From Octopus sinensis (taxonomy: Eukaryota): a stretch of 64,000 bases of DNA. A model generated the notes under the pieces. It saw only the letters and a list, made by a program, of their open reading frames with translations. It had not been told where the DNA came from and did not search any database. The stretch covers positions 40,920,001-40,984,000 of the forward strand of contig NC_043005.1 of the NCBI RefSeq assembly GCF_006345805.1, written 5' to 3'. How positions within the stretch are numbered: the first letter of the stretch is position 1; each line of letters opens with the position of its first letter. Both the position numbers and the translations under genes were made by a program. Shown here one piece after another: positions 1-64,000 of the stretch.

Positions 1-143
1 GCTTTGTAGCAAAGGAGACAAATTCTGTGACAACCAGGTGCATGTCAATTAATAAGGCCCAAGAAGGGTGAAACATGTCAGATGTTCCTGTTAGTCATTT
101 TGGAATGATATTTGCCTCACTCAGATATATATCATATTTTTAG

Positions 144-364
144 CCCTTTTGTTACCAACCCGGCTGAAACCGGCTCTGGCTCTGTAGTACAAATGTCTTG
201 TTTTCATAAGTTTTGAATTAAAATCTTCCACCAAAGCTTAGTCATAATTAATGTTCCTAACACTAGCTTTATGATAACTGAGTTATTTTACTAAATTCTT
301 TGTTATATTTAAAATAATTGAGAGAAACACAGAGCATTTCAAAATAAATACAGTAATGAAAGGG
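144..364. mobile_element. piggyBac-type MITE
   Basis: Ends CCCTTTTGTTAC...GTAATGAAAGGG are imperfect TIRs; flanked by TTAG (left) and TTAA (right), matching a TTAA target site; no coding capacity. Confidence 0.7.
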
Positions 365-494
365 TTAACATAAGTTATCTATAAAGAGATGTTCTCTTGT
401 ACAAAAACCACATCGTCATACCTTTTAGTTGTGTATGTTATGTTATGTATGGTATACAAATGGCTATGTGTGTGTGTGTGTGCATGTGTGAAAG

Positions 495-810
495 TGTGTA
501 GCTTACTGGTAGGGTAGTTGGCTCATGATTTTAAGGTCATGAGTTCGATTCATGGTGACACATTGTGTCCTTGAGCAAGTCATTTTATTTCACATTACAC
601 AAGTCCACTTAGCTGGAAAAATTAGTTGTACCTGTAATTATAAAGGGCCAGCCTTGTCACATTCTGTGTCACGCTGAACCACTCAGAGATGTACATTAAG
701 AGTACTTGTGTTTGTTGAGTGTTCAGCCACTTGCATGTTATTTTCATGAGCAGGGTCTTCTGTTGATCAAATCAAGTGAAACACTCGTCATTGTAACTGA
801 TGGAGTACCA
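495..810 (+). mobile_element. Degenerate tRNA-derived SINE (family C)
   Basis: tRNA-like head with B-box GAGTTCGATTC near 541; body (gggccagccttgtcacattctgtgtcacgctga...gtaactgatggagt) matches the reverse complement of the copy at 19189-19563. Confidence 0.7.
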
Positions 811-1189
811 GTTCTTTTTTTATGAATGTATGTATGTATGTGTGTATGTATGTATACAGACATATGTACATACATGCAAACTTATATATATCATCATCAT
901 CATCGTCGTTTAACGTCCGCTTTCCATGCTAGCATGGGTTGGTATGTGTATGTGTGTGTGTGTGTATATATCATCATCATCGTCACTTTATGTCTCCTTT
1001 TCAAACTAGCATTGGTTGGATGGATGATCACAATCCAGGTTATTTCTTGCTGGGAGCTGCTGCTCTCATAGTCTGCTTCATAACACAGAATGTGACAAGG
1101 CTGGCCCTTTGAGTTACAGGTGCAACATTCATACATACATAAACTCAGTCTACACAGCTGAAACAACATTAAATTAAAGTTGTCATAAT

Positions 1190-1262
1190 CATTGTCATCG
1201 TCATCACCACCACCACCATCACCACCACCACCACTACAACCATCACCATCATCACCATCATT

Positions 1263-1317
<55 letters not shown>

Positions 1318-1395
1318 CCATCATTGTCATTGTCATCGTTGTTGTCGTCATTGTCATCGTTATTAATGTTTGTGGTCGTTGTCATTGTCATCATG
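1190..1395. repeat. Compound (CAC/CAT)n trinucleotide array
   Basis: Directly visible; explains the poly-D/S/M ORFs. Confidence 0.95.
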
Positions 1396-1635
1396 TTCAC
1401 TTTCCATGTTGGCTTGGATGATTCAAAAGGATCCAGCAAGCTGCAAAAACCTCATTGTGTTCCATTGTCAGCTTTGACATGGTTTCTATGGCTCGATGCT
1501 CTCTCTAATGACAACCACTTTACAGACTGTACGGAGTGCTTTTCACGTGCTACTGGCACTGGTGAAGTTGCCATGTAAACTTTCAAGTCAGATAAAGGAC
1601 AAGGAAAACGAAATATCTCAAAGAGGAGTATTTAT

Positions 1636-2516
<881 letters not shown>

Positions 2517-2518
2517 GT

Positions 2519-2573
<55 letters not shown>

Positions 2574-2600
2574 GTATATATATATATGTACAACATGTAT

Positions 2601-3860
2601 ATCATCATCATCATCATCATTTAGCGTCCGTTTTCCATGCTAGCATGGGTTGGACGGTTCAACTGGGGTCTGGGGAGCCCGAAGGCTGCACCAGGCCAGT
2701 CAGATCTGGCAGTGTTTCTACAGCTGGATGCCCTTCCTAACGCCAACCACTCCGAGAGTGTAGTGGGTGATTTTATGTGCCACCGACACAGGTGCCAGAC
2801 GAGGCTGGCGAACGGCCACGCTCGGATGGTGTTTTTATGTGCCACCGACACAGGTGCCAGACGAGGCTGGCTGACGGCCACGCTCGGATGTGTGTTTTTA
2901 TGTGCCACCGACACAGGTGCCAGATGAGGCTGGCAGGTGCCAGACGAGGCTGGCAGACGGCCACGCTCGGATGGTTTTTTTATGTGCCACCGACACAGGT
3001 GCCAGATGAGGCTGGCGGACGGCCACGATCGGATGGTGTTGTTACGTCCCCAAAGCACGGAGGCCAGTCTATGCGGTACTGGCTACGGCCACGTTCGGAT
3101 GATTTTCTTGTGTGCCACCGGCACTGGTACCACAAAGATACAAATTCCATTTATGTTCATCTATTTTGATTTGTTTTGATTTGATTTGATTTTCACTTGC
3201 CTCAACAGGTCTTCACAAGTGTCACAAGAAGGAAGGTATGCACAGGTGGACTGTCTACGTCGCCGGGTCTTCGGATGGTGTCTTTATGTGCCACCGACAC
3301 AGGTGCCAGATGTGGCTGGCGAACGCCACGATCGGATGGTTTTCTTGTGTGCCACCGGCACTGGAACCACAAAGATACAAATTCCATTGATGTTCATCTA
3401 TTTTGATTTGGTTTGATTTTCACTTGCCTCAACAGGTCTTCACAAGTGTCACGCGTGTCACACACTTGCCTCAACAGGTCTCCACAAGTGTCACACACTT
3501 GCCTCTGCCTCAACAGGTCTTCACAAAGTGCCACACACTTGCCTCTGCTCAACAGGTCTTCACAAGTGTCATAAGAGGGAAGGTATGCACAGGTGGACTG
3601 ACTACGTCGCCGGGTCTTTGGATGGTGTTTTTATGTGCCACCGACACAGGTGCCAGGTGAGGCTGGCGAACGGCCACGATCAGATGGTGTTTGTTGTGCC
3701 CACAGCACGGAGGCCAGTCGATGCGGTACCAGCTACGGCCACGTTCGGATGGTTTTCTTGTGTGCCACCGGTACTGGAACCACAAAGATACAAATTCCAT
3801 TGATATTCATCTATTTTGATTTGGTTTGATTTTCACTTGCCTCAACAGGTCTTCACAGGT
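2601..3860 (-). mobile_element. Family-D element (RTE tail or RTE-tailed SINE) with internal ~62-bp tandem repeats and larger segmental duplications
   Basis: (CAT)n then ttagcgtccgttttccatgctagcatggg...ggatgcccttcctaacgccaacc; atgtgccaccgacacagg recurs at 2775, 2837, 2900 and 2982; longer blocks repeat near 3100, 3340 and 3750. Confidence 0.75.
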
Positions 3861-4044
3861 CTATATATATATAATAATATATATATATATATATATAATA
3901 TATATATATATATTATATATATAATATATGTATATATATATGTATGTAGGTATATACATATATATACATATATATAATATATATATATATATGTATATAT
4001 ATATATGTATGTATGTATGTATATATACATAATATACATATATA

Positions 4045-4161
<117 letters not shown>

Positions 4162-5175
4162 CATATATATATACATACTTACATATATGTGTGTGTGTAT
4201 ATGTATGCATAGTATAAATTGATGTGGGCAGCTGGGCGCAGTATAAACTGTATAGGAAAAATTTAGTCGTCACTAATTGTGTCTGTATGTACTACATGCT
4301 TATATATTATATATATCATGTGGATATGCATGTGTATGTGTATGTGTATGTGTGTGTGTGCGTGCGTGTTTGAGTCCAATTTTACATGGCGAAATACTAA
4401 ACATCAGATACCCCACATTCATCGTGTCGATCTCTTCTTTGATTATTAAGTGTAACTAAAAGAGAAAGAAATATTTAGATGAAGAGGATTTGAAAAGCTA
4501 TAGCGTTTGTATTCTTTCGAAGAAGACTAACAACTGAAGAGATACTACATAGTAATATGTATCTGAAGTACTTCACAATTGTCTGAGCCAACTCAATAGA
4601 ATATTTGATCCATTACTACAGCATATTTAACACATGGACACATGCAAGAGGCTGTGCTGTTATCATTCTTCTGCCTTGTTAACTTTTCCAAACAAAGCAT
4701 CTTTAATGTGCACTAGCATATAAATATTCATACACACGTAAAGACAAAAAAGCACTAATGTTTGTACACTTGGAAAGACAAAAATACATGCACATATATA
4801 AATTCTTATACACATAAGAACAGTTGCATATACACTGACAAACACACAAACATCCATAGACATCATAAACATATGGTGTAAATATATGTACAGGCATACG
4901 ATGATTGATACATACTTAAAGAGAAACATATACATACGTGTTCATATATACATAAAGAGAACTAAAACATGGATGCTGACATTCATATACACAAAAACAC
5001 AAAAACATACACGCAGATAATCCTTTAGATATTAACTCATATAAACACATTAGCATTCATATGTATACATATGTATACACACATCTACATACATTTATAT
5101 ACAAATAGACACACCAAAACATAAACTTTCATACACATGTAAAATCCAATGCATACAGATTCATAGTCATTCATG

Positions 5176-5220
<45 letters not shown>

Positions 5221-5258
5221 CATCATGCACACACACACACACATACAAAACACATGCA

Positions 5259-5294
<36 letters not shown>

Positions 5295-5668
5295 TAATTT
5301 AGCAGAAGGTAACAGAGTAACTCTCAAGGTCTGAAAGTTTCGTGTATTGATGCATTTGTCATTATGTATACAACATCATCGTCATCATAATCATCATCAT
5401 CATCATATGCTAAACAATGATGACGATGTAACCATAATGATAAATGCATACACATACATATGCTTATAAGCCAACTCTCATAACCGTATAAAGACACACA
5501 CATAAAAATTTCAGATGAACTCATAATGGACAAGCTGTTTGGTCTAAAATCCTTTTCCAATTGGACCATGCTACCACACTTTAATTTTGACTAAATGCAT
5601 AGTATATATATATATATATATATGTGTGTGGTGTGTGTGTATCTATATATATATATATATATATATAT

Positions 5669-5990
<322 letters not shown>

Positions 5991-6507
5991 TAGTCGTTCA
6001 TTTATACTGAGGATTTGGCCACTACTCGAATTTTACACTCTGTTGTCTTTCAGATGACTAATTCACATATTCAGATGATTGCATTCTTTTATGTGCTACC
6101 AATCTCATTGGTTGATCTGTTTTCATTCATCTACCCATTTGCGTAGTTGGTTGTGTCTCTGTTGAACAGCTTCCTGTTGTTTATTGTTATCTTTTTGTCA
6201 TCCTGCTAATTTTTCAATATGTATCATGATACAATTTCACTTCTCTTGTTTAATATGCATATTTTTCATATAACAATATTGTGTTTTTCCACAATGCATA
6301 GTGGGCACTTCTCAGAACCTTTTACATTGGTTGTGAAACTATCTGTTTTTGTCCAGCTTATACTTATGTTTATTGTTTTCCCATTAAATTCCAAATATGT
6401 CAAACAAGTGTCCTCCATTTCTTCAACGTATTATGTATGTATGTTTGTATGTATATATATGTATGTATATATGTATATATATATGTATATATATGTACGT
6501 ATATATG

Positions 6508-6580
<73 letters not shown>

Positions 6581-6583
<3 letters not shown>

Positions 6584-6810
6584 GAGAGTTCACGGAAAAA
6601 CAAAAGACGAAGACAGTGAGTGTATAAAACTAACAGGTGCATTAGTATAACGCTCAGGGATTGAAAAAGTCTTTTACGTTTCGAGCCTACGCTCTTCTAC
6701 AGAAAGAGACACAGAAAAAAACAAGGAGAGAAAAAAAAGCAAGTAAAAAAGGAGAGAAAAAAACAAAGAGAGAAACAAGGGCAGAAAAAAATGTGTGTAG
6801 TGGCTACCAA
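6581..6810 (-). mobile_element. PLE-type non-autonomous element (family H1) with hammerhead-like motif
   Basis: Homologous to 9279-9480 and 37965-38150; 3' end abuts (TA)n. Confidence 0.7.
6670..6707 (-). ncRNA. Variant minimal type-I hammerhead motif (core CUGUAGAA)
   Basis: Minus strand: TCTTT CTGTAGAA GAGC gtag GCTC GAAAC GTA AAAGA; stem I 5 bp, stem II 4 bp, palindromic stem III ACGU. Confidence 0.55.
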
Positions 6811-6814
6811 TCTA

Positions 6815-6902
6815 TCTGTTTGTTATGTTGTGTAAAATTTTCCATTTGTTGTGTTATTGTTAAATTTATATATATATTATACACAGATACATACATACAT
6901 AC

Positions 6903-6953
<51 letters not shown>

Positions 6954-7071
6954 TATATTTGTGTGTATGTATGTATGTATGTATGTATGTATGTATGTAT
7001 CTGTGTATATATATATATAAATTTAACAATAACACAACAAACGGAAAGTTTTACAAAACATAACAAACAGA
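6815..7071. repeat. Long inverted repeat centred on a (TA)n tract
   Basis: tctgtttgttatgttgtgtaaaattttcc...acacagatacatac is mirrored by gtatgtatctgtgt...caaaacataacaaacaga. Confidence 0.85.
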
Positions 7072-7410
7072 AAATTCGTAGCTTATTCATCGTCAGACAT
7101 CCAAAAGATCATTACAATTTCGTGCATTCAACGTTGATATTGTTCTTTTGGTGGCGCCTGTGGCAAAACACCACTGGAAGTAGCTAACAAATATACAGGA
7201 CAATGACAAGAACAAACACAACATAATGAAACACATATACAACAAAAAAAGCCATGCAACTGCAAGACAGACATGTGGTAATGTAAAGGAAAATGAAAGT
7301 GTCCTGTAGTACTGGAGTCAAGAACAGGACAGACAGAAAGTCAGAACAAAGAAAGAAGTAAAGTATTAGGGAGAGAACACACACACACATTTATATTTTC
7401 TTTTTTTTTT

Positions 7411-7814
7411 CTTTTACTTGTTTCAGTCATTTGACTGCGGCCATGCTGGAGCACTACCTTTAGTCGAGCAAATCGACCCTGGGACTTATTCTTTGTAAGC
7501 CCAGTACTTATTCTATCGGTCTCTTTTTGCCGAACCGCTAAGTGACAGGGATGTAAACACACCAGCATTGGTTGTCAAGCAATGCTAGGGGGACAAACAC
7601 AGACACACAAACACACACACACACACATACATATATATATATACATATATACGACAGGCTTCTTTCAGTTTCTGTCTACCAAATCCACTCACAAGGCATT
7701 GGTCGGCCCGGGGCTATAGCAGAAGACACTTGCCCAAGATGCCACGCAGTGGGACTGAACCTGGAACTATGTGGTTGGTTAGCAAGCTACTTACCACAAA
7801 GTCACTCCTGCGCC
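7411..7814 (-). mobile_element. Full-length tRNA-derived SINE (family A)
   Basis: Minus-strand tRNA-like head starting ggcgcaggagtg with B-box-like ggttcagtccc; internal microsatellite; tail gactgaaacaagtaaaag; more than 10 copies in the window. Confidence 0.9.
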
Positions 7815-8091
7815 TATATGTATTTATGTATCATATATACATATTCAAAGCAAAACATTAGCGATTGTTTATAAAATAGTTAGTTATGTCATCTTATGTA
7901 CATTTCAGTAACATAAAATCATTGGTTACATAATTCAAATTACATAATCAAGCCTTATGGTCAAATCATCAGAGATGTGTAATGTATAATATGTAACATT
8001 ATTGGATTGAAAAGCTGTTGACCAAATTCACCACCGTGGAATGACAAGCAACTCTATGTACATATGTGTGTGCGTGTGTATATATATATAA

Positions 8092-8122
<31 letters not shown>

Positions 8123-8155
8123 CTTTATTTAAAGCAGAAGAAAATTCAACAAAAC

Positions 8156-8193
8156 CTGTTACTCTGAGTTTCCCGTTGCCGTTCATCAGACAG
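8156..8193 (-). ncRNA. Minimal type-I hammerhead ribozyme (canonical core)
   Basis: CTGT CTGATGA a CG gcaa CG g GAAAC TC a GA GTA ACAG: stem I CUGU/ACAG, GNRA-capped 2-bp stem II, stem III ACUC/GAGU, GUA cleavage triplet. Confidence 0.75.
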
Positions 8194-8209
8194 TTTTTGC
8201 TAGCAAAAA

Positions 8210-8247
8210 CTGTCCGATGAACGGCAACGGGAAACTCAGAGTAACAG
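8210..8247 (+). ncRNA. Minimal type-I hammerhead ribozyme (U4C core CCGAUGA)
   Basis: Mirror copy of 8156-8193 with CCGATGA core. Confidence 0.7.
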
Positions 8248-8572
8248 GTTTTGTTGAATTTTCTGCTGCTTTAAATAAAGCTTATTACTCTACCACTGGT
8301 ATTTGAGTACTCTTTTTTCCACCTTGTTTCACATTTATGTGTTTACTCCGGTATATATATATATATATATACATGTGTGTATTTTCTCTTGTTAACAATT
8401 AGCACGGAAAAAATATATAAGTAGTTACCAGGGTAGCAAAAAATACCACGAGTAAAAAAGTTGTAACTCCTTGTTTTTAAAGGTAGAAACTTCAGGTTTA
8501 CATGAAATATTTTGTATAATATATATAAATAAATAAATGGCGTTAAATGCAGGTGTTATTCAAATTCTTTTA

Positions 8573-8657
8573 CTTCTGACACATTTCAAAGATATCACTG
8601 GTATAATTCCATAGGAATGAAATGATGTAAAACAAAGTAATCTTCTCTTCAGGGAAG
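8573..8657 (-). ncRNA. Decayed hammerhead with long stem II (family H3 element, ~8375-8713)
   Basis: CTTCC CTGAAGA GAAGAT...ATCTTT GAAA TGTGTC AGAAG; GAAATGTGTC equals GAAACGCGTC after two CpG transitions. The element has internal inverted duplications (8533-8563 vs 8682-8713). Confidence 0.55.
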
Positions 8658-8760
8658 AGAAGATTACATTGTTTTATGCCATTTCAATAACACCTGCATT
8701 TAACTCCATTTATATATATATATATACATATAAATATATATATACATATACATACATACA

Positions 8761-8851
<91 letters not shown>

Positions 8852-8879
8852 CTTGAGAGTTGTGGCTTTGTGGAGCACT

Positions 8880-9144
8880 GCTGTTGGCTTTTTCTACACC
8901 TCCACTACATGGAACCTCCTCTGACACTTGGCATTTGGTGAATGAAGGAATTTGATGCTGCTGCCTTTAACTGCATTTCCTGCCATGAGATAAGCTCATC
9001 TGGAACTTTTGATAGTGGGAGATCCAGTTCTGCTTTGAAGACACCTACACCCATCTCATGCAGGTCTCTTAGGCTTTTGGGATGATATTGAATAGCTGTT
9101 GGTCCTTGAAACCCAAGCTGTTGCAGTATCTGGTCCTGTACCTT
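8880..9144 (-). mobile_element. CR1-clade LINE 3' fragment
   Basis: Frames give RYCNSLGF and SLRDLHEMGVGVFKAELDLPLSKVPDE, resembling the CR1 C-terminal FKxxLDxxLxxxPD motif; homologous to 58030-58740. Confidence 0.7.
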
Positions 9145-9206
9145 GGTGTGTGTGCATGTGTGTGTGTGTATGTGTATGTGTGTGTATGTGTGTGTGTATG
9201 TGTGTG

Positions 9207-9237
<31 letters not shown>

Positions 9238-9278
9238 ATACATGTGTGTGTGTGTGTGCATATATATATATATATATA

Positions 9279-9720
9279 ACGGGAAGCTTTATGAAAATAG
9301 ACAAAAGACGAAGGCAGGTGGAAAACAAACAAACAATTGTATTAGTATGGCGCTCAGGAAATATAAATAAAACAAGTCTTTAACGTTTCGAGCCTACGCT
9401 CTTCAACAGAAAGATACACAGAGAGAAAAAAAACACAGAAAGAAGGAGAGAAAAAAAATGCGTGCAGTAACTAACGAATCAACATGGCGATCTGATTTCG
9501 GCCAGAGGTCAAAGATCAAACGTGAGACGCGAGAGCGAAATAAGGGGAGATAATAGGGTTGATAATAGGGTTGAATGACCAGCTATTAAGGCGTAGGAGA
9601 GGTCTGGACGTGTGTATGTATAGGGTTGGTGTATGTATTAGTATGTATTAGTATGTATAAGGGTGTGTGTGTGTGTGTATGAGAGAGTATTAGTGCGTAG
9701 GATAGGTCTGGACAAGCTAC
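9279..9720 (-). mobile_element. Longer, CpG-rich copy of family H1 element
   Basis: Homologous to 6581-6810; 3' end abuts (TA)n. Confidence 0.7.
9377..9414 (-). ncRNA. Variant minimal hammerhead motif (core CUGUUGAA)
   Basis: TCTTT CTGTTGAA GAGC gtag GCTC GAAAC GTT AAAGA. Confidence 0.55.
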
Positions 9721-10166
9721 CCTAGCTTATGAAGGCCTGAAACATCTCATAGTGTGAGCAAATGACCAACGAGCTTTTGGACATATTTCAGCCATCACTA
9801 CTGTTGTTATTCAATGCAGGATCAACTTAGCTAATTACCGTTATCATGTTGAATACTTGACTAAATCAGAGCTTACATTATGGGAACTTTGACACCTTAA
9901 CAGAGCACCAAAATCTCTCAACTACATTGATTTTATAAGCAAACACACAACATGGACCTGAGGGCCTTCAAAGCAAATGAGACACTCAGTTTCTTGATGC
10001 AGCATGGGGAAACACCTCATTGTTTTTTGTCCACTAGTTAATGAAGAAGAATGATTATTCCTAAGAATTTCTACTGATGACAATCTCCACATTAAGATCC
10101 TCAGAGTACCTACAAATTCACTACAGATGCTGTCACAATCACAACCTCTGATGACGTACCTATAGA

Positions 10167-10207
<41 letters not shown>

Positions 10208-10303
10208 CATGCATGCACACACACACAACACACACACACACACACATCATTACAAATATTTTATTACAAAGCTCATCTTTCTCTCCTAGGCCAGAAACTC
10301 TGT

Positions 10304-10335
<32 letters not shown>

Positions 10336-10411
10336 CTGTGTGTCTGTGTGTCTGTGTGAGTCTGCATACTTGTCTATCAATCTATTTATTTGAATTCGTG
10401 TGTGGGTGAGG

Positions 10412-10490
<79 letters not shown>

Positions 10491-11055
10491 ATGTATATAT
10501 TATCCTCATTTTCTTCATCATATTAATATCCATAAGTTGAATAGAATGGAAGGGTGCCACCAACCCCAACCTGTTTCCAAGTAAGATAATATTTCCCTGT
10601 GCTAAACATTTTTTGTAGAAGATTGAAAACTGAAAATGAAAGGCATAACTTGTTTGATGGTGATGCTCATTTACAACTATCACCCAATGCCCCAGAGTCA
10701 CAAACACGCATAAACAAACAGCCTAGTACACACATATGCATTACACACACACACACACAGATGGCTGATGGATGCATGGATGGATGGATGGATGGACGGA
10801 TGGACAGCTGGATGGATATACAGATAGATGGATGAATAGATGGATAGATAGAGGGATAGATAGATATGATGATCTTTTTCCACCTACCAGATACACTCAT
10901 ATGGTTTTGGTTGGCTCAGGGCAATAGTAGAAGATGCTTGTCCAAGGTTCCACACAGAAGGAGTGAATCTGAAACCATGTCGATGGTAACTGAACATTGT
11001 TATCAGACAACCATGCTATATATGTACATATATGTATATATATATATATATATAT

Positions 11056-11780
11056 GTTAATAAAATAGAACATATGCATATATATAAACATATATGTACG
11101 TACCTACCTCTACATGTACATATACACGCATATATGTGTACAGGACACCAAAAAGACGTCGAACACATAGAGAGACGAAAAACATAGACACAAACCAAGG
11201 AACAAGACAAGCAAAAAAAGAGATACAGGACAATAAGCACAACGAAAAATCCCCTTCTTCAGTCGCTAAGGTTTCATCTACTAAACGTTTCGAAGGATAA
11301 AAGCGAGACGTATACTTCGAAGAAAACTTCCTTCCTGCGAAAAGCAAATCAATTAAAATTCTGAGATCTTTTCGCAGAGGGGTAAAAAAAGCAAGACGGT
11401 AACGACAGTACAAACATATAAACAGTAAAAAATATATATATAAACAGTGGAAAAATAAATATATAACAGTGAGAGACAGGACAAGGAGAACAAGATAAGA
11501 AGGGCTGTTAACGCCAGACGAAAAAAGTATTGCAAACGCTGGATTATAGTGGACGACGAGAGAGAAAGAATGTCGACCAGTAGCCTTAGAAGGCGGGCGA
11601 GAAAAGACAGGATAGCAGTTACGACGGAAGTATCGTCGCAGATGGACGACGGGAATGGGGGAGGAGGAGCAAGAGGAAGAGAGAGAAGAAGGGGAATGGT
11701 GCGAGGAGACCATGAAGAACGGTGAGGGGGAGAGAGAGAGGAAGAGACAAGTTAAGTGAGGGATAAAAGACGAAAAAGGG
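11056..11780 (-). mobile_element. Young CpG-rich non-coding element inserted in (TA)n
   Basis: Flanked by (TA)n; its 3' 220 bp recur at 5669-5890; contains hairpins and GAAACGT. Confidence 0.7.
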
Positions 11781-11827
11781 ATATATATATATATATTATA
11801 TAGTAAGGCATACACACACACACACAC

Positions 11828-11858
<31 letters not shown>

Positions 11859-13429
11859 TGTATGTATGTATGTATGTATGTATGTATGTATGTATGTGTG
11901 TATATATATCCATTTTACTATGCATGTTTAATGAAGGCTAAGTGTTTGCTACAATTAAAATGTAAATCTGCTCAATACATTTAATTCTCAACACATGAAT
12001 AGAATATCGATTTCTCTTGCAAGAATATTTTAAACAATATAATAAAATTGAAAATACACAAGACACTGTTGGATTAATAAGAACTAGTAGTATCTTTCAG
12101 TGAGAATAATGAAGTTTTCTTGAAATGTTAGTGTTAATGGCAGCAAATGATAATTTAGAATTTAAAATTCTATCAGAAAATATATAAAAACAAGACTAAT
12201 TCTGAGAAATAATTATATGTTTATTCAAAGATCTGAGTGAACATTTTGATAGAAAATTGAAGGTTTGTTCCTTCAGAATATATTGGCTTTAAAAATTAGC
12301 TCATTACATGTACATTTTATTTCTTTGGTGAACAAATCCTTGAAGTGTGCAAGCATGCTTTTGATAAGTAATGTTATAATTATATTTATTCACACTCATA
12401 TATGCATGCTCACACACATGTGTGTGTGTGTAAGTCTATGGATATGGAAAAAAAATGGATCCTCTGTTAACTTTGACTGGGAATTCTAGATGAATTGATT
12501 GCTAATTAATTTAAAGTGGTTGAGTAGCCATTGACACTTGTTCCCTTAATGAAGTTTTAGTGCAACACTGTGTATAATAAGGTTGGCCCTTTGAATTACT
12601 GGCTCATTTCACTTGTAGCAATCGGATTTGATCTTGTGTTTTGCCACAAAGAAATCACAATTCAATCATGTGTGCAAACCCACTTGTTATATCCAATTAA
12701 TTGCTGTTGTTCACATGATAGTTTAGTGGCTCATCTAGACTTTCTGTGAACACAGCTTATAAATATAGTCACATTTGCCACCAATTTCACAGTGTCATAG
12801 ATGTCAGAGCTGCCAGGACATTTTTATACTTTCACCTCCTTCAGCATTTTCTCTCTTTATAGCTGTTTTTCACAGCTACATATTCAACCTGGAACAACTT
12901 AAGAAGAAGACACACCATGGCACTATGAATATGTATTTAATAGGTAAAAGTTAGCCTAATTGTTGAATTCCCAACAATGATTTCCTGCACTTGTCATATA
13001 TGTTGTTTTATCTGAATATTTTTTGCTTGTATTGCATGAGTACTTTTTCTATTAATGTAACAGTAAATCATGTTCTAAAGCATAGAGAAACCTGCCTACC
13101 CCATTTCATACACAAGTCTTGAGGTTACCCAATACTATAGAAAAGAGATACTGATCAAGATGCCATACAACACAGTTGAACTGAGGATCACATGTTTTCA
13201 AAGCAAAGTTCTTAAGCTCAGTGTCGATATATAAGTACACATGCATATGTATACACACATGTAAAATACTTATATTCTTGCATGTATGTAGATATGATAG
13301 ATATATGTATGCATATATATATTGTATATATGCTTGTGTGCATGCATATGTATACAGAGGTTGTACAAAATAATGGAAACACCTTCAAATTCAAACAAAG
13401 CTTGAAAATAGATTGGATCAGTCAGTATG

Positions 13430-13995
13430 GCATTCAAACGACACTTGTACAACTACAGGTCCTCCTTCAGGGTCCCAGGAAGATGATTCATCACATCCCT
13501 GGCCAGCTATGTGTGGCAATTCATATGATATCAAGTGGAAGATCTTAGAACGGTTGGGCCCCTACATCAACAGGAGAAGATCTTGCAAGCTATGTATAGC
13601 TGAGTGAGCCAGAATACTTAAAAACTCCCTGATACCTGGATCATTAAATACTCTCCAAGAAATCTTTACACCATGCATCCATTTCATGTACTACTTGCTG
13701 CAGCATGGAATTCTCTGTTTGCTGACTAAGCCTGGAAGAGTCCTTGTGATCCATTAGCAGACCAAGGGATAGATCCCTTATTCCCCATCTCCATACAGCT
13801 GGCCTTACTATCACCGGACATTTTATTCTCTGATGACCTTTTGACCATTGACTGTAACAACTGTCCGCCTCCGAGAGGTGAAGAGTTAAATTTGTCTTCA
13901 GACTAGAATCTGATGAATCATCCATGAAGCTATGGCTTTCATGGATGTGAAACCATTGGTCACACTATGACCAGACACTAATTTTATTACTTTAA
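13430..13995 (+). mobile_element. 5'-truncated Penelope-like retroelement: GIY-YIG endonuclease C-terminus remnant plus 3' pLTR
   Basis: Across a frameshift: FKRHLYNYRSSF...TSLASYVWQ / YDIKWKILERLGPYINRRRSCKLCIAE*ARIL...LNTLQEIFTPCIH. This resembles the PLE EN C-terminal pattern IxWxIL...CxLCxxE...LN...E...CxH. A hammerhead and (TA)n follow. Confidence 0.75.
13904..13967 (+). ncRNA. Type-I hammerhead ribozyme in PLE 3' region (family H4)
   Basis: CTGATGA at 13910-13916; long stem II catccatgaagc/gctttcatggatg; GAAACC att GGTC (GUC triplet); stem I tagaat/acacta is imperfect. Confidence 0.7.
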
Positions 13996-14020
13996 TATAT
14001 ATATATACACATATACATAT

Positions 14021-14074
<54 letters not shown>

Positions 14075-14139
14075 GAGTGTATTTTTACCTTGTTAACAAT
14101 TAACACGGAAAAATAAATAAATAGTTACTCCATTTTTTA

Positions 14140-14184
<45 letters not shown>

Positions 14185-14703
14185 CTGAGCTAAATGCAGC
14201 AAAAAATAAAGTAATGGTCATCACTACTCTAGTTGTCCCTATAATAATCCATAAATAACTTATTCTTTTCTGAATGCTTAATGAAATAGCAAGACAAAAT
14301 TGTGTAGCAAGAAAAATAATGCCTTTAAGTAGAATACACTTGAAATCTGACATAGAAAGATTATGCTTAATGCAAATATAGAGAGTATGTATCTTATGCA
14401 ACTAGAAAACAGTTCTGAAATATCCACTTTAGGACTTCAAAAAATAGCATGTAAAAAATTAATAGAAAATTAATACAAATAAGTATAAAACACAAACAAA
14501 ATAAATATCTGCTTTCTGTATTCATGGCAGCTTACAAATTCAGCTCAGTGACTGAAATGACAAATAGTTGAGTAGAAAGAAGGAACAATAGAAACAGTTA
14601 CAAATGCAGAAATAGCATGCCATAATAGCATGCCATAATAGCATGCCATAATAAGCTAAATAAAAAATCTGCTCATATAAGGCCAATAACTGACAAATAT
14701 TGA

Positions 14704-14773
<70 letters not shown>

Positions 14774-15578
14774 GGGTACAACTTTAGCTGAGAATGCAGT
14801 ATTCAAAGTTGAGACAAAAGATTCTTGATTGTGTTACTGGATCAAAGTTAGAATTACCAAAATCAAGCAAAAGAAGCAGAATATATTGTGTATATTCAGT
14901 TTGTAGATGTTGGAAAGAAAAACTGGCTGATGCTATTAGTGTCTGAGGTAACAAAGAATGCCTTTATAGACGTAACAAAGTTGAGTGTTTTCATATATTG
15001 GAAATTCTGCCAGCATTATGAAATATCAACAAAAAGAGGTGCTATAAACATGCACCAAAAAAGGATTTTAGAAAAAGACAAAGTTATCATAAACTGGAAT
15101 ATGACAAGACGCACGAGATGGAGAGAGTAAAGCTAATCAACTTGACATTGTTGTGAAGGATCACAACAATTCCAACAGATGATAAAGTATACCAAAAAGT
15201 AATGAAAAATATCTAAATATAAAGATGTGGAAATAGGGATTATCAAAATGTGGGGACTGAAATAGGGACAGTCCTAATAATATTGTCATGAGTATGATTA
15301 AAGTGATGAAGGAAATCCATAACCAAAACTCCACGATTAACACATTTATACAACACATAGAAAATGGTTCTGTTACGTTTGGCATACATATTTTTAGAGT
15401 ACTTTTGATACATTAGGAAAATAAAATAATATACATTCCCATGATACACAGCCATGTATTTAGTAATGCTGCAAAGCATGCAAATAAGAATAGTAATAAG
15501 AATAGTAGTACAGTTCTATATTTAAGAGATGAGAAATTATGTACATTATTTACATTATTTACATTATTTATATTCGAC

Positions 15579-15866
15579 GGGCATATGGCGTAGTGGTTAA
15601 GAGCGCTGGTTACTAACCCCAAGATTCTGAGTTTGATTCCAAGCAGTGACCTGAACAATAGCAATGATATTATTAATAATAATAATAATAATAATAATGA
15701 TGATGATAATAATAATATCGAAAAATACCTTAGGAATGAGAACTCAGGTTCGAAATTTTCTCAAGACACCTGTAGAAGGCTGGAGGGTATATCAGCTGAA
15801 ACGTGTTAACAACAAACAAGATGAGGACAAATATCCGTTGAATGTTAATAATGTAAATGATGTAAA
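15579..15866 (+). mobile_element. tRNA-headed SINE (family E) with hammerhead-like 3' region
   Basis: A-box TGGCGTAGTGG, B-box-like GAGTTTGATTCC, (AAT)n linker, then gacac CTGTAGA a GGCTG..CAGCT GAAACGT and a (TGTAAATAA)n-like tail; second copy at 30361-30647. Confidence 0.8.
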
Positions 15867-15877
15867 CAAAGAATAGT

Positions 15878-16095
15878 AGTGTTTTCAAATTTTGGCATAA
15901 GACCAGCAACTCTATGGGGAGGGAAATAATTGATTCGATCAACCTCAGTGCTTAACTGGTACTTATTTTATCAACCCCGAAAGGATGAAAGGCAAAGTTG
16001 ATCTTGGTAGAATTTGAACTCAGAATGTCAAGCCGGATGAAATGCTGATAAGCATTTCACCCAGTGTGCTAACGTTTCCGCCAGCTCACTGCCTT
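15878..16095 (-). mobile_element. tRNA-derived SINE (family B)
   Basis: Minus strand aggcagtgagctggcggaaacgttagcac...gagttcaaattc...gcctttcatcctttcggggttgataaaataagtaccag. Confidence 0.85.
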
Positions 16096-16200
16096 CCATC
16101 CTATATTAATAATGAGTTTATGTATTTGCCACAAGGGCGAAGGATGAGGAGGACAATACAGAGACAGATATGATGAAATGATACAAAAAAATCTTTTTTT

Positions 16201-16421
16201 ACTCTTACTCTTACTCTTTACTCTTTTACTTGTTTCAGTCATTTGGCTGCGGCCATGCTGGAGCACCGCCTTTAGTCAAGCAAATCGACCCCGGGACTTA
16301 TTCTTTGTAAGCCCAGTACTTATTCTATCGGTCTCTTTTGCCGAACCGCTAAGTGACGGGGACGTAAACACACCAGCATCGGTTGTCAGGCAATGCTAGG
16401 GGGACAAACACAGACACACAA

Positions 16422-16460
<39 letters not shown>

Positions 16461-16631
16461 CATATATACGACAGGCTTCTTTCAGTTTCCGTCTACCAAA
16501 TCCACTCACAAGGCATTGGTCGGCCTGGGGCTATAGCAGAAGACACTTACCCAAGATGCCACGCAGTGGGACTGAACCCGGAACCATGTGGTTGGTTAGC
16601 AAGCTACTTACCACACAGCCACTCCTGTGCC
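16201..16631 (-). mobile_element. Full-length SINE family A
   Basis: Near-identical to 7411-7814. Confidence 0.9.
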
Positions 16632-16690
16632 TTTTAATAAATAAAATTAAATTAAAAAATTAAGTATACTACTTTTATTAAGGCAGTGAA

Positions 16691-16910
16691 AGGTGGTGAG
16701 CTGGCAGAACTGTTAGCATGCTAGGTGAAATGCTGAATGGCATTTTGACTGTCTTTATGTTCAAAGTTCAAATTCCAATGAGGCTGACTTTACCTTCCAT
16801 CCTTTTGGGGTTAATAAATTAAATACATGTGAAACACTATGGTCGATGTAATCGATTAGTCCCCTACCCCAAAATTTCAGGCCTTGTGCCATAAGTAGAA
16901 AGGATTATTA
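16691..16910 (+). mobile_element. SINE family B (degenerate)
   Basis: aggtggtgagctggcagaactgttagcatg...ccttccatccttttggggttaataaatt. Confidence 0.8.
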
Positions 16911-18011
16911 ACATAAGATGAAAAATGAGACCTGTCAAATGATGGATGAACTGTGAGGTACCAAAAGTTAGCCAACAGCTTGTATATAACCAAGTGGATA
17001 TATATATTTGTGTGTGCATGGCTAGTGACATGTGTTTCATTTGAGAAAGGCCTGGAAAAAATAGGTAGCCTCATCTCCACAACTTTTAAGATGGTAGTAG
17101 CAGATCAAGGGAAGTTAGTGACAAAGGTGACACCCCCATCATGCTGGACTTAGAGTTATGATGTCAGACAAACATTTAGCATGAAATTTTATGGCCTAGG
17201 CTATCCATTAAGTTAGATGGCACTGCAAAGGATCCCTTTTTGCCATTTTGACCATCTCTGACATTCTTAGGCAAGATCAATTGTCTTGACTTTGTTTTGC
17301 CACTGGACATTTTTTTTAAGAATAAGTGAAGTGAGTTTTATGTGTGCAAAGTTCTTTTCCGCTGTAAAAATAAACAAAATATAAGTAAAAAAAGAAAAGA
17401 AACAAAAAAAAAACTCATCCTAGTCTGGCATCTTCCTCTGCAGTTGCTAAGTCATCATCAAATTTAATGGTTGAGCTATCATTTTTGGCTCTACTGTGTG
17501 TACACTATTATTAAAATAGATGAACTAGAATTAAAACGCACCAGCTGCACAAAACAATTTCAAATTAGCATAAATATTCATGAAGAAAATGAAGAGATGA
17601 GTTTAAGAAATCAGACAAGAACTATACAATATAGACAAAATATATTGATTTTTATAATCGATATCAGACCTCACATTTGAAGGGAAGGAACAGTTGATTA
17701 TAACAACCTTTGTATTTAAGAGATGAAAGGACAAAGTTGACTCTAACAGAGTTTGGACTCAATATATGAAGGAGCAACTTTCCACTGATTACTCATACAC
17801 AATATTTTTCTCTGTTTATGTTTTATTTAAATGAAAGTCTATTTCTAATTACTTTATACACTAGCAGCCTCCCTGTTTATCTGTCTGAAGTCAAAAGACA
17901 CTCTCTTTGTATGTAATCCATATATCTTTGTGTTTCTTGTTCTAGTCTTATGTCTCTGAACTGAGTGTTTTCAGTTTTAAAATTTGGCTTTGCTTTGTTT
18001 TCATCCTAGTA

Positions 18012-18429
18012 ACTTTTACTCTTTTACTCTTTTACTTGTTTCAGTCATTTTGACTGCGGCCGTGTTGGAGCACCACCTTTAGTCAAAGAAATCGACCCCA
18101 AGACATATTCTTTGTAAGCCTAGTACTTATTCTATCAGTCTCTTTTGCTGAACCGCTAAGTTATGGGGGCGTAAACACACCAGCATCGGTTGTCAAGCGA
18201 TGTTGGGGGGACAAACACAGACACACAAACATATACATACACATACATAAATATATATATACATATATACGATGGGCTTCTTTCAGTTTCTTTTGACCAA
18301 ATCCACTCACAAGGCTTCGGTCAGCCCGAGGCTATGGTAGAAGACACTTACTCAAGGTGTCACACAGTGGGACAGAACCCAGGACCATGTGGTTGGTAAG
18401 CAAGCTACTTACCATACAGCCACTCCTGC
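18012..18429 (-). mobile_element. SINE family A
   Basis: Homology to 7411-7814. Confidence 0.9.
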
Positions 18430-18668
18430 AAATGAACAAAAACCAACTTTTTCCATGAGCCAAAATCAAAATCATAATGATTTCAGATTAAAAGCTGGTT
18501 GATTTTGAGGAAATCATTTTATTCAGGTCTATTTTTTGTTCTTTCCATTAATTATTGTATTCATCCTTAACGATCATTATGTGTGGTGTGGTGGTGGTGG
18601 TGGTGGTGGTGTATGTGTATGTGTGTGTGTGAAAGAAAAGAAGTTGAAAATGCACTTTAAGAAAATTA

Positions 18669-18823
18669 AGGCTGTGTGGTAAGTATCTTGCTTATGAACC
18701 ACATGGTTCCAGGTTCAGTCCCACTGCATGGCACCTTGGGCAAGTGTCTTCTACTATAGCCTCAGGCCGACCAAAGCCTTGTGAGTGGATTTGGTAGACA
18801 GAAACTGAAAAGAGCCTGTCGTA

Positions 18824-18884
<61 letters not shown>

Positions 18885-19099
18885 ATATGTTTGTGTGTCT
18901 GTGTTTGTCCCCTCAACATCACTTGACAACCAATGCTGGTGTGTTTATGTTCCCATAACTTAGCAGTTTGGCAAAAGAGACAGATAGAATAAGTACTAAA
19001 CTTACAAAGAATAAGTCCTGGTGTCGATTTGCTCGACTAAAAGCGGTGCTCCAGCATGGCCACAGTCAAATGACTGAAACATGTAAAAGAGTAAAGAGT
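18669..19099 (+). mobile_element. SINE family A
   Basis: ggctgtgtggtaagtatcttgc...gactgaaacatgtaaaagagtaaagagta. Confidence 0.9.
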
Positions 19100-19188
19100 A
19101 ATTACTTGACCAGTTTCACAATTTTTGTGATTTTTCAAAAGTACTGAAATATGTAGAGTCTGGTGGCTATGCTATATTTGTCTGGACT

Positions 19189-19563
19189 TTTAGAAGCACT
19201 CCGTCGGCTACAACGATGAGGGTTCTGGTTGATCCGAATCAACGGAACAGCCTGCTCGTGAAATTAACATGTAAGTGGCTGATCACTCCACAGACACGTG
19301 TACCCTTAACGTAGTTCTCGGGGATATTCAGCGTGACACAGAGAGGCCCTTTGAAATACAGGTACAACAGAAACAGGAAGTAAGAGTGAGAGAAAGTTGT
19401 GGCGAAAGAGTACAGCAGGGATCACCACCATCCCTGCCGGAGCCTTGTGGAGCATTAGGTGTTTTCGCTCAATAAACACTCACAATGCCCGGTCTGGGAA
19501 TCGAAACCGCGATCCTATGACCGCGAGTCCCCTACCCTAACCACTGGGCCATTGCGGCTCCAC
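19189..19563 (-). mobile_element. Young full-length tRNA-derived SINE (family C) with 11-bp TSD
   Basis: Minus head ggagccgcaatggcccagtggttagggtaggggactcgcggtcataggatcgcggtttcgattcccagaccgggc has A/B boxes; TSD ttgtctggact at 19178-19188 and 19564-19574. Confidence 0.9.
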
Positions 19564-20026
19564 TTGTCTGGACTAAATGTTTTGTAGTTGTCCATCACAG
19601 ATTATTTGTGTGACAATTCTTCATTTTTGGTTCTTAATACTAGCGGTCAAAGTCAGCTATCTGAGTTTATGCTTGACTACTTTTCGTACCTTTGTTTGGT
19701 TCTGGTGGTTTTAGTGTAGTTAGGGCTGGATAAATTTGATTGGTTTGTACCCTTGTGACATTGGGAAATGTATTTAGGGATGTGAATACATTGATTATTT
19801 TTGTTGATATTAATCTTTTAGCATTCAGATTCCTCTGATAAATGTAATACTTATTTATTCAATTCTGCATTGTCTTGTGGCTTTCATATTTCGATGATGT
19901 GGTTGTTTATTTTTAGAATAACATTGTAGTGTAAATTTGTTGCCTATGAATGGTGAGTCTAGTTCTCACTGTAAGTGTCATTTGTAGAAAAAGAATTATT
20001 TTCTGGCGTGTATATATTTGTGAGTG

Positions 20027-20085
<59 letters not shown>

Positions 20086-20090
<5 letters not shown>

Positions 20091-20332
20091 TAATACATGA
20101 TTATATAATAATTGTATTAAAGGGTGTGGATAAACCCCACCAACAAGCTTGAAATAGATGCCAAATGGCTCTAAATACCACATCTACACTCTGTTTGTAT
20201 GGGTTGAAAGTGAGCAGATGAATAAATAAGATTTTTTAAAAAGGATTAATTATAGATCAATTTCTAGTGTGTTGGTGGGGTTTATCTGCACCCTTTAATA
20301 TAATTATGTTTATATAATTATATATTAGTATA
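20086..20332. repeat. Inverted repeat (~75-bp arms, ~95-bp spacer) next to (TA)n
   Basis: attaaagggtgtggataaaccccaccaaca vs tgttggtggggtttatctgcaccctttaat. Confidence 0.8.
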
Positions 20333-23300
20333 AATTTTTACCTATATGGTTTTATCCTTAATTATGTATACACACATGCACACACACACATGTGTATGTA
20401 TATATATATATATGTGTGTGTGTGTATGTGTGTGTGTGTGTGTGTGTGTGCATGTGTTTGTACACACATACACATACACACACTCATACATAATTCTTAT
20501 AACTATTCGCTTTATATAGTTACATTGTTGTTGTTTAGCTCCAGATCAACCTTATTACAGCAAATCTATGATCAAAGGCAATCCATCCATGACTCTCTAG
20601 TCTTTTTTATTGGTATATAGAAATACATTATCTAATGTCTTTCCTTGTTTAAAATAGTGCTATGTGAATTGATAGTAATTTGCCCTCTATTTTTAGCTGG
20701 TCAAATAACCATATAATAGCTTCTTCATTGGCTTGAAAAAGTAGTTATAAATTTCCATGGCACATTTTAAATGTTTTGATGCAATCCATGTATATATATA
20801 TATATATATATATACATTATAACAGCAATGTGTATATAAACATGTATGGATGCCTTGATGTTTTTGAGCAAATTTATGTTAGTTAATGCAAATTACTTAG
20901 CAAACATTTTCTCTTTGTTTTCATTTTTATTTCCTATTTAAAAATATGAATTTTAGATGTTTTCATTTGCTTATTTCCTAGAAGTTTACCTCTAGACAAT
21001 ATTCTATTAAATTATATTCTTTTTACATTTTCTCTCACACTTTTTTTTATAAGATATTGAACATTAAAAAATATCCAAAATTTACTGCAGTAAAGAAGGA
21101 TGAAAATTAGTATTTCAAAGCAGTTAAATTAATTGAAGTGAAAAGAAAAAAAAAATGCAAAATTCAAACTGTGAGTGATGAGAATAATGATTAGCAGGAA
21201 ATGTTGGATTGAAATGGAACATGTATCTCCAAAGTTTTTTCATTAGGAATTCTTTTCCATTGTAATTTTAATGACGCAGAAGATGGGTAAGAATTTAAAA
21301 TGGAATATTTCTCTGCTGTCTTGTCATGTTCCAGAATAACTATTTATTTGCGCAGTAGACAAGTAAAGCACTAGGCTAAACATTTTTTTTTACAACATTG
21401 AATGAAATATGTTAAAATATTTGACCAAGTTCAAAAAATGAAAAAAAATTGAAAAAAGAATTGCCTTGTAGAATTTTCTTTACAATTTGAATTCAGTTCT
21501 ATCCAGGTTCAAATCTGTCATTCATCCTCCTTTCAGTTATAATGAGATAAATAGCAGTCAGGTACCAGAGTTCATTTAATCAACTACATCTACACCCAAG
21601 TGTTTGTGGTTTTTGTGCCTATGCTGAAGATCATTATTATTTGATAGGATCCTTAGAGCAACAGACAAAATACCTGTGAAGCGAAATGTTTCTAACAGGT
21701 GGCTATTTAGTTTGTGCACTAAACAGATGCTGTTCTATGTTGTTAGTGGGGTAGCTAGATGGTGTTTCACCTGGGTAGACCTTTCAGTTAGCTGCTCATT
21801 GCCCCCAACCCCACTTCCTGTACAAGCTTATACAGCAGACTCAAAAGTTCCATCCCCATAAAAACATCATCAATAATGGACCCTTTCTGCACCCTATTCC
21901 TAATTATGCTACTTTATGTTGCACTGATTTAGCCTCTGAAAACAGAACTGAAGCCAGCTGTCCTTATGATGGCTGCCAGTTAGTAATGCTTGAAGTCTGT
22001 TAGAAGCTTTATATTGATCTAAATTGCATCCCACCAAAGTTAGATATTTTCCTGATCCTCTTAGTGAGGTACACAAATTTGCTAGAGAATGCACAAGTTT
22101 GTGTGAATCCAGCAACACTTTGAACATAAAGTATCAATCCCTTGGCAAAGTCCCTACCAAAATCTTTTGTTCTGTATTTTGCTGAGATAAAAAAGGTTAA
22201 TAGATATAATCCTAATCATTGTGATGATCATCCTATGATGAAAATTATGATATTGTGTAGTCAAGGTCAGCAATATTCAAGTAGACCTATGATCTATTGC
22301 CTTAAGGAGTTGTAATTGTTGATTTAGTGAATGAAAATAGATTTTATCAGCTGTAATGGATAATTGAAGCAAAACCCATAAACGTTTAACTATAATGTTT
22401 ATTGTTTTGCACATAATGACAAACTGAATTAGCCATTTACAGTTAACAACAGCAATAATTACAGACAAGGGATAGGAAACCAGACTGCTTATGAGACATT
22501 GTGTTCAAAGAAGTTACTTAAGAGACATTGTGTGAGTGTTAGTTCACTCTAGCCAAGATCCTGGATTTGTCTGTGCAAATGTCTGGAACCATTGCATGGC
22601 AAGAATAGAAACACATGTTGCTCGGCAGCCTCAACTTTCTGGATAAATTTTTGGTGTCAAAAGCAGGCTTTTATAGGGTACCAGAAGGATATTCTAGTAA
22701 ATTAAGACATGTGGTGGCTTGATGCTAATTGTTTGCTTAATAAAGTAATCATGTGCAACTATTGTGGTTTGGTTAGTGCTTGACCATGTAACCAATGGTT
22801 CAGTTTCAAATCACTGCTACGAACTATTCAGCTCTGATCATTCCATCTTTTTCAACTACAGTGTATCTATAACTACATTATCAAATGCATCCTTTTTATG
22901 ATGAAAGAGTGTGATGTGAAGGAGATTTGGATGATATTTCTAGCTGGCAGAGAACCCATGTAGAAATCTCTTTTCTCTTGATTAGGTTTATGACGATGTT
23001 GCTCTGGATAAGAATAACAATGAAGATAATAATAGTCCTGGGAGCCATGGAGATCAGGATCATTGTCGTAATATTATGATGATGATGATGATGAAAATGA
23101 TGATGACAATGATAATGACAATGATGATGACAATGATGCTGATAATAATGATGTTGATGATGATGATGATATGGTAATGATGAAGATGACAAGGTGAATA
23201 GAGAATTATTCACAATAGAATATCATCATCCATTTGCATACCATTTATTTATCAATGCATATACTAAAACTGCATTTTAGTGAAATGCAATCTTAAATGT

Positions 23301-24312
23301 GCAGCAACATCCTGACATGATGCTTAGTTTGAAGTGGATGAAAAGCTTAGGATAGAAAGGTCAGAGGTCATTTTCTTGGATTTTTATTTTTATTTTTGTT
23401 TACTTCATGCTTGAATAACACAGAACAGTATCATGAAAGCATGAACGAATCTCTACATTTGATGAATCAATAAACTGGAAGAATGCAGCATTTGCCAATT
23501 GTGGGTTCATCAAAGCATCCTGTCTTCTTTCTTATTTTTCATCTTTTCCTTGTTGTTGTTCTTGCTGTTGTTGCCATTTTTGATGTTGCTGATGTTATAT
23601 TTTGTCATTCGCTTCATTCTTCATTCTTCATTCTTATTAATTCTGTTTATTTTCTTTGTACATGTGTGCCTTTGTGCATGCATGAATATGCATATAAATA
23701 TATATGACCCTATCTATCAGAAGACGCATGCACATACATATACATATATGCATACATATATTTATATACATATATTTATATACATATATACACATACATA
23801 TGTACATAGACACATACATACATACATACATACATGCATTCATACATACATACATACATACATACACACACACACACTCACACATGTACACACACACAAG
23901 CATAATATAATATATATATATATATATATATATACATGATATATATATATAATATGTATATATATGTGTATATATATATACACACATACACACACACGTA
24001 TACATAAACACACAGACAAGCATACACGCTCACACACATGCACTCATGCACACATGCACACACACACAAACGCATGCATGCACACACATATGCATACATA
24101 TAATATTTCAGAAATATATTCAAACAGTAAATATTTCAAACGAAAAGCAGGCTCAGATTACCAGTTGAGTGATCAGTAACATGTAACTCACAGTGCCGGA
24201 ATTAGGAGCCTTTCAGTTATAATATATTAAAGAATACTCTATGCTTATGTATTGAATCTTGTAACTTAATCCTTCTTGTGAATCAAGACAAGATAATATA
24301 TATATATATATA

Positions 24313-24408
<96 letters not shown>

Positions 24409-24491
24409 GATATATATATATAGTTTATCATATATCGGAAAAAGATGCACACTCTAAAGTATTGAGGAGTAATGTATTTATATGCAGTTTA

Positions 24492-24680
24492 GTATATGTC
24501 TGATCATAGAGTGACCGATGGATTCTCATCCATAAAGGGCTTAGCCCCATGGACGACTCGCCAAATTCTAAAGCTGAAAGCATATTATTCTTCAACTCTT
24601 TTCTAAGAATTATATGCCAAATAATTCTTAGAATCATCCATGGTTGTGAAACCATTGGTCACTCTATGACTGACATATAC
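24492..24680. mobile_element. Inverted pair of family H4 PLE 3' ends with decayed hammerhead
   Basis: Minus 24507-24570 reads tagaat ttggcga gtcgtccat...atggatga gaatccatcggtc actcta; plus 24629-24680 reads gtgaaaccattggtcactctatgactgacatatac. Both are homologous to 13904-13980. Confidence 0.65.
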
Positions 24681-24942
24681 TTAAGTGCATATAAATTTAT
24701 ATATATATATAGGTGCAGGCATAGCTGTGTGGTAAGAAGCTTGCTTCCGAACCACATGGTTCTGGGTTCAGTCCCATTGAGTGGGACTTAGGTCAACCAA
24801 AGCTTTGTGAGTGGATTTGGTAGACAGAAGCTGAAAGAAGCCCAATGTGTATATATATATTAATAATAATAATATGACAACAAAAGAATAAATGAGGCCT
24901 CGATATTATGTAAATAGAGGAATTTATCTATAGTATCCTTAA

Positions 24943-25040
24943 ACAAGAATGTTGTTGACAGTGACTTTAAAGTTTCAGCCATTGTTGGATGATGGCTTAG
25001 CTGGTGAAAACTTCAAAGTCACTGTCAACAACATTCTTGT
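24943..25040. repeat. Inverted repeat (~33-bp arms)
   Basis: acaagaatgttgttgacagtgacttt vs aaagtcactgtcaacaacattcttgt. Confidence 0.8.
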
Positions 25041-25146
25041 ATAAGAATAATAAATTTGCACTCTACAAAAGTATGGAGTAACCTATCAGATTAATGTAAA
25101 ATTGTTTTTATTATAACTGAACATAAAAACAAACATTTATATATAA

Positions 25147-25475
25147 CATCATCATCATCATCATCATCACTTAGCATCTGCCTTCCATGCTGGCATGGGT
25201 TGGGTGGTTTGACAGGAGCTGGCCAGGTAGAAGACTATCTCAAGCTACTGTGTCTGTTTTGTCATGGTTTTTATGACTGGATGCCCCTCCTAATGCCAGC
25301 CACCCCACAGAGTGGACTGAGTGCTTTTTACACGAGACCAGCACAGATGAGGTGGGTATTGGCATGGTTTTTACAGCTGGATGCCCTTCCAAATGCCAAC
25401 CACTTCACAGTATGGACTGGATTCTTTTTATGTGGCACCAGCACTGGTAGGGTCACCATGTAACTTTCAAGACCA
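25147..25475 (-). mobile_element. Family-D element
   Basis: (CAT)n then ccttccatgctggcatgggttgg...ggatgcccttccaaatgccaacc, with an internal duplication. Confidence 0.75.
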
Positions 25476-25738
25476 AGAATTTTGAGATGGGAGGGGACAT
25501 TAGAGGAGATGATCTTGTGTCAGATGATGACAGATTCGAGTGTGACAGAGAGACAAAGAGGCAGAAACAGGTGTCTTGCAATACAGGAGGTATATGGTTA
25601 CCCGGCCAGAGACAGAGAGGGAGAGAGACTGCGAGAGGAAGAGAGAAAGAGAGAGGTATCAAGGAAGAAGACAGAAACAGTGTGTGTGTGTGTGAGAGAG
25701 AGAGAGAGGGAGAGAGAGAAAGAGAGAGAGAGTAAGTG

Positions 25739-25769
<31 letters not shown>

Positions 25770-26967
25770 AATACACAGTGACAGCTCAAGGACATAGATA
25801 GAGGTGGGATATTGCAACTGATGAACAACAGTGGGGGTAGAGGAAGGAATGGCAGATATAAGAGGGTGTTCTAAGGAAATCCCTCACCACTGCTTGAAAA
25901 CTATTGTTTGTATGTTTACATCCCTGTAACTTAACAATTTAGCAAAAGACACAAATTGAATAAGTACCATGCTCAAAAGTAAATAAATAATAGAGTTGGT
26001 TCATTTGATTAAAACTTCTTGAAGGTGATGATCCGATATGGACTCAGTCTAATGACTAAAGCAGGTAAAAGATAAAAGATATATGTATAAAGCACTCATC
26101 CCTCTATCATTTTTCTAATTAAGGCAGTATTCATTCAGCTGATGTAATAATATGAAAGCAGAACTGTACATGTATCATCCTCATTTATGCTACCAGTTAT
26201 CTCCCACATTGAAATCACTTCCTTTTGTTTTTTTCTATCCAGCATCTCAACATTATCCCTTGCCACTTTGTTTTTTCTCTCCCAAATCTGCCATCATCTC
26301 ATATCTGCCATCCATACCTCTATTCCCACTGTTGTTCATCATTTGCCATATCTCACCCACCTCTACTTTTGACCTCGATCTGTCACTGTGCATCTCTAAC
26401 ACACACATGCATGTACACATGCACACACACACACAACCTTCTCACTTCACATAATCTCCCCATTTCTCATGTATCTACAATTTTATTACACTGTTGCTCT
26501 CTGTCACTAATTACCTTCTCTCCCGTGACACTCATATTTCATTTACCTTTTCTCCCTACGCAAACTGATATTCACCATTGATCACACCACACCACACCTC
26601 CATCTACACCCTTAATCATTCACTGCATTCACTTCTATTCCCATCCCTAATCATCCGTCACTCCTGTCATACTCTATAAGCTCACCCGTCCTTTTTGATC
26701 CTCTGTTCCTATTCTCATTCAGACTCACCTGTTTGTACTTTGAGAAAACACCTTAACATTTCATCACCCACATTATTATCTCAGCAAAACACTTATTCCT
26801 GTCATCTCCGGCATACCTTAGCCACTCAGTACCACTTCCCTCTCAACTACATCCCCATTTACTTAAAGGAGTTTGTTTTGTCAGTTACTTGGTAACCTCT
26901 CTAGCACTGGATACACAAAAAGTCACCCTGTACACTCTGTAAAGGGGTTGGTGTTAGGAAGAGCATC

Positions 26968-27024
<57 letters not shown>

Positions 27025-27091
27025 TATATATGTATGTATGTATGTATGTATATATATATATATTATGTATGTATGTATATATATATATATT

Positions 27092-27150
<59 letters not shown>

Positions 27151-27167
27151 TGTATGTATGTATGTAT

Positions 27168-27480
27168 GTCATTATTCAGTTTATTTCAAGATTTCTTGCC
27201 AATAGAGAAAGAACTGGTTTCTAATCCAAGGCTCCTTCATTGGAATTTCAACATCACCAACAGGGTATGTATGTATGTGCAGATTTGTATGTTTTATGTA
27301 TGTATTCTCATGCATAGAGTTACATATCTAGACATGCTCATATATATTTAAATGATAAACTTCTGGGAAGTTTTACAGATTTTTACAGTTCCAGTGATGG
27401 ATTGGATCAGTAGCCTTCGAATTAGCTTTCTTCTTTCTGGTTTTGGGAAGCCTAATTTCTCAAGATTTAGGCAGTGTATG
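27168..27480 (-). mobile_element. 3' end of an RLE-type (R4/Dong-like) non-LTR retrotransposon abutting (CATA)n
   Basis: Minus frame LNLEKLGFPKPERRKLIRRLLIQSITGTVKICKTSQKFII* (stop 27348-27350) resembles the C-terminal Q...GTxxIx(R/K) end of R4/Dong proteins; the 3' UTR ends at a (CATA)n array. Confidence 0.5.
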
Positions 27481-27599
27481 CAGCTTTGTAATGAGAGTAG
27501 AGTCAAATTTATTGTGACAAACCAATTATATATGTATATGTGTATGTGTGCACATGCATATGTGCATACTGTACATGTTTATGTGTGTGAGTGTGTGGC

Positions 27600-27905
27600 T
27601 AGCACCCGGTCAGTTACTACTTGTTGATCTGATCAACAAAACAGCCTGCTTGTAAAATTAACCAGCAAGTGGCTGAGCACTCCACAGTCACGTGCACCTT
27701 TAACATGATTCTCAGGGAGATACATGAGACAGACTGTGACAAGGCTGGCCCATTGAATTACAGGTACAAACTCATTTTTGGCAGCTGAGTGAACTGGAGC
27801 AATGTGAAATGAAGTGCCTTGCTCAAAAACACAATGCCCTACCAGGTATTGAACTCATAATCTTATGATCTTGAGCCAAATAAACTAACTACTGGGTCAC
27901 ACACC
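27600..27905 (-). mobile_element. SINE family C (degenerate)
   Basis: Homology to 19189-19563 and 495-810. Confidence 0.7.
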
Positions 27906-28419
27906 TTCACACACACACATGCACACACACACACATATAGGTGTAGGTTGGCTGTGTGATAAGAAGTTTGCTTCCCAGCCACATGGCTCTGGGCTGAATC
28001 CCACTGTATGGTACCTTGGGCAAGTGTCTTCTGCTACAGCCTCATGCCAATCAAAAGCTTGTGAGTGGATTTGGTAGAGAAAAAAGAAACTGAGAGAAAC
28101 CCATCCTATGTTTATATACATGTATATATAATTTTGTTATACAGTTTCATAATAATCAAAACACATCAACTTGTAGGATGTCAGAAATGGCTAGGTAGAA
28201 TAACATAGAGTTCACAGTGAAATAAACATTGAATACATCAAATGTTGGTAGGATAACATAGGCATGCAAGTAGCAAATCCAATTTATAACTATAGATACA
28301 ATACAACTCTGAGATTGGTCCCTGATGTGACATAAGTATATAAATAAACATAAATAGTGTGCTGCTTTGCGAGCACTGCATATATATATATGCATATATA
28401 AAAATATATATATACATAC

Positions 28420-28479
<60 letters not shown>

Positions 28480-30360
28480 GCATATGTATATGCATGTGTA
28501 AGTATTGTATGTGTCTCTGTGTGTATGTGTATTTGTTTATGTTTGCATTTTCCAAAAATCACTCAGCTAAAGGCTGTGACATTGCTGTTATTTTCCCTAG
28601 CAACAAGTCAGCTACTGACTCTGTGCCTTTGAAGACTTCTGGAATAAGATACCTCTTACTTGTACAACAGGTAAATGGTTTGTAACAGGAAGGACATCCA
28701 GCCATAAAACAATCCCTTAATAATATAGTCTATATTTGTCTAAACCATGACAGCATGAGAAAATGGATGGAAATGTGAACAGATGAACTAATAAATTTGA
28801 GCAAGGTCCCCTATCAGAGGGTAATTTCTTCCCTTCATTCCACTAGTCTTGAAGGCCCTGCAGAAAATCACAGATGTTGCCCTTTCACATTTCAATAAAT
28901 CATTAAAAGAAAACAAAATAAAAAGAAAAGTCTATTGATTTCTTTTTGTGGCCGGTAGAGAGTTATTTGTGTTGTGATATTCACATCATTTTTTAATTAA
29001 ATATATTGAATCAACATTCAAAATCAGAGAATAATCTTAGCCTCTTGCATATCAGTACACTGTACTGTTTATCAGTTAACACAACTCTCTTTTGACCAGT
29101 TAGAAGGCTGATATTAGGGGCAATAGGTTATGAATGGTTAGACATTCTCACTTTCAATCTAACGTACATTTATATTATTGACATCACAAGGGTAAAAGAG
29201 CAAAGTCAAAACCCACTGGCATTTGAACTCCATAGGCAGAAAGAAAAGGCTAAAGAACATAATGTATTTAACCTAATACTCTTTCTCCCTCCTCTCTCTC
29301 TCTCTCTCTCGTTCTCTTTCTGTCTCTCTCTCTCTCTCTGTCTCACTGACTTTCTCCCCCACCTCTCTCTCTATATATATATTAACCTATACACACATAC
29401 TATTTTTACATTTTTATTATCATCAAATACAAACAGCAGCTTACAGATTAAGATTAAAGACTTCCATTAAAAGTCTTGAAGAGAAAATCCTAACTTACTT
29501 TCTGTCTCTCTCTTCCTCTCACTCACTCACTCACTCTATTTCAGTTTCTCTTGCTCATTCACTCTCTCACTCACTCTTACTCTTTGTCCCTCTGTCGCTG
29601 CCTGCCTGTCTGTCTGTCTTTGCTCTTATCTCTTTTTTTTCTACCAACCTACTTCCCACTTCCCTCTTCCTCACTGTCCACTTCTAGCACAGAATCGAGG
29701 GCATTGATAACTCCGCCCTCACTCAACTCTTATCCACCTCCCAGGAATATTTGGAACTATTTCTTTGTTGGACTTGCTATAGAAGTACAAAAAGCAAGAA
29801 ATGTCAAAAGCTGACACAGTCCACTTGTAGAAAGGCCAATAGATATAGTTACAGTCGCTTAGGGGATGTAAGCTGATAACTCTCTTCCTGAAGTGGCTTT
29901 ACAGTAATGAAAAGATACACACCATACTATGGCATTTCTCGAGTAAAAGTTTAATGGCATATTTTGTATGGAAGGTCAAAGTGTAATGATTTAATGCTAC
30001 ACAGGTTACATTTTTGTGAAAGTAATCAAATAAAAGATATAACGTTTTATAGCATTTCATAGGCTTTTTGATGCACGTTTTGTTTGGCAGATCAAAGTAT
30101 AATAATGATACCAAGTTTTATGATGGCAGGTCTTTTGGCTATTTTATAAAACACATTCTGCTATCCATCTGCTACCCATGATGGCTGATAGCCAAGACTG
30201 ACAGAGTGCCATACCAAATAATTTTATATTATTCAGTTTTATCTTCCCAGTTGTGAGTTGATTTTTGCTTTACTTTCTTACTTTCTTATATTTCATTACG
30301 TACCTCATTTCTTTGGGTTTCATAAGACATGTCCTAACAATCTAAGAAAATAAGTTTGAT

Positions 30361-30706
30361 TACATTATTTACATTATTTACATCATTTACATTATTTACA
30401 ATTGCCGGATATTTGTCCTCATCTTGTTTGTTGTTAACACAATGTTTCAGCTGATATGCTCTCCAAGCATTCATCAGGTGTCTTGGGGAAATTTTGAACC
30501 TGGGTTCTCATTCGTAAGGTATTTTTTGATGTTATTATTATTATTATTATTATTATAATAATTATTATTATTAAGGTCACTGCCTGGAATCGAACTCAGA
30601 ATCTTGGGGTTAGTAGCCTGCACTCTTAACCACTACACCATATGCCCACGGGCATATGGCATAGTGGTTAAGAACGTGGGCTACTAAACCCCAAGAATCC
30701 AAGTTT
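30361..30706 (-). mobile_element. SINE family E (tRNA head plus hammerhead) with inverted duplication of the head
   Basis: Minus 30647-30361: gggcatatggtgtagtggttaagag...gagttcgattccaggcagtgacc-(AAT)n-...gacacctgatga...; plus 30650-30706 is an inverted partial copy of the head. Confidence 0.8.
30436..30482 (-). ncRNA. Minimal type-I hammerhead motif in SINE family E
   Basis: GACAC CTGATGA atgcttggagagcatatcagct GAAAC AT T GTGTT; stem I GACAC/GUGUU; GAAACAT is consistent with CpG decay of the GAAACGT seen in the 15798 copy. Confidence 0.6.
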
Positions 30707-31022
30707 ATCTCGACAACTTCCTGCATGAGAAATGCTTCAAACTAGGCAATGTGTTTCTCCCTTTTTACGATTAGAAAATGTGATTTAAGAGAGATTTGTC
30801 TGCCAATTCTTGTTTGTTGAGTGATGCTATAAAGTTTCCATTATAGATTCATTGTCTTTTAATTTAAAATCATGGCTGAATCAATGCGTTCTTTTATTTC
30901 CTTTGATGTGATAAAGTAAACACTAATAATACACACTATTGATGCAATTGCCCAATGTTTCAATAAGAATTATAAACATATTTCTTTCTTTATAATCTTC
31001 AAAAGAAGTGGGTGTAAAAACG

Positions 31023-31480
31023 ATGGCATGGTTGTGTGGTAAGAAGTTTGCTTCCCAACCACATGGTTCTGGGTTCAGTCCCACTGGATGGCATATTGGG
31101 CAAGTGCCTACTACTATAGCCTCAGGCTGACCAAAGCCTTGTGAATGGATTTGGTCGACATAAACAGAAAAAAGCCCATCATATATATGTGTATATACAT
31201 GATGGGCTTCTTTCATCCCATCATATGTGTATGTGTGTGTGTGTATTTGTCTTTCTGTCTGTGCTTGTCCTCCCTCAACCCCACCCCACCCCTGCTTGAC
31301 AACCGGTGCTGGTGTGTTTATGTCCCTGTAACATGGTGGTTTGGCAAAAGAGACTGATAGAATAAGTACGAGGCTTTAAAAGATAATTTCTGGGGGTTGA
31401 AACAGTTGACAAAAAGATCCTTCAATGTGGCGCTCCAGCATGGCCTCAGTCTAATGACTGAAACAAATAAAAAGATAAAA
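31023..31480 (+). mobile_element. SINE family A (diverged subfamily)
   Basis: Head and tail homology to family A. Confidence 0.8.
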
Positions 31481-31840
31481 AGATACATGAATATACACTT
31501 ACATCCATCCATTCATATAAGTATGCATACATATGTACAAAGACACGCATGCATACACATGCAACACACACACATACACATATAGACACATAAATCAGGT
31601 GCAACTTCCTGGTATTTATACCAGCACTTAGAATTTTAAAAATCTAAGCCACATAATTGAAGGAGAGTATACGTAGGATGTGAGTATTCTGGTCGTAGCC
31701 ATCCCTCATGAAATTGAAAGATGTATATTAACATCTTTTACATACTGTATCATGTGGTTCAAATGACCATTTTCTCTCTTAGATTATAGCAATTTATTCT
31801 TATATGCAACCATAACAGGTGGTGATTTGTGGAATGCATA

Positions 31841-32068
31841 TACAAGGAGTGCTGAAAAGTTCCTGGCTTTGGATAAAAGAAAATATAGGAGGATCAGTTA
31901 ATTATGAACATTTATGATTTTATTCAACATATTCTCCTCTCAGATTCACACACTTTGCAGTGGTCCTTCAGTTTTTCTAAGCCCTGTTAAAGAACTAAGA
32001 AAGTTGGGCCTTTAACCAGGTCTTTTGTGATGCCCTTACAGCCAAGAACTTACTAGTACCCCCTCATA
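31841..32068. mobile_element. Tc1/mariner-type MITE
   Basis: Imperfect TIRs tacaaggagtgctgaaaagttcctggct / agccaagaacttactagtaccccctcata; TA on both flanks. Confidence 0.7.
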
Positions 32069-34469
32069 TAACATAAGATTACAGGGACATGTCAAAAGTA
32101 AATACTATCTTTCTGTTCTTACCACTAGCTTAAAGTTGCACAGAGGAAAACTTAACATGGCCTCTACTAATCAACAAAGAGCATTTGAGAGTCTAACATA
32201 TTCAGGGATAGTCCTGGGTATGACTTTGATTTGCATCCAGTTGTGGAGATCCTGGTATGGGAGTTCCAGGGTTTTGAGGGGCATAAAACTTCCTCTTAGC
32301 CACTATTGTCCCCAACTCAGAGTTGTAGCACCTATCAGGGTCCCAGTTACAGGTTACTTAGCATGTCAAGGAACTGCCTTCAGAAGAAGGCCATTTACAA
32401 ATGCCCCAACATACCCAAGGCATTTGAAGCTCTTCACTTTAGCTGCTTATCTTAGAGGAAGTAACTTCATTCAAAACCTGCATCCTGATAACTATTGGGC
32501 TTGTAGCACTTGTTGCACTAGACCAATATAAGTTTGAAAGATGAAGGAGAGGGCCTGGCTTTGCACAAACTGTGCTCACTGTAATAATAAACCCCTGCTG
32601 CTTTGTTGGATAATCTACAGAGCATTTAAATAAGGCTAAGGGAGTAAATCCTTATAGAGAATTCAGAGTGTGGTTCCTAAGGCAGATATGTATGGTTATA
32701 CTTAATGAATGTCTGGTTTCCTTGCAGCACCATGGACACTGTGAACATATTAACATGCCTTTCCATTGTGATGTATCAACAAGTGAAGAGATGATAAATG
32801 TACTTGAGGCTAGGCACTTGCTTTTGGAAACAGCCCAGGCACAACAGAAATGGTTAAGCTATTGTCTCTGCAATACTGATGACCAATGATGGAAAGGTTG
32901 ACCATACTCAGGGATATTGGATATGATCTACATAAACAGTATAATGTAATACATACTCAATGTAATCAACATTCAATAACGCTTACTTCCACAATTACTT
33001 GTTGGGAAGGACACAGCATTTCATTTTGCAACCATAATGTACTACCAAGTATATTAAAGGTTTATAAATCAACATTGTGTTTTACCTTTTTGCGTTAGCA
33101 GTGTGATTCAATCACTTTCTAGGGGGAGGGGGAGGAAGAGGAGAAGAGGGAGGAGGAGGAGAGGGAGTCTATAGAAATTAGTAACTACATTCATCTCTTA
33201 TAGAGATTTTTTAAGTAGCTGCTTTGCTTGCTGCAAGATCAGTGACTGGTTATCACTTATTTTTCTATATATTGTGAGCTGGAGTGGATTACTGCTATTT
33301 CTAGTGAATGGGTGTCCACCACCGAGGATGAGTAAAGATAGCTTGAAACTGTATGGTCTTGTGGTCCTGTTGTCTGCAGGAAGATGGTAGGAGTTTACTC
33401 CCCTGCTTGCAATATATATCAGGTACAGATTGCATTAATAACCAACTGGAGGTTTCTCCTGGGGTTAAAAATGGTAGTAACATCAGTTCCTATGGGATAG
33501 CCATATTGAAGTGGTGATAAACATTACTTCTACAGAAATTCTACAGACCTTAGATCCAACACTGTATTTGTATTCATATTTGTATACAAAACATCGTAAC
33601 TTTCAGTGTGGATCTAAATTCTATAGAATATCTGTAGAGATAACTTTAAAATGACTTACTTTTACATAATTGATACTTGAAACACCAACCACACAATTCA
33701 CATAACTCACATTCTACACCAAGAGTCAGCACACTAACATAGCTAGAGTGTGTACCACCTGGGGCAACCCTTCCATTTGCTGCCTCTGGTCCCCACAAAA
33801 AACACGTATTGCCTACAAGAGACCCAAAAGTGCCGCCCCTACCACCCCCATATAGCTATCCTAGTGGGTCAGCAACAGGTGGCACAGCCCTCAAGAAGGC
33901 CATTCAAGTGTTCTCTGTTGATGCTTGGAGATACTGCAAAAAATTTTCAAATTTAATGTATTTGTGGGCCATTTTAACCATTGATGACTTTTAGGTAGTA
34001 TTTTGTGTCACAACTTTTACTTATCTAAGCACTGCAAGGAATGGAAACTGGTATAAGACATTGATATTTATGTATGTGAGATACAGAGTAATGTGCATGT
34101 AGGCCATGGGCAAATGTAAAATGAGGAAAAATGTAAGCCACTGCAAAAAGAAGTTGCTGATCTTTATTCTACCCATGCAACACTTTCATTTCATACTGTA
34201 CATCTGTGTTTCCAAACTTCAGAACTAATTTTCATTTCATGGAATGCTGGAAATTCAGGTTAAATTTCATGTGTCTTTGAATAACACTATGGATGATTTA
34301 TGGAGGGTTGCTGGCCAGTTTGACTTGTCACCAGAATGGGTGCTGGTCTAACAGATTCTCTTATCACTGCTTGCCAAAATTATCTTCTAATGCTAAAACA
34401 TATAATAACCACTCAGATGGCGCATACAAAATGTGAAGTCAACTCAACAAAATAAGAATTCACATTACA

Positions 34470-35033
34470 CTCCTCCTCCCCATCCCCTCCCCTCCTCCCT
34501 TCTCTCCTCTCCTCTTTCACCTCCCCCTCTCCTACTACCTGCTTCCTCCCCCCTCTCCTACTACCTGCTTCCTCCTCTCCTCTGCCCCTCTTCCTTCTTC
34601 TCCTCCTCCCTTCTCTCCTCTCCTCTGCCACCTCTGCCACCACTGCCACCTCTGCCACCTCCACCACCTCCACCACCTCTGCCACCTCCACCACCTCATC
34701 CTCCTTCTCTTCCACCACCACCACCGCCTTCTCCTCCACCACCTCCTTCTCCTCCACCACCTCCTTCTCCTCCACCACCTCCTTCTCCTCCACTACCTCC
34801 TTCTCCTCCACCACCTCCTTCTCCTCCACCACCCCTCCTCCTCCTCCACCATCTCCTTCTCCACCACACCCATCTCCTCCATCACCTCCTCCTCCCATCC
34901 CTATCCGCCTCTCCCCTCCTCCCTCACATCCTCCTCCTTCGCCTCCTCCTCCATCTCCTCCTCCTCATCCATCACCCACTTTTCCACCCCTCCTCCTCCT
35001 CTACATTCTCCTCCTCCTCTACATTCTCCTCCT
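34470..35033. repeat. Pyrimidine-rich (CCT/CCA) low-complexity tract with 18-bp tandem units
   Basis: ccaccacctccttctcct repeated about 6 times; explains the poly-P and VVEEKE ORFs. Confidence 0.9.
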
Positions 35034-35630
35034 AAACTGATGAAACATTAAAATAACACCAGAAACTACAAACCACAACAAATCCACAATAAATCAAAAT
35101 TGATGTAGCAGTATTCAAATGCAATTCTGCATTCCCAAAAGACACTGCTGTGCACATCTCTGGAACACAAAGAGGAACATGATGACACAGCTGAGATTCA
35201 CATATAATTTTTTTGAAAATAGGATAATGATAATAATAAACTTATGGTAGAGTCATGCCATTTTATAGAGAAAGAATTGCACACTCGAATCGACTATTAA
35301 AATTAAAACAACAATGCTAAAAATTACAAAATCAAAAACAAACAAGCAAATAAAATGGTTCACATCAGTAATCAAAAAGTTATTCTCCACAGATATGTCT
35401 GAATATAAAACTATGAAGTCAGAAGCCACAGCTTAAACAAATTACAGCAAAAATGACAGATGACAGAAGTATAAAGTGGAGATGAGCTAGAAGAGATTTG
35501 TTTTTAAATTATACAGAAGATTTTTTTTTAATGGAAATCTCGAGACCTCTGAACATACTAGAAAATCACTTAAAAAAGCAAGTCTGTGTGTATGAGTGTA
35601 TGTCTGTGAGTATGCATTATATGTACGTAC

Positions 35631-35663
<33 letters not shown>

Positions 35664-35682
35664 CATATATAAATACATATAC

Positions 35683-35725
<43 letters not shown>

Positions 35726-35745
35726 TATATATATTATATATATAT

Positions 35746-36063
35746 ATCATCATCATCATCATCATCATCATTTAGCGTCCGTTTTCCATGCTAGCATGGG
35801 TTGGACGTTTTAACTGGGGTCTGTGAAGCCGGGAGGCTTCATCAGGCCCAGTCAGATTTGGCAGTGTTTCTATGGCTGGATGCCCTTCCTAACGCCAACC
35901 ACTCCGTGAGTGTAGTGGGTGCTTTTTACATGCCACCTGCACAGGTGCCAGACAAGCTGGCAAACGGCCACGAACGGATGCTGCTTTTACGTGCTACCGG
36001 CACGGGGGCCAGGCGAGGCTGGCAATGGACAAGAACGGATGCTGCTTTTACGTGCTACCGGCA
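35746..36063 (-). mobile_element. Family-D element
   Basis: Homologous to 2601-2830. Confidence 0.8.
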
Positions 36064-36078
36064 ATATATATATATAAT

Positions 36079-36478
36079 AGGTGTAGGAGTGGCTGTGTGG
36101 TAAGTAGGTTACTTACCAATCACATGGTTCCGGGTTCAGTCCCATTGTGTGACACCTTGGGCAAGTGTTTTCTACTATAGCCTCAGGCTGACCAAAAGCC
36201 TTGTGAGTAGATTTGGTAGACAGAAACTGAAAGAAGCCCGTCGTATATATATATATATATGTGTGTGTGTGTATATGTTTTTGTGTCTGTGTTTGTTCCC
36301 CCAGCATTGCTTGATAACCAATGCTGGTGTGTTTACATACCCATAACTTAGCGGTTTGGCAAAAAAGACCAATAGAAGAAGTACTAGGCTTACAAAGAAT
36401 AAGTCCTGGGGTCGTTTTGCTTGACTAAAGGGGATGCTCCAGCATGGCCGCAGTCAAATAACAAACAAGTAAAGAGTA
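36079..36478 (+). mobile_element. Full-length SINE family A
   Basis: aggtgtaggagtggctgtgtggtaagtag...gcatggccgcagtcaaat. Confidence 0.9.
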
Positions 36479-36893
36479 TATGTATATATATGTATATGTG
36501 TGTATACTAATATGCATGTGTACATTCTTGCATGCGTATATACTCATTTAAATGAGTACACATGTGTGTGTGTGTGTCTATGAGTGTGTTCATGCATGCC
36601 CATATACAGATGCACATGCTCGCTTGAATACAGACATACACGCAAAACCACATGAGCACGTTCACACACCCACATATACAACTATATACTTGCACATATC
36701 ACCCCTTCCTACTTTCCCTTCAACAACCCGACTGATTTCCTGTCCACAACACGGTCGATTTCCTGTCCAACTAACTATTGTTGCTGATATATTGATATAC
36801 CAACATCAAACCATGACACTGCATGACCTTCCTTGACTAATCACAGCACACTTTACGGTAATAACGATCAACTTCTTTCATTCAAATTCAAAA

Positions 36894-36933
36894 TGGCTGA
36901 AGACTAGCATCATGCTTGAAACTCAGAGTACCA
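36894..36933 (+). ncRNA. Minimal type-I hammerhead ribozyme (family H5)
   Basis: TGG CTGAAGA ct AGCA tca TGCT t GAAAC TC a GA GTA CCA: canonical core; stem III identical to that at 8231-8243. Confidence 0.65.
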
Positions 36934-37317
36934 ATGAATTTCAATCAAACTATTTTGATCCAAACATGCAACTCCCAATAAACTTGTTGAATGCCTTTCT
37001 TTTGTTTGTCCACTCACTCATACAATTGCTCCAGACTCTGTTGAGCGCGATTTGTTAACATCTGACCAACAGTTTGCAATGGAGAGACAACCACTACCAT
37101 ACTCACTGAGGAATATCCAAATACCTCCAAGGAAAATCTACTTGACATGACTTACAGGGAAGATGGAAAGTGTCATCTATGGAAATCTATTCATCACTAC
37201 ATCTATGGATAAATTCAGCTTCAAATCCCAAAAGTGCCTAGCCATGTATGAAAGACCTTGAGAACTTTGGGACTGACCTATGGAACATTATATGTCTATA
37301 TATGTGTGTATATATAC

Positions 37318-37362
<45 letters not shown>

Positions 37363-37511
37363 CATAAAGGGTCAAATTAATTAATTAATTAATAATTAAT
37401 AATTTTACCAAGTAGTTTGGTATGTTACAATAACCTTTATTGTTAACCTTATACAAAAATTTTATAATTAAAGGCATAATTATAAAATTTTATATATATA
37501 TATGTGTGTGT

Positions 37512-37850
37512 AAGGAAAACAGCAAATGGAGATACAATTAATGGAAAACAGTTGATTTACATCAATTATAATTTATTAATTAATTACAAAAAGACATAAT
37601 CTCAACTTACAGTGGTTTCAGTTGGCATGATTCTCAGTTCTAACTGCCACAATAAGTGATTCAATTTGGTATAACTAATTACCTACAATGATAACTATCA
37701 CTACTATTATTGTGGTGGTTAGAACTGAGAATCATGTTAACTGAAACAGCTGTAAGTTGAGATTCCGTCTTTTTGTAATCAATTGATAAATGATAATTGA
37801 TGTAAATCGATTGTTATCCATTAATTGTATCTACATTTTCTGTTTTCCTT
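37512..37850. repeat. Long inverted repeat (~143-bp arms, ~50-bp spacer)
   Basis: aaggaaaacagcaaatggagatacaattaatgg...gttctaactgccacaataa is mirrored at 37706-37850; contains GAAACAGCTGTA. Confidence 0.85.
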
Positions 37851-37964
37851 GAATACTGATAAACTCCAGTTTATTTTTGTCATTACCTATCACTTATGAG
37901 CATTAACATCAATACTCATTATTAAATATAGGTAATACACCAGTGGATTCATTGGATACAGGTT

Positions 37965-38150
37965 ATCCATCACTAGCCACTACACATTCTTTATTTTCTC
38001 TCCTTGTTTCTTTCTGCATTCCTTTCTGTGGAAGAGCGTAGGCTCGAAACATTAAAGACTTTTTCACTTCCTGAGCATTATACTAATACATCTGTTTGTT
38101 GTCTACACCACCTGTCTTTGTCTTTTGTTTTTTTGTGAATTCTCCCCTAT
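37965..38150 (+). mobile_element. Family H1 element with hammerhead-like motif at 38022-38057 (core CUGUGGAA)
   Basis: CTTT CTGTGGAA GAGC gtag GCTC GAAAC ATT AAAG; reverse complement of 6581-6810; ends at (CA)n. Confidence 0.7.
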
Positions 38151-38921
38151 ACACACACACACACACACACACATGTAAAGTAAATGAGTGGAAATTTTAC
38201 TGGTGAGTGTGTTAAATTATAAGGCAGGCACCAGATAGTTGTGTCAGTGACTTTTGCACAACCTCAAATTTTAGATCCAATTAGGCTTACACAACATCTC
38301 ACAGACCCTCTCTACCTTACTGACATATTCCAGAGATAATCCAGAGCAATATATCCAATGGTAATATAGTCCACAAGCTCAGGAATGTGTGTGCTATGAT
38401 CCCAAGCATAAGCAATAGATTTCCAAAATGTCTAATGCCATTCCCTGCATAGTTGGTTTTATATCTAAGTTATCTTCTCCTAGAGACATGCTTTAACAAT
38501 ATATGAGTGCAAGCATAGCTGTATGATAAGAATTTCACTTCCCAACGACATAGTCAAAGGTTCAGTCCTACTGCATGGCACCTAAGCAAATGTCTTTTAT
38601 TTCATCCCTGAGTAGGTTTGGTAGACAGAAACTGAAAGAAGCCTGTTGTATCTGTATATGTGTGTGTCTTTGTATTTATGCTACACAACTTGACAACCAC
38701 TGTTGGTTTGTTCACATCCTTGTAACAAAGTGGTTCAGTGAAGAGACTAATACAATAAGTACCAGGTTTAAAAAATATTAGTACTGGTATTGATTTGTTT
38801 GCCTAAATACTTAAGAGTGGTGTTCCAGAATGATCGCAGTCAAAGATAAGAAAAAATATATATACACACACATCCACACACATCTCCTGATATAATAATG
38901 AATGTTGTGTTTTTATATATT

Positions 38922-38963
<42 letters not shown>

Positions 38964-39959
38964 TCCAAAATCACACAGTAGGGGTGAAAGGAGAAGAGAG
39001 AAAATAGTAATTCAGTGAAGGAGAAGTAGTGAGAGTAATAGCCATGACTGAGAGGGAGTGAGAGAAAGTAATAGCAATGAGAGAGAGGTGGCAAAGAGAG
39101 TGTTGTGTATATTCTACTATAATAATCTACTATAGTAATATTCCTGTGTATTTCTCCGTTAGAGCATATAAATGAGAAAGGAAGGCATGATCCACCAATG
39201 GAAGTGGGATGGTGAAAAGTCAATGGTGAAACTAAAATCAAATAGGGCTTCAAATCTGTGTAAGTATATGTGTGTGCATGTAAAAGGGAGGAATGCGAAT
39301 GTTTGTGTGTGTGTGTGTGTGTGTTGTGTAAAATATATTTATATATTTGAGTGAGTGTGTATGTGTTTGTGTATGTTTATTTAGAAAGATACATAGAAAA
39401 TAGAATTTCAGATACATGCGCATTTACACATACACATGTATATAAACACACTTAAAAAGGAAGGAAGTAAGCTGTGACAAATTATAGAAAACTGTGTTCA
39501 CTACAGACTGTGCTACTCATGCGCATAAATGTATACATATGCACACACACACACACGCAACACACAGAGTTGAAGCACTGTTTGGTTTTTTTTTCACCTT
39601 TTTTTGTACCCTTTTTATATATAAGCTACTACAATTAGCTCTCGTTTCTGATGGCACGGGGCCAGCTAGTATAATAATAAAAACATAATATAGATTATAG
39701 TAAATATTTTTTCCACCTAAATACTAATTTAAGATTTAAAAGAGGAGCAGCAATCATACTGCTGAGACTGAAGTTAAATATCTAATGCTTGTTGGCTGAT
39801 CCCATTAACAATCACACTGAAATTTGATTTCCTTCTTTCTTAGATTTGATACATAAATCTTGTCAAAACCTCAGTTCCATTTATTAATGAATCAAAAAAA
39901 AAAATGAAAAAAGAGGAATCTTACACTGTCCAAGTGAGGGATATATCATCCATAATTAT

Positions 39960-40191
39960 AGGGTGGCGAGCTGGCAGACACGTTAGCGTGCCGGGCGAAA
40001 TGCTTAGCGGTATTTCATCTGTCGTTACGTTCTGAGTTCAAATTCCGCCGAGGCCGACTTTGCCTTTCATCCTTTCGGAGTCGATAAATAAAGTACCAGT
40101 TTTGCACTGTGGTCGATGTAATCGACTTAATCCCTTTGTCTATCCTTGTTTGTCCCCACTATGTTTAGCCCCTTGTGGGCAATAAAGAACT
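39960..40191 (+). mobile_element. Young SINE family B with 19-bp TSD
   Basis: TSD atatatcatccataattat at 39941-39959 and 40192-40210; intact CpG-rich head. Confidence 0.92.
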
Positions 40192-40752
40192 ATATATCAT
40201 CCATAATTATCTATGAGGTGCTGTTGAAATGAAAATAGAATTATAGGCACCTTTGAAAGAATCGTGAAGTACAAACTAGATAACAGATTGCATGTAGTAG
40301 TAGCTGGCATATCCGAAAATCCTATTTGTAATAATTATGGAAGGGATGTACACCCAGCTTTGAGAACGGCCACCAATAAAGTATCCACTCCAGTCACATA
40401 CTGTTTAACCTTCAGCAACATATGTGGGAAATAAACATTTTCTTTTGTTACTTCCAAATACCTAACTTAGTCTTAAGGCTTATCAAAACTAGAATATGTT
40501 TATAACCCTGCAGGGAAAATAATAACAGGAAACAAAGCAATGTAGTGAAGTCTCAGTATTGAATGAATTATGTATATATTGTATGTTTAGTAAAAAGTAA
40601 AGCTTACTTTTTGAATAGGGTAAAAAAATAAATAAAAACAATGTGTTGCACACCATTAATTAATTCATTCATTCATCCATTTATCTGCCCTATTATGCTA
40701 ATTAGCAACACCTGTTTAGCTCTGATCAAGGTAATACAAAATAAAAATAGCT

Positions 40753-40985
40753 ATTTCTTTACTACCCACGTGGGGCTAAACACAGAGAGGACAAACAAGG
40801 ACAGACAAATGGATTAAGTTGATTATATCGACCTCAGTGTGTATCTGGTACTTATTTAATCGACCCTGAAAGGATGAAAGGCAAAGTTGACCTCGGCGGA
40901 ATTTGAACTCAGAACGTAACGGCAGATGAAATACCACTAAGCATTTCGCCCAGCGTGCTAACGTTTCTGCCAGCTCGCCGCCTTC
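40753..40985 (-). mobile_element. SINE family B with ~18-bp TSD
   Basis: TSD taca(a/c)aataaaaatagct at 40735-40752 and 40986-41003. Confidence 0.9.
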
Positions 40986-42056
40986 TACACAATAAAAATA
41001 GCTTTAAAGTATTAATCTTTCTGTAAACAGTTGATGGGTAAGTTTTCTTTGATGAAGACCAGGAACTCATAAAGTGGATTCTTTTAACATTCTTTTAATC
41101 ACAAATCTATACAGTGAGGTGCATCCATAATCAATTTGTTTCTTTTTTTTCCTAGTTCAGAACAGTGTCTGTCTGACATTCAGTTATCAAATGGATAATC
41201 ATTTAGCCAAATGGAGTTCTGTAATTCTTTTGTTTCACAGAACTCAAAAAAATATAGCTGCTCCATTCCATGAACTCTGATCATAACCACTCCAGTATCA
41301 CTATTTTGATTCTTACTGAAATAAAAATGTCAAAAATTCTTTTTATATGATAAGAAAAATTCTTTAAGTTCTACCTCATTGTTGTTTTAGAACTTCAGTT
41401 TTATTCCAGTGAGTTGTCTTGGGGTCATGGAACCTATCTAATTCTTCATTAATTACCAAAAAACATTGTATCTTTCATCTTCACTTCATTAATCATATTT
41501 TTTTATCCACATTTCTGCACAGAGAACAACTGCAACCCCCACATTTAATATCTTTCCAGCCAAGCAAGCTTGTACATATATAAACAATATCACTTCTAAT
41601 CACTTTAGTTGATGTACTTCCACATTGCATGTCTTAGACACAAATGTTCATATTCTGACATTTTTATTACAATCATCCCAGCTATAACTCAAGCAGCACC
41701 AACATTACTTCTTACTAACCCCAGTGGAACTAATTTTCTTCAACAAATCAGTATAAATATAGACACAAGATAACTGGAGAGCTTCTTTGAGGTTGTTTGA
41801 TCCGCTAGAAATAGCAACTAAATCTCTCTCAAAACACCCCTTAAAAATGTGAAGGACATATTAGATGATATTCCCATAACATCATGATGATCATGGTTGA
41901 AATGTCTTTGATTAAAGATTTTCTTAACCAGAATTAATCAAAGATTAAACAACAACAAAATATACCCATAAACATACAACTGAGTGCAAACAACAATATA
42001 TACATATACATATACATAGAAGTGTCAATTGTATACAAGTATCAATACACACACGC

Positions 42057-42106
<50 letters not shown>

Positions 42107-42989
42107 TATATATATATATGTATGTATATATATATACACATAAACTACTTTGTGCAACACCAATATTGTATGCATGTGTACACAAAAATACAAATTTAGA
42201 ATTCTGTAATCATATTCTCTTACTTTAGTTTTAGTTATTGCACTGTGTCCATGCTGGAGCACTGCTGTGAAGGGTTTAGTTGAACAAAACCTCAGTGTTT
42301 AAGTCAGGTACTTATTCTATCAGCCCTTTAGTCAAACCACTGAGTTACGGGGATGTAAACAAACCAATACTGGTTGTCAAGTGGAGGTGGAAGTACACAC
42401 ACACACACAAAATACACACATCATGGATTTCCCATGCAGTTTCACTCACAAAGCATTAGTTAACTGAGGGCTGCCATAGAAGACGCTTGCTCAAGAGGCT
42501 GTGCAGTGAGACTGAACTCAAAACTATTAGGTTGCAAAGCAAGTTTCATAATCCCAGTCATGACTGCTTCTAAATGTAACGGCATCTTGGAATAAAATCC
42601 AGCCATACAACATGGATGTTCTTTAAAACATTTTTGTTTCAAAGGACATTTGTATAACAACTGTACAAAGGACATCTGCATGACATTTCAAAAAAAAAAA
42701 ACAAGATGTCTTTTTTTTTTCAATATTTTTTCATTTCAATAGAAGACATTTTATACATGCTCTTCATCTCCATGAAATCTTTGTAAGCTGAGTTACTATT
42801 CGTTAAGAGCAACTAACGATTGACACATGATATATATATAAAGTCTGTGTGCTGTGTGTTTCTAATATTTCAGACAGGACTCTTCTTAAGAGAATTGAGA
42901 TATAGTAAGGAATATCTTTGCCTTGGAATTCAGGTTTAGGACTTCCTTCAGCTGGAAATTGACTCAGGCTCAATTGCGAGCTCATGAAT

Positions 42990-43206
42990 ATTGATTTCAA
43001 ATTTTTGCACAAGGCCAGCAAATTCGTGGGAGGGGATAAGTCGAACACATCAACTCCAGAGCTCAACTGGTACTCATTTTACTGACCCTGAAAGGATGAA
43101 AGGCAAAGTCAACCTCAGTGGAATTTGAACTCGGAACATAAAGACAGATGAAATGTCACCACCCATTTTGCCTGGTGTATTGACAACTCTGCCAGCATGC
43201 TGCCTT
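42990..43206 (-). mobile_element. SINE family B
   Basis: gaccctgaaaggatgaaaggcaaagtcaacctcagtggaatttgaactc on the plus strand. Confidence 0.8.
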
Positions 43207-43520
43207 CTGTGATCATAGATACTGAAATGAATTTTAACTTACACACAACTCCACCTCTCTCTCTTGTGTTCTCACCACATCTCTGTCTGTTTGTCCGTCT
43301 GTATTACTATCTCTCTTTCTCATCTTGATGTTGGTTTTATTAAGTATTAATCTCATTTAACAAGTGTACTACATTCTTGTAAATTCTTTTTTTCATTTCT
43401 TTCGCATTTGATCTTGACTTCAGGTCAGACATAAAATCTTTGATTAAATCTATTAGCCTTGAAATGAAGTGGATCAACTTTGCTACTTTACATATAAGAT
43501 AATCTTTAAAAATGGAAGCA

Positions 43521-43552
<32 letters not shown>

Positions 43553-43574
43553 CGCACACACACACACACACACA

Positions 43575-43641
<67 letters not shown>

Positions 43642-43645
43642 ATAT

Positions 43646-43678
<33 letters not shown>

Positions 43679-44128
43679 CAAGAATAAACAAATATATGAT
43701 AGAACAAAATAACTTGCAAGTGGCATGCTGATATCTCTAACATACGACATGTCATCTCACAAGAAGCAAAAAACTAATGCATAAAACAAAAGTACAAAGC
43801 AAAACAAAAAAAAAAACATTACAAAGAAAAGAACTGAATTAGTCATGAGAATTATAACCTAGTGATTTTAACAGTTCACACAGTAATTTAGCAATAAGCC
43901 AGGAAGTAATGAACTCGTGATATTTTGTAGAAAATTGTTTTATGCCGTCAATCTCTCATTCAGTTTCTTTTCTTATCATTGCATATATGATGCTTAACAT
44001 CACGATTTCATGACCAAGATAGCATCAGTCCACAATTTTATATTACCTCATAACCATCATACCAGACAGGTGCCACTCAGTCAGTATATATACATACATC
44101 ATCATCATCATCATCATCGTTTAGCGTC

Positions 44129-44160
<32 letters not shown>

Positions 44161-44593
44161 GCTGTATGTTTCTTGTATACTAAACATAACACATAGTCAT
44201 ATAGGTATTTATGTGTTTATGAGTTATCTATTTTTGTTGTTTATGTAAATATTTCTGGATATATATATGAGTAGTTATAGAATATCATTATCAACTAATC
44301 TATCTCTTTGTCTATCTATATATCAATACTTACCGATATATATATATATGTGTGTGGAGTGTATAGGATATGAATGTTTATCGAATGTCGATGTTTATAA
44401 TCCTGTATAATTTCTTAAATTATCAACTGAAGAAATCTTACTCTGGAAGTTTTTATAAACAAACAATTTTGAAAAATTTAATAACAGCATAGATGATGCA
44501 GATATGTCTTCTTCTCTTTATTCAATGATTGCTCCTGATCTAGGAACGTTATCGTATATTTTCAGTAGGTATCGTCATCATCATCACCACCAC

Positions 44594-44627
<34 letters not shown>

Positions 44628-45869
44628 GTTTAACGTCTGTTTTCCATGCTGGCATGGGTTGGACGATTTGACTGAGGACTGGCGAACCAGATGGCTGCAC
44701 CAGGCTCCAATCTGATCTGACAAATTATATAATTTGCTGAATCTCAGTGTCTCAATGGCAAGAAACAATAAGTAGATCTGATTTTGAATATATTGTGTAC
44801 ATGACATGATACACGCACATACACACACACAGGTAGAAGTTCAATTTTCTGAAAGCTTTGGCACTAAAACTATTCCAGGTTACTGGTTATTCCAAACCAG
44901 GGGAGGTCACTGACCTTGGTCAACATACTCTAAATTAAACAAATATTAAATTTATTTTAATAATTAAATGAAATACAGGTACCTGTACATTAGTGTAAAT
45001 CATATAAGTTTATTAATACTGTACTTATTAATTACTGATAATGACACAGTATTTCATTTTGCAACATTAATGTACCACCAAGTATATTAGAAGGTTTACA
45101 AGTCAATACTGTGTCTTACTTTTTGTGTTAGCAGTGCAATGTTCTCACTTTAAGTTTATCTCCATAGATTTTCTATAGAATTCAGAGCTAGCATTGCAAG
45201 TTATAATGTTTTGTATAGAAATATGAATACATCTATGTAAACAATGTCAAAGATAGAAAAAAATAGGTGATGAGTGTATATGCATATTTCAAGAGTCATT
45301 GCTCTTTTGTCAGTACCACACCCAAAACATTAACTATCCACGAACACATTGCTTAAATGCTCACTAAGTTTAGTGGTGAAATGTTGTGACTTGCAGTTCT
45401 AGCTCTGGATTCAATAGAAAATCTTTGAAGATAAACTTAAAAGTAATACTTATCTGTGCAGAGTAGTAGTCTGTGCATGGTAGCAGTAAACTAGTCTGGC
45501 AGCCACAGGAATTTGAAGTTCCTGTTCATAAATTAGTGAAATTATAAGAGGTTCCAGACCATCAGTGTCTTGAAAGTTGGTACCATTTAGTCAGTAAAGA
45601 TATGCAGTATAGTTCCTTGTATATTAAAGTTGGTATATACTTCTACAGGTATTTGACAACTGGTGTATGTTTGTTTATATCCATGTAACTTAGTGGTTTA
45701 GCAAAAACACTGATAAAATAAGTACTAAGCTTGATAAAAAAATTCTGGAGTCGATTTGTCTTACTAAAATCCTTCAAGGTGATGCCCCTCCATGACCAAA
45801 CTAATATGACTGAAAGAAGTAAAAGAGAAAAATTAAAGAAAATATATGCATAACATTTGACAAAATAAT

Positions 45870-46280
45870 CTTTTCTACTCTAGGCACAAGGCCCAAATTT
45901 TTGAGGGAGAGTGCCAGTCGATTAGATTGATCTCAGTATGCAACTGGTACGTAATTTATCGCCCCCGAAAGGATGAAAAGCAAAGTCGACCTCGGTGGAA
46001 TTTGAACTCAGAACATAAAGACATGAAATATCACTAAGCATTTCGCCCATTGTGCTAACGTTTCCGTCAGCTCACCACCTTTTTAAAATATTGTTTTCAG
46101 CCATGAAACTCGAAGTGGATAAAGCTACAAATAATGTTTTCTACTATAGGCACAAGGCCTGAAATTTTGTGGGAAGGGAAATAAGTTGATTACTTCGACT
46201 CCAGTGCTCGCCTGGTGCTTATTTTAAAGATCCCGAAAGCATGAAAGGCAAAGTCGGCATCAGCGGAATTTAAACTCAGC
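45870..46280 (-). mobile_element. Two adjacent SINE family B copies (45870-46080; partial 46135-46280)
   Basis: Homology to family B. Confidence 0.8.
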
Positions 46281-46809
46281 ATTAGTATTAACAAGTAATG
46301 AACAATAATTCATCTAATTTTTCAAGCCAGTACCTCCTGACCAGCTGCAGCTCTCATTGCATAGCGGTGCTATTGATGCTCCACCTGTTTTTGACTCAGT
46401 CTCTCTTCAGTTGTCTCAGATTTCTATAAGTGGAGCACAGGGACCAGTGCAGCATTATATCTCTACCAATTCATAACAAATTAACACTTCTACCTCCATG
46501 TCCTCTACATCAAAGTCATCAGTCATAGATCAGAAACAACAATTTACAGTATTATGATTTTATTTTTTACATAGTTTACTGTCAATAAAATTGTAAGATA
46601 TGTATTTGTATTTTATACTTTAGCTATCTGATGTTTATAATATTTTCTGTTATTTTATTACTATCGTGTTCATTTATTGTTTATATATTTCCAAGACAAT
46701 TGTTTAAACTAAATGACCTTTCCACTTAAGGAAGGTTCATTACATGTGTGCATGTATGTGTGTGTGTGCATGTGTGTGTGTGTGAGAGAGAGTGTGTGTG
46801 TAGAGAGAG

Positions 46810-46858
<49 letters not shown>

Positions 46859-47019
46859 CATACATACATACATACATACATACATACATCCATACATGTA
46901 TATACATACATACATATTTACATGTAATGCATGCACACACACTATTAGTGTGTATAAGTGTATTATATATATATAGATCAATAAATGGTGGGGTTGTGTT
47001 GACCGCACGTGGAGAAATG

Positions 47020-47198
47020 ATAAGTAAGGAAAAATTTTTAAAAATGCAGAATGCTCAAATGAAAGAAAATTTAATAAAATGAATAAAATGATAAAATATA
47101 TAATATATTTATATATATATATTTTATCATTTTCTCATTTTATAAAATTTTCTTTCATTTGAGCATTCTGCATTTTAAAAAAATTTTTCCTTACTTAT
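47020..47198. repeat. AT-rich palindrome centred on a TA-rich spacer
   Basis: ataagtaaggaaaaatttttaaaaatgcagaatgctcaaatgaaag vs ctttcatttgagcattctgcattttaaaaaaatttttccttacttat. Confidence 0.85.
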
Positions 47199-47246
47199 AT
47201 ATATATATATATATATGTACATGAATGTATGTGTACATTATATACA

Positions 47247-47647
47247 TTACTCTTTTACTCTTTTAATTGTTTCAGTCATTTGACTGCGGCCATGCTGGAG
47301 CACCGCCTTTAGTCGAGCAAATCGACCCCGGGACTTATTCTTTGTAAGCCCAGTACTTATTCTCTCGGTCTCTTTTTGCCGAACTGCTAAGTGACGGGGA
47401 CATAAACACACCAGCATCGGTTGTCAAGCAATGCTAGGAGGACAGACACAGACATACAAACACGCACACATATATATATATATACATATATACGACGGGC
47501 TTCTTTCAGTTTCCGTCTACCAAATCCACTCACAAGGCTTTGGTCAGCCCGAGGCTATAGTAGAAGACACTTGCCCAAGGTGCCACGCAGTGGGACTGAA
47601 CCCGGAACCATGTGGTTGGTAGGCAAGCTACTTACCACACAGCCACT
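47247..47647 (-). mobile_element. SINE family A
   Basis: Near-identical to 59025-59424. Confidence 0.9.
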
Positions 47648-48114
47648 ACACACATATATATATATACACACATATATATATACATATACATATATATATA
47701 TATCTGTGTGTGTATGTGCGTGCATGTGTGAGTGTGTATGTAACCCCTTTCACCAAACACACCGCCCTTACTGTACTGATTAGTCTCTATCTACTCCCAT
47801 GCATCTGCCATTCTTATTTTCCTTCGAACTGTAGTATATTATTCCAACTCAATCCTAATTCATTCTCTGTTCAGAAATGGAACTATCGCATTCCATTATC
47901 CTTTGTCATGGATTATCATCAAATCTCCACCTACGGAACTGCTAATGGACTTTATCTTTTACCTATAACTCTATTTATTCTTTGATCATAGAACTACCAA
48001 ACACATATACCTTTCATTCTGGTCTTTCCTTCATTTCTCGATGAGCTGGAAAGTAGTAATATCCTCAATTCAGGATATTCTTCATTTCTATATTTTCTTA
48101 CTTCTCTTTCTCTC

Positions 48115-48172
48115 TCTCTCCAATGATGGAATACTTAGCTTATGTGGCTATTTTAGAAACAGCTGTAAGAGA
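48115..48172 (+). ncRNA. Decayed hammerhead motif (family H6; core CCAAUGA)
   Basis: TCTCT CCAATGA TGGAATA...TATTTTA GAAACAGCTGTA AGAGA: all three stems pair, stem III is the palindrome ACAGCUGU; the core could be CCGATGA after CpG decay. Confidence 0.5.
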
Positions 48173-48473
48173 TTTTACCTGTTCATAATAATTACTCCAC
48201 ACTATGTTTATATTCTATATTTAAATCAAACTGGAGTCTGATGCAGCTCTCCAGCTTGCCAACTCTGGTCAGACCATCCAACCCATGCCAGCATGGACAA
48301 CAGATGTTAAATGATAATGATGATGATGATGATGATGAAATTAAATGTTCTTTAAGTGATGCCAAATGTTTTACTTTTCCATTTTCTATTTTAATCTCTT
48401 TCTCTGTTTTCTCTCTCTTTTTCTCTGTCTTCTCTCTCTCCTCTCCCTCTCTTCTCTCTCTCTCACTGTTCAA

Positions 48474-49780
48474 TATTTATCAGCTATTGGCTGAAATTCA
48501 CACTGACATTCAGGCAACACTAAGCTGGCAAGGTCCTCATTTAATCTATTTAAGATAACCCTTCCAAAGATCTTCCCAGCAATACACAAAAGGGAGGTAC
48601 CTCTTTGGTTGTCAGATTCACGTTTGTTACCTTTGTGCTTATTAAGATGGAAAATAGAAGCATCTTTGAACTCCTGTGGGACTGATCCTGATTCACATAA
48701 CTTGTTCAGCAGGAGACTGCTACCACATTTATATATCTCGCCTGGTATGTCATCGTTCCCAGATGACTTACCATTCGTGAGCTGTTTCATGGCCTTTTTT
48801 TATTTCAGCATTTGATGGAGTAACTGACAGTTCTTCAGGGACAGCCTTTGTGGTAGGTTGATGATCAGTTCTTCATCAACAATTGAGTCCATATTCAGAA
48901 CATTTGAAAAGTGCTCTGCCCAGCACTTTGTGATCTCCTTTTTATGTCAGAAGATTACTCTCAGTTGAAAGTATGGGAGTTGAGCCACCAGGCACAGGTC
49001 CAAAAACACCCTTTAAATTCTGGTAGAATGGCCTGGAGTTACATCTGTTGGCAGCATCTTGCAATTCTTGTGTCTTCCTTTCCCACCATATCTGTTTCAT
49101 TTACCTCAGTTGAGATTGACATGTATTTCTAGCCTTTTTAAACTCATTGTATTTTGTGGTATTATTTCTATTTGACATCCATTGAGAGAGGCTCTCTTCT
49201 GCATATTGTCCAAAAGAGGATAGATATTTGGATCATTTGAGTCAAACCAATCTTGGTGCTTCCTTTTAACATATCCAAATGTTTTGCAAGATGACTCAAA
49301 TACAGCATTTTTAAAAGCAGAAACCATTGATTCCAAATCTGTGTTGTCTGAGATGCTAGCAAGTTTGTTGTCACAGGTTATTTGAAATTAAGTAAATTGT
49401 CATTGTTTCTCAGCTTTGTCAGATCCACTTTTCGTATTGGTTGAGTGAAATTCACCTTTGATCATATCAGTCTATGGTCAGACCAGCACAACCCAATGGA
49501 GAAAGCTCGTGCTGCTTGGACATCTTCCCTTATGGAAGACTCCACAATTATGTAATCAATGAGGTGATAATGGTTTGATCAGGGATGCTTCCAGATAGTT
49601 TTGTGGTGGTTGGGGAGTTGGAAAATAGTTTTGGTAATCAACAGTCCATATCCACTGCAAAGTGATAGCAGCAGATGACCATTTGAGTCTGCCTTGTCAA
49701 CCCCATGCTTCCCTATTATGTCATCCAATATGGATGTACCACAACCTACACGTGCATTGAAATCACCAAGGAGGAGAAAT
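48474..49780 (-). mobile_element. Decayed RTE-clade LINE (APE domain to start of RT)
   Basis: Minus frames: LLLGDFNARVG...GKHGVDKADSNGHLLL...HLIDYII (AP endonuclease); KRKHQDWFDSND; KSSGNDDIPGEIYK...VPQEFKDASI..KGNK..GTSLLCIAGKIFGRVILNRL (RT N-terminus); multiple stops and frameshifts. Confidence 0.88.
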
Positions 49781-49870
49781 CTATATATAAATATTTGTAT
49801 ATAAATACAAAAAAAATAAAACGAAGTGAAATATATGAGATTTAAGAATATAAATAAGATATATAAAGCA

Positions 49871-49933
<63 letters not shown>

Positions 49934-50208
49934 ACAACACATTTTGTTCAATGACCGTTGACTATTTATGAGTTCATCTGCCCTTTGACAGGTTTTGCTT
50001 TTTGTCCTGCAGAATGCCCAACAAACACCCTCCTCACCAAGCAAGCTCAGTGGGGTTGCCAGTTTAGTTGCCAATGACCTGACCATTTTACATATTGTAC
50101 TGGGTTACATGTTACCAGTAGTGCTCATTTATATATATATATATGTATATATATGTATATGTGTGTATGTATATATATATATATATATATACATACACAC
50201 AAACATGC

Positions 50209-50251
<43 letters not shown>

Positions 50252-51749
50252 TATATATACATATACAAATATATACTTTATATATATACATATATACATA
50301 TGTTATTTAGAGATAGCAGTCCCCATCATTACACCATATAAAAGAATTTTAATTTAATACTTGCTACTCATTTCTAAATCTCTGCTACACATGTTTCTTG
50401 AGTCCGTTGTATATATATATATGTATGTATATATATATTTGTGTGTCTGTGTTTGTCTCCACCACCATCGCTTGACAACTGATGTTGGTGTGTTTACATC
50501 CCCATAACTTAGCTGTTCAGCAAAAGAGACCGATATGATAAGTACTAGGCTTACAAAGAATAAGTCCTGGGGTTGATTTGTTTGACTAAAGGTGGTGCTC
50601 CAGCATGGCTGCTGTCAAATGACTGAAACAACTAAAAGAATAAAAGAATAACAGAACATATATATATATATATATATATATACATACACATAAACACACA
50701 CAAATATTATAGATATATTAATATGTGTGTGTGTGTGTGTGGTGTGTGTGTGTGCGCGCGTGTTTTTTGAAGATGTACCATATATTATTACGTTTCCAAG
50801 TAGGTTAACCTTTATACATACAAACTGAAGTCTGGCTCTTACAGATGAGAGGCTCTTATTTCTTTTCATTTCATTGTTCTCAGAAGACCGCTTGGAGGCA
50901 ATATCCTATTCCACTAATACAAATTCCAAACTGAAGGATCTCTCTTGTCCCTCTTCTCTCCCTTCCTTCATAAATACATACATCAGACAGGCAGAGTGAC
51001 AGACATACATAGAAACCTTTATACAAGCATACATATAAACATATATAAATATAAAAATCTGTCTCTTTACATAAGCAGACTAATTTTCCCTGTTAAACTC
51101 CCAAGTTATATAAAAAGAACATGTGATTAGCAATAGTGCAGTGATTATTTTGATTCTTGTTAGAATTCTCATCAAAATTCCATAAGTTGTTTACACCTTA
51201 ATAAGATCGCATGTGACCTCAGTTATATCAACTCTGTTAAAGAATAAAGTTTCTAGCATCAATCAATCAATCAATCTCGTGATCTTTCACTCGCACATCA
51301 CATGCTCTGCTTCTTTTACTTGATTCCTTTATTTTTTAACACCGAAATACTTCTGCAACCAGACTAAGTGTACAACACAACATCTGATTTAATGAAATTT
51401 TGGCCATATTCTTTTACAGAACATTTATTAATGCATATGAAAATATAATATATTTATTCATTTATATGCTGAATGTGTGATGGGGCTTATGTGTGAAGCA
51501 GAGAATAAAATAGGTGAACATTTAAGAAATCAGATGATGAGTTGGTCTGAAAGAGTGTTGCGCTGATATATTACATAGATTTGGGAATGTGAAATACATA
51601 GATGATATCGGCTGAGTGAAAGGTACCCAAACCGTATGAATGACAAAGAAGATGCTGTGAAAGTAAATCTTGCTATAAGTGTGTTGATATTAGATTATAC
51701 AACAAACCTATTGAATCTACATCAACATGGAAAGATGCAAGTGGTGAAG

Positions 51750-51936
51750 GTGGTTATGATGATGTTGATGAAAATGCTACTTCTGCTGCTGCTGTTGCTG
51801 ATAATGATGATGATGTTGGTGGTGGTTATAGTAGGGAATGAAGAGATGGTAGTGGCAGCAGTGGTAGCGGTGGTGGTTGGTGATGATGATGATGATAATA
51901 ACAATGATTCTTCTTCTTCTTCTTCTTCTTCTTCTT

Positions 51937-52012
<76 letters not shown>

Positions 52013-52152
52013 TATTATTATTATCATTATCATTGTATTATTATTATTATCATTATTATTATTATTATTATTATCATTATCATTGTATTATTATTATTAT
52101 CATTATTATTATTATTATCATCATCATCATCATTACATCATTATTGTTGTTG

Positions 52153-52228
<76 letters not shown>

Positions 52229-52270
52229 AATGATGCTGATGGTCGTGGTGGTAATGGTGGTGGTGGGTTG
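51750..52270. repeat. Compound trinucleotide array (GAT/GGT/TCT/TAT/CAT)
   Basis: Directly visible. Confidence 0.95.
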
Positions 52271-52479
52271 ATATCAGAAACATCTTAATATATTCAAAGA
52301 TTTCAGTCTACATTAAAAAAAACCTTAACAAAAATTAAAACGAAAAAACAAAATAGAAAACACATGAAATGCAACTTAGTCTAATAAAGAAGAAAGAAAA
52401 ATATAATCCAGTTTTTTGTAATTGCAACACATTCCACAAATATTATTGAAGGCACCTGATTTCTTTTGATATAGCTTTG

Positions 52480-52792
52480 TTATTATCATCATCATCAATG
52501 TCAGCAGCACCATCAACATCATCATCAACATCATCATCATCATCATCATCATCATCATTGTCATCATTGTCCTTCTTCTTCGCCTTCTCCTCATTGTTGT
52601 CATTATCATCACCACCACCATCATCATCATCATTGTCATCACTGTCATCATCATCAATCATCATCATCATTATCATCATCATTATCATCACCACCGTCAT
52701 CACTATCATCATTATCATTGTCATCATCGTCATCATCATCATCATCATCACCACCACCACCACTGTCATCATCATCAACATTGTCATCGTTG

Positions 52793-52823
<31 letters not shown>

Positions 52824-52835
52824 CATCATCACCAC

Positions 52836-52869
<34 letters not shown>

Positions 52870-53220
52870 GTCGTCTTCATCATTATCATCACCACCAACA
52901 CCACCATCATCGTCGTTGTCATCATCATCATCATCATCATAATCATCACCATCATCAGCGTCACAACTACTACTTCTCTAGCTGCTGCCACTGCCATCCA
53001 CTATCACCACCACCATCACAACCACCACCACCACCACCACCACTGCCAATACCACAATCACCATCAACTCAACCATCACTATCATAATCATCATATCCAT
53101 CACCGACTCCATCCCCACTGCCTCCAGCAGCAGCAGCAGCAGCAGCAGCACCACCACCACCACCACCAACCACCACCACCACCACCTCCACCACTGCCAC
53201 CACCACCATCATTATCATAA
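52480..53220. repeat. Long compound (CAT/CAC/CAG)n array
   Basis: Directly visible. Confidence 0.95.
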
Positions 53221-53811
53221 TTTTATATGTTTCTTTTTCCATACTGAGACATCTTGGACATATTTACACAAACGCAGTGAGTGTCTAACTGGAGATTTTA
53301 CATCTAACGCATCTTACTCTTTGCTAAAACACTGTGATAGAATCAAGCTAGATGCATTTGTAGTAGTAGTAACATGAAAGATGTTTGTTTTTGATGCTTT
53401 AAAGACTTTTTATCCTAATATTTCTTTAGGAAGTACTGTTCTCTTCTATGAAAAAGTAGAACCTAACACTTCAGTAACAGAGATTTTTACTGTGCTAAAT
53501 TGCTAAATCACATTTTCCTAGCAAGAAGCAGATCACCCAGGTAGATGTTATTTTGGATTGAACACCAATCTGTCTCAAGTTATTTTCCCAGAAGATTTGG
53601 TAACTTATTCCATCATCATGTCTATGTTTGAGCTGAGCTAGCATAGTGTGTAGGTGGTTTGTCTCAGAAAAACTGTGAGGAGAAATAAGTCTCTTAGTAT
53701 TATATTTAGGTACCTCTGATGCAGCTAGACTTTTGCTTTCTGCGTTCTTAAGAAAGTCAGGAATCTAAATGTCAGGAATTTCTATGGCAGAGAATGGTCG
53801 CACAATATGAG

Positions 53812-53813
53812 CG

Positions 53814-53870
<57 letters not shown>

Positions 53871-54830
53871 ATGCACACTCACACACACACATGCATGCAT
53901 ACACTCCCACCCACACGAAGACACACATGTACACACAAATGCATGCACAGGCACACACATATACACAAATGCAAGTGAGCATACACACACACACACTTAC
54001 ATACATGCATGCACATACACACACCTGCACATACACATTCATACATACACACATATGCATGTGGATACATACACACACGCACAAATACACAGTCACAGGC
54101 ATACATATATTCACATTTCCATACACATGTACAAACATGCATGCACACATACATATATGCACACACTGACATACATGCATGCACATACACACACCTGCAC
54201 ATATGCATATATGCACATGCATGCACACACATAATACACAAATACACACTCACATGCATACATATATTCACATCTGCATACACTTGCAAATACACATGCA
54301 TGCACACACACAGACAAACGCTCATATACATGCATGCACAAACACATACATATCCATACATGCACATGCATATACATACATGCATACACACTCACATACA
54401 TGCATACTCATATGCACACCTGTACATACACAAACATACACACACATGTACATGCATGCACACATGCACACACATACACGCATACAAGCATATGCATACA
54501 CATACATGTATACACCTGTACATACACATGCATGGACACACACACACTCATACACATGCATACGCATACATGCACATACACATGCATACACATATATTCA
54601 CATGCATGCACACACACAATCACATACATGCATACACACATACACACAGGCATGCACATGTATACACACATGCATTCACATACATGCATGCACCTACATA
54701 TACATGCATGTACATGCACATGCACCACACACACTGACATGCATACACATACCCATGCATACACATACCCATGCATACACATGTACATACACATGCACCC
54801 CCACACCACCCACGCTACACAAACACCTAC
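53812..54830. repeat. ~1-kb degenerate alternating purine-pyrimidine (CA/TA/TG) array
   Basis: cacatgcatacac-type motifs throughout. Confidence 0.95.
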
Positions 54831-54967
54831 TCATATTTGCACGTATACGATATCTGATAAATTCGTTTTAAGCTTCTAGTTTATATGATATTTAAAAACA
54901 TTTTCCTAAAATTTCTTATTTTCTGTTTTTTTCCTGAGTTTTTCTGTCTTTAAATTATACAATCTTC

Positions 54968-55345
54968 ATTACCTCTGCCTTAGCGAAGGCGAAGGTATTG
55001 TTTTCAGTTGTCTTTGTTTGTTTGATTGTCTGTTTGTCCATGGACAAGATATCTCAAGAACTGCCTGAGGGATTCGGATGAAACTTTCAGGGATGTTTGG
55101 CCTCATGACTGGCACAAACTGATTAGAATTGGGGATTGATTTGGTACTGGACAAGGACTTTGGACCTTTTTCTGGTTTTTTTACTTAATTTTTGAGAGCA
55201 GCCAGGTTCATTTTAAGTATTCTCATTTGTGAGAGTAGTCGAGTTTTTTCCAGATATTCTCATTTTAAAAATCATCTCTGGCTAATCATTGAAAGGACGT
55301 TGGTGTTGCCTTGGCGAAGGTTTGCGCTCTCTGAGAGCTCTTGCT
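54968..55345 (+). mobile_element. Helentron-associated non-autonomous element (HINE/DINE-1-like)
   Basis: 5' ttacctctgcc with nearby ggcgaagg; (GTTT/GTCT) microsatellite; gaaactttcagggatg core; 3' ggcgaagg followed by a short hairpin (gcgctctctgagagc). Confidence 0.65.
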
Positions 55346-55604
55346 ATCATTAAATTGAAAATTATTGTGGAACTTGTATAATGATATCTGACAACATAAT
55401 AATGTGGGTAGACCATCTCTCTCACACACTGACTCGTCTCCATCTTTCTCTTTAATTCTCTCCCACCTTCCTTGTCTTACCGGAGTTGCCAAGTATCTTT
55501 TCTGTAGTAAGATGGTTATTCCTGTCTCTCCATTGAACTCCTACCTCTCACCTGGCATATGGCCATTTTTCTCAGTTCCCCTTCCTCTCTCAGCTGAGAG
55601 GTCC

Positions 55605-56165
55605 TTGTCTTGCAAGCTACCTGGTGATCTTGCAGATGCTGGTACCTCATAAAAATCATCCATGCTAGTGTCGCATAAAAAGCACTCATGCTGGTGCCAT
55701 GTAAAGGAGCAATCATGCTGGTGCCATATAAAAATCACTTATGCTAGTGTCACATGAAAATCACCCTTGTTGGTACCACATAAAAAACACTTGTGCTGGC
55801 ACTACATAAAAAGTACCCATCCTGGTGCCATATAAAAAGCACTCATGCTGGTGCCATGTAAGGTGTGCCCCTGCTGGTGCTACATAAAAGTCACCCATGC
55901 TGGTGCCACTTAGAAGACACCTGTGCTGGTTCCACATAAAAACACTAGTGCTGGCATCATTTAAAAAGCACCCATGCTGGTACCACATAAAACACACTAA
56001 GTATACTCTGTAAAGTGGTTGGCATTAGGAAGGGCATGCAGCCATAGAAACCATGCCAAAACAGGCAACTGGAGCATGGTGCAGCCCTACAGAATGCCGG
56101 AATGCCAGCTTCTGTCAGACTGTCCAACCCATGTTAGGATGGGAAACAGGTGTTAAAGGATGATG
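55605..56165 (+). mobile_element. Family-D element with internal ~26-bp VNTR (~14 units)
   Basis: gctggtgccacataaaaagcacccat-like units at 55638-55997, then gtggttggcattaggaagggcat... and a GAT tail. Confidence 0.8.
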
Positions 56166-56744
56166 ATATGATAACGATAATAGTAATAGCCAGCTGTAAC
56201 ATAAGCAAGCACAAGTACAGGAATCTTTTTTTCGGGGAGGTTAGTAGTTTAAATCAACCCAATACTTAACTGGTACTCTTTTCATTGATCCTGAAAAGCA
56301 AAAAGGAGACAATGCAAAGGGGCATCTTGTCGGATGACTGCACCACTCCAATATATTCTATGACAAATATTGCACCATTTTTCACACTGAATCATTTACA
56401 TGCAATGTTTCTAGTAACGGAATGCGACAGGAACAACTGTAATAAATATTACAGTTGGGCTAAATTCATTCTTTGCTTTCTTATATATATTACATGTATT
56501 TTACACACACACACACACACACATGTAGCTTAAATTCTGTATTATTTTGAAGGTTTTTTTTTGCTTTTTGCATTTATACAGATATGTAAGTAATTTATTT
56601 ATCATTAACTATAATAATATAAGTTATTTACATGTTTTTAAGTTACAAAACAATTTGTCAGGATATAAGAATTTTCCTCATTGTTAAATAAAATTTCATC
56701 AAACTATTTCTCTGTCATTTATGACTTTATATATATATATATAT

Positions 56745-57283
56745 ATAATAGAAATATTAAAATTACTAAGTCTCTCTAAAAGAGAACAGCAGCAGCGTTC
56801 CCGGAAAATAATAGTTATCGCCATACTAATATGGCATTCTTATAAAAATGGAGCTAATAAGCGGACAGCTTTATTCTTATTTTTATAAGAATGCCATATT
56901 AGTATGGCGATAACTATTATTTTCCGGGAACGCTGCCGCTGTTCTCTTTTAGAGAGACTTAGTAATTTTAATATTTCTATTATTGAAAACAAGTGGATGT
57001 ATTCCACCGAAACTAGGTAAATAAAACCATCGAACAGAGATTGTCGGAAGCGACACCTACTGGCTGGCTACGCTGCATTGAAAAGGGGCAATACCCCGAA
57101 ACGCGTCTGTAGCTGCCGGTCAAGTAGTGTGGAGCGACTGACCTCCCTTGTTCGAAGGTTATATGGATACAGTTTGTGTATCAAATAGCTAACTTAAGGC
57201 GATGGCCTCATGGAGCTAATAAGCGGACAGCTTTATTCTTATTTTTATAAGAATGCCATATTAGTATGGCGATAACTATTATT
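56745..57283 (+). mobile_element. Retrozyme-like / non-autonomous PLE-type element (family H7) inserted in (TA)n
   Basis: 74-bp direct repeats at 56848-56921 and 57210-57283 (period 362); 105-bp inverted copy at 56745-56849 of 56879-56983; hammerhead inside; TA-rich flanks. Confidence 0.8.
57072..57113 (+). ncRNA. Minimal type-I hammerhead ribozyme with U3-A8 core variant
   Basis: GCTGCA TTGAAAA GGGG caata CCCC GAAAC GC GTC TGTAGC: 6-bp stem I (one GU), 4-bp stem II, palindromic ACGCGU stem III, GUC triplet. Confidence 0.8.
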
Positions 57284-57670
57284 ATTATATATATATAATA
57301 TATATATATATAATATATATATATAATCAGTCAGTTTTTCTTAAGCCCAAATTAAAAGCACACTCTAAAAATTTCTTTTAGCACTAATATTTTTCTGTAG
57401 TTGTTGGTTATGGTTGGTCAGAAAGTTGTTATTAATTTCACTAGAAATAATGGATATGAAACTAATGGTATCTTTCTGACTAGCTATATCCAGCAACTAC
57501 ATAAAATACGTACACATACATACCATGCAAGCATGCATGCATACATACATACATACATACATACATACATACATACATACATACATACATACATACATAC
57601 ATGCACATATACACACATACATACATACATACATACATACATACATACATACATACATGCACATATACAC

Positions 57671-57765
<95 letters not shown>

Positions 57766-58029
57766 CATATACATATATACATATTTGTATACATATATAT
57801 TTACACACACACATACATACAAACAAACATACATACATACATACATATATATATGTGTGTGTGTGTGTGTTCTTTTCTTTTATTCTTTTATTAGTTTCAG
57901 CCATGTGGCTGCTGTCATGCTGGAACACCACTGTGGTTTTGCACTGTCACATATGATTCTACTTCAACTGATTACTTCAGGGTGATGGGGTTTCACATCA
58001 CCACTCCTGTATGTGCATTTGTCCTGGTT

Positions 58030-58740
58030 GTTGGCCCATTTGGTGCATGAGGGAGCTTGTGTCTGATGTCCTTGCTTGTAAATCATGCTGGGCCATCAGT
58101 TCATTTTGTATTGTGGAGAGGAGAATGTCTAGTTCCTTTTCGAAGATATCTACATTCACATTAATTTTTGTGGCAGGGCATTGATAAGCTGTGGGCCTTT
58201 GAACCCTAAGCTATTGCAGTATCTGGTCCTGAGTTTTGATAAAATAGATGATACCTTTGATACAATACAAAGGTAACCAGTTCTGGCATTTGTATAACAC
58301 TCAATACCAAAATTAGGTACCAGCCCTTTCAAAATTTTCCATGTGTAAATTATTACATATTTATACCTTTGATACAATACAAAGGTAACCAGTTCTGGCA
58401 TTTGTATAACACTCAATACCAAAATTAGGTACCAGCCCTTTCAAAATTTTCCATGTGTAAATTATTACATATTTATACCTTTGATACAATACAAAGGTAA
58501 CCAGTTCTGGCATTTGTATAACACTCAATACCAAAATTAGGTACCAGCCCTTTCAAAATTTTCCATATGTTAATTATTACATATCTGTCACGCCTTTACT
58601 CCAAGGAGTAATGTAGTTTTTCCAGCCTCTCCCTGTAGCTCATCTGCTGTACTATTACAATCATTTTAGCATAGTGATGTTGGAATGCTTCAAGCTCTGC
58701 TTTTAGTTTGACACTACGTGGTGACCATAACTGAGAGCAG
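58030..58740 (-). mobile_element. CR1-clade LINE 3' fragment with a triplicated 112-bp segment
   Basis: Translates MSYRERLEKLHYSLE*RRDRY...WKILKG and RYCNSLGFKGPQLINALP (CR1 C-terminus); tandem units start at 58251, 58363 and 58475. Confidence 0.8.
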
Positions 58741-58839
58741 GTGGCTGAGAACAAAGGTCTTCCACAGGGTCAACATAACTTGGTCTTGGTTTCTTGGCTT
58801 GGGGGACCTTCGTATCGATCCTACTAGTTGTACACAACA

Positions 58840-58871
<32 letters not shown>

Positions 58872-59024
58872 TCATATATACACACACACACACACACACA
58901 CAAACACATATATATATACATATAAACATACATGCACATGTGTATATACAAATATATATAGTATATACATATGTGATATGAAGTTCACAAGTATGATGTA
59001 GTTATATGATACTCTTTTTTTTAT

Positions 59025-59424
59025 TACTCTTTTACTTGTTTCAGTCATTTGACTGTGGCCATGCTGGAGCACCGCCTTTAATTGAGCAACTCGACCCCGG
59101 GACTTATTCTTTTGTAAGCCCAGTACTTATTCTATCGGTCTCTTTTGCTGAACCGCTAAGTAACGGGTACATAAACACACCAACATCGGTTGTCAAGCAA
59201 TGCTAGGGGGTCAAACACAGACACACAAACACACGCACGCATATATATATATACATATATACGACGGGCTTCTTTCAGTTTCCGTCTACCAAATCCACTC
59301 ACAAGGCTTTGGTCAGCCCGAGGCTATAGTAGAAGACACTTGCCCAAGGTGCCACGCAGTGGGACTGAACCCGGAACCATGTGGTTGGTAAACAAGCTAC
59401 TTACCACACAGCCACTCCTGCGCC
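59025..59424 (-). mobile_element. Full-length young SINE family A
   Basis: Intact head ggcgcaggagtggctgtgtggtaagtagc on the minus strand. Confidence 0.9.
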
Positions 59425-60616
59425 TATGATACATCTAGGAAAGTAATATTTCCCAATAAGAACTAACTCAGTTGTAAAATAATGAGAACAGTAATGATGA
59501 TGATGACAATGATGATTTAGTTGATGATTTATGTGTGTGTGTATGTAACATGTATAATAGATATATAAACAGGGTTAATTTAGCTATTTCCCCATAGACA
59601 GGAAAAATTATGAACAGATTTAATTAATTTTCAAACTTTAATGCTGCCTTCTCAGAGGTGTCTATATCAATTTGACCAATAAAAAAGAAACAAACAGCCA
59701 GTCTGCTTATTTAATAAATGCATGTATCCCATCCAAAATCATACTTTTTTTTTTTATTACAGTCTATAAACGTCAACAACTTAGGTTAGTGCACCGTTTG
59801 TTCCAAAATTTTATGTTAAAAAAAAATATGCAACCAATAAAATGAGTTCCAGTCTGAAAAATAATTATTAAGGTGTTGACATGTTTGACTGGAACTTCGA
59901 AAGGCCAATGACAGAAACAAGTAAAAAGCAAAAATATAAAAATACAGAAATAATATAGACACACACAAATGCATAAATACACACACATATATCCACACAG
60001 ATACATACAATCCACATCTGGAAATAAAACATTAATTCAAACAACATAATGTTAAAATTGGAAGGAAAAAAAAAAACTAGATATTCAGAAAAAAAATGTC
60101 TGTTGGAACATTATAGCAGCACTCCTGGATGGTCATTCAGAACTAATATGGTTTAAATACCCCAGATATTACAGAGATGTAACAATGTAACAGCAAATCT
60201 GATTGTATTGTATAGAGAAGTTGAGAAACAAGCTGAAAGCCACATAAAAATATGTTCTATATTTAATCTGAATGTTCATTGCATTCAGATATTTATATAA
60301 TGATGCTCTTTCTTTATTAAAACATATATTATTAACTGGATACATCCTGCATTGTTAGTAACTAGCATGGCAGTTATTGAAATAGCTGCTGGCTGTCAAT
60401 GAGTTATTTTGCTTTTGATATGCTTGAATGGACCTAGACATATGCTTATGGTTACACACACACACACACACAAATCCACACATATGTCCATACATATGTA
60501 AGTATATGCATAGATATATTATATTTACACACACACACACACACACACATACACACTCAACACATTTCATATATTTCTATTATATATATATGTATATATG
60601 TACATATTTATGTATG

Positions 60617-60650
<34 letters not shown>

Positions 60651-60968
60651 AACACACATAAGGTCATTTTACACCCTCTGTCTAGTATATATATGAATGT
60701 CTGTATGTACTTATTTGTATAGCTAATATGTATATATAAATATACTATATATATGTGTATGTGTGCATGTGCATGTGTGTATGTGTATGCGTGCCTGTGT
60801 GTTTGTGTGTGTGTGCATTTAATGTGTATATTATTATGTATAATGCATGTGTTTATGTATGTGTGTATGTATGTATGTATATACGTATGTATGTATGTAG
60901 ATGAATGTATGTATGTATGTATGTATGTATGTATGTATGTATGTATGTATATATATATATAATGTATG

Positions 60969-61040
<72 letters not shown>

Positions 61041-61113
61041 GAGAGATGTGTGTGTGTGTTAGGGAGTTACTATGGTTCATAGCAAACAGAAAAGAGCTCT
61101 CAACTGTAAAAAA

Positions 61114-61337
61114 TCCTTTAGCATTCAGATTACTCTGTCAAATGCAATGCTTAATTATTCACATAGTTTTGAATTAATCATGTATTATCTCAAAGCTTCT
61201 AAATTTCTATGATGTGATTGTATAGTTTTAAAGTGACATTGTAGAATAGGTGTGTGTGTGGTCAGATGAAGAGAATTTTTATATAAAACAAAAGAAAAAT
61301 ATTCAAGCCAGATATGACTTGTTTAAATGCTAAAAGG
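61114..61337. mobile_element. piggyBac-type MITE (degenerate; partial relative near 19812-19932)
   Basis: Ends cctttagcatt / aatgctaaaagg form TIRs; the right flank ctaa resembles TTAA. Confidence 0.55.
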
Positions 61338-62756
61338 CTAATGATGTTCATACTAATAAATGATGCCATGTTACTCTGAGTTTTATGAAAGGTGGGTCAC
61401 ACTACACTTGCTAGTTGTACCTATTAAGGATTTAAGTTGAACATGTCAAAAGTTGGCTGGTGTGGATTTCCACAGACATGTTTTCTGTTTTGAACTTAAA
61501 TCTATAAATAAGTCTAATGAGCGTGGTAATCTCAACCTTACATGAAACTTGGAGTTATATCATTGTTTCTTAGTATCAAGCTATATTATGTACTCACACT
61601 ATTTTTGTGTAGTTTAGTGATCTTTCTTATTTTACTAAGAACCATAACCTGTCACATGTGTGTGTGTGTGAGTGTGTATTTATATATATATACATACAAA
61701 CACACACATACACAGTTGTTTTCTCTTATATTGAAATTTTTGTTGCTAAATACGCTTGTTGTTATAGCTAAACAGCCATTCCATCCTGGCTTCCCCATTC
61801 CCATTGCTCATCATGTATGTCTCAGGTATTTAGATGTATTTGTGCATTTGAGATTTGTATTTCAACCCACCTCTTCTCTGATGATGCATTCACTATCACT
61901 GAATGTACTTTACATATATTTAATATCAATTTAATCATCTGGGTAATAACTTTGTAATGTGCATTTCAAAGCTCCTCTACAGCTATCAGCCATCTGTGTC
62001 TATTTGAATCTATGCGGTGCTCTTCCTCAATACTAAAAATATTAAAATTAGAATATGGGTATAAAACAATAGAAAATTACAGGGGATATAGCATTGCTCT
62101 CAAAGACACTCACCCAATGACATACAAATACACATACATTGCTGGATCATAGTTATATAATATTTATATAATAATATGTGTAAATATGTGAAACACTTAG
62201 CTACTAACAGCTGTTTCTAATGTGCAAAGCTTGTTCATCTCATCTTCTTGCACTATAAATCTAAGTCCTTCATCCAGGGTTATTGCCTCTAGTATTGGGA
62301 GTTAGAATGATCCTTGTTGAGCTATTAAGGAGTTAGAAGACATTAAGGCAAATAAAAATACATAGGCTTCACAAGTCTATTTACATGGACTACAAAACAT
62401 AGAGAATAGAATAAAGTAAATAGAAGAGTAAACAGAAGGAGTTATGTAATAATCCTACCTTGACAGCTATTTTAGATGCAGCATGATTTATGCTGTAACC
62501 ATATTCATATGTAATAGACATGCATGATATTGTAGGTGTGTGCAGTAACAGGGATACCAGTGTATTTGATGGGCTAAGTCAGGTCACTCTCATTAGAAGA
62601 AGACGACAAATCATAGCAGTGCTTAAAAATATAAAGGTTTGTAGAGAACAGAATGGGGCGGTGAAGAAAGTGCTTGAGGGAAGAGAAAAAAAAATGGTTT
62701 GAAAGGTGGATGAAAGCCAGAGAGAGGGAAGATGAGAGAGCTGTAGTTTTAGTATA

Positions 62757-63140
62757 TCATCATCATCATCATCATTTAAAGTCCATTTTCAATGCTGACA
62801 TAGGTTGGACGGTTTGATACACACTGGTCAGTCCAGAGACCCCACCAGGTTCCATCTGTCTGTTTAGTATCGTTTTCATGGATGGATACCCTTCTTAACA
62901 CCAACCATTTTACAGAGTATACTGGGTGCTTTTTTATATAACAACAGCACCACTGCATTTTATGGGGCACCATTGTCAGTGCTTTTTATGTCACACCATC
63001 ATCGGTACTCTTTACATGGTACCAGCAATGGTGCTTTTTATATGGTACTAGCACCAATGCATTTTATGTGGCACCAGCATGGGCGCTTTTTACATGGCAT
63101 CAGGACCAACAGAGTCACCAAGTAACTTACAAGACAAAAA
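62757..63140 (-). mobile_element. Family-D element with several 26-bp units
   Basis: Reverse complement of the 55605-56165 architecture. Confidence 0.75.
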
Positions 63141-63219
63141 GACCCTCAGCTGGGAGGAGGGGAGTAGTAGTGAAGTTGATGGTGGCTTTGTGCTAGTTGA
63201 GGAGAGATTAGAGGGACAT

Positions 63220-63371
63220 CATGACTGTGTGGTAAGAAGCTTCCTTTGCAACCACATGGTTCCAGGTTCAGTCCCACTGTGTGACACCTTGGGTAAATGC
63301 CTTCTACTATAGCCTCAGGCTGACCAAAGCCTTGTGAGTGGATTTGGTAGACAGAAACTGAAAGAAGCCCA

Positions 63372-63412
<41 letters not shown>

Positions 63413-63890
63413 TCATCATCATCATCATCATCATCAGCGTTTAGCATCTGCTTTCCATGCTAGCATGGGTTGGACGGTTCAACTGGGATCTGGGAAGCCA
63501 GAAGGCTGCACCAGGCCCAGTCTGATCTGGCAATGTTTCTACGGCTGGATGCCCTTCCTAATGCCAATCACTCCGTGAGTGTAGTGGGTGCTTTTTACGT
63601 GCCAGACTCGTCTGGCACAGGTGCCAGACGAGTATGTAATATGTATATATATCTATGTGTGTGTGTATCTTTGCGTTTGTGTTTGTCCCCCATCACTGCT
63701 TGATAACTGGTGGTGTGTTTAGGTCCCTGTAACTTAGCAGTTCAGCATAAGAGACCAATAGAATAAATATTGGGCTTTAAGAAAAAAAAGTTCTGGGGTC
63801 AATTTGTTCAGCCCAAGCCCCTTAAGGTGGTACTCCAGCATGGCTGCAGTCAAATGACTGAAACAAGTAAAAAAAATAAAAGAATAAAAG
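63220..63890 (+). mobile_element. SINE family A interrupted by a family-D insertion (63412-63632, minus)
   Basis: 5' half at 63220-63372, 3' half at about 63650-63890; the family-D copy lies within the internal microsatellite. Confidence 0.75.
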
Positions 63891-64000
63891 AATATGTCTA
63901 TATTTTATTTGTATAGCATTACTTGATTTGAAATGTATGTGGAAGCAGTTTTTCTTTTAATTAAACTTGAATCAGTTATTGCAAGTTTTACACTCTTCGT

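What the first reader, a model, noticed from the sequence alone, without database searches (positions are those of the whole stretch)
15542..15866. tRNA-headed SINE ending in a hammerhead and preceded by an inverted copy of its own tail
Seen: Pol III A/B-box head, (AAT)n linker, hammerhead-like domain (15765-15807, degenerate here) and a (TGTAAATAA)-type tail. Immediately upstream of the head, 15542-15580 is the reverse complement of the tail (ccgtcgaat...taaataatgta). I saw no TSD, unlike neighbouring family B and C SINEs. Established: SINEs normally borrow a LINE 3' end; Schistosoma Sm-alpha is a precedent for a tRNA-related repeat with a hammerhead. Inference: this SINE is mobilised by a Penelope-like element rather than a LINE, with the ribozyme processing its Pol III transcript.
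Basis: partly seen in the sequence, partly recalled or inferred. Interest (0 to 1): 0.85.

Follow-up and report, generated by a model that had tools for sequence, protein, structure and literature searches.

The report
Penelope retrotransposon with a tRNA-derived head

Summary
The unit is real and common: 3,737 exact matches to its hammerhead 28-mer in the own genome. It is not shown to be an independent SINE. Head, (AAT)n, hammerhead and 'tail' form the terminal repeat (pLTR) of an 838-codon Penelope/Poseidon element; hammerhead and tail are its first codons.

Corrections: the inverted arm runs 15510-15580, and a 12-bp target-site duplication flanks the whole insertion (27 of 42 inverted pairs carry one; control 4 of 466).

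In 38 of 42 pairs one end is long and one short, fitting two-site priming. The head best matches the genome's tRNA-Arg(TCT); 26 of 30 heads have no ORF end in front.

The element's sense strand has no run of four T in 2.65 kb (4.7 expected; related elements are enriched). This suggests Pol III transcription of an autonomous retrotransposon: inferred, and RNA reads gave no direct support. The predicted GUU cut triplet is lost recurrently (596 copies against 110 for a neighbouring repeat), a likely cleavage scar.

Ten literature searches found no such element described; Repbase, Dfam and the 1994 octopus SINE paper could not be checked. The scan noted one unrelated one-off SINE-Penelope join on other DNA.

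The parts
15498..15509 (+). left target-site duplication (12 bp)
   Evidence: identical to 15869-15880
15510..15580 (-). inverted, 5'-truncated arm; ends at the distal priming site and so carries the 32-nt PLE tail extension
   Evidence: reverse complement matches the family 3' end; the same extension runs on into the ORF in 5' pLTRs
15577..15580 (.). 4-nt microhomology (ACGG) shared by the inverted arm and the start of the direct arm
   Evidence: sequence; upstream letters of heads
15579..15655 (+). tRNA-Arg(TCT)-like head, A box 15586-15596, B box 15631-15640 (CpG decayed); putative Pol III promoter
   Evidence: best of 27 distinct own tRNA sequences, z about 9 against shuffles; not called by ARAGORN or Rfam
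15656..15716 (+). (AAT)n linker of variable length
15736..15868 (+). first 44 codons of the PLE ORF (open in this copy), including the 9-nt repeats called 'tail'; the arm ends at the proximal priming site
   Evidence: translation; contiguous with the ORF in L046; conserved in P0002
15765..15807 (+). minimal type I hammerhead, degenerate: stem I 15765-15769/15803-15807, core 15770-15776, stem II 15778-15782/15793-15797; cut triplet GTT absent between 15802 and 15803
   Evidence: pairing and core in 82 arms; exact counts
15869..15880 (+). right target-site duplication
30352..30706 (-). second family insertion in the window: full unit on the minus strand (30352-30647), head to head with a 59-bp head (30648-30706, +)

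Best explanation
The feature is a solo terminal repeat of a Penelope/Poseidon-type retrotransposon that begins with a tRNA-Arg-like head, likely its RNA polymerase III promoter, and it was likely inserted by the element's own protein priming reverse transcription on both target strands at two fixed sites near the start of the RNA. Shown: one unit is head, (AAT)n, then an 838-codon ORF (RT plus C-terminal GIY-YIG-type region) whose first codons hold the hammerhead and the 9-nt repeats, then about 40 nt and the next head. Inferred steps: (1) the RNA starts within about 7 nt upstream of the tRNA +1; (2) the protein cuts both strands 12-13 nt apart in AT-rich DNA; (3) one strand primes at ATG+123 to +135 and the other at ATG+164, and the two cDNAs meet head to head by microhomology or fold-back; (4) priming in the first repeat of the RNA copies only about 290 nt back to its 5' end and yields the SINE-like unit, while priming in a downstream repeat yields ORF-bearing copies; (5) part of the RNA is cut by the hammerhead, and RT then stops there or jumps the gap, losing GTT.
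For: Partner: an RT fragment beside one copy led to a family with 2,292 first-look candidates. Head and body follow the ORF end, or precede the ORF start, in the loci that reach those ends; L217 is a full tandem. The N-terminus encoded by body and tail aligns with an unrelated element, P0002 (49% over 377 aa); the C-terminal part aligns at 38% with the Anolis protein P0039. Ends: 38 of 42 inverted pairs are one long and one short, none long/long (about 21 expected if independent, my arithmetic). TSD score of 9 or more in 27 of 42 pairs and 32 of 79 insertions, mode 12-13 bp; control 4 of 466. Both arms share subfamily alleles (31 of 35 against 19.9; 33 of 38 against 24.6; 0 of 5,000 permutations). 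Step at the head: 2,447 exact head 25-mers against 770 for the 25-mer just upstream and 42 for an ORF 28-mer just past the tail; 26 of 30 position-ordered heads have no ORF end before them. Pol III: A and B boxes; no T4 run in 2,652 nt, 4.7 expected (shuffle P 0.007-0.026); 8 against 36.5 expected in 7 near-full copies; controls 607 against 408 in 80 related loci, none of 54 testable loci at zero, and a LINE of the same genome 2-3 against about 3. Cut scar: triplet lost in 596 against 3,737 intact, a true tandem AAC 8 nt away lost in 110; unlinked to subfamily and not shared within pairs (16 of 36 against 18.4); 5' ends cluster at the cut (11 of 69; 12 of 98, p 0.004). Published PLE anatomy and two-site initiation match (PMC8557442, PMC3846280, PMC11167929).
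Against: No direct RNA evidence: two RNA-seq runs of a related organism lay equally on both strands, 59-64% of laid reads run on into unlike flanks, and no ends pile up at the head or the cut. In that call the summed DNA contig depth shows no clear step at the head (the tool says it is no copy number). G4 runs are also absent from the sense strand (P 0.03-0.3). A TATA-like motif 34 nt before the head would put a Pol II start at the same place. How an uncapped Pol III RNA would be translated is unexplained. The cut-site deletion is weaker in loci not chosen for it (9 of 108 against 3 of 108), and stems show no compensatory changes within this one family. Pfam did not call GIY-YIG on our fragments or on P0039. 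All ORF copies seen are decayed (about 5-12% from the majority line), so no active copy was found.
Confidence: 0.75

Rival explanations
1. Same element and insertion route, but transcription is by Pol II from the TATA-like motif at the end of the upstream unit; the tRNA head is a passenger left by an old SINE insertion into the terminal repeat.
For: TATA-like motif 34 nt before the head in tandem junctions; D. virilis Penelope has an internal LINE-like promoter (PMC2377424, abstract); mRNA needs a cap; no discrete Pol III RNA seen.
Against: No T4 run over the whole unit, unlike 80 related loci and a LINE of the same genome; A and B boxes match consensus in the majority line.
Confidence: 0.35
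2. One reading: solo units are a true SINE, transcribed on their own by Pol III and copied in trans by the PLE protein, and this made most copies.
For: Solo units far outnumber ORF-linked ones (5 of 49 and 4 of 30 have the ORF end upstream) and keep both boxes; three 9-nt units are commoner in solo arms (47 of 84 against 11 of 35).
Against: Among 92 variants tested none is enriched in solo arms among the 12 strongest shown; both subfamilies occur in both classes at like ratio and like divergence, 3.6-4.9%; common indels keep the reading frame; solo units end at the priming sites, whereas the Anolis element primes inside its template (PMC11167929).
Confidence: 0.2
3. The recurrent 3-nt loss is ordinary slippage in a GT-rich stretch and says nothing about ribozyme cleavage.
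For: The site has a 2-nt microhomology; only 9 of 108 against 3 of 108 in unselected loci; the Anolis study found no reads ending at the cut and cleavage dispensable (PMC11167929).
Against: 5.4 times commoner genome-wide than loss of a perfect AAC tandem next to it; seen with the CpG intact; 5' ends of truncated arms cluster at the same site.
Confidence: 0.3
4. A conventional LINE-dependent SINE, the inverted arm being a chance or one-off join.
For: tRNA head, short length, TSD and a repeated 3' motif look SINE-like; an earlier scan note on another genome found a one-off SINE-Penelope join (e1-7811937, not checked by me).
Against: The 3' part is PLE coding sequence; inverted arms in 42 of 79 insertions with fixed two-site ends; the head-ORF join is shared by hundreds of loci.
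Confidence: 0.02

Closest known systems
Poseidon of Anolis carolinensis (PAc; PMC11167929, parts 1-2 of 4 read)
   Same: Single ORF with RT and C-terminal endonuclease, hammerhead overlapping the ORF start, both strands cut and extended, two internal RT start sites that define the tail. P0039 (Anolis, 836 aa; that it is PAc is my inference) is 36-38% identical.
   Different: No tRNA head or Pol III promoter in the parts read; that paper saw no strand difference in start site in vitro, whereas here the two ends are nearly always one long and one short.
Penelope elements of Adineta vaga (PMC3846280, passages) and general PLE anatomy (PMC8557442, passages)
   Same: [quoted passage not shown]
   Different: TATA/Inr-like promoter proposed there; here a tRNA-like head, 12-13 bp TSD and thousands of solo units.
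Schistosoma Sm-alpha / Sj-alpha (passage in review PMC6765202; original not held)
   Same: Apparent Pol III promoter followed by a hammerhead.
   Different: Described as tandem SINE-like repeats released by cleavage; the passage names no autonomous element carrying the same promoter.
TRIMp3: Helenus, Ajax, Cassandra (PMC10886601, passages)
   Same: Small-RNA-derived Pol III promoter inside a terminal repeat.
   Different: Non-autonomous LTR elements; that paper argues their autonomous partners must use Pol II. Here the tRNA head is on the protein-coding element itself.
Non-LTR retrozymes (PMC7229834 passages; bioRxiv 10.64898/2026.07.22.740005 part 1 of 5) and MRC1-type non-autonomous Chlamys (PMC8557442 passage)
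   Same: Short PLE-derived units; type I hammerhead in retrozymes.
   Different: Retrozymes are tandem arrays giving circular RNA; no tRNA head in the passages seen. Here units are mostly solo or inverted pairs.
Octopus tRNA-derived SINEs of Ohshima and Okada 1994 (only the citation seen; names OK, OR1, OR2 and their tRNA-Arg link are recalled)
   Same: The short unit may already be named as one of these.
   Different: Could not be compared: paper not held, search empty.

Membership tests
EN+ Penelope-like element (Penelope/Poseidon) | Single ORF with PLE-type RT | tested here: met
   one open frame, 838 codons in the majority line; RVT_1; 257 homologs at E<=1e-20
EN+ Penelope-like element (Penelope/Poseidon) | C-terminal GIY-YIG endonuclease | tested here: met
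   by alignment to the C-terminal part of P0039 and motif reading; Pfam did not call it, also not on P0039; no tree was built, so the clade rests on similarity
EN+ Penelope-like element (Penelope/Poseidon) | Partial tandems forming pLTRs | tested here: met
   L046, L217, L064, L077, L086
EN+ Penelope-like element (Penelope/Poseidon) | Inverted 5'-truncated arm and 30-40 nt tail at one end | tested here: met
   42 of 79 inverted; 38 of 42 one long and one short
EN+ Penelope-like element (Penelope/Poseidon) | Minimal hammerhead in the pLTR | tested here: met
   core intact in 56 of 82 arms, stems I and II pair
Minimal type I hammerhead | Self-cleavage (as dimer or protein-assisted) | not testable with these tools
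   only indirect genomic scars
tRNA-derived SINE | tRNA-related head with A and B boxes | tested here: met
   only the isotypes in 30 fetched tRNA loci were compared
tRNA-derived SINE | Transcription by Pol III | tested here: inconclusive
   T4 depletion for; RNA reads uninformative
tRNA-derived SINE | 3' end shared with a LINE partner | tested here: not met
   3' part is the 5' coding region of a PLE
tRNA-derived SINE | Propagates from its own source copies (own subfamilies) | tested here: inconclusive
   no solo-enriched variant among the strongest of 92 tested in 283 arms, mild skew in 9-nt unit number
Non-LTR retrozyme | Head-to-tail arrays of hammerhead units giving circular RNA | tested here: not met
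   direct tandems of the short unit seen in only a few of 79 insertions (L028, L132, L164, L169); circular RNA not tested

The most novel reading that the evidence does not exclude
An autonomous, protein-coding retrotransposon transcribed end to end (2.65 kb) by RNA polymerase III from a captured tRNA promoter, purged of Pol III terminators, whose internal two-site priming turns its own promoter unit into a SINE-like family, and whose copies record hammerhead cleavage in vivo.
Probability: 0.4. Interest if true: 0.9.

Novelty: new variant of a known kind. Interest (0 to 1): 0.74.

Why it matters
It shows a route to SINE-like families that needs no LINE: a Penelope element with a tRNA head sheds its own promoter unit. 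If Pol III really transcribes the coding element, it would break the working rule that autonomous retrotransposons use Pol II (or co-transcription) and raise the question of how such an RNA is translated. Thousands of copies also give a genomic read-out of open points in PLE biology: the asymmetric use of two priming sites on the two target strands, a 12-13 bp stagger, and whether the hammerhead cuts in vivo.

Tried and rejected
Rfam on the window returned microsatellite-driven microRNA hits among the 150 of 236 listed, and nothing relevant on L084. ARAGORN found nothing in the window. Folding z-scores were not significant. A search of the own genome with part of the Anolis protein, meant to find a second PLE family as control, returned mainly places already seen for this family; a LINE and 80 metagenome loci were used instead. 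Four of those 80 loci had an A/B box pair: two inspected lie apart from any pLTR, two lie about 2.4 kb upstream and were not inspected; many loci are cut short, so this is weak evidence that the head is lineage-specific. My first majority lines carried seed errors (frameshift; missing hammerhead loop; 'CC' missing before the head, which spoiled that call's automatic upstream labels, so I read them by eye and recounted). The automatic TSD finder misses copies with nested insertions or short inverted heads, so 32 of 79 is a lower bound; 2 of the 4 short/short pairs are scoring artefacts (L121, L158). L126 was dropped as the same insertion as L125; duplicate PLE loci were dropped before the majority line; L263/L264 look like one duplicated locus but were both counted in 26 of 30. 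The first 30 loci were biased to the deleted hammerhead by my query. RNA reads gave no start or end signal. Earlier scan notes: four of five look-ups were empty. Literature searches listed no paper on a tRNA-headed PLE; subscription journals, Repbase, Dfam and SINEBase were not searchable, and no supplements were read, where such a consensus could stand.

Full report
Observation. The sequence at 15579-15868 holds a tRNA-like head, an (AAT)n linker, a degenerate minimal hammerhead and 9-nt repeats. The inverted arm is longer than reported, 15510-15580, and carries a 32-nt extension that the direct arm lacks. A perfect 12-bp duplication flanks the whole insertion. A second copy lies at 30352-30647, head to head with a 59-bp head. 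The own genome (2.72 Gb; probably an octopus, which is recalled from its repeats and size, not tested) has 3,737 exact matches to the intact hammerhead 28-mer and none to the reversed control. Only 15 of 82 unselected arms match even the central 14-mer, so I estimate 20,000 arms or more. DNA of five coded organisms holds most of the words of one copy.

The partner. One of the first 30 loci had an RT fragment upstream. Searching with it gave a family of 2,292 first-look candidates. In those loci the complete unit, head included, follows the ORF end, and where the ORF start is present the unit precedes it and runs into it (full tandem L217). The majority line has one frame of 838 codons from an ATG inside the 'SINE body'. 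The window copy reads open in that frame. The encoded N-terminus, across hammerhead and 9-nt repeats, aligns with an unrelated element (49% over 377 aa), and the C-terminal part with an 836-aa Anolis protein (38%). Pfam called RT but not GIY-YIG, also not on the Anolis protein. So the unit is the pLTR of a Penelope/Poseidon-type element; the clade rests on similarity, not on a tree.

Insertion anatomy. Of 79 insertions (30 best matches, 29 and 20 position-ordered), 42 have an inverted tail-side arm. 3' ends fall in two classes, ATG+123 to +135 and ATG+164, and 38 of 42 pairs have one of each, none two long ends. TSDs scored in 27 of 42 pairs and 32 of 79 insertions, mode 12-13 bp, 75% AT; mismatched flanks scored in 4 of 466. 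Two subfamily markers are linked (p 1.5e-11) and are shared by the arms of a pair far above permutation. This matches published PLE anatomy (PMC8557442 and PMC3846280, passages) and the two internal start sites of the Anolis element (PMC11167929, parts 1-2 of 4). I infer that the two target strands prime at different sites on RNA of one source.

Origin of the short units. Exact counts drop from 2,447 (head start) to 770 (25-mer just upstream), and a 28-mer just past the tail has 42. In position-ordered samples 4 of 30 heads and 5 of 49 units have the ORF end upstream; by eye the others begin within about 7 nt of the tRNA +1 or abut an inverted arm. This places the RNA 5' end at the head. Solo and ORF-linked arms share both subfamilies and divergence. 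Among 92 variants in 283 arms none of the 12 strongest is solo-enriched; three 9-nt units are somewhat commoner in solo arms. The simplest reading is that priming in the first repeat of the element's RNA yields the short unit as a by-product. Re-amplification from solo copies is not excluded.

The head and Pol III. The head has consensus A and B boxes and best matches the genome's tRNA-Arg(TCT) among 27 distinct tRNA sequences of a limited set of isotypes. The sense strand of the unit has no T4 run (4.7 expected; P 0.007 mononucleotide, 0.025-0.026 codon shuffles), and 7 near-full natural copies have 8 against 36.5 expected. Controls go the other way: 80 related loci have 607 against 408, none of the 54 with three or more expected has zero, and four copies of a young LINE of the same genome have 2-3 against about 3. 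Against: G4 runs are absent too; a TATA-like motif 34 nt before the head would give a Pol II start at the same place; and RNA-seq reads of a related organism look like passive read-through with no pile-up of ends. Pol III transcription of the whole element is therefore a supported hypothesis, about 0.4, not a result.

The ribozyme. The fold is the minimal type I form described for PLEs (PMC4209133, part 1 of 4 and passages): 5-bp stem I, bulged A, 5-6-bp stem II, palindromic ACGU; the core is intact in 56 of 82 arms. The window copy lacks the GTT that ends the predicted 5' cleavage product. That loss stands in 596 copies genome-wide against 110 for a perfect AAC tandem 8 nt away. It is unlinked to subfamily, and only 5 of 25 pairs with a deleted arm have both deleted, so it arises per arm. 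5' ends of truncated arms cluster at the cut (11 of 69; 12 of 98). In loci not chosen for it the contrast is weaker (9 against 3 of 108). I read it as RT stopping at, or jumping, a self-cleaved RNA; slippage remains possible.

Novelty. PLE inverted ends, tail, TSD, hammerhead and solo pLTRs are known. Pol III promoters with hammerheads are known in Sm-alpha (review passage) and in terminal repeats of non-autonomous LTR elements (PMC10886601, passages). Ten searches listed no tRNA-headed PLE, and passages of an Octopus vulgaris repeat annotation (PMC13282606) list SINEs and Penelope elements apart. The short unit may already have a SINE name, since Repbase, Dfam, the 1994 paper and supplements were not seen. 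Verdict: new variant of a known kind, interest 0.74.

Noticed in passing
window 8130-8360: Inverted pair of a different repeat with a hammerhead-like core, set in (TA)n and T-rich on its sense strand; likely the pLTR of another PLE family (a similar pair in L053, another type in L039 at 3200).
   Followed up: partly
tandem junctions, e.g. L217:3740-3690: The last ~20 nt before the head resemble the reverse complement of the head's first 20 nt, and the junction forms a small hairpin; head-to-head fold-back junctions at this point are frequent. It may be a relic of how the head was captured.
   Followed up: partly
L004, L007, L009, L011, L016, L020: The (AAT)n linker is often interrupted by other repeats, 6 of the first 30 loci.
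   Followed up: no
L053:2775-3368, L221-L240: A young, very abundant LINE: 36,683 first-look candidates, 97-98% identical, open frames over 900 codons.
   Followed up: partly
window 15904-16660: At least two other SINE-like repeats follow directly on the insertion.
   Followed up: no
L091, L092, L107: tRNA genes in local clusters: tRNA-Arg(TCT) copies about 1.3 kb apart, several tRNA-Cys in one 3-kb locus.
   Followed up: no
L275:69-414 and 4930-5274: A related PLE from a metagenome record with a 345-bp inverted repeat at both ends and an unrelated tRNA-like sequence at 2507-2581.
   Followed up: partly

Follow-up and report, generated by a model that had tools for sequence, protein, structure and literature searches.

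The inverted tRNA-like head found beside a hammerhead-bearing, SINE-like repeat of the octopus genome is most likely a scar left when a SINE-like element was integrated in the manner of a PLE; as an inversion it is ordinary, as a test system useful. The repeat concerned (copy 2 of its family in the window, the whole 64-kb stretch analysed here) is probably a decayed copy made by a Penelope-like (PLE) reverse transcriptase, its inverted head having arisen in that same integration. Below we describe the family, the two 5′ junctions and their frequency relative to other SINE-like repeats, and weigh the mechanisms that could have produced them.

A dispersed SINE-like family

The window is AT-rich (GC 0.30–0.43), consists to about 15% of simple repeat and holds many interspersed repeats. 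The hammerhead-SINE family is represented in these 64 kb by two dispersed monomers of about 290 nt, both non-coding, which share 80.8% identity over 318 columns (Table 1); only three head segments of the family occur. In both main copies the A-box lies at positions 8–18 and the B-box at positions 53–62 of the head, with tRNA spacing, and the B-box that the initial annotation had assigned to copy 2 is indeed retained. No T4 run lies within copy 2, and its architecture is at most compatible with Pol III transcription.

Table 1. Features of the two family copies (positions of the window)
Feature	Positions	Strand	Remarks
Copy 1, left target-site duplication	15498–15509	plus	12 bp
Copy 1, inverted 3′ piece (71 nt)	15510–15580	minus	9-nt repeats and ~30-nt unique extension
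Copy 1, main body	15579–15868	plus	tRNA-like head, (AAT)n linker, hammerhead-like motif, 9-nt repeats, no tail
Copy 1, right target-site duplication	15869–15880	plus	12 bp
Copy 2, candidate left target-site duplication	30352–30357	plus	6 bp exact; 8/9 with one gap; weak
Copy 2	30360–30647	minus	order: tRNA-like head, (AAT)n linker, hammerhead-like motif, 9-nt repeats
Copy 2, 3′ end	30360–30399	minus	about 4 units of the 9-nt repeat
Copy 2, minimal type I hammerhead-like motif	30436–30482	minus	stem I, core, bulged A, stem II, GAAA
Copy 2, (AAT)n linker from head to body	30530–30573	minus	assigned on sequence
Copy 2, tRNA-like head	30574–30647	minus	A-box 30640–30630, B-box 30595–30586
Copy 2, head-to-head spacer	30648–30649		2 nt
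Copy 2, inverted partial head (positions 1–56), 56 nt	30650–30705	plus	A-box 30657–30667, no B-box
Copy 2, candidate right target-site duplication	30701–30706	plus	overlaps arm end, resembles B-box start

At gathering thresholds, Rfam gave no match in the whole window, and E-value scans of both copies, run to an E-value of 10, returned no hammerhead or tRNA family. These scans yielded seven and one weak matches for the two copies, the best being to generic miRNA-hairpin models that lie far under their cut-offs; we regard them as hairpin look-alikes and reject a miRNA gene. A functional tRNA is likewise rejected, as ARAGORN predicted none and no Rfam tRNA match was obtained. Neither copy contains an ORF with reverse transcriptase (RT) and GIY-YIG domains or a terminal direct repeat (pLTR), which excludes an autonomous PLE, and head-to-tail tandem units are absent from both, which excludes a tandem retrozyme. 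By analogy, the family may work like a non-autonomous PLE, of which it would be a putative member with no partner found: the 64-kb window yielded no autonomous PLE with the same 3′ end.

Two exact-pattern scans of prokaryotic genome contigs (no further copies in either) and searches of plasmids and phages (no match) did not extend the family. Its antisense frame matched none of 8000 candidates and none of 1.84 billion representatives in protein sets, and its sense frame none of three candidates among longer proteins. A Pfam scan of 18 of the 125 listed open frames of the window gave a single sub-threshold match. Elsewhere in the window, degraded LINE-like fragments, which we take to be RTE-like, occupy 48470–49950, where one frame matches a protein with Pfam PF00078; a further LINE-like fragment contains about three near-identical tandem units of ~100 nt (58180–58584).

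The hammerhead-like motif

In copy 2, a stem I of 5 bp (30482–30478 with 30440–30436) encloses a CTGATGA box at 30477–30471 and a GAAA at 30448–30445, all on the minus strand. The canonical box noted in the initial annotation is therefore intact, whereas the hammerhead as a whole is broken: pair 10.1/11.1 is T.T and pair 15.2/16.2 is C.A, so the ribozyme is predicted to be inactive, and the minimum-energy fold is not a hammerhead. Copy 1 keeps both pairs, one as G.U, and has a stem II of up to 6 bp; its lesions are a core variant, CTGTAGA, and a 3-nt deletion at the cleavage site. Cleavage is thus predicted for neither copy, and their lesions differ. The T at core position 6 is also found in three copies of another family and may be a natural variant for that reason. 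These three copies (6582–6763, 9295–9457 and 37989–38146), which all carry this T, contain the best-scoring hammerhead-like motifs of the window, and their 3′ ends lie in microsatellites.

The bare pattern CTGATGA-N10–40-GAAA is not above chance, with four matches against 1.83 expected and four reached in 11 of 100 shuffles. The copy 2 motif scores 28, the third best in the window, and shuffled windows held a mean of 0.33 such matches (six shuffles). A strict hammerhead scan found copy 2 as its sole match in the window; a relaxed scan missed a motif at 8169–8189 because it allowed no longer helix III. Taken alone, the motif is modest evidence, and its support comes from stem I, stem II and the second copy. 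Minimal hammerheads with a short helix I, a bulged base and a long helix II mark PLEs (PMC4209133, cited here, like the other papers, from extracts), and the 5-bp stem I, bulged A and stem II of the octopus motif match that minimal form.

Two head-to-head junctions of different origin

The initial annotation described inverted segments at both 5′ junctions, taken from different parts of the element. This is borne out by the geometry of the two copies, which can be observed directly: the inverted piece derives from the 3′ end in copy 1 and from the head in copy 2.

The inverted partial tRNA head reported 2 bp from copy 2 is confirmed. Its arms, 30593–30647 and 30650–30705, are identical in 48 of 58 aligned columns (blastn E 1.6e-23) across the 2-nt spacer, and their hairpin reaches −71.4 kcal/mol (z −13.1), a stability equalled in 0 of 200 shuffles; the RNA fold of the whole element has no excess structure (z +0.5). 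The inverted arm stops at the start of the B-box and shows no B-box match. Having an A-box without a B-box, it is not a second full promoter, which rejects a bidirectional full Pol III promoter; of the tRNA-promoter duplication announced in the heading of the initial annotation, only the A-box part stands.

The arms differ at seven CpG-type positions, two others and one indel in 55, and the CpG changes run opposite ways, the sites of one arm having become TG and those of its partner CA. Since decay in opposite directions means that both arms decayed in the genome, fold-back during library preparation or assembly is excluded, as is an assembly artefact generally, given this strand symmetry and the 48/58 identity. 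The bodies of copies 1 and 2 differ by 10 non-CpG substitutions and three indels in 119; the arms of copy 2 are old, yet no older than the divergence between the two bodies, with counts too small to separate the dates. The locus, a decayed copy, has no evident function; if transcribed, it would give a 113-nt hairpin. For its candidate target-site duplication, an equal score arose by chance at 0.058 among 20,000 random flank pairs, and the likeness of the right-hand repeat to the B-box start possibly reflects microhomology. The ~30-nt tail of copy 1 is absent from the 3′ end of copy 2.

Copy 1 with its inverted piece spans 15510–15868 and is flanked by a 12-bp duplication with a chance probability of 0.0004. 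The inverted piece exceeds its tandem repeats and extends to this duplication. The ~30-nt extension occurs in neither main arm and is a single example with no second copy; its position inside the duplication makes it likely a PLE-type tail. At the junction the inverted piece and the head have 2 nt in common, or four should the two bases immediately before be part of the RNA. These two bases stand ahead of both the copy 1 head and the copy 2 arm (15577 aligns with 30648), an agreement expected about once in eight by chance. On the minus strand, 15569–15580 and 30636–30649 present the same 12 bases at both junctions, the reverse of the head plus these two bases, a weak hint that the RNA starts two bases before tRNA-like position 1.

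By analogy, copy 1, with its 5′ inverted piece and its one-sided tail, appears to follow the published PLE layout: PLEs carry an inverted 5′-truncated copy at the 5′ end and a 30–40-nt tail at a single end (extract of PMC8557442), and in a rotifer they form head-to-head junction palindromes with duplications of 8–10 bp (extract of PMC3846280).

Inversion frequency among SINE-like repeats

To score inversions, 120 nt of 5′ flank was inverted and aligned to each copy. For comparison, four other SINE-like families contributed 17, 7, 11 and 3 copies (38 in all), with ends set by hand; some copies were truncated and none was dropped. The two family copies gave scores of 62 and 40, the match starting at most 3 nt from the end, whereas no other SINE-like copy exceeded 25. 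At 400 random positions the median was 17 and the 95th percentile 27, and 11 positions reached 40 in a window that holds real palindromes. The inversion-rate comparison with other SINE families suggested in the initial annotation thus gives, within the window, 2/2 against 0/38 (Fisher p 0.0013), a result that is supportive rather than decisive because the family was noticed for its inversions. With the 12-bp duplication and the PLE literature, it supports, at n = 2, the earlier proposal of a PLE-like origin of the inversion during integration. In published data, 5′ inversion affects 1 of 5554 Alu insertions versus 30.9% of L1 (extract of PMC2912911).

Other palindromes and hammerhead-like repeats

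At an E-value of 1e-6 the window contains eight self-palindromes, one of which is copy 2; the other SINE families have none of them at their 5′ ends. Two further palindromes have a clear hammerhead-like motif. The first (8123–8280) is a young head-to-head palindrome (77/79, no spacer) whose arms begin at the same base; one arm is 72 nt longer (8123–8352), and both outer ends lie in (TA)n. This locus is the window's cleanest example of a PLE-type layout. The second (56748–56980) is an inverted 5′ piece (101/102, 29-nt spacer) with its motif at 57078 (about 57070–57115), within a young non-coding element of ~535 nt (56748–57283) that lies in (TA)n, has a terminal direct repeat of ~75 nt and is likely a miniature PLE. 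Two older palindromes, at 37512–37850 (128/144, 51-nt spacer) and 24931–25052 (41/45, 32-nt spacer), retain hammerhead-like remnants by eye. Palindromes in other hammerhead repeats point to a general trait of PLE-type inserts here, not of the tRNA head, in line with what was reported for a rotifer (extract of PMC3846280).

Inversion is not universal. At the same E-value of 1e-6, five hammerhead-like ends lack their own palindrome: the three high-scoring copies named above and, identified by eye, 5669–5891 and 11056–11330. Another repeat is represented by two 98% identical ends lying in (TA)n, at 5669–5891 and 11056–11780; near 11285–11325 (minus) the longer of them carries a GAAACGTT-type motif.

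The palindromes at 8618–8686, 33529–33638 and 57391–57506 are unassigned. The first is the short inverted arm (2–3-nt centre, internal deletion) of a repeat at 8373–8712 that ends in (TA)n; the arm resembles the head-derived type of copy 2, and no hammerhead was assigned. At 6582–6807 (minus), a hammerhead-family end adjoins 6803–6866 (plus) head-to-head, with about 4–5 common bases; the latter, the 64-nt end of a different family, stands tail-to-tail with 7020–7082 across an (AT)n tract. If 6582–6866 represents one event, two different RNAs would have been integrated together. An inverted pair (42/44) also spans a short AT tract at 47023–47195.

Proposed integration mechanism and alternatives

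Pol III transcription, PLE mobilisation and each enzymatic step are our reconstruction from the geometry of the two copies. We envision that the internal A- and B-boxes would direct a Pol III transcript of the element, whose hammerhead-and-tail 3′ part would be bound by a PLE protein that nicks both target strands, and that cDNA synthesis would start internally, close to the 9-nt repeats. For copy 2, this cDNA would extend to base 1 of the head, whereupon synthesis would turn, by snap-back or by joining to a second cDNA, and the arm would end after ~56 bases, at the point where the B-box start and the target end are alike. For copy 1, a further cDNA would be primed by the opposite target strand at the true 3′ tail and joined head-to-head to the first via 2–4 matching bases. 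Both arms of copy 2 would later have decayed, mainly at CpG sites. Copy 1 is accordingly best read as two cDNAs, one per target strand (tail start and internal start), joined by microhomology.

The available parts of the literature describe activities of this kind. In the anole, the PLE protein is a predicted dimer that cleaves each of the two strands, extends them, and starts reverse transcription at two internal sites with the tail between them (PMC11167929), and R2 proteins snap back after full-length cDNA synthesis (PMC11371274). The topology of copy 2 requires base 1 to be copied twice. The cDNA end alone forms no stable priming hairpin (0 kcal/mol), which argues against a simple annealed fold-back and, with the 2-nt spacer, makes an end-to-end junction with another cDNA, for which the B-box-like microhomology would have served as priming site, about as likely as snap-back; both routes yield an identical sequence at copy 2. 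More tentatively, and with somewhat less than even confidence, we suggest that a Pol III SINE parasitises the telomerase-related PLE RT rather than a LINE, both target strands priming cDNA on one or two RNAs that become joined head-to-head. Two such RNAs were possibly held together by a dimeric hammerhead.

Several observations stand against the PLE reading. The copy 2 arm ends inside the head, unlike the published PLE layout, in which it ends at the tail boundary; the copy 1 layout is equally that of LINE twin priming; the family numbers two copies in the window, in neither of which Rfam finds a hammerhead; and the 6-bp match at copy 2, with its chance probability of 0.058, could be decayed B-box sequence.

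That the arm stops at an arbitrary internal point with target microhomology would also be explained if the palindrome had been inherited, a read-through source locus being already head-to-head and copy 2 deriving from a transcript 5′-truncated 56 bases into the other arm. The two bases common to the copy 1 head and the copy 2 arm fit this account as well. We nonetheless consider it unlikely, because a Pol III start at the head cannot include upstream sequence and such an RNA would itself form the −71 kcal/mol hairpin. It also leaves copy 1 unexplained, whose inverted piece derives from the opposite end and terminates at the target duplication. In octopus assemblies, repeats of this kind with a palindromic head are presumably numerous; if so, a fixed junction or inherited master would be favoured.

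Long palindromes are unstable, and palindrome-driven deletions mostly take the centre. The former property would suit an event in which a PLE inserted two full-length copies head-to-head and most of one arm was later deleted, as would the weak duplication of copy 2 and the microhomology deletions that are common in PLE copies (extract of PMC3846280). This is distinctly unlikely, however, as the palindrome centre of copy 2 is intact, no remnant of body or tail lies right of 30706, and the 6-bp match falls exactly at both ends.

Short tandem tails are typical of CR1/L2 SINEs, and the window contains LINE-like RT fragments (the PF00078 match), so that a LINE of RTE, CR1 or L2 type could have mobilised the family via its 9-nt repeat end, with the inversions due to twin priming and the hammerhead a passenger. 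Copy 1 indeed combines the twin-priming topology with a 12-bp duplication (compare PMC2912911, extract). We judge this very unlikely: inversions are as rare as stated above in Alu and absent from the other SINE-like copies here, twin priming on one RNA cannot double base 1 as seen in copy 2, and the 9-nt repeats of copy 1 continue into the unique ~30-nt extension. Two independent insertions, later DNA repair (fold-back in replication) or a sequencing or assembly artefact are highly improbable, since base 1 of each head marks the junction (chance adjacency of order 1e-4 by rough arithmetic from three heads in 64 kb) and the arms, by their identity and strand-symmetric decay, are unlike an artefact, even though local inversions do occur, three of the eight self-palindromes being without assignment.

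Comparison with known systems

Head-to-head inversion as a PLE hallmark, non-autonomous PLE derivatives and schistosome hammerhead SINEs are already known. The apparent novelty is PLE-type inversion in a Pol III-type SINE whose non-redundant ends show the origin of each piece; in the literature covered, which lay outside Repbase, Dfam and subscription journals, we found no tRNA-headed SINE combining a minimal PLE hammerhead, a tail and PLE junctions.

Among non-LTR elements, L1 twin priming has the same topology as copy 1 and does not duplicate base 1 (extract of PMC2912911). R2 snap-back resembles copy 2 in topology; R2 primes at an internal cDNA position, whereas the spacer of copy 2 is 2 nt (extract of PMC11371274).

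The schistosome Sm-alpha and Sj-alpha repeats are likewise short and non-coding and combine a tRNA-related, Pol III-type promoter with a hammerhead (extracts of PMC2770079 and PMC6765202). They are often tandem with cleaving hammerheads, whereas in the octopus family the monomers are dispersed, their minimal motif is of PLE type and inverted pieces lie at their 5′ ends; compared by description, Sm-alpha is credited with no PLE partner and no 5′ inversion in the available parts of these two papers. Animal non-LTR retrozymes are also ~300 nt, non-coding and equipped with a type I hammerhead, they occur as monomers too, and they have been proposed to be non-autonomous PLE derivatives (PMC7229834; bioRxiv 10.64898/2026.07.22.740005; extracts). 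As described there, they form head-to-tail tandems giving circular RNA and have no tRNA head, in contrast to the octopus family with its tRNA-like head and lack of tandems.

The closest parallel is with endonuclease-bearing PLEs (Penelope/Poseidon, Neptune) and their derivatives, which share with the family a minimal type I hammerhead near the 3′ end (extracts of PMC3846280, PMC8557442, PMC11167929 and PMC4209133). PLEs and the SINE-like family alike place a head-to-head inverted piece at the 5′ junction in an AT-rich target, and copy 1 agrees with PLEs in its target duplication, roughly 10 bp long, and in its putative tail, which is confined to one end. Unlike PLEs, the family has no ORF and no pLTR and possesses a tRNA-type internal promoter. 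Were a PLE to mobilise a tRNA-headed SINE, the rule on SINE partners would reach beyond LINEs. The origin of tandem and inverted PLE structures is stated to be open in the available parts of PMC8557442, PMC3846280 and PMC11167929. Because the ends of the octopus family are non-redundant, its genomic copies would record the source end of each inverted piece and, if our reading is true, show whether self-priming or two cDNAs underlie PLE integration. In autonomous, terminally redundant PLEs the terminal repeat hides whether an inverted piece is of 5′ or 3′ origin; in copy 2 it is unambiguously the 5′ head, and the octopus family shows one of each.
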